Source: Sphaerodactylus townsendi
Lineage: Eukaryota
NCBI RefSeq assembly: GCF_021028975.2
Contig: NC_059441.1
Location: 5,704,001 to 5,768,000 of the forward strand
Length of the DNA stretch: 64,000 bases
Direction: 5' to 3'
Part shown: positions 1-64,000 of the stretch, piece after piece
Layout of the letters: the number at the start of each line of letters is the position of its first letter
How positions within the stretch are numbered: the stretch's first letter is position 1
Translations under genes and position numbers: made by a program
The notes under the pieces: generated by a model
Databases searched by the model: none
What the model was told of the DNA's origin: nothing
The model's input: only the letters and a program-made list of their open reading frames with translations

Positions 1-241
1 CGTAACACCCGTAACCAAAAATCAAGACTCAGTGTTGTCTTAGCTAAGTGCAGGCGCAAAGGGTCAGCCTGGAGCAAGAATCTGCGGCAAGCAGAGCGTT
101 TTGCCGTTTGCAGAAAGGATTTGGTGGTATGACCAGAAGACAAAAGCTTGCAGAATCTTCAAAGCTTCACACACACACACACCCCACACTCCACGCACAA
201 GAATGAAAGCTGTAATGAATTGTATGTAAAACACTTTCTAG

Positions 242-382
242 GGCTCATTCCGCACATGCAGAATAATGCACTTTCAAACTGCTTTCAATGCTCTTTGAAG
301 CTGTGCGGAATGGCAAAACCCACTTGCAAACAGTTGTGAAAGTGGTTTGAAAACGCATTATTTTGCGTGTGCAGAAGGGGCC
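242..382 (-). mobile_element. PIF/Harbinger-type MITE (141 bp)
   Basis: Imperfect TIRs GGCTCATTCCGCACA / TGTGCAGAAGGGGCC; 3-bp TSD TAG; same family as 31901 and 42080. Confidence 0.8.
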
Positions 383-753
383 TAGGACATCATTCCACAA
401 GAAATGCAAAGGGTTGAATAAAGATTTTCAAAATTATTTCTGCAACTTTCCGAAGGTTGTGCCTGAAGAACTACGGACAAAAATCTTTGCTGCAAATAAT
501 TCTAAGCTGCATAAAAGGAAATGTATAAAGCTTGTTGCAGCGCCTAAAACCTGGTATATTCTCTTGGAAGTCACCTCGATCCATAAAGCCCAGATTCCCA
601 CCCCACCCACTCCCCAGGAACTCTTCATGAGTTTTAAAAGGCTCTAGCAGTTGGCTGTACCAACCATCTGAAGTGTGTACAAGTGGAGATGCCAAAGGAA
701 CCTCGTACTTGCCCAAAAGTGTGCACGCAACTGCAATAATGGACACCCTATAA

Positions 754-1224
754 CAGTGATGGCAAACCTTTTTGAGACCGAGTGCCCAAATTGCAACCCA
801 AACCCCACTTATTTATCGCAAAGTGCCAACATGGCAATTTAACCTGAATGCTGAGGTCTTTGTTTAGAAAAAAACGGTTGGCTCCCTCTTCCCCCGCCAC
901 ACCTGCTTGAGCAGGGGCCAGCCTGCTCTAGCCTGCAGCAAGTTCTGAACGCACTGCTCTGTGCCTCTCTAGCATCTCTGCCTCCTCTGTGCCCCCCACC
1001 CCCAGGCAACAGCCACCCGGAGCACAAGCACCAGGCCCACCAGCCAAGTCCTCCCTGCTCACTGCACTGCGTGCATGTCGTGCTCAGTGGCCCAGGCCAG
1101 CCTAGATGTGTGTGTGTAGGGGGTGATTTTCCGCCCCCCACATGACGAACTCTGTGTGCGCGTGCCCACAGAGAGGGCTCCGAGTGCCACCTCTGGCACC
1201 CATGCCATAGGTTCCCAACCACTG
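754..1224 (-). mobile_element. Non-autonomous hAT DNA transposon
   Basis: TIRs CAGTGATGGCAAACC / GGTTCCCAACCACTG; perfect 8-bp TSD CCCTATAA; same family as 43209-43717. Confidence 0.88.
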
Positions 1225-1559
1225 CCCTATAAGTATCCTCTGATTCCACAGCATGCTTTATTAGCTTAGTCCCAAGAATTCTTCTGTAACCCTTGAGCCA
1301 CACGGGCAACTCTCTGAAGTGGTAATGGCATGCTATAGACTGCAATCATAAGACTGCTTCTTTGGGGGTTCTATGCCCCACTCAATAAAACAGGACTTCT
1401 GAGCAGGGATTGCTCCCTAAAAATGGAAGAATACAGGAACATCTTTAAACATAATCTCAGTCAGGCTGAAGGCATTCTAGAGCACAGGTGTCAAACTCGT
1501 GGCCCTCCAGATGTTATGGACTACAGTTCGCATCATCCCCTGCCAGCATGATGCCAAAC

Positions 1560-2075
1560 AATCCATGACAGCCTGATGCATTCCAGCCCCTCAGACAGAG
1601 ATCCTCATCTGAGGGACCTATAACAGACAGCAACCACCTGATGCAGCAAGGAAAAACCACCCAACAAAGTCAGAATACTATCCACAGGAATAGTATACTA
1701 AAGACAAGCCCACCCAAATCAACAACCAGACCAGAAACAAGTCCCATTCAATTGTTCATTTCCCGAAGTTTTTTATGCCAGCCAAGAGTCAACAATACCC
1801 TTCTGCTCTCGACCTTGGACAACTAGGCCAGACCCTACACAAAACAATAAATGGACACAAAACTGACATTAAAAACATCATCACTTGGAAACCTGTGGAA
1901 GAAGATATTACTCCTTCAGGACAGACTGTTGCTAGCCTAAGAGCGGTAGGTCTGCTACAGATCTTCAAAGGAAGATTACAACATGAGATAGTCAAAGTAG
2001 AATTCATTAACAAGTACAGATAATGCTCCTCCGCCCCCTCCCCCGGGCTGACTAGGGACACTGGATTCTGATGTC
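1560..2075 (+). mobile_element. Penelope-like retroelement fragment, degenerate GIY-YIG endonuclease region
   Basis: QQYPSALDLGQLGQTLHKTINGHKTDIKN...KPVEE...GQTVASL resembles the reptile Penelope GIY-YIG motif (CPSA.YIGQTGQSL.KRINGHKSDI). Confidence 0.8.
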
Positions 2076-2099
2076 AATGTGTGCATACGTGGGTACGTA

Positions 2100-2272
2100 A
2101 CAAGCTGTCAAGTTGTAGCTGACTGATGGCAACCCAAGCAAGGGACCTTCAAGACACGTAAGAAGCAGAGGTGGTTTGCTTTTGCCTTCCTCTGCAGAGC
2201 CTTCCTTGGTGGTCTCCCTTACAAGTATTGACCCTGCTTCGCTCCCAACATCTGGTGAGACCAGGCTACACT
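2100..2272 (-). mobile_element. 5S rRNA-headed SINE with Sauria/RTE-type tail, degenerate
   Basis: Reverse complement resembles the 15409 copy (5S-like head, tail ending ...aacttgac). Confidence 0.6.
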
Positions 2273-2366
2273 GTGCCCCCGTCCTTCCCTTCTTATCACA
2301 TTACATATGCTGGTGCCTGTGTATTTGCCGCATATAGGGTATTTTAAAGGACCTAGAGTCCTAATC

Positions 2367-2501
2367 CACAGGTGTCAAACTCGCGCCCCTCCAGATGTTA
2401 TGGACTACAGTTCCCATCATCCCCTGCCAGCATGATGCTGGCAGGGGATGATGGGAGCTGTAGTCCATAACATCTGGAGGGCCACGAGTTTGACACCTGG
2501 G
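2367..2501. mobile_element. Palindromic hAT MITE, cap B (CACAGGTGTCAAACTC)
   Basis: Near-perfect foldback; flanks TCCTAATC/GTCTAATC; half copy about 1483-1553, another copy 52314-52413. Confidence 0.85.
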
Positions 2502-3436
2502 GTCTAATCAAACGAATTACATTAACAGCAGCTCTCTTGATGAGAAAATAATCCACCTCCCAAGATCACACTCCAATCAGTTGTTATTTCCAAGAAGTAT
2601 TTAAAGCAAGCAATATAATACTCAAATATTCCCAACGTGAACAGAAAGAGTATTACAAAATGGTTTTCATTGGTTCTTTGTGGATTTATCAGGATGATCT
2701 TTGTGCCTATAGAAGTTATAAAAATTGCTAAGTACTATAAAAAGATACCCAAGAGCTTAGCTTAATCATCTTGAATAATAAGATAGGCTCGGCTTATAGG
2801 TTTACAAAACCAAAATAAAAGTTATAAGAACCATAGCTGGCGGTTATTGGAACACTGTGGTAAAACAGCATATTCAGAAGCTTTCAAAAGGTTGCAATGA
2901 CTTCTGTGGCCTCACTATTGAAACATGTTGGTGTTTATTTTTAAAAAATCAGCGAGTTTTCTTTGAAACAGCCCTTCTCAAAGAATTCCAGCTCAGCCAA
3001 TGAAGCTTACTGGGAGGTAGCCACACACTCACAGCCTCACACACCACACAAGGGTTGTTAACAGAGTAAAATGGAGCAGAGAATAACTATGCATGCAACT
3101 AAGTTCCCCGAGGGGAGGGAGGGAATAAAACCATCACAGATAAAAATATAAGTTCTTAAAATAACTTTCCACTGTGCAACAATCCACTAGTTAGAACAGA
3201 TATTTTTTCACATGCTTTATGTGAAGTGCGCTCCCTGCTGCACTGACACAGAAATGGGCTGACTTTTTGGATCTTTCTCCATCAATTTAATACATCTGAA
3301 AACCTGCCGCTCCAGCTCTCCACAGGCTTTTAAAGCACCTGCTGGAAACTGGAAGCAAGTCAGCCACAAAAACAGCAGCTCTAAAAATCAGTCAAGAGTA
3401 GAGATGAAACATTTCTGGAAATTTTGAAATCACAGA

Positions 3437-4000
3437 AAAGGACCTGGGAGTTTTAGTAGACCACAAACTGGACAAGAGTCAGCTGTGTTTTGCAGCAGCC
3501 AAGAAAGCCAATGCAGTTCTGGGCAGAATCAATAGGAGCATAGTGAGTGATGTAATAGTACCTCCCTATTCTGCATTGGTCAGACCTCACCTGGAATACT
3601 GTGTCCAGTTCTGGGCACAGCAATTCAAGAAGAATACTGACAAGCTGGAACGGGTCCAGACAAGGACGAGCAAAATGGTAAAAAGTCTGGAATTCATGTC
3701 CTATGAGGACTGGCTTAGGGAACTAAGTATGTTTAGTCTGGAGAAGAAAAAATTAAGGGGTGACATGATAGCCATATTTGAATATTTTAAGCTTGTTTTC
3801 TGCTGCCCCAGAGACAGGGAGAAGGAGTAATGGGTTCAAGGTGAAGGAAAACTGCCTTGGAAGGTGTTGGGGGGTCTCCTTTGGAGGTTTTTAAACAGAA
3901 TCTGGATGGCCATCTGTCAGGAGTGATTTGACTGTATATTCCAGAATGGCAGGGAGTTGGACACGATGGCCCTTGCAATCTCTTCCAATTCTATGATTCC
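3437..4000 (+). mobile_element. CR1 LINE 3' fragment
   Basis: YSALVRPHLEYCVQFW...LERVQ...LRELSMFSLEK.KLRGDMI (CR1 ORF2 C-terminus); TTCTATGATTC tail; 38-bp tandem duplication 3990-4065. Confidence 0.92.
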
Positions 4001-5515
4001 AGGATTTATAACTTAAGCATGTAAAACTCTATGATTCCAAGATTTATAACTTAAGCACGTAAAACTGTAATATTTAACATATTTATGAAAGTTAAGTTTT
4101 GTAGAAGCAAAATTGCCAATATACCCAATATTTGAGTGAAAACTATAAGCTGTTTCATCCTGCACTAATCTTAGCACAAGTAACTTAATTTCTCCTATCT
4201 GGATGGAGATCGCTAAATTCTCAATGAAACTTCCAGTTTTCCTCTGAGGCACTAGTGAAGTTTCCACCGCACCTCCTTCGGATCTTCTTCTCTCCCTCCT
4301 GCAAGGAAGAGCATTTAAGATACTTTCCAGCCAGCTGGTGGGTAAATGTGCCACAGTGGGTTGAGGGAGAAGTGAGAAGATCCACCGTATCAGGTCAGAA
4401 GGACAACAGAAGAAATTCAACTGCTGAGATGCAATGAAAGCCCTGAAGATTTGGTACAGAAATTTAAGAGCAGCCTATGCCCATAGTATGCCCACATTGT
4501 CTTTAAAAACATTTCACTCATTCTGAAAAGAAAATATTTCATATGTTTTTCCTGTATTCCTCAGAATTTCTCATTTTTTGGTCATAATTTTTTAAAGGAA
4601 AAAATGTTATCTGTTCCTCCCATCCCCAATTTTTCCAGATTTTTTCAGCCTTTCTGGGCAAGATTCTATCTGGATGTATTAATATTTTAAGACCCCATTT
4701 CATAATAATTTTCATGTGTCTGTTAATTCAAAAGCTATTTTAACCTATGTATTATTTTAACCCAAATAAGTCAATTTAAGCATACAATTTATGCCAAATA
4801 CACACCATCTTTACTAAAACCTTAGCTTTATCCCCCAAATGACTTAGAATGGCATTACTGTTTACTATTCTAATGCACACAAGTGAACTAAAGTGGCACG
4901 AATGTGCACACTGATGCTCTCAAAATGGTTTCAATTTACACCCTACAATCCTGACAGATCAAAATTTTCTTGTTTGATAAAGAAAGTGAAAGACACCCAA
5001 TGTACATTTGAAACAATCCTTCCATACGTGTCTCAAACCCATTTTAATTCCCTCAGTTCGAAATCTCTCCTCCACTCCAGCTGCGAGGCTGTCCCCACTC
5101 ATTCTGATCTGAGCATCAAAGTTCCTCAAGGCTGTTTTTCCAGATAGCTGCAAAGCCCCAGCACAGCGCTTCACACGCACAACTCTCCCGGTGGGTTCTC
5201 CTGCCACAGGCCCATCTGCAACATTGACAACATTGCTTCATCAAGGCACTGACAGTACCCGTTTTAAGCTGACACCCTTGCAAGCCACGGCAAATAGCTC
5301 CAAGACGTCCTGCTGTGTGGTCCCCCTAAGTATACAGCAGCAACTAGTAACAATGGGGAAATTATTTTTTAAAGTAAGGTCTTTTAAACTGAAGAGCTCT
5401 GAACAGCAACAAGAAAATACAGATTTTTTTCATCTCAATACAAAATTCTCTTTCCACACTGTCATGCTCCTTCCTCTCTTTTGCTTCTCTGTAACTTTTT
5501 ATTTACTTTGTGGAA

Positions 5516-5742
5516 CTGTGGAGGCTTATCTGGGGCATTCAGATTAGCCTGTACACTCCCACACACGCAAGTGGGGTGACCTTGGGCTAGTCACAGCTTC
5601 TCGGAGCTCTCTCAGCCCCACCCACCTCACAGGGTGTTTGTTGTGAGGGGGGAAGGGCAAGGAGATTGTAAGCCCCTTTGAGTCTCCTGCAGGAGAGAAA
5701 GGGGGGATATGAATCCAAACTCCTCTTCTTCTTCTTCTTCTT
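5516..5742 (+). mobile_element. tRNA-derived SINE (Squam3-like), 5' truncated
   Basis: Body identical to other copies; (CTT)n tail. Confidence 0.85.
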
Positions 5743-6272
5743 CTCTATCTTTATTTTGTAGGCTGCCGCCAGGAATAAAATTCCAGAAACTCTTTTATTC
5801 TCTTCTTGGTAGGGTGTACGAGATGTAAGGCAAACAGATGGCATTTGTGGTACTAAGGAAAATCAGGTGGAAGTTCCAATATTTCACTGAACCAAAATAA
5901 GATTTTATTTATAATGGTAGGTAACTTCAAGGTTCCAAATTATTTACAAAAATTAAAATAAAATCTAACTAAGGCAACAAATACTTTTAACAACTTCTAA
6001 TCAGAATAAAGCCATTCTGACCCTTTTCACATCTTCTCTCTCTATCCCTTATACTTTTCTCTCAGACTAGAATTTAACCCTTTTACCCTTACAATGAAAC
6101 TGTGTCGCCCTTGGTCACACCCATGCAGCTTCTGCCCTTTTCTGACAGACTCCAGTTCTGATGCTCTAACTCTTGACAGTTTCTATATTCCATATTCTAT
6201 ACTGCATCTCAAAACTAACTTCAATTTCTCCCTCTCTCCTGGTAAAAACCACAGCCAGGATTCCTCTCACAC

Positions 6273-6564
6273 AGAAGAGTTTGGATTTATATCCCCCTTC
6301 TCTCCTGCAGGAGACTCAAAGGGGCTGACAATCTCCTTGCCCTTCCCCCCTCACAACAAACACCCTGTGAGGTGGGTGGGGCTGAGAGAGCTCCGAGAAG
6401 TTGTGACTCGTCCAAGGTCACCCAGCTGGCGTGTGTGGGAGTGCACAGGCTAATCTGAATTCCCCAGATAAGCCTCCACAGCTCAGGCGGCAGAGCTGGG
6501 AATCAAACCCGGTTCCTCCAGATTAGATACATGAGCTCTTAACCTCCTGTGCCACTGCTGCTCC
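6273..6564 (-). mobile_element. tRNA-derived SINE (Squam3-like), full length
   Basis: tRNA-like head with A box (TGGC..AGGAGG) and B box-like GGTTTGATTCC; near-identical to copies at 30011, 44464, 51055, 58881. Confidence 0.88.
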
Positions 6565-6682
6565 TGCGGACACAGCTTCACCCTCTACCCACAGATCTCT
6601 CCCTCTGACTCTACCTTCTCTTTTTTTCCCTTTTTTATTCCCACCCAGCCACTCCTCACCAAAACCAATCATGGCTCCCCTG

Positions 6683-6782
6683 CAGTGGTGGGATTCAAAT
6701 AATTTAACAACTGGTTGTTTGCAAGCACCATTTTAACAACCGTTCTGCCGTAATGGTGCGAACCTGCTGAATACCACCACTG
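6683..6782. mobile_element. Short non-autonomous hAT element
   Basis: TIRs CAGTGGTGGGATTCA / TGAATACCACCACTG; TSD CTCCCCTG/CTCACCTG. Confidence 0.8.
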
Positions 6783-6990
6783 CTCACCTGCCTTTTTCTG
6801 GCCACTCCCTCTCGCTCTGCTATTCAGCACTCCGTTTAAAGACACCCAAGCCTACAATCATTTCAATCCAACCTTAAAATTGTCCCGCACATGCTTTGCT
6901 GTGCTGGTGTAATCTGACATTTCAACACACAATATATTAGTTGGGGAATTCAGAGCATGCATGCAGTTGTAATGATCCCGAGAAACTTAC

Positions 6991-7155
6991 TTTGCTTCAT
7001 CCTCTGGAAGTCACTGACTCGGTCCTTTGAAGCTTGTTTTGCGACGTCTTTATCAGCTTTCTGACTATCCACAACATGGTCAGCCATTAAGTGCTGAAGA
7101 GAGTTCGAGGGGATCTGCTTTATCATGGCATCAGCATTTCCATCACGGTTAACAG
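6991..7155 (-). CDS. GOLM2: GOLM2 coding exon 8 (gene continues beyond window start)
   Basis: tgcag|(A)VNRDGN...KQIPSNSLQHL...KQASKDRVSDFQRMKQ|gtaagt; 165 bp; KDRVSDF motif. The acidic C-terminal exons were not found in 1-6990. Confidence 0.92.
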
Positions 7156-8282
7156 CTGCAGCAAACAAAGGCACAACAAAAGAGACTCTGGCAGTCGGCA
7201 CCATACAGGCCCCCCATGAAACGTCACACCCGAGGGCCCTGCTGAAGGACAGCAGACAGCTGGGATCTTCCCCCCAGGCAGAAAATCCACTGTTTCCAGA
7301 CAATCATTGATTGGACTTCCTGTTCTACCAATACTGGCTTGCAAGCCAAAACTACCACCCAAGTATCTTTTTTCAAAAAACTTGCTTCGTTAAGCAGAAA
7401 ACAATTAAGTTAGAGAAAACATGAAAACAGCAAGAACTGGGCTGACTTAAAGAAAAGAGTCTGCAAAAAGGTGTTTGTGAAAGCTCTTGGAAGAAGGACA
7501 CAAGCAAGTCCTGAAGAACACAACATCAGCCCGGGAAGATAATAAGTGTGCAGGCAATCAAAATGGGACGGTGATGGGAGGGGGGGTTGTACCTGCCCAC
7601 ACTCCTGGGGGCAAGCCAAGCCCAACAGTGCAGCCAGCACCTGTGAGATTCACCCTGGGAAGTGATGCTGGGCACTGGCCACACCTGCTGTCTCCTCTCC
7701 TGTACCATAACAGTGGGTCCAGCACTGCTTCCAGGGTCTCGAGCAGAGATCTGGGCCTAGGTACCAAGCAACATCATCGGACATGATGGTGTCAGCACAC
7801 ACATTGGGGCAGTCGACCCCCCATCCTTGAGATATTGGGTTCAAATTGTATCTCTCGCTTCTTCATTCATGGAGGACCTCTCCCATTCCCAACAGAGAAG
7901 TCAGAGCCTCTCTCCTTTAGGTGGAGGTTTGCCATCACAAATTCCCTCTTCTGGAAAGTGTACTAAGTGGGAAAGGAACTATTTCCCTGTAACTGCACAT
8001 CTGAGCAGATCTGAGAGGCAAGGGGGCTCCTGGGCATACAGGACACACACGCTCGTGGCAGAAGCTCCTGCTCTGCCCACAGTTCTAGGATTCTGATGGC
8101 CTCGGCCAACCGGGGAGCAAAGTCAGTCCCAAAGAGTGCTGAGGACAGCAAGATGGAGGAAACCAAGAGGAAAAACACGATCCAGATAACGGAATACATA
8201 TGTAAGCGGACAGGTCTCTCCGTCGTGAGGGAAGATACTTCTGCACGAATGATCAGCGAACCAACTGTGAGCCAGAATGGTA

Positions 8283-10640
8283 TAGTGGTGGACTCGAGAT
8301 GTTAAAGATCCAGATGGAAGATATATTTTACTGAAGATGACATCGCCAGATGGCAGGACTGACACATTTGGCAACTGTTTATGCCCCAAATAATGCCAGA
8401 GAGGATTTTCTTTACTATTTCAAACTATTTCAAATGATTTTGGACTTTCAAGGAGGAGATCTATTTGGTGACATGAATGGAGTGAAAGACCCTAATAAAG
8501 ACAGATCTAAGAAAGTTAAAGGCAGCAAACTCCCCAAAAATGTGTCTATGTATATGAAAATCTTGAATTTAGCAGATCCCTGGTTAACAAAACAATCCTA
8601 ATACAAGGGATATTTTCCCTGATAGACATCACACCTATTTACGAATCAACATGTCCTGAATTTCTAAAACATTACTTACAAACTGAGAAAAGGTTGACAT
8701 ACTTCTGAAGATCATAATCCAACAGAAGTGATATGACACTGAAATAAGACTGGGGGAAGGAGATGGAGACTAAATTATAACCTTTTACTAAAAGAAAATA
8801 GTGGAGAAATGCAAGAAAGATTTAGATTAATTCCTCAGAATTAATAGGACTGAATGAACGGCTATTACCACGATCTGGGAAACTAGTAAAACTAACATGA
8901 AAGCCCTTTGGGGTAGAGCAGTTTATCAAATTGAATCAATCAATCAATAATAATAACAACAAAACAACAACAACCAACAACTAATGGCAATACCAATAAG
9001 ACAGAAAAAAGTAAAGGAGCAAAGGAATAATATACATAATATATAATATATATGCAAATATGAAAATTTTGGAAAAACATAAAAAGTCTTTGGACAAGAA
9101 AACCTTAAGAGAGATGAAGGGCTTAAAAACTCTATTAGAAATCAAAGAAATGCAAAAAAAACCCTGAGATTTTTGAAACAAAGAAATTCTGGACACACTA
9201 ATAAATCAGGAAGGTTTTTAGCTTACTGCTTAAGGAAAGAAACTGAAAAAAAGACAATCCATGGAATCGAAGAGGTAAAGTTACCTTTGTGGAGAAATTC
9301 AAGACCAATTTGTCCAGTTCTTTACAGACTTAAATAAAAGGGTACCTCAGAAGAATGGGCTACAAAAGACTATGCTGACAACACACCTGTGGAAAATTTT
9401 ACTGTGGATTGCAGAGAAATTCAGAATCAAAATTCTGCAATCTAAAAATTATCCCAAGCCATAAAAGAATTGAAAAAAAGGCAAAGCCCCAGTTCCAGAT
9501 GGCCTAACAGCAGAATATTATAAATGCTTACAAAAGGAACTAATTTTGCCTTTCAAGAAGTGATGGATGAGATAAGCCAAGAGAAAGAACTACCACCAAC
9601 ATGGCAGGAAGCACATATCACATTGGTTCATGAAGAAGGCAATGATCCAGAATCACCAGAGTCTTATAGACCTGTATCGCTCCTAAATGTGGATTATAAA
9701 AGATTCACAATTATGGCAACCAGACTAATATAAATAAGTTAATTAATAAGAACATAAGAACAAGCCAGCTGGATCAGACCAGAGTCCATCTAGTCCAGCT
9801 CTCTGCTACTCGCAGTGGCCCCCCAGGTGCCTTTGGGAGCTCACATGCAGGAGGTGAAAGCAATGGCCTTCTGCGGCTGTTGCTCCCGAGCACCTGGACT
9901 GTTAAGGCATAATGAAGCTCAGACAGGATTTATACCAAAAAATTGTATGAAAGAGAACCTATAATTTGTAATCAATGCCATGGAACCTGTTAAATTGAAA
10001 GAAAAAGAAAGCAATGCTCATATTTTTAGATGCGGAAAAAGTCTTGGATAATGTTTCTTGGAATTGTATATTAAAGATGCTGGAACGTTTAAATTGCTGA
10101 TACAAAGCATTTACACTACTCGATGTGGGAGAATATTAATAAATGGTGTTCTTACAGAGGAATTACAAATTGAACAAGGAACATGTGAAGGCTGTCTGTT
10201 ATCTCCACTGTTGTTTATTCTTGGACTGGAAGTTCTGGAAACAAAGATTAGAAGAGATCAAAGATTTGAGAGTTAATGGAAGAGACTTTCAGATGAACAG
10301 TTGTGCAGATGACGTCATACTCACTATTAACAATCTACAACTGTCAATTCATTATTTGATGGAGCAAATAGAACAAAAATTGCAACAAAACAAAAGGAAA
10401 TGGATATTGGCAAAATTACATGTTGTGATATTGGTTTGAATAAAGTGAATATCTTGGAATTAATTTGAATGGTAATTTTGTAACATGGAACAAAATGCAA
10501 GAAGGTTTGCAAGAATGGATTAAACTAAAAAATGCACACTAGGGAAGAATTGCTTCAGTTAAGGTAAGTGTTCTACCAAAACTGAAATTTTTGTTTCAAA
10601 TGCTCCCAATCTATATAAAAAATAAAACTTTGAAAGAATG
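8283..10640 (+). mobile_element. Degenerate L1-clade LINE ORF2 (APE endonuclease + RT) in GOLM2 intron 7, antisense to gene
   Basis: KDPDGRYI, LATVYAPN, GDMNGV.D, KAP.PDG..AEYYK, SYRPVSLLNVDYK, GCLLSPLLF, ADD; many stops and frameshifts. Confidence 0.9.
9746..9910 (-). mobile_element. CR1-type 3' end inserted into the L1
   Basis: (TAAGAACA)n tail; same family at 16228-16273, 16550-16785 and 57000-57135. Confidence 0.8.
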
Positions 10641-11666
10641 TGTGATGGGTGGACCAGAAAAATAGAGGTTTGTCAGTGGAACAAGTGGACCAGAAAAATA
10701 GAGGTTTGTCAGTGGAGAGCAAGTTTGTCAGTGGAACAAGGTCCTATCACAACAGAGTGGGGTAAAACTTCCTAGGAATGGGATGCGCCCTGATTGGGTA
10801 AGCTGACCTGCGCCCTGATTGGTGGAACAATCAAGATGAAGTGATATCACATTCCACTGCCTCTGACTTTGGGCAGGGCTGCCCTTTACGTGCAAAGCAA
10901 AACTGCAGAAACTTGACACTGAGAGTTGCTGCACCCTCTACTACCTTAGAACACACACCTTAGATTTTGCCACCGAAGAGGCAGAAAAAAGTAGAAGTTG
11001 AAAACTGAACACTAAAGGTGATTAGAAACAATCTTATAGTGATAATCGGACAGTAATCTTACCTGTATATCAAGTTAAACATGGCACTAAAATCAGCAAA
11101 CTTCTGCACAGGTTATCATCACCATATATGTTAGAAAACACTGACTATGGACAAATTTAGTCACCTCAGAGCAACCAACAAACACACCCTTGAGAATACG
11201 ATGCATGCTCACAGGATTTGAATTAAGAACTCGCTTACACTGCGGAGTGTCATACATAAAGATATGCAGACAACACACTTTGACAACACACAAAGTCTTC
11301 TCTTCAGAACTACACTGATTTCTAAAGAGAAAATATTTCACAGAAGTGCCCCCTGCCCCCTCCAAAATTTCTGAATTTTCTCCACTGGAATTTTTTTTAA
11401 TTCTCAGGAGAAAAAAACTAGCTTCTATTCAGCCCAGCCCGGATTTTCCTATTTCAAACACAGAGCAGAGGGGATTCCCCTCTCTAACTGCAGAATCATT
11501 TTGCTCCAACCTCTTACTGGCATGCACTCACAGGGTAGTGTGTGTTTGTTCTGGCAATGCAGCCCCGGGGTGGAGCCACCTATCAGCTGTCTTTTCACTC
11601 TCCATTCTAGAATGGAGAAGATGGAACCACAGCAATGACTGGATTCGCCCAGGTGTTGGGCCAGAG

Positions 11667-11799
11667 CAGGGGTCTGCAACCTGCAGCTATCCAGATGTTC
11701 ATGGACTACAAATCCCATCAGCCTCTGCCAGCATGGCCAATTGGCTGATGGGATTTGTAGTCCATGAACATCTGGAGAGCTGCAGGCTGCAGACCCCTG
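11667..11799. mobile_element. Palindromic hAT MITE, cap A (CAGGGGTCTGCAACCTG)
   Basis: Foldback with perfect TSD GGCCAGAG; other cap-A copies at 15168 (half), 18353, 19768, 20274, 20755, 22253, 23790, 52819, 53983, 55871, 63541. Confidence 0.9.
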
Positions 11800-11959
11800 G
11801 GCCAGAGCAACTACTTTGCCCTGAGTTGGGGAGAGGGAAGACTTCCTGCCTCAGAAGGTTGTTTGCTTCTTTCTGCTTCAGAGTAAGTGGGAGGAGTCAA
11901 CTGGGGGTAGTTCACCCAACTTCCTGCTGGAAGGCATAAGCAATTCATGAGCTTGTTAC

Positions 11960-12058
11960 CTTGAGCCAGATTAGAAGCATGAGGTTGTTCTGTGGGAAGA
12001 TTCACATTGCCTTGGTGTCGTTCCTTTTGAAAAGTTGAAACGAGTGGCTTCTTCAAAG
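11960..12058 (-). CDS. GOLM2: GOLM2 coding exon 7
   Basis: tttag|(A)LKKPLVSTFQKERHQGNVNLPTEQPHASNLAQ|gtaac; 99 bp, phase 1 to 1; similar to human ALRKPP...HQ...LPTGQP. Confidence 0.9.
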
Positions 12059-13003
12059 CTAAACAAAACAAGCTTTTATTACAAACCACTCATCAAACTA
12101 ACACTCTCAACCAGTCTAGCTCTAAAGCCAACACATACGACACAGTTCACAGAGACTCCTGGCTTCTTGTAATTGAACGAAGGCCCTTTCTGCACGGGCC
12201 ACTAAAAACGGGTTAAGGGCAGGATAAAACCTGGGCTGGGGGGGGGGAACTTTGCACGGATCCTGCTCCTAACGCGAGTCCACTCCGTGTCCCCCCCCTC
12301 CCAGCCTGGGTTTTTCAAGAATCACGATTTGCATGATTCTTTTGTTTTAATGCGTCTTGCAGCCATGGCTGAGCGGACGGCCAGGCAGGAGGCACGTTAT
12401 GTGGTTGCACTTTTAAAAAACAAACAAACCTCCCCACTCCCATTTGCAGAGCCAAGAAGACACTTCTGGGGACAGCAAGGCTCTGGGGTGCCATAGGTTG
12501 GCCACCCATGGTATAAAGGCTCATCAAAACTTGCAGGTGCGCCTTATAACTTTTCTACTGTTACGCTCGACTGTGGAAGCCAGCCAAGTCAAGCAAAGCA
12601 ACTCGACAAGTAGACAATGCCCATCACAGAACCGGGCGAAGCCTGGCAAGACCGGTGTCCACTCGGCCCTCAGAGAGCTTCCCTTGCGGCTTTGCGGCTT
12701 CCACCAGTAACTTTTGACAAGGCTGGCCAATTACCTTCTCAACGAAGGACACAGAGGAGTTCATAGCACAGATGTTTTAGAAAGCTCGCAACTACAACTA
12801 CGTGGATACAAGGAAATATTATGATGTTGATTTTAATATGTATATAGTCAAAACAACAAAGTGATCATGACAGCCTTTTCCACTTCCTTTGGCCATGTTC
12901 CCTAACTACTGTGGAGTATTAACCAAAACAGAACATTGTGACGTTTTTAGAAAAATATCTAATAGTGACTGTGCACTTTAGAAATAAACATAAAATTGCT
13001 AAC

Positions 13004-13084
13004 CAGCGAGGCCATCTTCAGCTTTAGCAGGGTCATTCTCTTCTATCCCAGGCATGCCAGCATCATCTCCTGGTTTAATTTTCT
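13004..13084 (-). CDS. GOLM2: GOLM2 coding exon 6 (absent from ORF track)
   Basis: gatag|(E)KIKPGDDAGMPGIEENDPAKAEDGLA|gttag; 81 bp; DAGMPGIEEND is the conserved CASC4 motif. Confidence 0.94.
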
Positions 13085-13314
13085 CTATCAAAACAAAAAG
13101 AAATTTCTCCCTTACTACATCTAAGGTTGAAGGAATCTGGCCATTTTACAGGGGCTGAACTAGGAAATGGTCCAAAACCCAAATAGTGCCCACTGCAATG
13201 TCTTTGCTGGACGTGCCTTGTGACTGAGCAGTTCCTTTGGCGAGAAATTAATAGAGACATACGGGGAAGAAATGTTCTAACAGACCCAGAAAATGGAGTC
13301 ACTCCGGATCGAGA

Positions 13315-13445
13315 CACCGCTGAAGATGCCCGCCACAGATGCAGGCAAAATGTTAGGAACAAGATCTACCAGACCACGGCCACACAGCCCGGAAAACCCA
13401 CCAGAACCTGTTGAATCCGGCCATGAAAGCGTTCGACAATACATA
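13315..13445 (+). mobile_element. Penelope terminal-repeat remnant with degenerate hammerhead core
   Basis: CTGAAGATGCC...GGCAAAATGTTAGG...GAAAGCGTTCGACAATAC. Confidence 0.75.
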
Positions 13446-13502
13446 ACAGAGGTATCATTCACTTGCACTCATGTCCAACCACAGTTCTGCCAGACAACAG
13501 AC

Positions 13503-13647
13503 CTTTGCCGTCAGAGACATTGTTTACTGAAGGCTCTTCATTCTTCACAGCATCCCTTTCATCCAGCTCTTGCGTTGTCTTCAATACCACAGCAGCATTG
13601 CTCAGGTCTGCCTCCACGTGTCTGCTGGACGGGCTCCTGCGCACAGC
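13503..13647 (-). CDS. GOLM2: GOLM2 coding exon 5
   Basis: ctag|AVRRSPSS...KNEEPSVNNVSDGK-G|gtctgt; 145 bp; KNEEPS and GK match CASC4; frame joins exon 6. Confidence 0.88.
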
Positions 13648-13970
13648 CTAGCAAGGAAAAGCAGACAGTCCCTCAGCAATCTGGTAAACGTTGCACCAGC
13701 TCCAGGATATCTGGGCCTTTTTAAAAAAAATTGCTGGCAAAGAAAAATGAAGCCCCGGAACATTTGCCTTTTTCTGTGGGAATGCCCTTTTCTTATCATG
13801 CCTTGTAGGAACTCACCCTCAAAAGAATGGGAAGAGTCCAACCTCTCATGATCACCCACCTTACTTTCAAAAGTAGAAATACGAAATAAACTGTTAAATG
13901 CTGATCTCAACTGGAAAAATAATGGATAACAGAAGGTAGTCTTTCAAACCATTAAAACAACCTTCTAGTC

Positions 13971-14096
13971 CAGGGGTGGCCAATCTATGGCACTCCAGAT
14001 GTTCATGGACTAGAATTCCCATCAGCCCCTGCCAGCACTGCCAATTGGCCATTGTAGTCCATGAACATCTGGAGTGCCAGAGGTTGGCCACCCGTT
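13971..14096. mobile_element. Palindromic hAT MITE, cap E (CAGGGGTGGCCAA)
   Basis: Shared core; perfect TSD TTCTAGTC. Confidence 0.85.
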
Positions 14097-14873
14097 TTCT
14101 AGTCCCGAGCCACGAGGGCTCTAAAAGGTGAGAACCTTTTCTTAGGTTTCCAGGCATGAGTCAATTTGCAGTCAGCTGTCAGGAATCCATCAATAATGTG
14201 GAGCCAACTGCCTCACCTTATCTGGTCCCCCACACTTGCAGAGGCTCTGGGCTGACAGAGGAACAGCATCCACAAGGCAACAGTAGATCCCTGACAAAGT
14301 AGCATCACAAATGTCTCCCATTTCTAACCATTTTGCTTTTGATCCATGAAAAATCCAAACTGAACATATGACCCATGCATGGGATCCAGGATGTCCAGAG
14401 ACAGCCCTATGGTTGTCTTAGGGGCCACGGAGCCTAGAGCTGCCACAGTTGCCGTGGTACAGATGAAAACCGTGGGGTCCTCAAGCCCCATTCAAGATTA
14501 CCTTCAGCAGCAAACAAACAACAATCAATGTTTATTAGCCATAGGCCATACACACATAAAAAGATACTTCAGCCAAAGCCCCACTCCCCACAGTTTCCTT
14601 CAGCAGAAGGAAGGAGACTGTTGAGCAGCTGGGAAAACAGAACTCCAAGTCTGGCCCACACCTGAGATCTGCCCTAAACCCGCTGGAGAGAGTGACAGGA
14701 GTCTGGTAAGACCACATATACGCCCCTTCTGACCATCAAACCTCCAGAGAAATCCGTTCTTCCTCTGCCTAATCAAGTCTTGGTGATGCATGTCAGCCAT
14801 TTCATTTCCAGGCTTACTAATACAAACCATCATCAAATTCAATGTCAGAAACCAGCATTTTAGACCACTGTAC

Positions 14874-14964
14874 CTTTTGGTCTTGCAAAACATGGTCCTC
14901 TAATTTTTTCATATTTTCTTCATGCTGCAACCTCAGTTCTTTGATCTGCTGTCCACACTGAAAA
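14874..14964 (-). CDS. GOLM2: GOLM2 coding exon 4
   Basis: ttcag|(S)FQCGQQIKELRLQHEENMKKLEDHVLQDQK|gtacag; 91 bp, phase 2 to 0. Confidence 0.95.
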
Positions 14965-15408
14965 CTGAAGTACAAAGATGGATAATCAATTTGTCTATTG
15001 TTTTTTACCCTGCTTTTCCACCAAGGAGAATGCAGAAGCATCTGTGGCTCCTTTCTCCTTTTACTCAGTGAGGCAGGTAAAGCTGAATGGGATGGACTGA
15101 CCAGAGGTCACACGGCTAACTTCATGGCTAAGTGGGGATTTAAACCTGGGTCTGTACAGTCCTAGACCAGGGGTCTGCAACCTGCAGCTCTCCAGATGTT
15201 CATGGACTACAAATCCCATCAGCCCCTGCCAGCATGCCAATTGGAGCGGCACCACGCAGGCAAGCCCGCCCTTTGCAAAAGGGGTTCCTCAGATGAAGGA
15301 CTTCTATGCACACTATTATGGATCCTTATTCTGAGGAACTTCTGAAACAAGCGAGAGCTTGCCTGAGTGGTGCTATTCCTAGTGTAGGCACACTACTGCC
15401 CTGATCAG

Positions 15409-15574
15409 GATGGCCCAGCATAGCGGGATCTCCTCACGCCTCAGAAGCTAAGCAGGGTCAGTCCTAGCAGTACCTGGATGGGAGTCACTATGCATAGGAA
15501 GGCAAACCACTGTTAGTCTCTTGCCTTGAAAATTCTACCAGGTTGCCCGTAAGTTGGCTGCAACTTGATGGCAC
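15409..15574 (+). mobile_element. 5S rRNA-derived SINE (5S-Sauria-like)
   Basis: GATCTC...CTCAGAAGCTAAGCAGGGTC...AGTACCTGGATGGGAG is a 5S internal segment, followed by a Sauria-type tail ...TAAGTTGGCTGCAACTTGATGGCAC; relatives about 63375-63535 and 63685-63800 (minus). Confidence 0.75.
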
Positions 15575-16021
15575 ATAATCACACGCACGCATGCTCACGC
15601 AAAGCACAACAATTACTCAGAGACGTTCAGATCCAATTTCTCCCTACCCACGCAGTTTTCCATTGTGTCTTGATGGGGTCAGGATGTAGACCCAGCAGCC
15701 ATTCTGCTGCTGTTGACGTATGGTCAGATAACAGAGCCATATTCATACAGCTTCTGGCACGCCTCCTCTTTAGATAGCACAAGGAATGGTCAACACGAGC
15801 TGGATGACTTGCCCTGCTCCATTTCCATCCTATCTCTCCATTCAAGCCCAGCATCAGGAATAATCCTGCCTAGTCTCCATGGTGACTTAGGGGAAGCTAG
15901 AGAGGACTTAACTGCTGGCAACTGTGTTAAAATATCACATATCTATTTTGACCTGAATGGTGAAACTGAAAGGCTACAGAACTCTATGACTAGTCCACAT
16001 GAGCACCAGCTGCTATACTCA

Positions 16022-16258
<237 letters not shown>

Positions 16259-16549
16259 TCAGAGTCCATCTAGAATCCATCTTATTATAACTGTAAACCT
16301 CAGCTGCAAAATCTGACCGATGTTACCCCCACAGGTGGACATAGCATTACACGCCTACCAGTGACCTGAGATGCTTTCATTGTTAGGTCCATCAGATTCA
16401 TGCGCTGCAACCTGATTGTTTGTGGGAAGTATTCTTTTTTGAGGGAAGTATTCTTGCCTTTGTTGTAGAAATGGTAACCAAGGGGGTGGGTGCGAAGCAC
16501 AAGGAGCACAGCTGCACTCACACACCACAACTCTTTGAGCGGCTTGCTT

Positions 16550-16785
16550 CATAAGAACATAAGAACAAGCCTGCTGGATCAGACCAGAGTCCATCTAGTC
16601 CAGCATTCTGCTACTTGCAATAGCCCACCAGGTGCCTTTGGGAGCTCACTTGCAGGATGTGAAAGCAATGGCCTTCTGCTGCTGCTGCTCCTGAGCACCT
16701 GGTCTGCTAAGGCATTTGCAATCTGAGATCAAGGAGGATCAAGATTGGTAGCCATAGATCGACTTCTCCTCCATAAATCTGTCTT
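16550..16785 (-). mobile_element. CR1-type 3' end
   Basis: CATAAGAACATAAGAAC tail and 3' UTR shared with 9746 and 57000 copies. Confidence 0.8.
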
Positions 16786-17030
16786 TTTAAAGCTTCCTGC
16801 TGTGTTCGTTAAAATCCTGCTTTAGGGGTGGGGGTAACTTCTGGGACTCTGCTGTAAAGGCAGTGGAAATCACCAGGCATGCTGTTGATGCACACAGGCT
16901 CTTCCATGCAATAATAGCCAGCCACGTCTCTTTGCTGCTTTTTCATTCTCAGCCACGCTTCCATTAAGAGAACCACTAGATTTCACTGTGGTAAAAATCT
17001 TTTCTCACTTTACTCATCAGGGCTTCTTAC

Positions 17031-17085
17031 CCTTCAAGCGATGTATGTCTGCCATTTGGTAGGATATGTTGCTCTGAAGCTTGAC
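17031..17085 (-). CDS. GOLM2: GOLM2 coding exon 2
   Basis: tacag|VKLQSNISYQMADIHRLK-G|gtaag; 55 bp, phase 0 to 1. Confidence 0.96.
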
Positions 17086-18107
17086 CTGTAAAGGAGAATG
17101 TGACTTTAAAATTACGTAGATTAATAGTCCTATTATGAGTGTAATGTTCTTTTGAATGACTACAAAGATAATGTCAAAGTGGTCCTGGCAGTCAAACATC
17201 ACAGATACAATTTCACACCAAATGTTCCTGTTTATTTACCATCGTATCTGTGGCATTTGGTAAGATCAGTTCATATTATCTTATTCAGAAAAAGAAACCT
17301 TAAGCATAGGATACATTTATGTCCAGCCTAGTCCACCAAAAAGCAGGGGCAAAGCAGATAGGATTTCCACCCTAGTAGGAAATTAAAAAACCCAGAAATC
17401 TTACTGATTATTTCTCAGTGAACTACATACTGCGACTCAAAACAAACACTGACCCATAAGCACTGGTTGATTTTTTTTATTCCATTTGCATCACGTTTCA
17501 ATAGCATTCCAAAAAGTCATGATGCAGCAAATTTTGCTGCCGCTGAACAACTGCATTATTCAAGGACAGTGCTGGTAGTTACAAAAGGCCATTAGAGGAA
17601 TGAGATAAAGCATTTCTATGCACATAAATTGACCACTTCAGCTGTCTATTTCAATTGCCATTTACTGCTCTACTCTTTTGGCCAACAACAGAGGGACTTT
17701 CTTTTAACCTGCAAGGTGGACTTTTTTTTTTACCCATAAATTCATTTCTAAAGAACGAACACAGCATCCAGGCACAATTAAAACCTCGTCTTCTGCATTA
17801 GAAGTGAATTTCTGGCTACTGAAAAGTGCACTCAAAGTTGAAACTTTTATTGGCCGTATCAACAGATAAAGCCTTTGGTGGCCGACACAGAGGGAAAATT
17901 GTTACGCCCATTTGCTTTCCCTTCCCAAAATCAATAAATGGGAGCCTCTGAGCTGGAAAATAAATGTCCAAATGAAATGGCACTTGTCAATGGGTGAATG
18001 GTACAAGAAGCTTCTCTCCATCATGAAACATTTATTTTCAGGAACACTGCTGAAAAGTCAGCAGAATCTCAGCTTTTCCTGAATCTTTAGTGAAGTTAGT
18101 AAGAACA

Positions 18108-18266
18108 GGTTGCTGCGGGCTTTCCGGGCTGTGTTGCCGTGGTCTAGGAGATCTTGTTCCTAAAGTTTCGCCTGCGTCTGGCTGAAGATCCACCAGACCA
18201 CGGCCACACAGTCCGGAAAGCCCTCAACAACCAGGTGAGTCTGGCTGCGAAAGCCTTTGACAATGC
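18108..18266. mobile_element. Inverted pair of Penelope terminal-repeat remnants
   Basis: GGGCTTTCCGGGCTGTG...CCGTGGTCT inverted against AGACCACGG...CACAGTCCGGAAAGCCC. Confidence 0.75.
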
Positions 18267-18564
18267 ATTAGTCCAGGCGTTGGGGAACCCACCGGTTCAG
18301 GGCCCACATCAGCACCCTCACTCTGATGGACAGTGACTGCTTTCCTCTGGACCAGGGGTCTGCAGCCTGCGGCTCCATGGACTACAATTCCCATCAGCCT
18401 CTGCCAGCACAGCCAATTGGCTGATGGGAATTGTAGTCCATGAAATCTGGAGAGCCTCAGGTTGCAGACCCCTGCTTTAGCCCTTACACCCTCATGTCAA
18501 AGAAATTCTGAGGCATTACACTGACAAATTGCCCGTTCATAGCTATTCCTCAGTTGCTGCGTTA

Positions 18565-19700
<1,136 letters not shown>

Positions 19701-19767
19701 GGCCGCTATAGCCCTATAACGTTGTGGAGACGGCCTTGCGCTTTTGACCGTGTAATAGCGTATAGCC

Positions 19768-20842
19768 CAGGGGCCTGCAACCTGCGGCTCTCCAGATGTT
19801 CATGGACTGCAATTCCCATCAGCCCCTGCCAGCATGGCCAATTGCGTCACTTCCTGTATCGCTGTAGCACTTCCGAGCCTGTATCCCTTCCAAGGGGTGT
19901 CTGCGTCTTTCACCCCATAACTCCAACTGAAAAGGGCTGAGAACACCGATTTCAAGGCATGGTGATGGATCAGTATGATGCTTTTGCAACTAAAAAATGA
20001 CCTGCTGGCACTTTCAGGGTGTTCAGCCTCAAGACTGCAGAACAGCAAACACACTTTGCATGCTGCCATACTAAAGATGCCATCGTGAGCAAGGACTGCC
20101 GAGCCACCTTTCCGCCACTGTGTCGTCGTCGTCTTCGTCTTCTTTTTTTTAAGTGATGCCCACTTTCAGCCTCAGATGTGAGGGGGAAGGAGCCAGGTCA
20201 CCCCAGGAAGCTCCAACCACCCCTGACCACGTTAGCCTATTGCTCTTAAGCTACTATTAAAGTGGTCTGGCCGCAGGGGTTTGCAACCTGCGGCTCTCCA
20301 GATGTTCATGGACTACAATCCCCATCAGCCCCTGCCAGCATGGCCAATTGCGTCACTTCCTGTATCGCTGTAGCACTTCCAAGCCTGTATCCCTTCCAAG
20401 GGGTTTCTGCGTCTTTCACCCCATAACTCCAACTGAAAAGGGCTGAGAACACCTTTCAAGACATGGCGATGGATAAGTATGATGCTTTTGCAACTTTAAA
20501 TGACCTGCTGGCACTTTCAGGGTGTTCAGCCTCAAGACTGCAGATTTGCATGTTGCCATACTAAAGATGCTATTGTGAGCAAGGACTGCCGAGCCACCTT
20601 TCCGCCACTGCGTCGTCTTCTTCTTCTTTTTAAGTGATGCCCACTTTCAGCCTCAGATGTGAGGGGGAAGGAGCCAGGTCACCCCAGGAAACTCCAGCCA
20701 CCCCTGACCACATTAGCCTATTGCTCTTAAGCTACTATTAAAGTGGTCTGGCCGCAGGGGTTTGCAACCTGTGGCTCTCCAGATGGTCATGGACTACAAA
20801 TCCCATCAGCCCCCTGCCAGCTTGGCCAATTGCAGACCCCGG
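19768..20842 (+). repeat. Tandem duplication (units 19768-20273 and 20274-20754) bounded by cap-A MITE segments
   Basis: Two highly similar units of 506 and 481 bp, each starting with a half-MITE; a third, internally deleted MITE at 20755-20842. Confidence 0.92.
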
Positions 20843-23264
20843 CCTGAGCATTAGATGGGAGTCCTGCAAAGCTTGTGGGGGGCTCCTCCAAGCCCCACCA
20901 CCAAGTTTCTCCCACTGCTGCTGGAGTGCTCTGCTGCTGCAACCAAGCCCAAACCTCTCTTAACATCCACCACCGCTGTGGCCTCGCCTGGAGCCTCTCC
21001 TGGTGTTTGCACAGAACCACTCCTGCCGTTCGCTGCCACAGCAACTGGGCCCACAGCAGCTCCCAGCATCCTCCAACATGGTGCCCAGGCTCAAGTGTGG
21101 ATTCCTGCAGCGGCAGCCACCTCTACCTGTAAATGCATATGTGCAGACAACACTTTTTTTAGTGGAGGAACTTTCAACCCCAGTGTATTTTTTAAGGTTT
21201 TCAGATTGTTCTGCACATCTGAGGAGCACTCCCAAGTTTGCAGAAAAAGTTGTTTAGCGTTTCTGTGGTCCTGATCCACATATTTAGGAATCAACAGACA
21301 GGGGTGTGTGTCACATGTTGCAATTAGACATAGAGCTGATTTGTGTGATAAAATGTGCAACGAACAAAGAGAAATGCTTCCCTCTGTCAGTTACACGCGA
21401 GTCCAGTAGCAGTAGAGATCAACAAGATTTTTTCCATGTGAGCTTTCATGACTCCAAGCTCCTTTTGTCAGATCTCTGTTCTACTGCAGACGAAAAGCTA
21501 CGTGGGTATGTAAAGTGCTGACAAGTCTTTGCTAACTTACAGCGACCCCATTGGATTTTCAAGGCAAAAGATGTCCGAAGGTGGTTTGCCATTGCCTGCC
21601 TCCGCATGGGCTGAGAGAGTTCAGAGAGAACTATGACTGCCCCAAGGTCACTCAGCAGGCTTCATGTGGAATAGAGGGTAATCGAACCTAGTTCTCCAAA
21701 TTAGAGTTTGCCGCTCTTAACCACTACACCATGTTGGCTCCAAAAGTAAGGTAAGGACATTTAGATACATTTTAAATAAGTGGTTCCTGTAAATCTGAAA
21801 AACATGCTACACATGGAGAATACTTTTTTAAAAAACCAAGAAAAGTCCAAGAGGTCACCAGACAGACACACTGGTGTGAACTACACAAGCATAAGGAATT
21901 CTACATGCAGACACAGCCTGCATTTTGGAATAAATTATGTTGCACTGCATTTTCTAACCAGCAGGTGTCACTAGCGACTGCACTGCAGCCTCCTCAACAA
22001 CCACAATTCCACACCAAAAGTCCACCAATTAAGTCATGAGGGCTGATGCGTTAAATGCTTGTTGACAATTAGGGGAGTCAGGCAGAGCTCACTGGAATAT
22101 TAGAACTGTTAATTCCTTGCTAATTTTTCTCTGGCTGCACAGCCCAGCTAAGTGGAGTAAACAGCTAAGTGGAGCGGACTCCAGTGCAGTCCTTAGAGGG
22201 CAATCCCCTTCAGTAGATGATCTGAGAAGGATTCTGCGTGGAACTGCTCGGGCTGGGGTCTGCAACCTGCGGCTCTCCAGATGTTCATGGACTACAAATC
22301 CCATCAGCCCCTGCCAGCGTGGCCAATTGGCCGTGCTGGCAGGGGCTGATGGGAATTGTAGTCCATGAACATCCGGAGAGCCGCAGGTTGCAGACCCCTT
22401 AGTGCTTATGGAAGGTGGAGGTGATTCATTCAGTAGGAATTCTTAGTATGCCTAAAACCCCGAAGGGAAGGGACAGCATGGAAACCCAATTTGTTAAATA
22501 AACATAAAGAAATAAAACATGAAAACTATACAGAAAGATCTTACGGGGTTTTTTGCCTGTACTTGGGGATGGTGGCTTACAACAGAGTACTCAGCAAGTA
22601 GGTCACTGAAAAGTTGCTTTCAAGTGAAAAGTAATCACAGATTTCATTGTGCTGGACGACTCGGGTCAGGCCTGCTTCAGATATAGGTGTTCACTCAAGA
22701 AGCCCTGAGTGTCTATTTTTGCCTGTATCAGACTATTTAATCCTCAGCAAGAGGTACAGCTCAACAGTGTTGCTGGCTTGATATGGTTAAAATTCTCAAG
22801 GAATACTACTAAAGAGCCTTTGTGTCCATGTTATCCCTTATTGTGTCATAACAGTTTTGCATCTTTAACACTGACCACCCAGGCTGGTGTAGAGGGCAAA
22901 CAGTCAGCAGGAGGGCAAATACACCCATGGCAGGGAGTGGCGTTGAAGGGCAGTGCGGGTGGGGGGGATGGAACAACTGCCCCGGTGGCACAGACTTGGC
23001 TCAGGGGCTGGGCTGGTATGAAAAGGGGCAGTTCCAAAGTTGGCCTTGAAGACAGCCAGAATTTGGGCCAGGAATGCCCACGCCCACCCATCAAACTTAC
23101 ACTTGGTCAAATCGTGCTGCAGTCTGTAGACAACCATGTTACGAAGTTGCCAATCCCCACCCCCACCCCAGCACTGCCCAACCAACAAGGAGGAAAAGAG
23201 CTCAGGAGGCTGACTGGACCCCCGGCTAAGCCACTGACCAATGGCAGGCGCAACGGGGACTCAC

Positions 23265-23700
23265 CCAGCCGCCACCTCTTTTCCTGCGGCCCCTGCTGCA
23301 GAGTCGATTGAGTCCAGAGGCCGTGGAGATCTGCATGTCATGACCTTTGCCTGAGAATTTCCCCACAGGATCCATGAAGACATCCCAGTGGTTGCAGGCG
23401 GCCCGCCTGAAGGGTGGTGCTGTAGTAGCAGTGTGGTACCTGTACACCAGTGGCTTCTTGTACGGGGAGGGGGGGTAAGGGCAACATGGCTGCAGTCCAT
23501 TACCCCCGTGACGTTGGGGAATCCTTCCAGGGACTCAAAGCCGGCCTGGGCCAGGGCCGCCTGGGCATGAAGGCTTGCTGGCATTGCACCCAGGAAGCAA
23601 CGGAGGTAGCGACAGGCTGAGGACTGGGAGACCTCCAGGACTCTGCAATGACACCCTGGAATGTTCTTCTTGCCAGTCCGCAGGGACAGCAAGACCCTCT
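23265..23700 (-). pseudogene. Decayed PIF/Harbinger (HARBI1-like DDE) transposase
   Basis: VSQSSACR...GFPNVTGVMDCSHVAL (consensus GFP.v.GaiDgtHi), frameshift, then ACNHWDVFMDPVGKFSGKGHD (consensus vCD....F.dv.a..PGS.HD), then WRLG followed by a GTGAGT donor. Confidence 0.82.
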
Positions 23701-23789
23701 GCAGGACGGGGGTTGGCCAGGGCCCCAGTACATGCGCCTCTAGCCAGCCTCGACCTCACAGATTTACTGGATTGTCACCCTGTCCAGAG

Positions 23790-23937
23790 CAGGGATCTGC
23801 AACCTGCGGCTCTCCAGATGTTCATGGACTACAAATGATGGACTCCAGATGTGCATGGCCTACATGGCCAAGCTGGCAGGGGCTGATGGGATTTGTAGTC
23901 CATGAACATCTGGAGAGCCGCAGGTTGCAGACCCCTG
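23790..23937. mobile_element. Palindromic hAT MITE, cap A
   Basis: Perfect TSD GTCCAGAG. Confidence 0.9.
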
Positions 23938-26900
23938 GTCCAGAGGAAAGCAGTCGCTGTCCATCAGAGTGAGGGTGCTGATGTGGGCCCTGAACTGGTG
24001 GGTTCCCCAACGCCTTGTAAGAGTCTATTACTCCAGTCAATAATCGAGACTCACGGAAGATTCAAGAGCTTTATTGAACTGTGTCAGGACCCTTTTGCAG
24101 TGGGGATATGTCTTCACACGTGACCCCTCCCATTAATCCCTCCTCCCCCCTGTTCCCAGAGTTAGTCGCATGAGGAAAGAACAATGTCAAAAACAGCATT
24201 GTTACGTGTTCTGCCCAAGAACTTGCGACGGGGCTCAGTCTCCCCTGTAGATGGGAAAGGAAGAGGGCTGCATATTTCACAGGTTACAAGCAACAAGAGA
24301 AAGCAGGATGGCTCTCAGGCTGCAGGTAGCAGCAACTGCAGGTGTGACTCACCCCCACCCATTGATACCAAGGCAGGCAAGGGCCAGGCCTGACCCGCCT
24401 CTCCCAACAAACGGCCACTCAGCCATACAGTGCCAGCAGGAATGTGGCAGATGCCCAGGGTGGGGGGCAGCAGTTGGACAGGGCAGCAGCCTAGCTGGTG
24501 GCTGCTCCTACCTCTGGAGAAGGGTGAACTGCCAGTGGGATTGGTTCTCAGCCAGCACAACACTCTCTTTCCCTCCCTGCCACCCCAAACCTATCCCCTG
24601 GGGCACCCCCCTGCCTGGGCCTCTGTTGCCTTCCACTACTGAGGCCACCGCTGAGGCCACGGCCTGGCTGGGCGAGAGGGTTCCCAAGGGGCAGCTGCCT
24701 GTCCCCTCTTTATGGGCAGAGGCCGTACCTTGAATAGTCCAGCAGAAATTGTTTGGATCAGACCTGGGCTGGCCAATAATAGAAGGTACTCAGCTGCATA
24801 GAACCCGTACCAAACTGAGGTGTGGCTGTGAAGCGGTCAGGTGGAATCCCCCAGGGCAAGGAAGGTGCCAGTCGTCTTCTGTTCCCACTGCTTGCTCGGA
24901 GCCCCTGCAGCTGCAGGGCCGCTGCGACGGCTCTCTTGTCATTGCAGGAGGGATCGGTGGCTCTTTTTGCCAATGCAGCAAATTTGAGGCCAGCAGAAGC
25001 ACAGGAAGCAGATCTTCAAAGCAGTGTGAAAACGGGATGATAAATATAGGAGCGGGGACTGAGCGCATAACCTGGCAGCTGCTTGGATCCTTGACTGGTG
25101 AGGAAGCAGGACAAGGCCAGGAAAACATCTGCTCAAATCTGACCCGGAGAGAAGGTTCTAACGTGGGGTTGAAGCAGGACGGGGACTTTCAGGTACAAAA
25201 AGAGCGGGATGATTCTAACCGTGTTTGGGCGGGGGGGAGGCCGAACTGCTGAGCCTTTGTCAGGATCTGGGCATTCGCCATCAAGTTACTACCCAAAAAA
25301 AATCACCTTTCAGCAAAGAAGTCAAAATGGTGATGTGGATCCACTTTCCAACTGCAGCCCCTCGTTTTAGGGCATCCGTGCCGGTCCACGTGACAGCTGA
25401 AATGTCAGTTGCTTTAAAGATGACAGTTGGCACTGGAGGCAAACAAAGCGCACCCGCAGCACCTTCTGCATCGTCTGGAGCTGAGAGGTATCCCGAGAAC
25501 AAGGCAGCTCCTGCTGAAGCCTATTCAATAACGCCACAACTGGAAGTCCTGCTGATCTGTCTTTGCAAAGAGTCTGCCCGGAGAAAGGCGGCAGTCTGGT
25601 TTCTTGCTCCACGGCAGAGCAATGGCAGAGGCAGTGCCTGCAATGCTAGAGGGATGGAAGCACCGCTGGTGGGAGGCGGCCTCTCCCCAGTCCTTGGGTG
25701 TTATTGGCCGAATTCCCACTGAACATTTAATCCAGATACAACCGAGTTTCAAAAGAATTGGCACCTTTTCATCCAGGTTCCAACATCCTCACTGCAGCAT
25801 GTTTCAAGTGAAGACATCTAGCCCTGCCCCTTGGGGGGGGGGGGGTGCCTGCTGTCAGGGGTGCAATTGTCAAGCTAGCAGCACCAAAAATTTCAGAGTA
25901 TCTTTAGGAGACCCTCCTGATGATACCACCCAGGTTTGGTGAAGTTTGGCTCATGGGGGCCAAAGTTATGGACCCTCAAATGTGCAGCCCCCATCTCCTA
26001 TTAGCTCCCATTGGAGTGTTTTTTTCAAAAAGGTCCAGGAAAATCCCATGATGGGTGGGTGGGTGGGAGGAGCGCCAGAAACGGGAACCGTTCCACGGTT
26101 CGGCTGTGAGGAGATCTCGAGGGAACCTGGATATTTCGGGTGACTATCCCAGGATTAATCGCCAGTGAGGAAATCACCGTGGCTCTGGGGGATCCTCCCC
26201 CATTCCTGAAATGTGCTACCTAGGAAACAGTCACCAGGTAGCACAAAATCCTCTCATTTCCGGGGTGCAGGCTCCTTCTGGCACGGAGCACCTGCAGTGT
26301 CTACACCCAAGGACTCACGGAGGGGAAGCGTTGGAGGCGGCAGCTTCACACTCGTGGCTTTTCCTGGTCACTTCTGCAAGAGAGTGAGCGAGCTACTCTG
26401 CATTCTCTGGGACAAGCATTTCCTCCACATACTTCTAGGCATGTCCTGCCTGTGAGAGAATGGCCCGTTGTTTGGACCGTAAAGCCTCAGAGGACCAGAG
26501 ACCGAACGGAGCAGCATCTGATCTTGAGAGTTCCTTTTTGAAAACGATCACTCGTCTTGGGGTCTCTTGTATTTCTTTATTTATTTTTTAGATTTCTGTG
26601 TCGCCCCATCCCCGAAGGGCTTTTCAGAGAGATTCTCTGGCTGGGGAATTCTGGGGACGCCGGGGTTTCTTCCAGTCAGCTCTCTCGCACTCACCTTGCG
26701 CTTCCCATAGCTGCATTGGAGGGGCTGTGGCAATTCAGTGAAGGTCTGGCGCCTCCAGTCAAAAGGCTGAAGCGGTTTTAGAGGGTGGAGGACATGTTGG
26801 CCTGCAGTAGAACAGTTAGATTTGGGCGCAGTCGCACCTTGAAAACCAAAGAGCGTGGCTTTTTGTTGGTCTTTACGCTGCCACTGGACTCAAACTGTGA

Positions 26901-27552
26901 AGTAGTTGGAGATGTGGAAGCCCTCTGTCTGAGACCACGTCCAGGCAGAGTGGACAGGACTGACCATACCTCAACAGAAGGCTGCTTCGTTCTTCCAGCT
27001 TCTCCACTGCGGTGGTAAACTGGTCCTTGGTGGGTGAAAAAAGCCACCAAACTAGGCCACTCATAGGCAAGCAAGGGTTTGCTGCCTCCTTGAGATACCC
27101 CCACACACGTCTGCAGTAAGATATCCCTTTGTGATTTAACCAAAAGGACCCCCCCCATTACCTTGCCTTAAATCAGGTTAACTATGCTCCAGAATGGCTA
27201 TATTATATTGAGAGCAGCAGCAGCAGCAGCAGTTTTTATTCCCAATTTTTCTCTACCATAAGGAGCCTCCAAACGGCTTTCCTCCCCCCTCCAAAGGCAC
27301 CTTGTGAGGTCAGTGAGGCTGAGAGAGTTTGGAGAGAACTGGGACCGCCCCAAGGTCACCCTGCAGGCTTCATGTGGAGTGGTGGAGAATTGAACCCGGT
27401 TCTCCAGTTACACTCAGCTGCTCTTAACCCCTGCACCATGTTGGCTCTTCAGGATTGCTTAAAGGGGGTGGAGGCAGTGGAGAAATCCAGCCCATGGAAA
27501 CCTTGGGGGGGTGGGGAGAACTTTGTGGGTGGAGATTTCCAAATGGACTCTT

Positions 27553-27946
27553 GAGAGCCAGCGGGGTGTAGTGGTTAAGAGCAGGTGGACTGTAATCTGG
27601 GGAACCGGGTTTGATTCTCCACTCTTCCACATGAGTGCAGGCTCTTATCCAGTGGTGGCGAACCTATGGCACTCCAGATATCCATGGACTACAATTCCCA
27701 TCAGCCCCTGCCAGCATGCCAATTGGTGGTGTCATAGGTTCACCACCACAACGAACCAGATGTGTTTCAGCACTCCTACAGTCCTGCTGGGTTACCTTGG
27801 GCTAGTCACAGTTCTCTCAGAACTCTCTCCGCCCCACCTGCCTCACAAGGGGTCTCTGGTGGGGAGAGGGAGGGAAAGGAGCTCGTAAGCTGCCTTGAGT
27901 CTCCTTACAGAAGAGAAAGGTGGGGTATAAATCCAAACTCTTCTTC
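27553..27946 (+). mobile_element. tRNA-derived SINE (older subfamily) interrupted by a cap-C MITE (27650-27749)
   Basis: tRNA head GGTGTAGTGGTTAAGAGC...GGTTTGATTC; CTT tail; related minus-strand copies about 21590-21740, 27230-27449, 56675-56890. Confidence 0.8.
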
Positions 27947-29635
27947 AAACTCTTCTTTCCGGGATCCCAGCCTGTCACTTCAGATAGCTGAGTGACTGAC
28001 CCGCACCATGATGATGAAAGATGAGAAACCAGGTCACCCGGAGAGCTCCAGCATACGTTGGGGACTCCTCCTCATATATGAAGGAGGGGGGAAAAGAGAA
28101 GATCAGAATATGCCCCAGGAGGCCCAGAATGTTGAAAGCAGCTGAGAGTCCGTCTGCGGACGTCCACGAGAGCACAGAGAATTGCCAGACCGCCCCCTGG
28201 GCCAGTTCCCACGAGGTTGCCTTAAGGAACTCCAGGTCAAGCCGGATATCCAGTTCACCATGTTGAGCTGATCGCCAGTCTTTCAGCCCACCATGAAATC
28301 TGCTTCCTGCAGATTGTGGCCCTCTGGACGGCAGTCTGGCTCCATCCAAACCAGGCGAGAGAAGCCGCCCTCTGCCTGGCGCGCACGTGAGCGGCCGTGT
28401 GCCTCAGCTGGAAGGAGGGAAAGACGACTCCGGCTGGCTCTTCAGAATCAGACACTGGAAGAATCGGGCAGAGTTCGCAGCAAGAAATGCCACGAGGCGT
28501 TCAGAGGAGGCCCAAATTAAACCCAGTGCTTGTCAAATGCTGCGCGATCACCTCACCATGGATGGAGGGGGGAGCCTGTCTGATTGCTGTGCCTCATCTC
28601 CAGCCGCTGCTGAATTGGCTTCCTCTCGCACAGGCCGATGACCCCTTCTCTCTCCTGCCCCCCCCCCCCCAAGCAAACGCCTTAGGGAGCCTCCTGCAGA
28701 CTCCAGCTCTGAAGCCAGGGTCACCAATGGGTGGCGGAGCTTTTGCCCCAGAGGTGGAAGCCTGCGGCTGTCCCAGGATCAGCGCTGGCCTCCCTCCGCT
28801 CTCTACCCACATGTGTCTGGCTTGCTGGTTCCCTGCCCCTGCTCACAAAAAGCCCAGGAGCTCCAGGATCTGTCTGGTAACATCTTGGAGGACCAGGCTG
28901 AGAATGGTAGCAGGAGGAACGAGATGGACTTGGGTGCCATTCTGGGAGTCAGCCCTGCTTCTGTCTTCTGTATAGAAACCCTGGCATGGAAAGGCCTTCC
29001 TGACAGTTTCTCCAGAGGGAATGCCAAAGCCCCCACCCCCACCCCCGGTCCTGAGCCCAGAATGTCCCCAAGTAGCCTCTGATGGCAAGGGGAGGGGGTC
29101 TGCAGCCCGCTCAGGCAATCAAAAACAGGCAGGTAAGAAGGCCTCCTCTTTGCATTCTTTGAACGGCAGCATTGCAAGCCATGCTGTGCCCCCCCCAGCT
29201 GTTCCTGGGGAGGAGTGAGCATGGGGCTGGTATGTGCCTAGGATTCCCCAGAGCCTGGGACCCTAACCCTTACCAGGGCCTACCCTCTAAGAGCAGCCCA
29301 GAGTCCCCACTTGTCAGCTGTTGCAGCCGCCGCTTCAAGGAATGTGTCTCCATCGTGCCTTATCCCTGTGGAACCACCCAGACCCAGAGGGGATAAGGGA
29401 GTATTGTCCCTGAGAGGGAAGTATTGTCCCCACCAACAGGTGATTCTAAATGTAAACCTATCAGAGTTAGGAGGGAGTGAAATAAGCCAGGAAGGGGTGG
29501 AGCCCCTCGAGGCAGAATAGTGCAGGAAGTGGGGAGAGCAGGCGAAAGAAGGGAGCCTGGCTGCTCAGCTGGGTGCTTGAAATTTAATTATAGGCTCTTA
29601 GCACCTTGCTTAAAGTAACTGTGATGTGTGTGTGG

Positions 29636-29918
29636 CAGTGGTGTAGCTATCATGGGACAGGGTGGGGAGAGGCGCCCCAGGCAGAAAATCACCCCCACAC
29701 CTTTCCTCCTTCCCCCTTGCCCCGCCAGGGCCAGCAGAGGCTGCTTTGTGCGCCCCTGCCCACTCCTGCCCCACCAGGCCCTGCTGCCAGCTAAGGTAAG
29801 TGGGGGCAGAGCATAGGGGGTCAGTGCAGAGGCCCGTGTGTGTGTGTGGGGGGGGGGGGGGAAACTTGGAGTCTGTCCCGGGCTCCATTTCCCCCAGCTG
29901 CCTACGCCTACGCCCCTG
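29636..29918. mobile_element. Non-autonomous hAT element
   Basis: TIRs CAGTGGTGTAG / CTACGCCCCTG; TSD GTGTGTGG/GTGTATGG. Confidence 0.75.
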
Positions 29919-30010
29919 GTGTATGGAAACCAGTAATGGAGGGAGACTTTTGTTCTGAATTGTAAATTGTGGAATTTATTGTTTCAGGGCTGATTTTTAT
30001 TATCATTGTG

Positions 30011-30297
30011 GGGTAGGAGGTTAAGAGCTCGTGTATCTAATCTGGAGGAACCGGATTTGATTCCCAGCTCTGCCGCCTGAGCTGTGGAGGCTTATCTGGG
30101 GAACCAGATTAGCCTGTACACTTCCACACATGCCAGCTGGGTGACCTTGGGCTAGTCACAGCTTCTCGGAGCTCTCTCAGCCCCACCCACCTCACAGGGT
30201 GTTTGTTGTGAGGGGGGAAGGGCAAGGAGATTGTAAGCCCCTTTGAGTCTCCTGCAGGAGAGAAAGGGGGGATATAAATCCAAACTCTTCTTCTTCT
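30011..30297 (+). mobile_element. tRNA-derived SINE (Squam3-like), followed by a second partial SINE to about 30490
   Basis: Family identity; (CTT)n and (CCT)n tails. Confidence 0.88.
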
Positions 30298-30504
30298 TTT
30301 GCAGGGCGCTTGCTATTTGCGGGCTAGTTCAGTTCTGTCTGAACTCTCTCAGTCCCACCGACCTCACCAGGTATCTGTTGTGGGGAGAGGAAGGGAGCTT
30401 GTAAACCACCTTGAGTATCCTTACAGGAGAGAAAGGTGGGGTATAAATCCAAATTCTTCCTCCTCCTCCTCCTCCTCCTCCTCCTTCATCATCAGCATCT
30501 TCTT

Positions 30505-32200
30505 CTTCTTTATTTACTCAGTAACTGAAGTACAAGCATCTTGAAGAACACGAGAAACAGAAAAATTAATATGACATGGTTTTATCCAAATTTGGTAGGA
30601 TTTTAAATGACTTCCAACTTTCCTTACAAAGAACTTAAAATTAACCATCAAACCCTTGCTGTTTGCCCTGTCTCTGCCCCTAGAATTTTCTTCTAAAAAA
30701 AGCTATATAACAATATTTTGCATTTGAACTATGTAACCATCCTTATCATGCCATATACCCTAAAGTGATACTGTTCTTTTTAATTTTTGTTCTATATATT
30801 CCATCTACAACTTTCACTCTACCTTGAAATCCACAATCTGTTTGTCTTCTATATACAGGTACCTGGTTAGTTTTGCCCACCCTTTTATGGCATTTCCAAC
30901 ACAAATTTTCATTATTATCGCTCATTTTTTAACTTCTAGTTGGTGTTAAATACCATCAGTAATGCATTTTATATATTTTTTCCTTTTATATGATAACTAG
31001 CTGAAAAATTAATATCCTTTTTCCATACGTGCTGCTGCCCGTCTCCTAGCTTAATATTGTGACCCGTGTTCCTTGCCCCAGTTACCATCAATTCTTTAAC
31101 AATCTCACTCTCAGCTTAGACACGGCACCCCTAGGTTATTCCTTCTCCCTCCAAGTTCGAGAGTCTCCCTTTTTTTTAAATAGAACCCATTCTTTCAGCC
31201 AGCTTAATGCAGCAGATCCAAAATAAAAATGTGGGTGAGGTACTTGTAGAGCTCCCCTCTCTTTGGCTTTGCAAAGTATTTTCATTCCGTATTTCATTTT
31301 AATACTGGCTGTCTATCCTTGACATATACATTTTGCCAGTTCTTTTTGCCAGGAATTCAGTGGGTTTTGGTAGAATCCAGGAACAAATTGTAAGGATCCA
31401 TGTATCTGAATGCAGCAACTGTGCCCCTCCACTGGGGTAGGGGCTCTGGAGCGGGAGGGCAAGTCTGCCAGCACGGACCTGCGTCCCATTCAGGAGACAA
31501 ACCCCCCCCCCCCTCAATTAGGCTGGTAGTTCTTCTGCAACATTTAATTGTAGACTGCTTATAAAATTGAAAGCCCTTTTTTGGGGGGGGGAGTGCTGAG
31601 GCCACATGCTTTGCTCAGCTTATTAATTAAGATATTTCATACTTTTTTTTCTTTATATGAGTCTCCTAACTGCATAATGGGTCTGAGTTTAGTTTTTTAA
31701 CTGATTAAATAGTTTCATTCATTTAGAGGGGGAGGTCAATCCGTTAACATTTATCGATACAATTTTCACCTTTGTCCTTTTTATTGAAATCCTTTGACCT
31801 GGTCCAGCTTTTCTTCGTCATTGTCCTATAACCACCCTGGTTTTCATTTCTTCTTGTTCTCGGAGAACTTTCTTTTGAGTTTGTCGGAGGTTTTCTCTCA
31901 GGCCCCTTCCGCACACGCAAAATAATGCATTTTCAAACCACTTTCACAACTGTTTGCAAGTGGATTTTGCTATTCCGCACAGCTTCAAAGAGCACTGAAA
32001 GCAGTTTGAAAGTGCATTATTCTGCATGTGCGGAATGAGCCTCAGATTCTTTGGACGTACTTTCAGGTAAAAACTTTTCTGCCCGTTCTTTAGCTCGATC
32101 TACTGATTATTCTTGTACCCTTGGATAGTACAACCTCTGTAGCAAATGGGACCTTCCAACAGTATTTTATTTCATCCCTTTGTAGGACTTGCCTTAAAAA
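30505..32200 (-). mobile_element. Heavily deleted L1-clade LINE remnant
   Basis: Minus strand KIVSINVNGL...ETHIK (APE N-terminus, about 31650-31770) and YKMHY*WYLTP...LCWKC (ORF2 C-terminus, about 30880-30980); outer boundaries approximate. Confidence 0.7.
31901..32041 (+). mobile_element. PIF/Harbinger-type MITE
   Basis: TIRs GGCCCCTTCCGCACA / TGTGCGGAATGAGCC; TSD TCA. Confidence 0.82.
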
Positions 32201-32699
32201 AAGGAAAATCTTGAAAACCCTGCATGCCTATTGAGGGGAAGTCATGTGGTTCCACTTCCTCCTCTCTTGCAAGCCACTGTTGCACTCAGTGAGATCAGTC
32301 CTCACCCAGGGCCACAGATGGTTGAATCAAATAATTTAGCAAGGTCTGAGGCCACAAAAAGGGCAGGGAAATGTGATGGAAGCTGGCAGCATGCAGAACG
32401 TGCAACTTGCTGGTGGGTGTGTAGCTTTGGTAGGGGCTTGTTTTCCTTCACAAGAAATAGTGACTGTTGACGTGGGGCACAGTTGGCTTCTGCCCGCTCT
32501 GGAACCCTGTGTTTCTCCTCCAAGTGTTGCCCCTGGTTGGGGGTCACCTGAGATCAAGGGTGGGGGCGTGGCAGGTGGGCTGGAAGAGCGGCACCTGGGA
32601 GCCACTGGAGGCCAGGATGGATGTGTGAGGTTGCCTCCTCCTGGCTTACTGCCTACTCTGAGCAGCAGCAGCAGCCCCCTGCTGGAGAGGGCAGCAGTG

Positions 32700-34550
<1,851 letters not shown>

Positions 34551-35267
34551 CGCTCATCCCTGTGTGCAGAGTGTGTGTGTGTGTGGGGGGGCTGCAGGTG
34601 CTGTCCCCGCCTGAGCGAAAGCCCCCCAGAGGGTCCCAGAAACGGAGGTGCCTCTCAGGAGGCGGTTGACTGGGAGGCTCGGCTGCTCCTGCCAAGGGGC
34701 GGGGGCGGGGGGGGGCAACCAGAAACGCTCTCAGGCAAGCAGCCCCTGGCATGCAGGGCCCCCTCCCCCTGCCGTGCGCCACAGTCTCCATGCCTGGAAG
34801 GTCTGTGTTTTGTGAATGGCATTCCTTCACCAGCTTCATGGGGCTTCTCTCAGAAAGGGGGACCTGAATCCTTCATGGCTCCGCCAGTTAAAAGTGGACT
34901 GTAGATGAGGCTGAGGTTGCCGAGAGGTTGGTGGCCTGCCTGCCGCAGGGGGACTGGGGGGGCTGGGGGCAGCAGCAAGGGGGCTTTGTGGTCAGGTGTG
35001 TCCTCTGCTGTGTTGGGTCAGGCTGGCCTTTGCGGAAGGGCTTCAGTTCACCCAGGTGCATTTGTCAGGGAGGCCCCTCGCCTGATAAAGGTGGGTGTGT
35101 GAATCACGGGCCGGACAGTTGTACACAATGGTCCATGGGACCGGACAAGGTTCCCTGTGGCTGGAAACGCAGCAGGGTGGAAACGTGGGGGCTACAAGTC
35201 CCGGCCATCTTGCCAGCCCCCACTTTCGTGTGTGTTGGGGGTGGGGAGAGCAACCTAGAGCATCATT

Positions 35268-35461
35268 TGGGTACTGTGTGGTTTCTGGGCTGTATGGCCG
35301 TGTTCTAGCAGCATTCTCTCCTGACGTTTCGCCTGCATCTGTGGCTGGCATCTTCAGAGGATCCTCTCCCCCTCTGGAGAGAATGCTGCTAGAACACGGC
35401 CATACAGCCCAGAAACCACACAACACCCCAGTGATTCCAGTCGTGAAACCTTCGACAATAC
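35268..35461. mobile_element. Inverted pair of Penelope terminal repeats
   Basis: GGCTGTATGGCCGTGTTCTAGCAGCATTCTCTCC inverted against GGAGAGAATGCTGCTAGAACACGGCCATACAGCC. Confidence 0.82.
35319..35361 (-). ncRNA. Minimal type I hammerhead ribozyme motif (Penelope-associated)
   Basis: UCCU-CUGAAGA-U-GCC.GC(loop)GC.GGC-GAAA-CG-UC-AGGA: full catalytic core, helices I and II, palindromic ACGU in place of helix III. Confidence 0.75.
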
Positions 35462-36429
35462 GTAGAGCATCATGACTGCGTTCAAAGAATACTTTTCACA
35501 TAGTCATATCTCCTCCTTTTTAAAAAAGAGCTGAATCCAGTGGAGCGGCCTTTGCTCTCAGGGCCGTCTCAAACAGAGTTACACCATTGATGTCAACATG
35601 CTGAGAATATGTCACATTGGTTAGGATTGTTTTTATTTTAACCCCTCAGTGGAGGATCCCATAAGCCATGTAGATGCAGCTCTGAGCCATGCTGCAGTGG
35701 GACCTCCATGTGCAAAGGCAATGTACCAGATACTGGGGAAGAGCTTTGCTTTCATGACCTGCTTACGGGCTCCTTGAGGCAGAATGTAGATGCTGCACTT
35801 GATGGATCCAGCAAAAATCCTAAACTGCAGACGACTCTTCTGTCCCATAAACAGTTGCAATGTTGGGAAGAATGAGAGAGAGAACAGAAATGGCACAAAG
35901 TGTTCAGATAACAAACAGCCTGTGACTGGCTCTGCAGCAGCAGCAGCAGCAACACACACACACCGCCCCCCCTGCAAAGACCGCATCAGCAGTTTGTGCC
36001 CTGGGCTTTGCCCACAGGAGACCCCTTCTCTGCCTCATCGTTCCAGGTCACCTGTGTCTGGTCTCCCCCCAGCTGGAGGTCCATATGGCTGCGGCCACCT
36101 GCCCATCTCCTCTCATCCCAAGCCTGTGCAGCAGGCTCCCCCACACCAAGAACAAGAGTACACCTCACGTGGTGCACAGACAGGCCTGTCAAAGGCACGC
36201 ATGCTGCATGGCATCTGCCACGTTTTGGAAGAGTTACTAGCGGCAGACGTGGCGGTTGTAAGCAATCTGGAGTTTCAGTCGGCTTTCACAAATTGCAGCC
36301 TCTCTTTGATGGGATGTCCTTTTGTGCATTGATAACATTGATGTCTTCATACTTGAGTGCCGCTGACGGCCTCTTGCTACTCCAAGCATGATCCGCCAGT
36401 CACGATCCTGACTGAAATGCGCACTTTTT

Positions 36430-36918
36430 ATTTTATTTTATTTATTCGATTTGATAAACCGCCCTACCCCCGAAGGGCTCAGGGCGGTGTACAATAGCAA
36501 ATGACAAGACAATAAAACAAATCGAATAGCCCCAATTAAAAACAATACAAAACCTTAAAACTATAGCAGCAGTAACCTACAAAAAAATGAATAATAATAA
36601 TAAAAGGCGTCTGGCATCAAACCCCAGTGGACAAACCCTGGGAGGGAGGGGGTAGCAAAAGAGGGGCGGGCTCAGCTGCCGGCCCCCCCAAAAGCCCAGT
36701 GGAACAACACAGTTTTGCAGGCCCTGCGGAACTCTCCAAGGTCCCGCAGGGCCCTAACTGCTGGAGGAAGAGCGTTCCACCAGGCAGGGGCCAGGGCAGT
36801 AAATGCCCTGGCCCGCGTGGATGCCAGCCGCATCATGGAGGGGCCGGGGACCACCAGCAGATTTGCCTCTGCTGAGCGGAGGACGCGAATCAGGACATAT
36901 GGGGTGAGACGGTCCCGT
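36430..36918 (-). mobile_element. L2 LINE 3' fragment
   Basis: RLASTRARAFTALAPAWWNALP...FRRACKT.LF (L2 ORF2 end) and (TAAA)-rich tail; relatives about 48050-48409 (+) and 61115-61375 (-). Confidence 0.85.
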
Positions 36919-37649
36919 AGTCTGTTTCAGAGCAGCCAGGTACGATCAACTCCTTCAGGGCCCCTGAGGGGCCCGCCTGGTCATCTCTGGGCAACAGCTA
37001 TTCAGAGAGATTCCCGCCCCCCACCCCACTCCTTTGAGTCGTGTGGTGGAAGAAAGGTGGGAAGTCATCGCCAAAGTGATGTTCTGGGTTATCGGAGTAG
37101 CTGCCCACTCTGAACAAGGCCATTTGGCACGTTTGTGGTAGGGCCTCATGGGGTGCCACATTTGTGTTCACAGTTGATGCCAAAGGCCTCAGGCTTGGGG
37201 CCTGGCCTTTGACTTCCTGCTTAAAGCGCTCCGGACCTCACCTGGGCTCCGGCAGGAAAGCACTTCGGGCCACTGGAACTGATTCAGTTCCTGATCCCTT
37301 AGTAGCAGAATGACTTGACTGAGTATTTTGCCTTCAGCCCCTTCAGTCTTCTTGTTTGTCTGGAAGCTACTGAGAAGTGTGTATCTCTCCCTCCCTGTCC
37401 CCGTCCCCCGGTCCTTCTCCAAAGCATCCTTGGCAGCTTTCATGCACCTCAGCGAGGGTCTTTTTCTGCAGTCTTTTCCAAACTTGGTTGTAAGGTTTTG
37501 GGATTGATCACAGCAAAGCCAGCGAGATGCCCGCCCATGCAGATGGGGAAGTCTGGATCTTCTCAGTCCTGCCTGCTGCATGGGCACCATTTTTCCCACC
37601 ACGGCACCAGTAATGTCTCCTTCATTAACAGACAGGACACAGCGTGTAA

Positions 37650-37770
37650 CAGACCTTCCCTCTGTGATGCACCTCTGAAGATGCCAGCCACAGATGCAGG
37701 TGGAACGTTAGGAATGAGATCCACCAGACCACGGCCGCACAGTCCGGAAAGCCCACCAAAGCCAGTGGTT
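37650..37770 (+). mobile_element. Penelope terminal-repeat remnant with mutated hammerhead core
   Basis: CCTCTGAAGATGCC...AGGTGGAACGTTAGG (GAAA lost). Confidence 0.75.
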
Positions 37771-39999
37771 TTTTAAAAATTTAATATCATTATATCATTT
37801 TAAATGACTATTTGGTTGCCTGAATTCTTAGCTTTTATTGAATAAAGTTTCTAGCCCCGTTTGTGGCAGGGATGCCTTTCTCTCTGCAATGGAAGGAGCA
37901 AGAGACCTTTTAAAATAATGAAATCTGAGAATTTTGCCATCCTGATAGCCTGATGGTTATAACCTGGAAGCACTCTGCCCGTATAAAATTGCTGATTTAA
38001 CACACACACCCTTTAAAAGCCCCCTCCTGCTGCCCTCTCCAACAGGGGGCTGCTGCTGCTGCTCAGAGTAGACAGGGAGCCAGGAGGAGGCAACCTCACA
38101 CATCCATCCTGTCACCCGCCCCCTCCCCGATCCTTACAGTGTGAAGGTTGGGGGCTAAAAGGATGGGTTGGAGGAGGTAGCGCGATGTCCAGCTTGATCA
38201 GTGGGCACTCCTCCGCCTGACAGAGTGGCCTCCAGTGGCTCCCAGGTGCCGCTCTTCCAGCCCACCTGCCACACCCCCATCCTTGATCTCAGGTGACCCC
38301 CAACCAGGAGCAACACTTGGAGGAGAAACACAGGGTTCCAGGGGAGGGCAGAAGGATTTATGCAGCAGGACCAAGGCAGGGAAGCTGCCGTGTGGAAGCC
38401 CCATTTTGCTCCTGTGCTGCCCTGGAATACCCCAGACGCCCACCCCTGTTGTGGGAAGCACCTCAACGCAGAGAGGTTCGGTTGCAAGGAGACTCGCACC
38501 CCAATGCCATTTGGTGCAACTAAAGGCGTTGCGGTCTGACACCCCCCTGCGGTCTCTTTTTCAGCAGAGCAATTCTTTGGCCTCTTTTGTCTCACAAATG
38601 GACCAGGGAGACGCCTCTCGGGTAGCTGGTGCTCTTGGAGACTCATGTGCAGCAGCAGCGCACACACAGCATTGTCCTTTGAACGGGATGTGTGCGTGCA
38701 CACACGCGAGATAGATTCCTCCGCATCTGAGTCTGGCAGGATGTCGGCTCAGGCTGCCAGGAAGATGGATGTCCCGGGAGCTACAGGAATACATTAGCGG
38801 CACCGAGTTTGATGCTCAGATTTGTTCACTTTGCTTTTTGCTCCTGAATGAAATTAGATTAAAAAGTAGCATTAGGGGGTGTTTTTTCCCAGCCAGCCAA
38901 CCTGTCTGCACCCTCTTGCTCCCTGACTTCAGAAGAGTGACTGAGACCTCATAGTCAGGACTGGGGTGAAGCCTTAAGTGGGTTTTAATCTAAGCGGGGT
39001 TCTCAAAAGCACAGCTGAGCCCATTATTTCTGGGCTCCCTGGGGTGGGAGTCGGGGGTGGGTGGGTGGGTGGGTGGCGGCACAGGAGAGCTTTTGGTGCC
39101 GTCCTACCTTAATGGTTTGGCCAGGGTGGGTGGGTGGGTGGGAGCTGGCCGTGTCCTTGTCCCAAGGGAGTCAGCTCTGAGTAGAGTTTTCATTTTGTAC
39201 ATTTTCACATGTGAATGAATGTGCAGGGATAGAACGAAGTGTTCTGCATGTAACGTCGCCTGTGGACAGGCTGTGATATCGTCTGTAGCAATTTGCGCTC
39301 TGCATTTTCCAGCCCTCGTGTTGGGTGCAGGAGGATGGTCTAGAGCTGATCGTTTCTTTCACTGTGGACCCTGGATTCTATTTTAGCCTTATGTAGGCCA
39401 GTTGCGGAGGAAACGTCTTCCCAAATCCGGTGAGATTACAGTATGACATTAAGTCGGTCCCTGTCTCCTTAGAATCGGAAATGAAATTGCAGCAGGCAGT
39501 GAAATGGCCACGCTGGCAGGTCAGCGGCAGCTGGAGAACCCAGTGAGCCCTGAGGAACTTGGGTGGGATTTGGTCTGTGGTCTTTGGGGCCTCTTCTGGG
39601 CTCAGTTGCTCTTCCTAGATTCAAATAAGAAAACAAAACTGGATTACCCAGAAAGGGGGGGGGGGAGCTTGAATATTTCATGTCCAGAGATAAAAGTTTT
39701 GTGCTCCAATTAAATAATGCATCTTGATGCACGACAGATGTGTCATCACTGCCGCCTGACTGAATGTTCGGCAAGGTCAACACAGGCCCAGGCAAGCAAC
39801 AGGCTGACAAATCAGGCGCAGGGATTGTTTGAAACACGAAGGTCCCACCTTTCCACAGAGCCAGAGGTAACCTGCCCGATATGAAGGTGCCCAGTTAAAA
39901 ACATAGTTGAAACATGTATTGTTGAAGGCTTTCACGGCTGGAATCGCTGGGATGCTGTGTGGTTTCCGGGCTGTATGGCCGTGTTCTAGCAGCATTCTC

Positions 40000-40042
40000 T
40001 CCTGACGTTTCGCCTGCATCTGTGGCTGGCATCTTCAGAGGA
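40000..40042 (-). ncRNA. Minimal hammerhead ribozyme motif inside Penelope terminal repeat 39915-40084
   Basis: Identical 43-nt core to 35319-35361. Confidence 0.75.
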
Positions 40043-40672
40043 TCTGAAGATGATCAGATCCTCTGAAGATGCCAGCCACAGATAGCAGAAGCGGCGTCCA
40101 TGCTACTAAACCGCTGCTGTCTCCAGAAGCTCTACAACACCATAGATTAGAAAACACATCAAGGTGAAATGGGAGCTCCTATGTCACCCCCAGTTGCCAA
40201 TCAGATACATTTATTAATTCTGCTAAAGGAGTGTTAAAATAATTCTGCTTTGCGTCTTTTGGAGCATTTCTCTGCGCGGGTCGTGTGTTCCGGGGCCAAT
40301 GCTGTTTGGAAGCAGGGTTGGTTGTTTTTTTTCTTGCTTTGATCACAGCAGCTGGGCGAGAAGGAAGTTCAGACGTTTCTGCCCACTTGGCGGCCATTTT
40401 GCCAGTCCTTGGCCCCACGGCATACATTCTGTCTCTTCCACCGCTGGTGGAGCTTTTTCTTTTTTTAATTAAAAAAAATCAGTTATTTCTTATTGTAATA
40501 ACAGTAAGGATGATAGATTCTGTGAATTCCCAGTTTTAAAAAGAAAAGTAATTCTCCAGCCAATCTGTTGTAGAGAGATAAGGGGGAAGGGGTTGCGAAG
40601 AGGAGCAGGCAGGGGTGTGTTTGCGCAAAGAGGGAACTGCCAAAAGAGAGGAGGAACATTCTGACCTTAGGT

Positions 40673-40848
40673 GCCGTGTTCTAGCAGCATTCTCTCCTGA
40701 CGTTTCGGCTGCATGATCCTCTGAAGATGCTGCCAGCCACAGATGCAGGCGAAACATCAGGAGAGAATGCTGCTAGAACTTCTCGATCGCCTTCGGCGGA
40801 AACCACACAGCACCCAAGTGATTCCGGCCGTGAAAGCCTTCGACAATA
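40673..40848. mobile_element. Inverted Penelope terminal-repeat pair with variant hammerhead (40717-40762, +)
   Basis: TCCT-CTGAAGA-TGCTGCC...GGC-GAAACATC-AGGA; ACGU changed to ACAU, plus a 3-nt insertion. Confidence 0.75.
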
Positions 40849-42079
40849 TATATTCTGACCTTAGTTGGGGCATAGGCTTGCCTAGCAAAAGGTGGTCCCG
40901 GGCCGTGAAGGGCTTTAAAGGTAAACAGCCAGCTCCTTGAATTGTGCCACCTGGACCAACTGAAGTCTCCAAATAGCTTTCAAGGGCAAGCCTGCATTAC
41001 AGTAATCTAGCCTAGAGGACACCATGACATGGATCAGTGTGTTGTGAGCTGTGAAAACTCTGAGCATCCTCCCAGGCAGACGCAACCTGCATTCTCAGAC
41101 GTGTGGACTAGAAACCTGGTTTAGTGTTAAGTGGATTTTTAAATTTGTTTTTGCAAGATATCGGATATTCAGGCCTCTCGCGGGCACGGTGGGGTGTGTG
41201 TTTGTGGTTCTGTCGCTATCTGCTATAACATCGTTTCTAAGCTATGACATTTATGCTGATTACTGTTTTATCTTGTTGGATTTTATTATTATGAATTGTG
41301 ATTAATTTATTGTTTTATTTATTTATTTTATTTATTTTATTAAACTTATAGGCCGCCTATCCCCGAAGGGGATGTTGTTCCCCGCCCTGAGCCCTTCGGG
41401 GGAGGGTGGTTTATAAATCTAATTATAAATATAAAATAAAAGACGTCAAGTACAATAACTGAATATTCCCACTTGGACAATACTCCCTGCAAGCACTTCA
41501 GTGACGCTTTTGCTCTCCGTGGGGCAGCCTTCTGCTGCAGGTGGAGGCGTTTTGCACCAAGATCACTTTGCTGTGGTTGAAATCTTCCCATAGAAAAAAA
41601 GGTGTGCCTGCCGCAGCCTGTTGAGTCGGGCATGTGGCTGGGGCCCAGGGTCTCAGTGTTATTGATACAGGGAAGGCCCGGCTGTGCAGGTGTGCAAACC
41701 TTTCTCAGTTGCAGGGTGAGCTCCGGGTAGGTGTGTGAAGCTGAGAGAGGTTTTGGAGGCAGTTGCTGGTTAGATGGCTGGAGAAATCTTTTCCTCGTCC
41801 CTGCGGACTCTGGTGTTTTCCCCATGGGAAGGGGCTTATGTTGCTTCCCCACTGCTGGTGCGGCTGTGGAGAACATTGCCCTGGCAATGGGGTTTCCACG
41901 GGGCACTTTCCCTGCGGCCGGCCCCTAGCAGCAGCCCCCCCCCTCCTCCCCCAGGCCACCAAGGAGTTCTCTGTTTCTTTGAAAAAGGCAATTGAATATG
42001 CTATGTGGTTATAGCATTATAACAATACATGTACCAGGTTCTTTGAACTACAAACTTTCATTTTGTTACAAAAAACAAA

Positions 42080-42221
42080 GGCCCCTTCCACACACGCAAA
42101 ATAATGTGTTTTCAAACCACTTTCACAACTGTTTGCAAGTGGATTTTGCCGTTCCGCACAGCTTCAAAAAAAACGTGAAAGCAGTTTGAAAGTGCATTAT
42201 TCTGCATGTGCGGAATGAGCC
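42080..42221 (+). mobile_element. PIF/Harbinger-type MITE
   Basis: Same family as 242 and 31901; TSD AAA. Confidence 0.8.
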
Positions 42222-42981
42222 AAAGTGAGTCTAGTCCCTTCTGTTGCAGAGAGGTGCCTTTCCCATTATATCTCCACAATGCAAGGGGCTACTGGTTTGC
42301 TTTGTGGAAAGTTGGACGATGAATTCTGAGGATCTGCTTTTTTAAAATTCATTTATGCTCTGCTTTTCTTCCTGGTGGGGACCCAGTTTTCCTGTCCTTT
42401 GCTCTATCCTCCCAACAGCTCTGGGAGGCAGGTTGCGATGAGAGGGTGCGCCTGGCCCACAGTCAGCCAGCAAGCTCCCACACAATGCAATAAAAAAAAT
42501 AGATTACAAAATTAGAGAATGCCCTAGAAACATAGAGTTGGAAGAGACCCCAAGGGCCATCAAGTCCAACCCCCTGCCAATCAAAGCACTCCCGACATAT
42601 GGTCATCCCGCCTCTGTTTAAAAACCTCCAAAGAAGGAGACTCCACCACTCTCCAGAGGCAGCGGATTCCACTGTTGAACAGCTCTGATGGTCAGGAAGT
42701 TCTTCCTAATGTTTAGGTGGAATCTCTTTTCCTTCACCTTGAACCCATGACTCTGTGTCCTAGTCTCTGAGGCAGCAGAAAACAAGATTGTTCCCTCTTC
42801 GACATGACAGCCCTTCAGATATTTAAACATGGCTATCATGTTCCCCCTTAACCTTAGCTTCTCCAGACTAAACATCCCCAGCTCCCTAAGCCTCTCTTCA
42901 TAGTAGAGCATGGATTCCAGATCTTTTACAGTATTCTAGGTGAGGTCTGACCAATGCAGAGTAGAGTGGTTCAATTACTTC

Positions 42982-44159
42982 CAGTGGTGGGATTCTAATT
43001 TTTTAACAACCAGTTCTGGTCCCCCCCCCCCACTGCTGTGGGGACCCCCCTCTGCTCCCACCCCTGCTGTCTGGCTCCTGTGCCCCCCTTTTCCATGTTG
43101 GGCTGGGAGGAGGCAAGGGAAAGTGGCTTGACCTGAAGGGGCCGTGCTTGAGCTGGAGGCTGGAGCCCTGCTGGAGGTTGCCCAGGTCTCCCAGCCGCTG
43201 CCCTAGCCCAGTGGTGGCGAACCTATGGCACGGGTGCCAGAGGTGGCACTCAGAGCCCTCTCTGCGGGCACGCACAGAGTCGCCCCCTGCACCCCACACA
43301 TCTAGGCTGGCCTGTGCCGCTGGGCTCGATTATTAGCATTAAACCTAAGACCTAGTTTTGGGGAAGCAGTGTAGGAAACTCTGTTAAGCGCTGTTAAACC
43401 CCACTGATTTTCATTCGAAGAACTAAAGAGCGATCCTTTACCTGGGAGAAAGTTCAGTTGCTGGCAATGGGGCTTGCTTCTGAGTAAACCATCCTAGGGT
43501 CGTGATTCACCTGTTGGAAGAGTTACACGGTTGCTTCAAAGCAAAGCCACTGACTACCACCAAGCTTACTCCCCAAAGTACTTGCACCTGAAAACCGTTT
43601 TTCCTAAACTAAAACCTAAGTAGTCAGGTTAAATTGCCGTGTTGGCACTTTGCGATAAATAAGTGGGTTTTGGGTAGCAATTTGGGCACTCAGTCACGAA
43701 AAGGTTCACCATCACTGCCCTAGCCCGAGAAGGCCACTGCAGCGCGGCCCAAAGGCCTGGGCAACCTTCAGCAGGGCTCCAGCCTCCATCCCAGGTGTGC
43801 GGCCCTGCTGGAGGTTGCCCAGGCCTTTGGGCCGCGCTGCAGTGGCCTTCTCTGGCTGGGGCAGTGGCTGGGAGGTCTGGGCAACCTCTGTGGGGAGGAA
43901 GGAAACCCAACCACCCCCCAGAGGCTCACACCTGGCCGCCCACTGGCCCAAAGGCCAAGGGGTGGGGGCTGGCTGGGGCCTCCTGCCCATGCAGAGGCCA
44001 CACAGCTTGGAAGCCCCGGCCACCAGCCCTTTCTTCCTTCCCTTGCAAGGGCAGGCGCTGCGGTGCCTCTTTGCTGTGGGATTGCCGGTTCGGTGAACTA
44101 GCTACAAATTAGTTACCAGTTCTAGAGAACCAGCCCAAACTGGCTGAATCCAACCTCTG
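42982..44159. mobile_element. hAT element inserted in CR1
   Basis: TIRs CAGTGGTGGGATTC / GAATCCAACCTCTG; perfect TSD ATTACTTC. Confidence 0.88.
43209..43717 (+). mobile_element. hAT element nested in the preceding hAT
   Basis: TIRs CAGTGGTGGCGAACC / GGTTCACCATCACTG; perfect TSD CCCTAGCC. Confidence 0.9.
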
Positions 44160-44463
44160 ATTACTTCCCTCGATCTAGACACTGTACTCTTATTGATGCA
44201 TCCCAGAATTGCATTGGCTTTCTTGGCTGCCACATCGCACTGCTGACTCATGTCCAGTTTGTGGTCTGCTTAGACTCCCAGATCCCTTTCGTGTGTAGTG
44301 TTTTCAAGCCAGGTGTCCCCCATCCTATATCTGTGCATTAAATTTTTTCTGCCTAAGTGCAGAATCTTACATTTATCTCTGTTGAAGTTTATTTCCCTAG
44401 TTTTGGCCCAACTCTCTGATCTTGCCAGTAGTCCCTCTTCATGAAACCGCAGACCATGGTCCA

Positions 44464-44763
44464 AGAAGAAGAAGAGTTTGGATTTATACCCCCCCTTTCT
44501 CTCCTGCAGGAGACTCAAAGGGGCTTACAATCTCCTTGCCCTTCCCCCCTCACAACAAACACCCTGTGAGGTAGGTGTGGCTGAGAGAGCTCCGAGAAGC
44601 TGTGACTAGCCCAAGGTCACCCAGCTGGCGTGTGTGGGAATGCACAGGCTAATCTGAATTCCCCAGAGAAGCCTCCACAGCTCAGGCGGCAGAGCTGGGA
44701 ATTAAACCCGGTTCCTCCAGATTAGATACACAAGCTCATAATCTCCTACGCCACTGCTGCTCC
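44464..44763 (-). mobile_element. tRNA-derived SINE (Squam3-like), full length
   Basis: Family identity. Confidence 0.88.
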
Positions 44764-46362
44764 AAATCGGTCCTTGCGGCACCACCTGCGAAACCCTAGA
44801 AGACTGTGTATATGTACAGTTAAACAGGGCTACAAAGTGGAAGAACAGGGCAGCCAAAACAGCACACCATATGGAGGGGCGAATATTATATTGATGCAAT
44901 ACTATTAAGTTGCTGAACTTTTAAAAAAAAATTAAAAGTGGCTTTGGGGAAGGAGCGGTTGCTGCAAGGGGAGTGGCAGGGCGAAGGGGCCCCCAGGACT
45001 GGTAGATCCCGAACACTCCCATCCACACAGCAGCCATCCAGGCGTGACGGTGGTTTCCCCAAAAATATGCAGCAGAGGAGGGTTGAGAAGGATTGCAAAA
45101 AAGCTAAGTTAACCTGGGAGGTTCAAGAACTCACCACGAGGCTGTGGGGAAGCAGGAAGAAACCCCCGTTCCCCGGGAGCATTGCACACGGGGCAGGTGA
45201 CTGGTATGGAAATGCCCTCTGCAGATGTGGGAAGGCTCATGCCCACATGTGACGGATGTGCCTTCATCCTGGGGCTTCCCTTGCCTTGGCCCATGGATGC
45301 AAGCAGGCTCATGGTACCAGGCTGACGTGTTTCTGCCTTGCGCCGCTGGGCCCTGCTGCCCCTTGCTGCTTCAGAAAAAAGCCATCCCTGCTCTGCTCTG
45401 CTCTGTTCTGTTCTATTCAATAAAAAGCTTGACTTGGTTGGAGCAGAGTGGGTGTTTGGAGGGGGGGGGGTTGTGGGCGAGCAGCTTGCATTGAGTTGGC
45501 ACCCTGAGATTACAAGTGACGCCTTTCTTATATTCCACCCGTTGCTTTTTGTCCAGTTTTGATAAGCGTTCAGCATCAGAAAAGCTGAAAGGTCAATTGT
45601 GTTCTTACTTCTGCACTATTGCTAACAAAGCTTAAGAGCCCACGCTTGAAGGAGACCAGCGGCCTTTTTGCAAACTCTTCAAGTCGGCTGGTGTGGTGGG
45701 GCTTGAGACACGAAGAAGGAAGCCAGAAGGGCGGTGGGAGTTTCCTTCTCTGAGTTTCCAGAAGTCATGGAAGGATAGGGCTGTTCTGCCACAGAAAAGA
45801 CTCCACAGTTGAGGCATCCGATGACCCTGCATATTTGATGAGTTGTGTCTTCCTTGCGCACGAAGCCTGGGACGAGTTCCCCCAGGAACGGATGACTTGT
45901 CACTCAAATTACAAAGTTTGCAAAGTGACATGAAAACATCCTCACAGCCACTGACATCCTGAGTGAAACGATCATGCCAATTACTGGGGCGCTTTGACAA
46001 GTGCCGCTTGCAGTTACCACAGTGCGGTCCGTCTCGGGGTGCTCTGCCACCCTGCCAAGGACTCTCTGCCAGCTGGGCACTGAAGGCAGAGCCTGGGAAA
46101 CTGAGACACGCACACAGGCAGGCTGGCTCGCAAACTGTGCCGGAGTTGCCCCTCAGAAGCACAGAATAAGGCCGAAGGTGTGCGCTTCCCTCTTCTGCTG
46201 CCAGCAGGCACAAGGCGGCTCCCGCTGGGTTCTGCTCAGGTCTTGGAGCTGAGCACTGGAAGCCGCCATGCCCTGGTCTGCTTTGCCTTTTCTCTCGGAA
46301 CTTCTGATGCGTGCTTGTTGACTTCTTTTGCATGAGTAAGTCTGTTTTCCTGGGATCTAGGC

Positions 46363-46626
46363 CAGTGGTGGCGAACCTTTGGCACTCCAGATGTTATGGA
46401 CTACAATTCCCATCAGCCCCTGCCAGCATGGCAGTGGTGGGATCCCAAAATTTTAATAACAGGTTCCGACGGTGGTGGGATTCAAACAGTGGCGCCGCCG
46501 CTGCACACACGCCCCTCCAGTCCCTGTTGGGCAGGGAGGTTGCTTTAGGAACCCCTTCTCGGCACTCAGAAAAAATTAGTAACCACTTCTAGAGAAGTGG
46601 TCAGAACTGGTGGGATCCCACCTCTG
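46363..46626. mobile_element. Composite hAT element: half cap-C MITE plus a CAGTGGTGGGATCCCA-type element
   Basis: GATCTAGGC duplicated on both outer sides. Confidence 0.78.
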
Positions 46627-48409
46627 GATCTAGGCCTTGGCATTCACTGGAGTGCCCTAGAAGTGGCCTACCTTCTGCTTGGCTGGGCGACTGGTGCTGT
46701 GCTGGCAAGGTCTCTGGCCCGCGTGGGACTGAACTAGACCACCTGTGGGGAGCAAGGTGTGCGGCTGCGTCACACTGCAAGAGGGTGTTTCCCAGCTGGG
46801 AACCCAGAGAGCCTTCCAGGTGCTTCTTCCCCAGGTCCTCTTTGGAAGGCTGGAACAAGCAGTCCCGCCTCCCCTGTCCTTCACCCAGGAGCCAGTTTTC
46901 AGTGCTAACGGACACATCGATTTAAATCACAATTAAAATCACTAGTCAGCAAGACTTTTTTGAAATCATGGTTTTCTATAGTAAGACTTATTCTTGCTGG
47001 TATAATCTTAATATTTACAACCACATAAAGGTTTCATTTTTTGGACTACTGCCTGCCTTATCCATAGGTAGAGGAACTTGGTTAAAATATTCCCAGACTG
47101 GGTCTCTTTTATGACCTGCTGCCATGATAGATTTTCCCACGCTTCTCAGCCCCACAAGCCAGCTGCTTGGGTCAGGCTCATTCCAAAGCCCCGGCGGCCT
47201 TTCTGGTCTGGTCCTGCTGTTCTAAACGCCTTCTCCTCAATGGGCCGTTCTTTGCAGTATTGCTTGGGTTCAAGACAGATGCTGAGCAGATGTGGGGCAG
47301 AAAGGAAAAAAGAACTCTGCTTAAACCAGGGATCAGACAGGGGACGAGGCCCTCGGCCGACACAGTCTGGAAAGCCGTGTGTGTGTGTGTGGTGTGTGTG
47401 GTGTGTGTGGAGAGCCAGCTGAGGCAACCCCCTGGCCAGCCCACAGATCAGCAGCAAGTGGGGGGGGGTTGCCTCAGCTGGCTCACAGGCCTGATAAGCC
47501 CTCTCAAGGTATCCCCCCCCCACTGTGGGCTCACCAGTCCAGGCATCCCCCCTCCCAGCACTGCTCTAGGGCCAGCCGAGGCAGCCACCCCTTCCCCCCC
47601 CCCAGCCCAGACCCACCAAGTCACATGTCATATCTGGCCTTCATAACAAATGAGTTCAACATTCCAGTCTTAGATCTTGATTACTGACTTCATCCAACGT
47701 TTTACATTTTTGTTTGTGGTTTAAATGTACTGTTCAGAGCCTCTGGGCTTGGGTAGGTTGAAACCTATATGGATCCAGAGAGAGAACCTGTCTCTTAGCC
47801 TGAGAAACCTGGGGAAGGAGTCGACAGCACCCCAGCCGGACGTGTTTTGTTAGCAGAGGTCTCAGCTTCTGCGACGGCAAAGTGATCCAGAGTCTTAATT
47901 CCTTGTGAAGATTGTTAGGGATGTTTGGTTTACCTGGAATTCCAAAGTAACTTGTGTTACAAAATCTGACCCTTCTTTTCCCATCCTGTGATCCATACTT
48001 TTCAGTGACATTTCTGGAGTTGGTCTGTGGGCACTCAGTTTCGTTTGAAATCGCCCTTCTAGGCCCCTCCGCTCATCGGAGGCGGACCTACTGGTGATCC
48101 CTGGCCCCAAGGCGATCCGGCTGGCCTCTACAAGGGCCAGGGCTTTTACGGCTCTGGCCCCTACCTGGTGGAACAGGCTTCCGGGTGAGAAGTTTCCGCA
48201 GGGCCTGCAAAGATTCCGCAAGGCCTGCAAAACGGACCTGTTCCGCCAGGCGTTTGGCCAGCCGGGCTGATTTCAACTCCGCCAAAAGAACATCTGGCCT
48301 CCCGTGGGTACACAAAGGGGGGAGGGAGGGGTTGAAGCCATCTGTAGTTTTAGTATTTTATGTATTATTTTATGTAAATTATATGGACACCGCCCTGAGC
48401 CTTTGGGGA

Positions 48410-48585
48410 NNNNNNNNNNNNNNNNNNNNNNNNNNNNNNNNNNNNNNNNNNNNNNNNNNNNNNNNNNNNNNNNNNNNNNNNNNNNNNNNNNNNNNNNNNN
48501 NNNNNNNNNNNNNNNNNNNNNNNNNNNNNNNNNNNNNNNNNNNNNNNNNNNNNNNNNNNNNNNNNNNNNNNNNNNNNNNNNNNNN
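48410..48585. other. Assembly gap (others at 62765-62937 and 63226-63360)
   Basis: Runs of N. Confidence 0.99.
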
Positions 48586-51054
48586 GCACTCTTGAATTCT
48601 GAGCCTCTTCCTGGGTTCCTGGAACTTCCCACTGACTCTCTGGGGGCCGCTGCCTGCAGAGGGCACGTAGTAGTTTCAAGCTGAGGTCTTAGCAAAGGGG
48701 AAAGTGACTCACAAACAGTAAACAAAGTCAGGTGAAGATCCCCCCCCCCCCCGACCTCTCGATTCCCAGGTATGTTGTCAGTGAGTAGAAGGAGCAAGTA
48801 GAAGGATGGCAATTCTTTGTGGACATACTGGTCAATTTTTAGAAACTTTTTACAAATGCTTTTGTGCAAGCAACGCTGCCACCATTGCTGTTATACTTTT
48901 TATTTATTCTCTGATTGAGGGTTGTAGTTATCTTTATTAAGGAACAGAAGGAGGAAGTTATTGATGGAAAAACTACACCTCTCTTATGCACAGCCCAACT
49001 GAACTGGCTGGGTGGGGGAGACAGGATAGAAGTTTGCTTCCCAGTTGTGAGTTTGGATTAAAGCTCCAAAGCGTAACCAACAAAACTGGCTTTGTGACTT
49101 GCGTGTAAATTGGTGTGCACTGTCGGTTTTAGTGTGAACGGTGGGTGGCTGGTTCCAAAACCAGGCAACTTAACCCTGCTCTGAAAGGAATGTCAGCCGC
49201 GGCCGGCACTCTGTCACTGCGCTGCCTTTGTCCGTATCCTGCGGGTCTTGGGAAAAAAAGAACAGTCGACATTCTAGCACTGCTTGGTGGGCCCAGGATC
49301 GCCATGGAAACCAAGGTGGGATTTCTTAGGGGATGCCCTCTGTTGAAAGCAAAGGTGCTGCTCATTTCAGGGCGGTCTGAGCCGGCCAGTCTGCCTGGGG
49401 GAGCAGCAGGGGATGCTTTGGCGCGACGTCCTCAGGGTCTGGGCTGTCAAAAGCAATAAATAATCACTCGGGCCCCTGAAGGTGCTCTGATGTTTCAGAC
49501 TCCTGCAAATACCCGAGTGGGTTTCTCCGGCAACTCTCCAGAGTATAAAATACGAAGCCTGTCAGATACACAAATGCAGCAGATAAAGTAGAGGCTAAAA
49601 GGTTGGCAGGGGCTCTTGACAGGCGTGGGAAGTGAAGGGGGGGGGGTCTCCTGACGGAGGGGAAAAGATGTAGCTCTCTGTAGGTTGGCTTCGTTATAGT
49701 GCCTGTGAGTGACGTGATGGCCTTGGAGTGCAGGAGACCTTTGAAACCCGGCGTCGGTGTGCTCGTTTCTCGTTGCGTTCCTCCTTTCCTGCCCCTCTGT
49801 GATCAGAGCCACGCCAAAGGCAGCCGTGCCCACAGGCTCATCTCGTGGCCATCAGTGCCATTTTAGAAGAAGTTGTCCCTTTTCAGAAATTTACACAGGG
49901 CCTCAGTCCAGTTCACGGTGAATCTCCTGCATGGAAACAGCCCTGTGGTTAGTTAGCTCTCTGTTTTTGTGGAGTATTTTGTGCACACAGAACAGTCAGT
50001 GCTGTGTTGGCATATGGGGGAAATGGCTTGGAGGGAGGGAGGCAGCTCTTCGTCCCCCCAGCAGCTGTGTGGCTGCAGGAAACCTGGATACAGTTCTTGA
50101 AAACACAATCATGTTGTTTGGCTCTGAGTTTGTCAGGTGTTTCCAACAACATTGAAAGGGAAGATGGCTGTCTCTGGGTATTCATGGTAGAAATCTGTCA
50201 GGGGATCGTATATAGTTGATTGAGATGCATTCCTAGCTCAATGTAATTGCTACAAGATATATGTAACCAGCCTGCTTCATTGCCGTTCCGGGGCATTCTT
50301 TCCTTGAACTTTGCTTTATGGCTTCACATGCCCAGTAGATAACTCGACTTTCCCCTGACACTTTTGTCTCATGGGAAACAGGATTGTTTCTGTTGTCTTG
50401 TGGGGGCAGGATGCCAGGTGGCTTTATCTGTATCTATCCCCGACCTGGAGGTGCCTTAGCTCTTTCTCCCATTCTTTGGGAAAATGGGAGTGGGGGGATT
50501 AGCATCAGAATAAAACGGGTAGCAAAAGCCAGGTTCCCCAGAACTGGCTTTGTCCATCTGGGTGTTTCGATACCTTCAATAAACAGTACCAATTAACAAT
50601 ACAGAGTCTGTTGATTGCTTCAAGGTCTGAGACCTAACACAGTCTGGCAAACGGGCTTTCCATTTTAAATGGCTCTTTCCCCAATTTCACAAACTTGCAA
50701 CCTGCCCTCCAGAATACCAGGTGTAGCTGCCGTTCCAACAAATAGGACATTTCTCCTATTTGTGTCCTAGTGAAAAACATCCACGCGTTCCTGGGAGGCC
50801 GTGGCTCCCATGAGAAGAGGCAACACTGGTGTTTGCGAGTGAGAATCCGCCAATCAGCTGCTGCCGTGTTGCTCGGGGCCACCTGAACAGGCCCGGGTTC
50901 TTCCCCCGTTTGCGGCTGCAGAGCCTCGATGATGCTCAAAACCTCCAATTGCTTTGTCTCATTCTGGTTGCATTTCAGCTCCTCCGAGTGTCCGTTTGGC
51001 TCTGAGTGCCCTTGCTCACAGCTGGCCCTGGGGGGTGGAACTTGAGTTATCTAA

Positions 51055-51346
51055 GGAGCAGCAGTGGCGTAGGAGGTTAAGAGCTCGTATATCTAATCTG
51101 GAGGAACCGGGTTTGATTCCCAGCTCTGCCGCCTGAGCTGTGGAGGCTTATCTGGGGAATTCAGATTAGCCTGTGCCCTCCCACACACGCCAGCTGGGTG
51201 ACCTTGGGCTAGTCACAGCTTTCCGGAGGTCTCTCAGCCCCACCCACCTCACAGGGTGTTTGTTGTGAGAGGGGAAGGGCAAGGAGATTGTCAGCCCCTT
51301 TGAGTCTCCTACAGGAGAGAAAGGGGGGATATAAATCCAAACTCTT
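51055..51346 (+). mobile_element. tRNA-derived SINE (Squam3-like), full length
   Basis: Family identity. Confidence 0.88.
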
Positions 51347-53982
51347 CAAACTCTAAGGGGAGGGTCCCAGCAGCCCCCTAGAAAGCAGGTGGAGGCGGTG
51401 GGGGGGAGCTGCCAAGGTTGTCTCTACGGATGCAAAACCGTCTTCCTTTTCTAGCCAGCTCAGCAGAGCAGCCGGCTGCCCCCTGGCAGAGTCCGCCTCG
51501 CAAGGGCTGCGCTGGGCTGGGAGAGGTTGGCTGAGGCCCATGCTGCTCCGTGGAGGCTGGGCTGTGTCTGGCTCTGCTCCTGGGGAATGCGAATGTTGGG
51601 GTTTGGGCACAACAAGCTCTCAGTGCTGTCGTGGGTGGCTTGCGAAATGAACAAGCGAGTGTACTCAGATGCTCCGTGGCAAATCTGCCCTCATCTCTGG
51701 TCAGTTTCCAGGAGAAGTGTGAAGGCTGCAGCAGGCTGGAGACTTGAGTTCTGGCTTTACATCTTTGGGGATGTTGTTTGAGGCAGCCGTGAGCCGCCTG
51801 TACCCTAACCCTAACCTTGTACCCTCCACTGTGGGTGTCAGCTGGCTTTTCGTGGGAGAGCGGGGCTCAGCATCTGGCTCCGAGTTGGCAAATGTGGGAG
51901 TCTGGCAATTTCAGGTAAGCAACCTGCTCTTGTCTAAAGGGCTGTAGCCATTATGTCAGGACGCCCCATGTTATTCCAAAGGTTTTATTCCTGAACACCC
52001 TGCTAACCTTGTGGTCAAACCAGAAGTGTCGGCCAGCCGTCCTTGATCAGGTGGTCTTGAGGGGCAGGGTTGTTTAAAAAGCCCCAAAATTCATGGGCAA
52101 GGTGACTCAGTGGAACTGTTGGCTAGAATTGCCATTTCCAGATGGAGGAATTCTTGGAGATTTGGGGGTGAAGCCAATGGAGGGCAGGATGTGGGGAGGG
52201 GGAGGGGGAGGGGGAGGGGGGACCTCAGCCATAGATGTAATTCTGTAGAGTTCTCCCTGTTTCCTCCAGGAGATCTGGCCTCTGTCACCAGGATATCAGT
52301 TATAGTACTGAGACACAGGTGTCAAACTCACAGCTCTCCAGATGTTATGGACTACAGTTCCCATGGGAACTGTAGTCCACAACATCTGGAGGGCCGTGAG
52401 TTTGACACCTGTGTGAGAGATCCCTTGCCCCCACCAGGAGGGTGGCAGCCATCCCCTTGGGCCTGCTCTCTTTACAACCCTGTGTGACTTCCCGTGGCAT
52501 GTTTTGGCACACTTAAAACTGATTGCAATAAAACTGTTTAGAAATGCTTACAAAGAACGAGGCATTTGTGGGTTTCACCTTTTCGGGCGCTCCCTCACAC
52601 ACCTGTTAGGGTGCCAGAGTTGTCCCTGGTCAAGGGTGCTCAAGCGAAATGGGAGCCTTCTCCTAGGAGAAGAATCCTCCCTGGTCCCCGGTGTCTCTCA
52701 GGACTGCGGCAGAGCAGACTCCCAGGGGTTAGCCAGGAGTCGCGCAGCAGGAATCTGCATTCTCGTCTCTAAGAGTATGACAGTGGCCGCTAGGCTGAAT
52801 ACAGACAGTTCAAGCCTGCAGGGGTCTGCAATCTGTGGCTCTCCAGATGTTCATGGACCACAATTCCCATCAGCCCCGCCAGCATGGCCAATTGTCCATG
52901 AACATCTGGAGAGCCACAGGTTGCAGACCCCTGGTTCAAGGTGTCCTCTACTCAGGAGGAGGGAGTGGGGCTGTAAGCCTTGACAGGGCCACAGGAAGGG
53001 CAAGGCCACAAAATGCCGTGGGATCCAAGCCTGGCCTAGGCAAGTCCAGCCACCCCCTCCCCCCAGCACCAGCTGGTGCTCCAGGCCTCTGCCATGACAG
53101 CTGTGGTGCTGACCCCATGCCGACTCCCCAGGCTGGGCCGCTTCCCATGCCGGCCTGGGCTCAGTTCTTGCTTTCTGAGTAGTCCCCCCTGCAGGGTTGG
53201 AGCCCTTTTTGGGCCCGCCTGCCTCTGGGATCACCAGCCAGTCTTTGCTGCAAGATCCCCCTGCTTCTGGCCGGGCCGCCCCTTTGCTGTGGGTGCTGCT
53301 CCTTCGATCCAGCCTCTTCGCGTCCTTTCCCGAGATTTAGCCTTCCCCACTCTTGGCTCTGCTCTCTGGGCTTGTGCTGGGGGGGGGGCTCTGCTCTGGG
53401 AGGCGCCCTGCCCTGCCCTGCCCTGCCCTGCCCGCCCTGCAGACGCACCTTCCAAGTGAGCTCTCCTTTGGGCCAGCTGCTTAGGATCTGCAGGGACGCC
53501 ACTGGAAACGCGAAGCCTGGTTCTCTCTCCTTTCTGAGCCTGGCAGAACCAGGAGGCCGAGTCCAACTCACCTTCCTTGGCCTCTGGCAGAGGTCCCTGC
53601 TGGGTCAGCAGTAGGAGCCCAGGTGGGGTGGCCGTCCGCTCTTCTCCCGGAGCCTGCCTGCCTGCCTGGGGCTGAGGCTGCTGAGACAGGAGCAAGAATC
53701 TACATCTCCTGTTTCACCTCCTCAGCAAAATAAAAGCCGAGTGGCAGCTCCCGTTCTGAGAGGAGTCAACGGCTTTTTGCACCTGAGGTCTACCTCAAGC
53801 CTTTTCAAAAATCTCATTCTGCAAGTGCAGTGCGGTTCATGTGTCATGGGGAAAACTGAGCTGGTATGTCACACTTCCGTAAATTAGGACCTTTGTGCCG
53901 TGTTCGAAACATTCTGTATCTGTTTTTTGGCATCTCTGAACTGGAGGGGAGTGTGTATCAGTTTCTGACTTTCTAGACTCTA

Positions 53983-54130
53983 CAGGGGTCTGCAACTTGC
54001 GGCTCTCCAGATGTTCATGGACTAAAAATCCCATCAGCCACTGCCAACATGGCCAATTGGCCATGCTGGCAGTGGCTGATGGGATTTGTAGTCCATGAAC
54101 ATCTGGAGAGCCGCAGGTTGCAGACCCCTG
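53983..54130. mobile_element. Full-length 148-bp palindromic hAT MITE, cap A
   Basis: Near-perfect palindrome centred on GGCCAATTGGCC. Confidence 0.9.
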
Positions 54131-55870
54131 AACTGACGAAGGACTTTGGAAGGTGCCATGTTCAATGCTCCTCAGACATCAGATCAGAACGTGGCCAGTA
54201 TTCCTGTAGGCCAGTTTGCAGGGTCCACCGTTAGCTTGGCTGCTGTTTCTTGGTTAAAGTGTCTTTAGCCTGTCTTTCCTCTCCAAAGAGCAGGGGCAGA
54301 GCGAGGGGAAACTGCGCCTGGGGCACGCGCACGCCCTGCGTCCTTGCTGCGGCGCCCCCTGCCCCACCCTGGAATGCCCGGAACTCCTAAGCAGGCCAGA
54401 TCCAGCAGGCTTCCGAAAAAAGCAGTGCCGCGTGCAGAAGTCTGAAGTAACAGGGGAGGGGCTCCCTTCTCTGAGGGGTCACGGCATTTCCTGTCAGCAG
54501 GTATTTGTTTTAGCTTGGTTGAGGGAAACAGACCACCTGCCTGGGCAATGCACAACCCCCAGGAGCAGCGAATCCCTGACCAAAGGTGAGCATGAGCCAC
54601 GTTTGATCAGTGGAAGCAGGTTCTGTGGTTGGTCAGGGTGACCTGGTTTTTCCATGTGTGCCTGAGATGCTGCGTTTCTTGTGGGGGGGGGCAGGAGGGT
54701 GTCTGCCAGAGAGTGCCCCCCACCCCCCCAGGACCGGACTTTCTTCTTTCCCCCTGCTGAGATCTCTGAGTTCCTTTCCCTGAGTTCTTTCTGTGGAACA
54801 TCAGAAGCAGCACTGGGGGCAGAGGGCATCTGCAGTGGGAGGGTGGCATGAGCAGAAAAGGCCCCCCTTCTAGAAATGGCAGCGCTGTTCTGTGAGCGCA
54901 GTGGCAGGACTGGAGACACCCCCCCCATTATGCGTGTTAGCGGCGTGTGTGTGTGTGTCTCTGCCTGCTCCTGCTGTCACAGCGCTTTTGCCAGAGACGT
55001 TGACCTCTTGATTTAGACAGCAGAAGGAAGCAGTGAGGGAAGTATCTTTTTTGTAATTATCTTGAAGGAATGTGCTAAGATGTTCCAGGCCCCGGCAAAC
55101 TGGATTTCAGGATTTTCTCCGTCTAGTGGTGCTGCCAGCCCCACTGCCCCCCCCCCCCTTCCACTTATTAATGGCAGCACATTCTGATGACTTGTGCAAA
55201 GGCCTTTTTTCCTTTCACGGCGGGAGGTTGTGTTCTGTCGAAGACGTGTTTCCCGTCAACGTGCCAGGCAGGGCCCGGCGGCGGCGGCAGCAGCAGCAGC
55301 GGGGCAACGCATGAAAACCCACCTCTGCCCCAAGATGTCTGCCTCGCCACTGCCAGCTCCTCTTATGCAAGGGATGATTTGGCGAGCTTTCTGGAACAAG
55401 CCGTATGCGAAGGCCACTGGCGGGTGAACAAAACAGTCTAATGTACGCAGCACAAAAGCCCTATTCACGCTCACACGCATGGAACCATTTATACCAGATT
55501 TGCAGTTCCTGCCCATTTCCCAACTCCCCTGCAAACTGAACCTTCTCTTCTCCCTGGACGGCGGGTTGATATCAGAGTTCTTCCCAGTCATTGCCTTGGC
55601 AATTCCAGGCCAGTGGGAGGGGAGGGGAGGGGGGGCTTTTCTGAAAGAAGGAGCTGTTTCTTAGCCGCCAACCCCCCCCCCCCTTCTTGCACACAGAACA
55701 GCTGGGAGCTTTCAGTGACTCAGTTTGTGGACCTTGGAAGAGCTGGCTCCACCAGTGGTGGAGGGCCCACCCATGCCTCCTCCCAGCACGATAGAGCCTC
55801 CTCCCAGCATCTACCGGTAGAGACCTCGCAAGTAGAAGAAGGCCATCAGATGTTTTGCATTTACTTTGCT

Positions 55871-56131
55871 TAGGGGTCTGCAACCTGCGGCTCTCCAGAT
55901 GTTCATGGACTATAAATCCCATCAGCCCCTGCCAGCATGGCCAATTGGCCATGCTGGCAGGGGCTGATGGGATTTGTAGTCCATGAACATCTGGTGAGCC
56001 GCAGGTTGCAGACCCTATAGGGCAGGGGTCTTCAAACTATGGCCCTCCAGATGTTCATTGGCCATGCTGGCAGGGGCTGATGGGATTAGTAGTCCATGAA
56101 CATCTGGAGAGCCGCAGGTTGCAGACCCCTG
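55871..56131. mobile_element. Two adjacent palindromic MITEs: cap A (55871-56017) and a cap D/cap A chimera (56023-56131)
   Basis: Second element begins CAGGGGTCTTCAAACTATGG and ends CAGGTTGCAGACCCCTG. Confidence 0.85.
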
Positions 56132-56523
56132 GCAGAGATTTTGGCCCCTATGAAAGAAGAAAAGTTTGGATTTTTATCCCGCCTAATTGGTTAATTAAAT
56201 TTATATCCCACCCTTCCTGACCAAAGTTGGGCTCAGGGTGGCGTACATACATGTTTAAAAACATCAAACATCAAATATGCAATAGATATATAAAGCTACC
56301 ATTAATATCTAGTTTAAAACCTGCAGATGGCGAATGAACGGCACATAATCCTTCCCACCTCATCACAGTCTAAGAATTATCCAAGCATGGGGAGCATTAG
56401 AAAGAGGGGGACAGGGCAGGATTTAATATGCGCCCTACTGGTTAGAGGCTGGGAGGCCGGCAGGCGAAACCGGACAGGTGTGTGGCCTCAGCTGAAAGAC
56501 CGGCAGAACAGAACTCTTTAAAG

Positions 56524-56661
56524 CAGGGATCTTCAAACTATGGCTCTCCAGATGTTCATAGACTACAATTCCCATGAGCCCTACCACTTGGCCATGCTGG
56601 CAGGGGCTGATGGGAATCGTAGTCCATGAACATCTGGAGGGCCATAGTTTGAAGACCCCTG
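56524..56661. mobile_element. Palindromic hAT MITE, cap D (CAGGGrTCTTCAAACTATGG)
   Basis: Perfect TSD CTTTAAAG. Confidence 0.9.
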
Positions 56662-58704
56662 CTTTAAAGCGTCTCAGAGAAGCTTACAAACCCCTTTTCC
56701 TTCCCCCCCCCACAACAAACACCTGGTGAGGCAGGTGGGGCTCAGAGAGTTTGGAGAGGATGTGATTAGCCCAGGGTCACCCAGCAGGCTTCGTGTATAG
56801 GAGCAGGGAAACAAGCCCAGTTCACCAGGTAAGCGTCCATCACTTGTGTGGAGGAATGGGGACTCAAACCTGCTTCTCCAGATTGGAGTCCATAGCACCT
56901 GGGTGACAGCCCTGAGAAAAGCCCCACGTTCCTGAGGTTGGGGTGGGGGGGCTTGCATGAGGCTGCCCAGCTGAGGAAGGTTTGAATGGGCAATCCTGGC
57001 TTGAAGGTGCTTGCTTTCACCTCCTGCCTGTGAGCTCCCAAAGGCACCTGGTGGGCCACTGCGAGTAGCAGAGAGCTGGACTAGATGGACTCTGGTCTGA
57101 TCCAGCTGGCTTGTTCTTATGTTCGTATGTTCTTAAGTGTACCAGTTTTCTGCAGCAATCAAAGCCCCCTCCCCCCCCCCCCGCCACCTGGAGACAGTGT
57201 CCGGCTGAGGCTTTTGATTCTTTGAAGCTTGCAGCTGCCCCTCTCCCAGCCCACCAGCTCAATAAGGCGAACATTTCCTTTCTTTCCTAACCGCCCGCTT
57301 TCTCGGTAATCTGTGAAAGCCCGGAGTCTGTCTCCCCTGCCGGGAGCATTTCTTTTTCCCAGCTTCACCCAGATGCGGCAGGCAGGTTGGAAACGTTTTG
57401 CTTGTTGCCATGGCAAAAAGTGAATGATGAGCAGGTGACGCGTGATCAGCAAAGGTCAAGAGCCGGGCTTGCTCCCCTTGTTCTCTCCGTGAGATTTTCG
57501 GTGTCCCCCCCCCCCCCCCTTATAAACCAAGGGCACTGATTTTGTGCGTGTTTTGGCTGCTTTTCTCAGACCTCTGTAGAAATTGGCTCCCGAAGCCCCT
57601 CTTCCAGGTTAAACGCATTTGAGCCAGGAGACCAGAATGGGGATTTTACCCCCTTCCGCCTTTCAGGAGGCACCTGAAGTGTGCTGGGGGATGTCAGAGC
57701 CAGCGAGCCGCTTCTGCCGGGAGCAGGAGCCGGTTTTGATGGATCACGCTTTTGGGTGTGGTGGGGGGCACCTCAGAGGCCAGCTTTTCCCCTGGTGGGG
57801 TTGGATTGAGCATGCAAGAGTAAGAGGTGATTGCTGGGGGCAGGCGGGGGCAAACTTATTTTTGCAGCGCTGGCCAGTGATGTAAGTATAGATTTTTTTT
57901 TTTTTTTATTTTTATTTTTTTTTTTTTTTTAAGGGGGGGGGTTTCGGTGACTGAGGGCTTTCCGGCTGTTCCATTCCAGGCATTGTTTCAAGCTAGCCGG
58001 AATGGTAATGGGAGGGGTTTGAACCCGAGAACCCCCCCTCCCTTTACCTACGTCCCTGGCTCGGATCAGACAACCTTGACTGGAGCTCGAGGACCACCAG
58101 GTAGTACGCTGGCCATGAGTCACAGTGGCAGTTTGAACCCACAAACTTTGAGACGTGGGAGAAAGGGGCCGTAGGCTTGCTTGGTCTTGTTGGCCTTTGA
58201 GGCAGATGTGGCCAGCGTGCCCCCAGGCATGTCCAGATTGCTTTCTGCTCGCCATGGCTTGATACCTTTTACTGTGAGACCTAAGTTCCCAGTTGAACAT
58301 GGGAACTTGGGTCTCACAGATCAGCAACTGAGCTGTACAGCTTTTCTGGAGGAAGGAGGTCCTCTTTTTCCCTTCCCTCCCCCCAGGTGAGGCTGTGGGA
58401 CTTCTTTTAGAAGAGTGTCAAAACTTCATTTGTCTGAACAAAGACTTCTTTCCCCATTAGAATTCGTCTCCATCTGAGGCTACAAAGCAGGAGTATAAAA
58501 TATTCCAATCCAGCATCTGTTGTTGAATGGGAAAACAAGCATTTCACTTAGTCCTTTGAGTGTTGATTTGTCGTTTCGACAGTTCTGTACAAAGGGAACC
58601 AGTTTAAAATCCACATCTGGTGCTGTTGTGTGATAAACAAGGAGACGCTGCCTCCCCATCCTTTCTGGATGACTGGTTGGATTGTTCCTGTGGAGAAACT
58701 CCCC

Positions 58705-58875
58705 ACTCTAGAACCATAGAGTTGGGAGAGACCACATTGATCCAACCACCGGCCATGCAGGAAGACACAATCAAAGCACTCTTGACAGATGGTGATCCAA
58801 CCTCTGTTTAAAAACCTCCAAAAAAGGAGACTCCACCACACTCTGAGGCAGCATCTTCCACTGTTGAACGCTGTT
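58705..58875 (-). mobile_element. CR1 3' UTR fragment
   Basis: Similar to 42524-42680; another CR1 fragment about 60385-60810. Confidence 0.75.
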
Positions 58876-58880
58876 GAACA

Positions 58881-59229
58881 GGAGCAGCAGTGGCATAGGA
58901 GGTTAAGAGCTCGTGTATCTAATCTGGAGGAACCGGGTTTGATTCCCAGCTCTGCCGCCTGAGCTGTGGAGGCCTGTGCACTCCAACGCATGCCAGCTGG
59001 GTGACCTTGGGCTAGTCACAGTTCTTCTGAGCTCTCTCAGCCCCACCCACCTCACAGGGTGTTTGTTGTGGGGGGAGAGGGAAGGGAAAGGAGATTGTCA
59101 GCCCCTTTGAGTCTCCTTACAGGACAGAAAGGGGGGGATATAAATCCAATTTCTTCTTCTTCTTCTTCTTCTTCTTCTTCTTCTTCTTCTTCTTCTTCTT
59201 CTTCTTCTTCTTCTTCTTCTTCTTCTTCT
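58881..59229 (+). mobile_element. tRNA-derived SINE with expanded (TTC)n microsatellite tail (about 59151-59229)
   Basis: Family identity; about 26 TTC units. Confidence 0.88.
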
Positions 59230-60427
59230 GCTCTACCTCTGTTCAGGGAAATGTGCTTGAGGTGTGAGGCGCTGCTGGCAAGGGAAAGCGGCTTTTGCGC
59301 TGAGTGCTTGAACCCACCCACCCCCATCCAAGCCACCTCTATAAATGGCCTTGTTGATCGATGGCTGACCTTCCATTGAGGCGCATCCTCCCTTGGAGTG
59401 AGCGCACCTGGTTTGAAATGCTCACCTGAGTTCCTCCCTGGCAAAGCCTGCGTTTCGTTGAGTCTCTGCTTCTATTTTAAGGCCCGGGCGACTGTCATCT
59501 TTATTGAACAAGACTCTGTGTAAACTCCAGCTGCTGCGTACAGTAGCAGCAGACGGGAATATTTCCCTGTGGCCATATTTGATTTCCACAGATAAGAGTT
59601 TCTGTGTCTCCGCCTTGCCAAAGCGATTGCTCAGCCTGCTGTTATGACAGAAAAATGGCATTCCTGTGAAGTTAAGGTGCGCCAAACGTCACAGGAAAGA
59701 GGAGCGTTCGGTTGGAGCAAAGGGCAGGGTGGTCTTCTACTGGACGAGTTGAAGGCGGGGGTGGGGGGGAAGGTGTCTGAGAGCAAACTTGATGAAAGGA
59801 TGGAAAAGTATGCCATGATATGCGGAACTCCACCACTGATCAGTCCGTCAGTCATAACAGAGGTGCATTCCTACATCAGGCTGACTTGCACAGGCAAACC
59901 CCAGTTCACGCTGAGCTTGGACCGCTAAGGCCGGAGTTGTATGACTAGCTCTTGGAGACGGCCCCCAGAAAGACTGAGGCTGCTGTGCAGAGGCCGGCAA
60001 TGGCCACCACCTCTGCTTATCTCCTGCCTCGAAGGCCCCAGGAGGGGTCGCCATAAGTCAGTTGCAACTTGCAGTTTGACAGCACTTCATTATTAACAAG
60101 GCAGCCACCTAGCTTCTGGGGCAAAACCACCAGTGTGAGTAGAGGTCGTGGCTAGGCAATGAGGCCCGCAGCGCAGCCCCGGTGGATGAGCTAAGGCCGG
60201 GGAGACCGTGGAATTCCCTTGACCTTCAGAGAACAGTTGTCTGAGGAACACACCCTTAGATCTTTTGCTGGGCCCGGGAAGTCAGCGGTGTGGCACTTCA
60301 CAGCCTGACCTGAACGCCTGTGTGGCCAGTTACCGAGTAACACCTTACTGAGGTCTCAGTTTTTGAAGGCCTGTTTAATCAGATCATAGAATGAAAATTT
60401 TGGAAGGAGCCTAGAGACCATCTAGTC

Positions 60428-60560
60428 CCGTGGTGGCGAACCTTTGGCACTCCAGATGTTATGGACTACAATTCCCATCAGCCCCTTCCAGCATGGCCAA
60501 TTGGGGCTGATGGAAATTGTAGTCCATAACATCTGGAGTGCCAAAGGTTCGCCACCACGG
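60428..60560. mobile_element. Palindromic hAT MITE, cap C, inserted in a CR1 fragment
   Basis: CCGTGGTGGCGAACC ... GGTTCGCCACCACGG; perfect TSD ATCTAGTC. Confidence 0.9.
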
Positions 60561-62505
60561 ATCTAGTCCAACCTTTTGCACCATGCGGAATGACTGAAAG
60601 CATCCCTGACAAATAGTCGTCCAGTCTTGGCATAAACTCCTCCCAGGAGGTAGACCCAGACTTTCCTTGGGGAATCAGTTCCATCTGACCCAGCTGCCCT
60701 TGTGGTTAAAACTTTTGTCCTGATATCCCTGCCTGTAAGTTAAACCTGTTTTTACTAGTCCTGTCCTCCATGACCAACTGAAATGGCATCCGAGCCTTTT
60801 CTCAATGACGGCCTTTCAAATCCATGCAGTTTGGCTCAGGGATTGGGATGGACGAAGGGGAAGAAAATGGTAAAGAAGTGAAAGGGTTCCCCCACCACTG
60901 CACTGGCAGGAAGCTCAGCTGGGTGTGTGGCCGTCTCTCCCCCCCTCCCCCAAGTCATGGGGAAGGAAAGAGTAATAATGCCACCAAATTCAGCATCTTC
61001 CCCCCCCAAAAAAAATCCGGGGACTGGATGAAGAATTTCATGCGGACCTTGATACTCCAGCTATCGACAGTGGAAAAACCACCCACAGGCTTAGGTTATT
61101 ATAATATTATTATTTATTAAGTTTATACCGCCCTCCCCTGGAGGGCTTGGGGGGAGATATATATATATGCTCCATTAACCCAAATTACTAAAAAAACCAT
61201 TAAAATACAGCATTTCAATATCCCCCGGGGGGGGGGGGCAGTGGGTCCCATTGATGTTAAAGGGACCTGAGATTGAAAGAGGAGAACGAAAGGAGGGGGT
61301 GCGCCGATCAGCGGCCGGCCTCCCCAAAGGCCCGGTGGAACAACTCAGTCTTACAGGCCCTGTGGAACTCACCAAGGGACAGTTGGTTGACCCTTGCTTT
61401 GCTTCGCAGCCTTAGAGCATGTCCAGAGTGCAGAAAAAACCCTGATTAATCAAAATGGAGAAAGAAGGCTTCTTCAAGAGTCAGAAAGGGACGCAGAGAG
61501 GAAAACGTCTCTAGCTCACGCTTGCCGAAGTTGCCAAGAGCCTGTTTTTTGCTGCCAGTTTCCCGATTAAACCACTGGAGGCAGTTCTGCCGGCTGTCAG
61601 AAAAAGAAAGAAAAAAGACGCCCCAGTCGCTGCTGCTGCGTTGTGGAGCAATAACATTATAATAAACTGTTGCTGTGATCTACTCATTCCTCTGAATGTC
61701 TAGATTTTTAAAAAAAGAAGAAGCACTGTAGCATTTATTATTTGTTTGGTTTTTAAAACAAACTGTCCTCTGATCGCATTGTGGGGAGCGGAGTGGGGGG
61801 AGGCAGGGAAAATGGCCTTTTGAGTCCCAGCTGTGGGGAGAAAAACAGGATCTAAATCGCGAAGTTCATTGTAAATGCAAAATGCAAGTGCCGTCCAGCA
61901 GGGGCAAGAGGCAGGGCGCCCAGCGGCTTTTTCTGCCTGCCAGTTGAATCCGGTGAACAGTCTTTCTGCTTTTCCATGTGCACCGGAGGAGGCTAAACAC
62001 GGTTGTGATTCATCGTCTTTCTTTTCTGAGCGTTGCTGCCTTCGTGCGCCCGTTTCCCAATCAGAGTGATTGATTTTTATGGTTTTGGTGGTGCATCTTT
62101 CCCTGTGGTTCCCTCCGTGAGGCTCCAGCTGTGGCAGGGCTGGGAATGCTTGGCGCAGCAAACTCGGCTTTGTTGCGGAGAGAAGCACTTTTTTATTGTT
62201 GTTTATTGAGTGGTTCGAGTTGGGAATTCGCAATGAGGAGGAAACCCACGGCCAGGCATTCAGAACAAATCAATGGGCAAATAGATCAGCATAATTGGAG
62301 CCGTGAGAAGGGAGCCATGAAGCGTCGGGGGCAGGAGGCGCAGCTGCGTTGGCTGAGCACGGGGAGCGGCTGCTGCCGCCACTGCCGCTTGTCCTGCTGG
62401 AGGCAACTGAGCCGACTCAGGCAGGCAGGCATCCCCATCTGAGCTCCTGCTGGAGCCGTTCCTGTTGCGAGGGAGGATGCTGATGGGGAGGGTGCGAGTG
62501 GGGGC

Positions 62506-62762
62506 CGGCGCGGTGTAGTGGTTGAGAGCAAGTGCACTCTAATCTGGGTTTGATTCCCCACTCTGCCACTTGAGCTGTGGAGGCTTATCTGGTGAACCAG
62601 ATTAGTTTGTGCACTCAAACACATGCCAACTGGGACAGTTCTTCCGAGTTCTCTTAGCCCCAATTCCTTACAGGGTGTTTGTTGTGAGGGGGGATGGGAA
62701 AGGAGATTGTAAGCCCCTTTGAGTCTCCTGCAGGAGAGAAAGGGGGGATATAAATCCAAACT
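62506..62762 (+). mobile_element. tRNA-derived SINE, tail runs into an assembly gap
   Basis: Family identity. Confidence 0.82.
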
Positions 62763-64000
62763 TGNNNNNNNNNNNNNNNNNNNNNNNNNNNNNNNNNNNN
62801 NNNNNNNNNNNNNNNNNNNNNNNNNNNNNNNNNNNNNNNNNNNNNNNNNNNNNNNNNNNNNNNNNNNNNNNNNNNNNNNNNNNNNNNNNNNNNNNNNNNN
62901 NNNNNNNNNNNNNNNNNNNNNNNNNNNNNNNNNNNNNTCAAGAAAGGACCCCTTCAGCAGCTCTTTGGTGGCCTGGATGTTGCTGAGGTTTTTCATGAGC
63001 CACACTTGGCAGGGGGCTTTGCGGAGGCCCCAGAGGAATTTGCTGAAGGCCTCCCATTTGGCCGCAGGGATCCCTCCTGAGTCACTTGGAACCGCTTCCC
63101 ACGTGCCGGTGGTGACATAGTTTTGACAGTGTCACACGACTGCCGGGCTTTCGTTGCGATCCGCTCCAGATCCTTCTGTCAAATTGTTTTCTATTTTTCT
63201 GCCCTTTTAAAAATCTGTGATGCTGNNNNNNNNNNNNNNNNNNNNNNNNNNNNNNNNNNNNNNNNNNNNNNNNNNNNNNNNNNNNNNNNNNNNNNNNNNN
63301 NNNNNNNNNNNNNNNNNNNNNNNNNNNNNNNNNNNNNNNNNNNNNNNNNNNNNNNNNNNNGGGTTTTTTTTCTTTTTGTCGTTAAGTCACGGTTGACTTA
63401 TGGCAACCACATTGGGTTTTCAAGGCAGGAGACATTGGGAGGTGGTTTGCTGCGGCCGGCCTCTACATAGCAACTGTGGAACCCTGGACTTCCCCGAAGG
63501 TCTGCTTAGCTTCTGACATCTAACAAGATCAAGCTAGCTAGCGGGTCTGCAACCTGTGGCTCTCCAGATGTTCATGGACTACAATTCCCAATTGGCCATG
63601 CTGGCAGGGGCTGATGGGAATTGTAGTCCATGAACATCTGGAGAGCCACAGGTTGCAGACCCCCGTTTGGTTTATCTTTTTTTTGCTGTCAAGTCACAGT
63701 CTTTAAGGCAGGAGACATTGGGAGGCGGTTTGCCGTTGCCTGCCTCCCCCCGGGTCACACTCCTGGCATTCCTTGGATGCCTCCCATTGAAATATCAGGC
63801 CTGGTCAGGGCCGAGAGGGCGTGGCTTGGCCCAAGGTCCCCCAGCAGGCTTCCGTGGTGTGAGCGGGGATTTGAACTTGCCTTTCCCAGGTCCTTGTTTG
63901 ACTCTCAAAATCTGAAATTGTGTTTTGGGGGATGCTGGGACCAGGCAGAAGGTGGGAGCATGAGTGACATGACGGTATCCCAGCATGCAGAGGCTTTTGG

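What the first reader, a model, noticed from the sequence alone, without database searches (positions are those of the whole stretch)
35319..40762. Hammerhead ribozyme cores in Penelope terminal repeats within FRMD5 intron 1
Seen: two identical minus-strand 43-mers (35319-35361, 40000-40042) read UCCU CUGAAGA U GCC-A-GC-CACAGAU-GC-A-GGC GAAA CG UC AGGA. They contain the complete CUGANGA/GAAA core, a GUC cleavage triplet, a 4-bp helix I, helix II, and a loopless palindromic ACGU where helix III should be. Established: Penelope-like elements carry such minimal type I hammerheads, which are thought to cleave as dimers. Inference: these gecko copies may be active when two motifs pair. Neither the ORF track nor ordinary gene annotation would show them.
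Basis: partly seen in the sequence, partly recalled or inferred. Interest (0 to 1): 0.7.

Follow-up and report, generated by a model that had tools for sequence, protein, structure and literature searches.

The report
Passenger hammerheads in gecko Poseidon stubs
The two self-cutting-RNA motifs are real, but they sit in short leftover ends of a very common lizard jumping gene whose anole relative has already been studied in the test tube; here they point against the host gene and are predicted to be folded shut, so they are likely inactive and the finding is ordinary.

Summary
Confirmed: two identical minus-strand 43-mers with a full minimal type I hammerhead core. They lie in fold-back stubs of a Penelope/Poseidon retroelement. 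A copy elsewhere in this genome has an open 819-codon RT + GIY-YIG frame, 85% identical to an Anolis carolinensis protein whose start matches PAc. The motif overlaps the start codon, as in PAc. The exact 35-base core occurs 11,079 times genome-wide, so two per window is unremarkable. FRMD5 exon 1 is on the + strand: both intact motifs are antisense to it, the sense copies are damaged, and each is predicted to be sequestered by its own inverted arm (12-49 kcal/mol). Close tandems are rare (7 exact junctions). Genomic copies decay neutrally, catalytic G12 included, but the motif is conserved between element lineages. Arms end at the two PAc-like RT start sites and begin about 30 nt after a TATA box; 0 of 85 begin at the cut site, one more is ambiguous, so uncleaved RNA was likely the template. 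The scan found this family before on other pieces of this genome. Ordinary.

The parts
33284..33385 (+). FRMD5 exon 1 coding part (34 codons, GT donor at 33386); sets the host strand as +
35256..35473 (.). Insertion A: head-to-head stub with 11-bp target-site duplication (35256-35266, 35463-35473)
35268..35363 (-). A, short arm (element positions q2 to about q96, without the 34-base tail)
   Evidence: q2-91 by BLAST, rest read
35319..35361 (-). Hammerhead A, intact core; AUG at 35351; predicted cut 35323/35322; antisense to FRMD5
35364..35462 (+). A, long arm with tail; lacks the hammerhead core (resumes at q44-45, one base past the cut site; could be a deletion or a cleaved template)
37637..37760 (+). 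Insertion D, older subfamily B arm, sense to FRMD5; core broken (A13 to G, C11.1 to U)
39913..40045 (-). Insertion B, long arm q1 to about q133 with tail
40000..40042 (-). Hammerhead B, intact core; AUG at 40032; predicted cut 40004/40003; antisense to FRMD5
40056..40142 (+). B, inverted arm: q1-32 clean, the rest a scrambled likeness of q34-98 (11 of 1000 shuffles score as well; possibly assembly noise)
40658..40864 (.). Insertion C: head-to-head stub with 13-bp target-site duplication (40658-40670, 40852-40864); minus arm 40673-40714 = q27-68
40717..40762 (+). Hammerhead C, sense to FRMD5, damaged: 3-base insertion before helix II, ACGU palindrome changed to ACAU; predicted sequestered (30 kcal/mol)

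Best explanation
The two motifs are the hammerheads of a Penelope/Poseidon-clade retroelement, carried in short head-to-head insertion stubs that lie antisense to FRMD5 and are predicted to be folded shut, so they are likely inactive passengers. Shown: the stub sequence is the start of an 819-codon RT + GIY-YIG frame elsewhere in the genome, the hammerhead overlaps its AUG, arms end at two positions 34 bases apart, and insertions A and C have target-site duplications. Inferred: the parent is transcribed from about 30 nt after a TATA box in its pseudo-LTR; its protein nicks host DNA and primes reverse transcription inside the RNA at those two positions (shown in vitro for the anole relative PAc); copying runs off the 5' end of the uncut RNA and leaves one or two 100-133-base arms. 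After insertion the copies decay neutrally. The ribozyme matters, if at all, in the parent's own RNA, where cleavage is probably helped by the element's protein.
For: Parent: L043 has an open frame from the hammerhead's AUG, Pfam RVT_1 E=1e-12, GIY-YIG-like GVY..VYIG read by eye; 690 of 816 residues identical to an Anolis carolinensis protein whose first residues match the PAc template printed in PMC11167929 (by eye). L044 and L046 have two same-strand motifs about 2.7 kb apart around the frame. Abundance: 11,079 exact cores, 21,667 exact flank 18-mers. 3' ends: 41 of 85 arms at q126-133, 38 of 85 at q91-106; q130 is 117 nt into the frame, and PAc starts RT at 111-118. 5' ends: 44 of 85 at q-10..8, 0 of 85 at q42-48 (cut site q43) (0 of 99 in the wider set). 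In subfamily B the TATA box lies 26-32 bases further upstream and 12 of 29 arms start at q-34..-25, only 6 of 29 at q-10..8 (p=0.005). Sequestration: 29 of 40 intact cores have an antisense arm just upstream, median penalty 51.5 kcal/mol against 8.5 for the other 11; window copies A, B, C 11.7, 49.3, 29.7. Neutral decay: G12 changed in 6 of 40 copies, like flank CpGs.
Against: No cleavage or RNA-end data were obtained. Folding penalties are equilibrium 2D predictions; 5 of the 29 copies with an upstream arm had penalties of 10 or less, and copy A's penalty is modest. The plus arm of insertion A resumes one base past the cut site, and 2 of 85 arms start at q40-41, one of them (L227) compatible with the cut site given junction microhomology, so a small minority of cleaved templates is not excluded; two earlier scan notes say the same. 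Starts inside palindromes are blurred by the self-complementary GATC at q2-5. A within-family test of the TATA rule was inconclusive (p=0.16). PMC3846280 argues for antisense, self-primed templates, and PMC2377424 found a TATA-less internal promoter in Drosophila Penelope. Samples come from the start of one contig (C1). FRMD5 exons 2-13 are inverted in this assembly, which leaves a small doubt on the host strand here.
Confidence: 0.85

Rival explanations
1. The two intronic copies are active as a dimer on an antisense transcript (or in trans with some of the thousands of other copies) and cut host RNA.
For: Both cores, helix I and the ACGU palindrome are intact. Minimal PLE hammerheads show low activity as dimers in vitro (PMC4209133, parts 1-2 read). 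Copy A's predicted penalty is only 11.7 kcal/mol.
Against: Antisense to FRMD5; 4.7 kb apart; helix I probability 0.0 in context; ACGU self-duplex only -1.7 kcal/mol; PAc did not cleave without protein and no RNA-seq reads began or ended at its cut site (PMC11167929); no sign of selection on genomic copies.
Confidence: 0.05
2. The stubs are a self-propagating non-autonomous family (retrozyme-like) that multiplies through ribozyme-cut monomers or circles.
For: Most copies are only about 130 bases; one locus has four 131-base head-to-tail units (L016); a 2026 preprint derives animal retrozymes from PLE pLTRs (10.64898/2026.07.22.740005, part 1 and passages).
Against: Only 7 exact head-to-tail junctions at 5 loci genome-wide against 11,079 cores; unit boundaries are at q1-5 and q133, not at the cut site; most stubs lack the TATA box; 0 of 85 arms start at the cut site.
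Confidence: 0.06
3. The motif's conservation reflects protein coding, promoter or protein-binding constraints on the first codons, and cleavage plays no part in this lineage.
For: The motif overlaps codons 1-11; genomic ends point to uncut templates; catalytic mutants did not affect PAc insertion in vitro (PMC11167929); helix II has an A-A mismatch in the gecko where PAc has U-G.
Against: Between subfamilies 1 of 42 motif positions differs (q5-46) against 20 of 84 flank positions, and the flank peptide is poorly kept. Against PAc the 6 differences in q4-46 fall on N7, the loop, wobbles, the mismatch and the end of helix I, none on the 12 core bases (by eye). PAc's motif cleaves with the C3/G8 dependence of a hammerhead.
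Confidence: 0.15

Closest known systems
PAc / Poseidon_Ac of Anolis carolinensis and its hammerhead (Frangieh et al. 2024, PMC11167929; parts 1-3 of 4 and supplement 3 read, figures not seen)
   Same: Protein 85% identical over 816 residues to the anole relative; AUG at the start of helix II; same core, ACGU and GUC; two 3' ends about 34 bases apart at the same distance into the frame; 37 of 43 motif bases identical (by eye).
   Different: A gecko family with its own upstream region; A-A mismatch in helix II where PAc has U-G; a fourth pair in helix I; the window copies are ORF-less stubs. Activity of the gecko motif is untested.
[quoted passage not shown]
   Same: 4-bp helix I, extra base between A9 and G10.1, G10.1-C11.1 pair, palindromic 15.2-16.2 without loop 3, thousands of solitary copies, pairs on opposite strands within a few hundred bases.
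   Different: Helix II is 5 pairs with a mismatch (7-8 in the Schistosoma examples); geckos are not named in the parts read (turtle and snakes are).
EN+ PLE insertion layout with inverted 5'-truncated copy and 30-40-bp tail (Craig et al. 2021, PMC8557442; Arkhipova et al. 2013, PMC3846280; passages read)
   Same: Head-to-head arms, tail on one arm only, target-site duplication; pLTR with TATATATA and initiator-like motif and the first ORF codons was noted in Adineta Pen2a.
   Different: Here most insertions are reduced to the 100-133-base arms alone.
Non-LTR retrozymes (10.64898/2026.07.22.740005; part 1 of 5 and passages read)
   Same: Small, non-coding, type I hammerhead, PLE-derived; one four-unit array exists in this genome.
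   Different: Tandem arrays are nearly absent (7 junctions), and the window copies are inverted, not tandem.

Membership tests
Minimal type I hammerhead (PLE min-HHR) | CUGANGA and GAAA boxes with NUH triplet | tested here: met
Minimal type I hammerhead (PLE min-HHR) | Helix I of 4-5 bp, helix II with G10.1-C11.1, extra base after A9 | tested here: met
   helix II outer pairs 0.82-0.91 probable without the inverted arm, helix I only 0.004-0.03 as a monomer
Minimal type I hammerhead (PLE min-HHR) | Palindromic 15.2-16.2, no helix III loop | tested here: met
   ACGU
Minimal type I hammerhead (PLE min-HHR) | Core conserved across lineages with structure-neutral variation | tested here: met
   no fully compensatory pair seen; among dead genomic copies no excess conservation
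Minimal type I hammerhead (PLE min-HHR) | Self-cleavage as dimer or with protein | not testable with these tools
   no raw RNA reads offered
Rfam hammerhead families | Covariance-model match | tested here: not met
   no hammerhead family among 38 matches at E<=1
EN+ Penelope-like element, Penelope/Poseidon clade | Single ORF with RT and C-terminal GIY-YIG | tested here: met
   in the parent L043, not in the window: RVT_1 E=1e-12; GIY-YIG motifs read by eye, no Pfam or NCBIfam hit for that domain; two relatives carry a GIY-YIG label
EN+ Penelope-like element, Penelope/Poseidon clade | No Zn-finger-like linker between RT and EN (which marks Neptune and Nematis) | tested here: met
   no cysteine cluster in the linker, read; 85% identity to the anole relative; no tree built
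EN+ Penelope-like element, Penelope/Poseidon clade | Direct pLTRs around the ORF, inverted 5' copy, 30-40-bp tail | tested here: met
   L044, L046; arms ending at q96-98 vs q130-133
EN+ Penelope-like element, Penelope/Poseidon clade | Target-site duplication | tested here: met
   11 bp (A) and 13 bp (C); none exact for B, only a degenerate likeness
Non-LTR retrozyme | Head-to-tail tandem units each with a hammerhead | tested here: not met
   none in the window; 7 exact junctions at 5 loci genome-wide
Non-LTR retrozyme | Circular RNA monomers | not testable with these tools
   only contigs offered

The most novel reading that the evidence does not exclude
The thousands of stubs are a fossil record of the element's RNA: their ends map its transcription start (30 nt after a TATA box, shifting with the box between subfamilies) and show that uncut RNA is the template in vivo. 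The hammerhead, kept intact from geckos to anoles on top of the start codon, would then be a protein-triggered off switch that cuts the cap and AUG from the element's own mRNA, a feedback brake and not a step in copying.
Probability: 0.3. Interest if true: 0.5.

Novelty: new member of a known kind. Interest (0 to 1): 0.15.

Why it matters
At this locus it matters little: two of some 11,000 intact cores, likely silent. What the Penelope hammerhead does is an open question (PMC8557442, PMC11167929). The end statistics give in vivo support for the test-tube result that uncut RNA is the template, and an open-frame gecko relative of PAc offers a second system to test a feedback role. Practical point: these fold-back stubs will keep surfacing as apparent intronic ribozymes or hairpins in lizard genomes.

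Tried and rejected
Rfam scan: no hammerhead family. Lunse et al. 2016 (dimer paper) was not held by DOI or PMC id; known only from its citation in PMC6765202. FERM_C genome search gave no hit on the window's contig; FRMD5 was placed by tblastn instead. Pfam gave nothing for the 34-residue exon. Atlas look-up unavailable. PDB search gave only distant RTs. Sequencing runs: no RNA holder listed, contigs only, so no RNA ends or strand. Laying contigs of coded organisms showed variant letters at N7, loop II, wobbles and the A-A mismatch, the same letters as PAc, so not independent of the PAc comparison; 36 rows were not shown, and the narrower second lay listed one variant only. The fold of the tandem array L016 was mis-anchored by my script and is dropped. 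Six arm starts at q-28 are alignment stops at a variable AT run, not true ends. Within-family TATA test inconclusive. Frangieh supplements 1-2 hold almost no text and the GenBank file is unreadable here; their Fig. S2 coverage plots may already show the 5' pile-up. Searches for prior reports of the 5'-end pattern listed none by title or abstract start; the library lacks most subscription journals and Repbase/Dfam could not be searched.
Full report
Coordinates q1-q133 count along the repeat in its own direction, q1 = window 40045 on the minus strand; C3 = q8, AUG = q14, G12 = q35, cut between q42 and q43.

1. Observation. The stretches 35319-35361 and 40000-40042 are identical, within 77 bases of exact identity. 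Helix II is three pairs, an A-A mismatch and two pairs. Rfam lists no hammerhead family in the window (38 matches at E<=1). BLAST of the 130-base repeat gives 10 hits in the window. The exact 35-base core occurs 11,079 times in the 1.81-Gb genome, the reversed control 0 times; 0.39 copies are expected per 64 kb.

2. Host gene. 33284-33385 encodes 34 residues followed by a GT. Nearly all named hits are FRMD5, the best of them gecko proteins at 97%. It lies on +. So the two intact motifs are antisense to the FRMD5 pre-mRNA. The sense-strand copies in the interval are damaged: D (37672-37756) has A13 changed to G, C (40717-40762) has a 3-base insertion and ACAU for ACGU, the plus arm of A lacks the core and that of B is clean only to q32. 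Caveat: exons 2-13 are inverted in this assembly. The copies lie 1.9-7.4 kb from exon 1 with no N between, so intron 1 on + is the likeliest reading.

3. Parent element. One locus ran on from the repeat into a reading frame (L025). Searching with that part and fetching more gave L043, an open frame of 819 codons that begins at the hammerhead's AUG, with RVT_1 at E=1e-12 and a C-terminal GVY..VYIG / R / E / N pattern read by eye; neither Pfam nor NCBIfam labelled that domain. L044 and L046 carry two same-strand motifs about 2.7 kb apart around the frame. The best relative is an Anolis carolinensis protein, 690 of 816 identical, whose first 42 residues match the translation of the PAc template printed in PMC11167929 but for one (by eye). 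There is no cysteine cluster between RT and endonuclease, which fits Penelope/Poseidon and not Neptune or Nematis (criterion from PMC8557442).

4. Anatomy of the stubs. Insertions A and C have 11- and 13-bp target-site duplications; B has only a degenerate likeness. Arms were sampled by a flank 18-mer only (q48-65; 21,667 genome-wide); I fetched loci covering the first 84 or so of the 100 listed places, all on contig C1, which gave 85 distinct arms with enough flank. 3' ends: 41 at q126-133, 38 at q91-106, 6 elsewhere. 5' ends: 16 upstream of q-10, 44 at q-10..8, 23 at q9-38, 2 at q40-41, 0 at q42-48; upper 95% bound for cut-site starts 3.5%. One of the two (L227) could be a cut-site joint blurred by microhomology, and the plus arm of window insertion A resumes at q44-45. 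The two 3' ends match the tail of PLEs and the two RT start sites of PAc (111-118 nt into the frame for one of them). A TATATA box starts 28-35 bases before q1 in 36 of 40 longer copies, and q-1..q5 reads like an initiator. In the older subfamily B the box starts at q-59, and 12 of 29 arms begin at q-34..-25, 6 of 29 at q-10..8 (p=0.005 against family A; the two samples were selected differently). So 5' ends follow the TATA box and not the hammerhead's edge or cut site. A finer test inside family A was inconclusive (p=0.16).

5. Can these copies fold? Head-to-head arms mean that any read-through transcript makes the antisense arm before the hammerhead. Among 40 intact cores from the start of C1, 29 have such an arm, 1 has a second sense copy within 500 bases. 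The predicted cost of a hammerhead-compatible fold has a median of 51.5 kcal/mol with the arm (24 of 29 above 10) and 8.5 without (5 of 11 above 10). For A, B and C it is 11.7, 49.3 and 29.7, against 2.5-4.5 for an RNA that starts at q1. Exact head-to-tail junctions number 7 at 5 loci. Pairing in cis is therefore mostly open to full-length elements with two pLTRs.

6. Conservation. In 40 copies picked by anchors outside the motif (first 40 of 1,565), non-CpG core positions differ in 3 of 440 cells against 41 of 2240 in the flank (p=0.10), CpG positions in 24 of 160 against 39 of 320 (p=0.39); G12 is changed in 6 of 40, and 18 of 40 keep core, ACGU and the 10.1-11.1 pair. That is neutral decay. 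Between the majority sequences of subfamilies A and B, q5-46 differs at 1 of 42 positions (C17 to U) and q47-130 at 20 of 84 (p=0.006 counting q4 as well). Against PAc, six differences in q4-46, none in the core (by eye). The motif is thus under constraint in parent lineages, though coding overlap or exchange between subfamilies could add to this.

7. Mechanism. Shown: family identity, overlap with the AUG, end positions, duplications, orientation, neutral decay. Inferred: transcription from the TATA/initiator, internal priming at two sites, run-off at the RNA's 5' end, uncut template, sequestration. Known from PAc in vitro (PMC11167929): both strands are nicked and extended, the hammerhead cleaves only with protein, catalytic mutants do not change insertion, no RNA-seq reads start or end at the cut site. 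Against: PMC3846280 prefers self-priming on antisense templates; PMC2377424 found a TATA-less promoter in Drosophila Penelope.

8. Known or new. Minimal hammerheads in PLE pLTRs, their dimer requirement and their spread as solitary or opposite-strand copies are published (PMC4209133); the anole relative is characterised. This is a gecko member of that family. The scan's earlier notes, consulted after my own analysis, report the same family and similar readings on other pieces of this genome; they are not independent evidence. Papers seen: PMC4209133 parts 1-2 of 4; PMC11167929 parts 1-3 of 4 and supplement 3; passages of PMC8557442, PMC6765202, PMC2377424, PMC3846280; part 1 and passages of 10.64898/2026.07.22.740005; Lunse et al. 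2016 by citation only.

9. Verdict. Observation confirmed, interpretation partly supported, interest 0.15. The boldest reading left open is that the hammerhead is a protein-triggered brake that cuts cap and AUG off the element's own mRNA (probability 0.3, interest 0.5).

Noticed in passing
G000:C17, 81,565-107,388 in window numbering continued (L049-L052): FRMD5 exons 2-13 lie on the minus strand while exon 1 (33284) and the last exon (139,692) lie on plus: an inverted block, probably a mis-assembly (84 N at 79,515-79,598; no N found on the other side), possibly real.
   Followed up: partly
L043:899-3355 (G000:C3 near 109.3 kb): Open 819-codon Poseidon frame. Its best relatives are anole proteins (85-86%), next come beetle and unnamed proteins at 56-62%; a hint of horizontal transfer, no tree built.
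   Followed up: no
L016:1501-1900 (G000:C10 near 85.155 Mb): Four head-to-tail 131-base units of the stub, retrozyme-like; one of 5 such loci.
   Followed up: partly
window 13317-13444, 18108-18268, 37637-37760: Older subfamily B of the same element: same hammerhead but GUU at the cut triplet, different upstream region.
   Followed up: yes
window 2393-2475, 22280-22373, 54010-54103, 55898-55991 and others: About 15 copies of a palindromic 150-base repeat that hit mir-5408 below Rfam's gathering score; looks like a MITE-type repeat.
   Followed up: no
window about 18660-19050, minus strand: Reading frame that I recall as the first exon of GOLM2/CASC4, head to head with FRMD5 (name recalled, not tested).
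   Followed up: no
window 40089-40142 and 40779-40795: Second arms of insertions B and C are locally scrambled, as might come from consensus errors in fold-back DNA.
   Followed up: partly
window 23261-23755, minus strand: Reading frame with a GVMDCSHV stretch that I recall as Harbinger/HARBI1-like nuclease (recalled, not tested).
   Followed up: no
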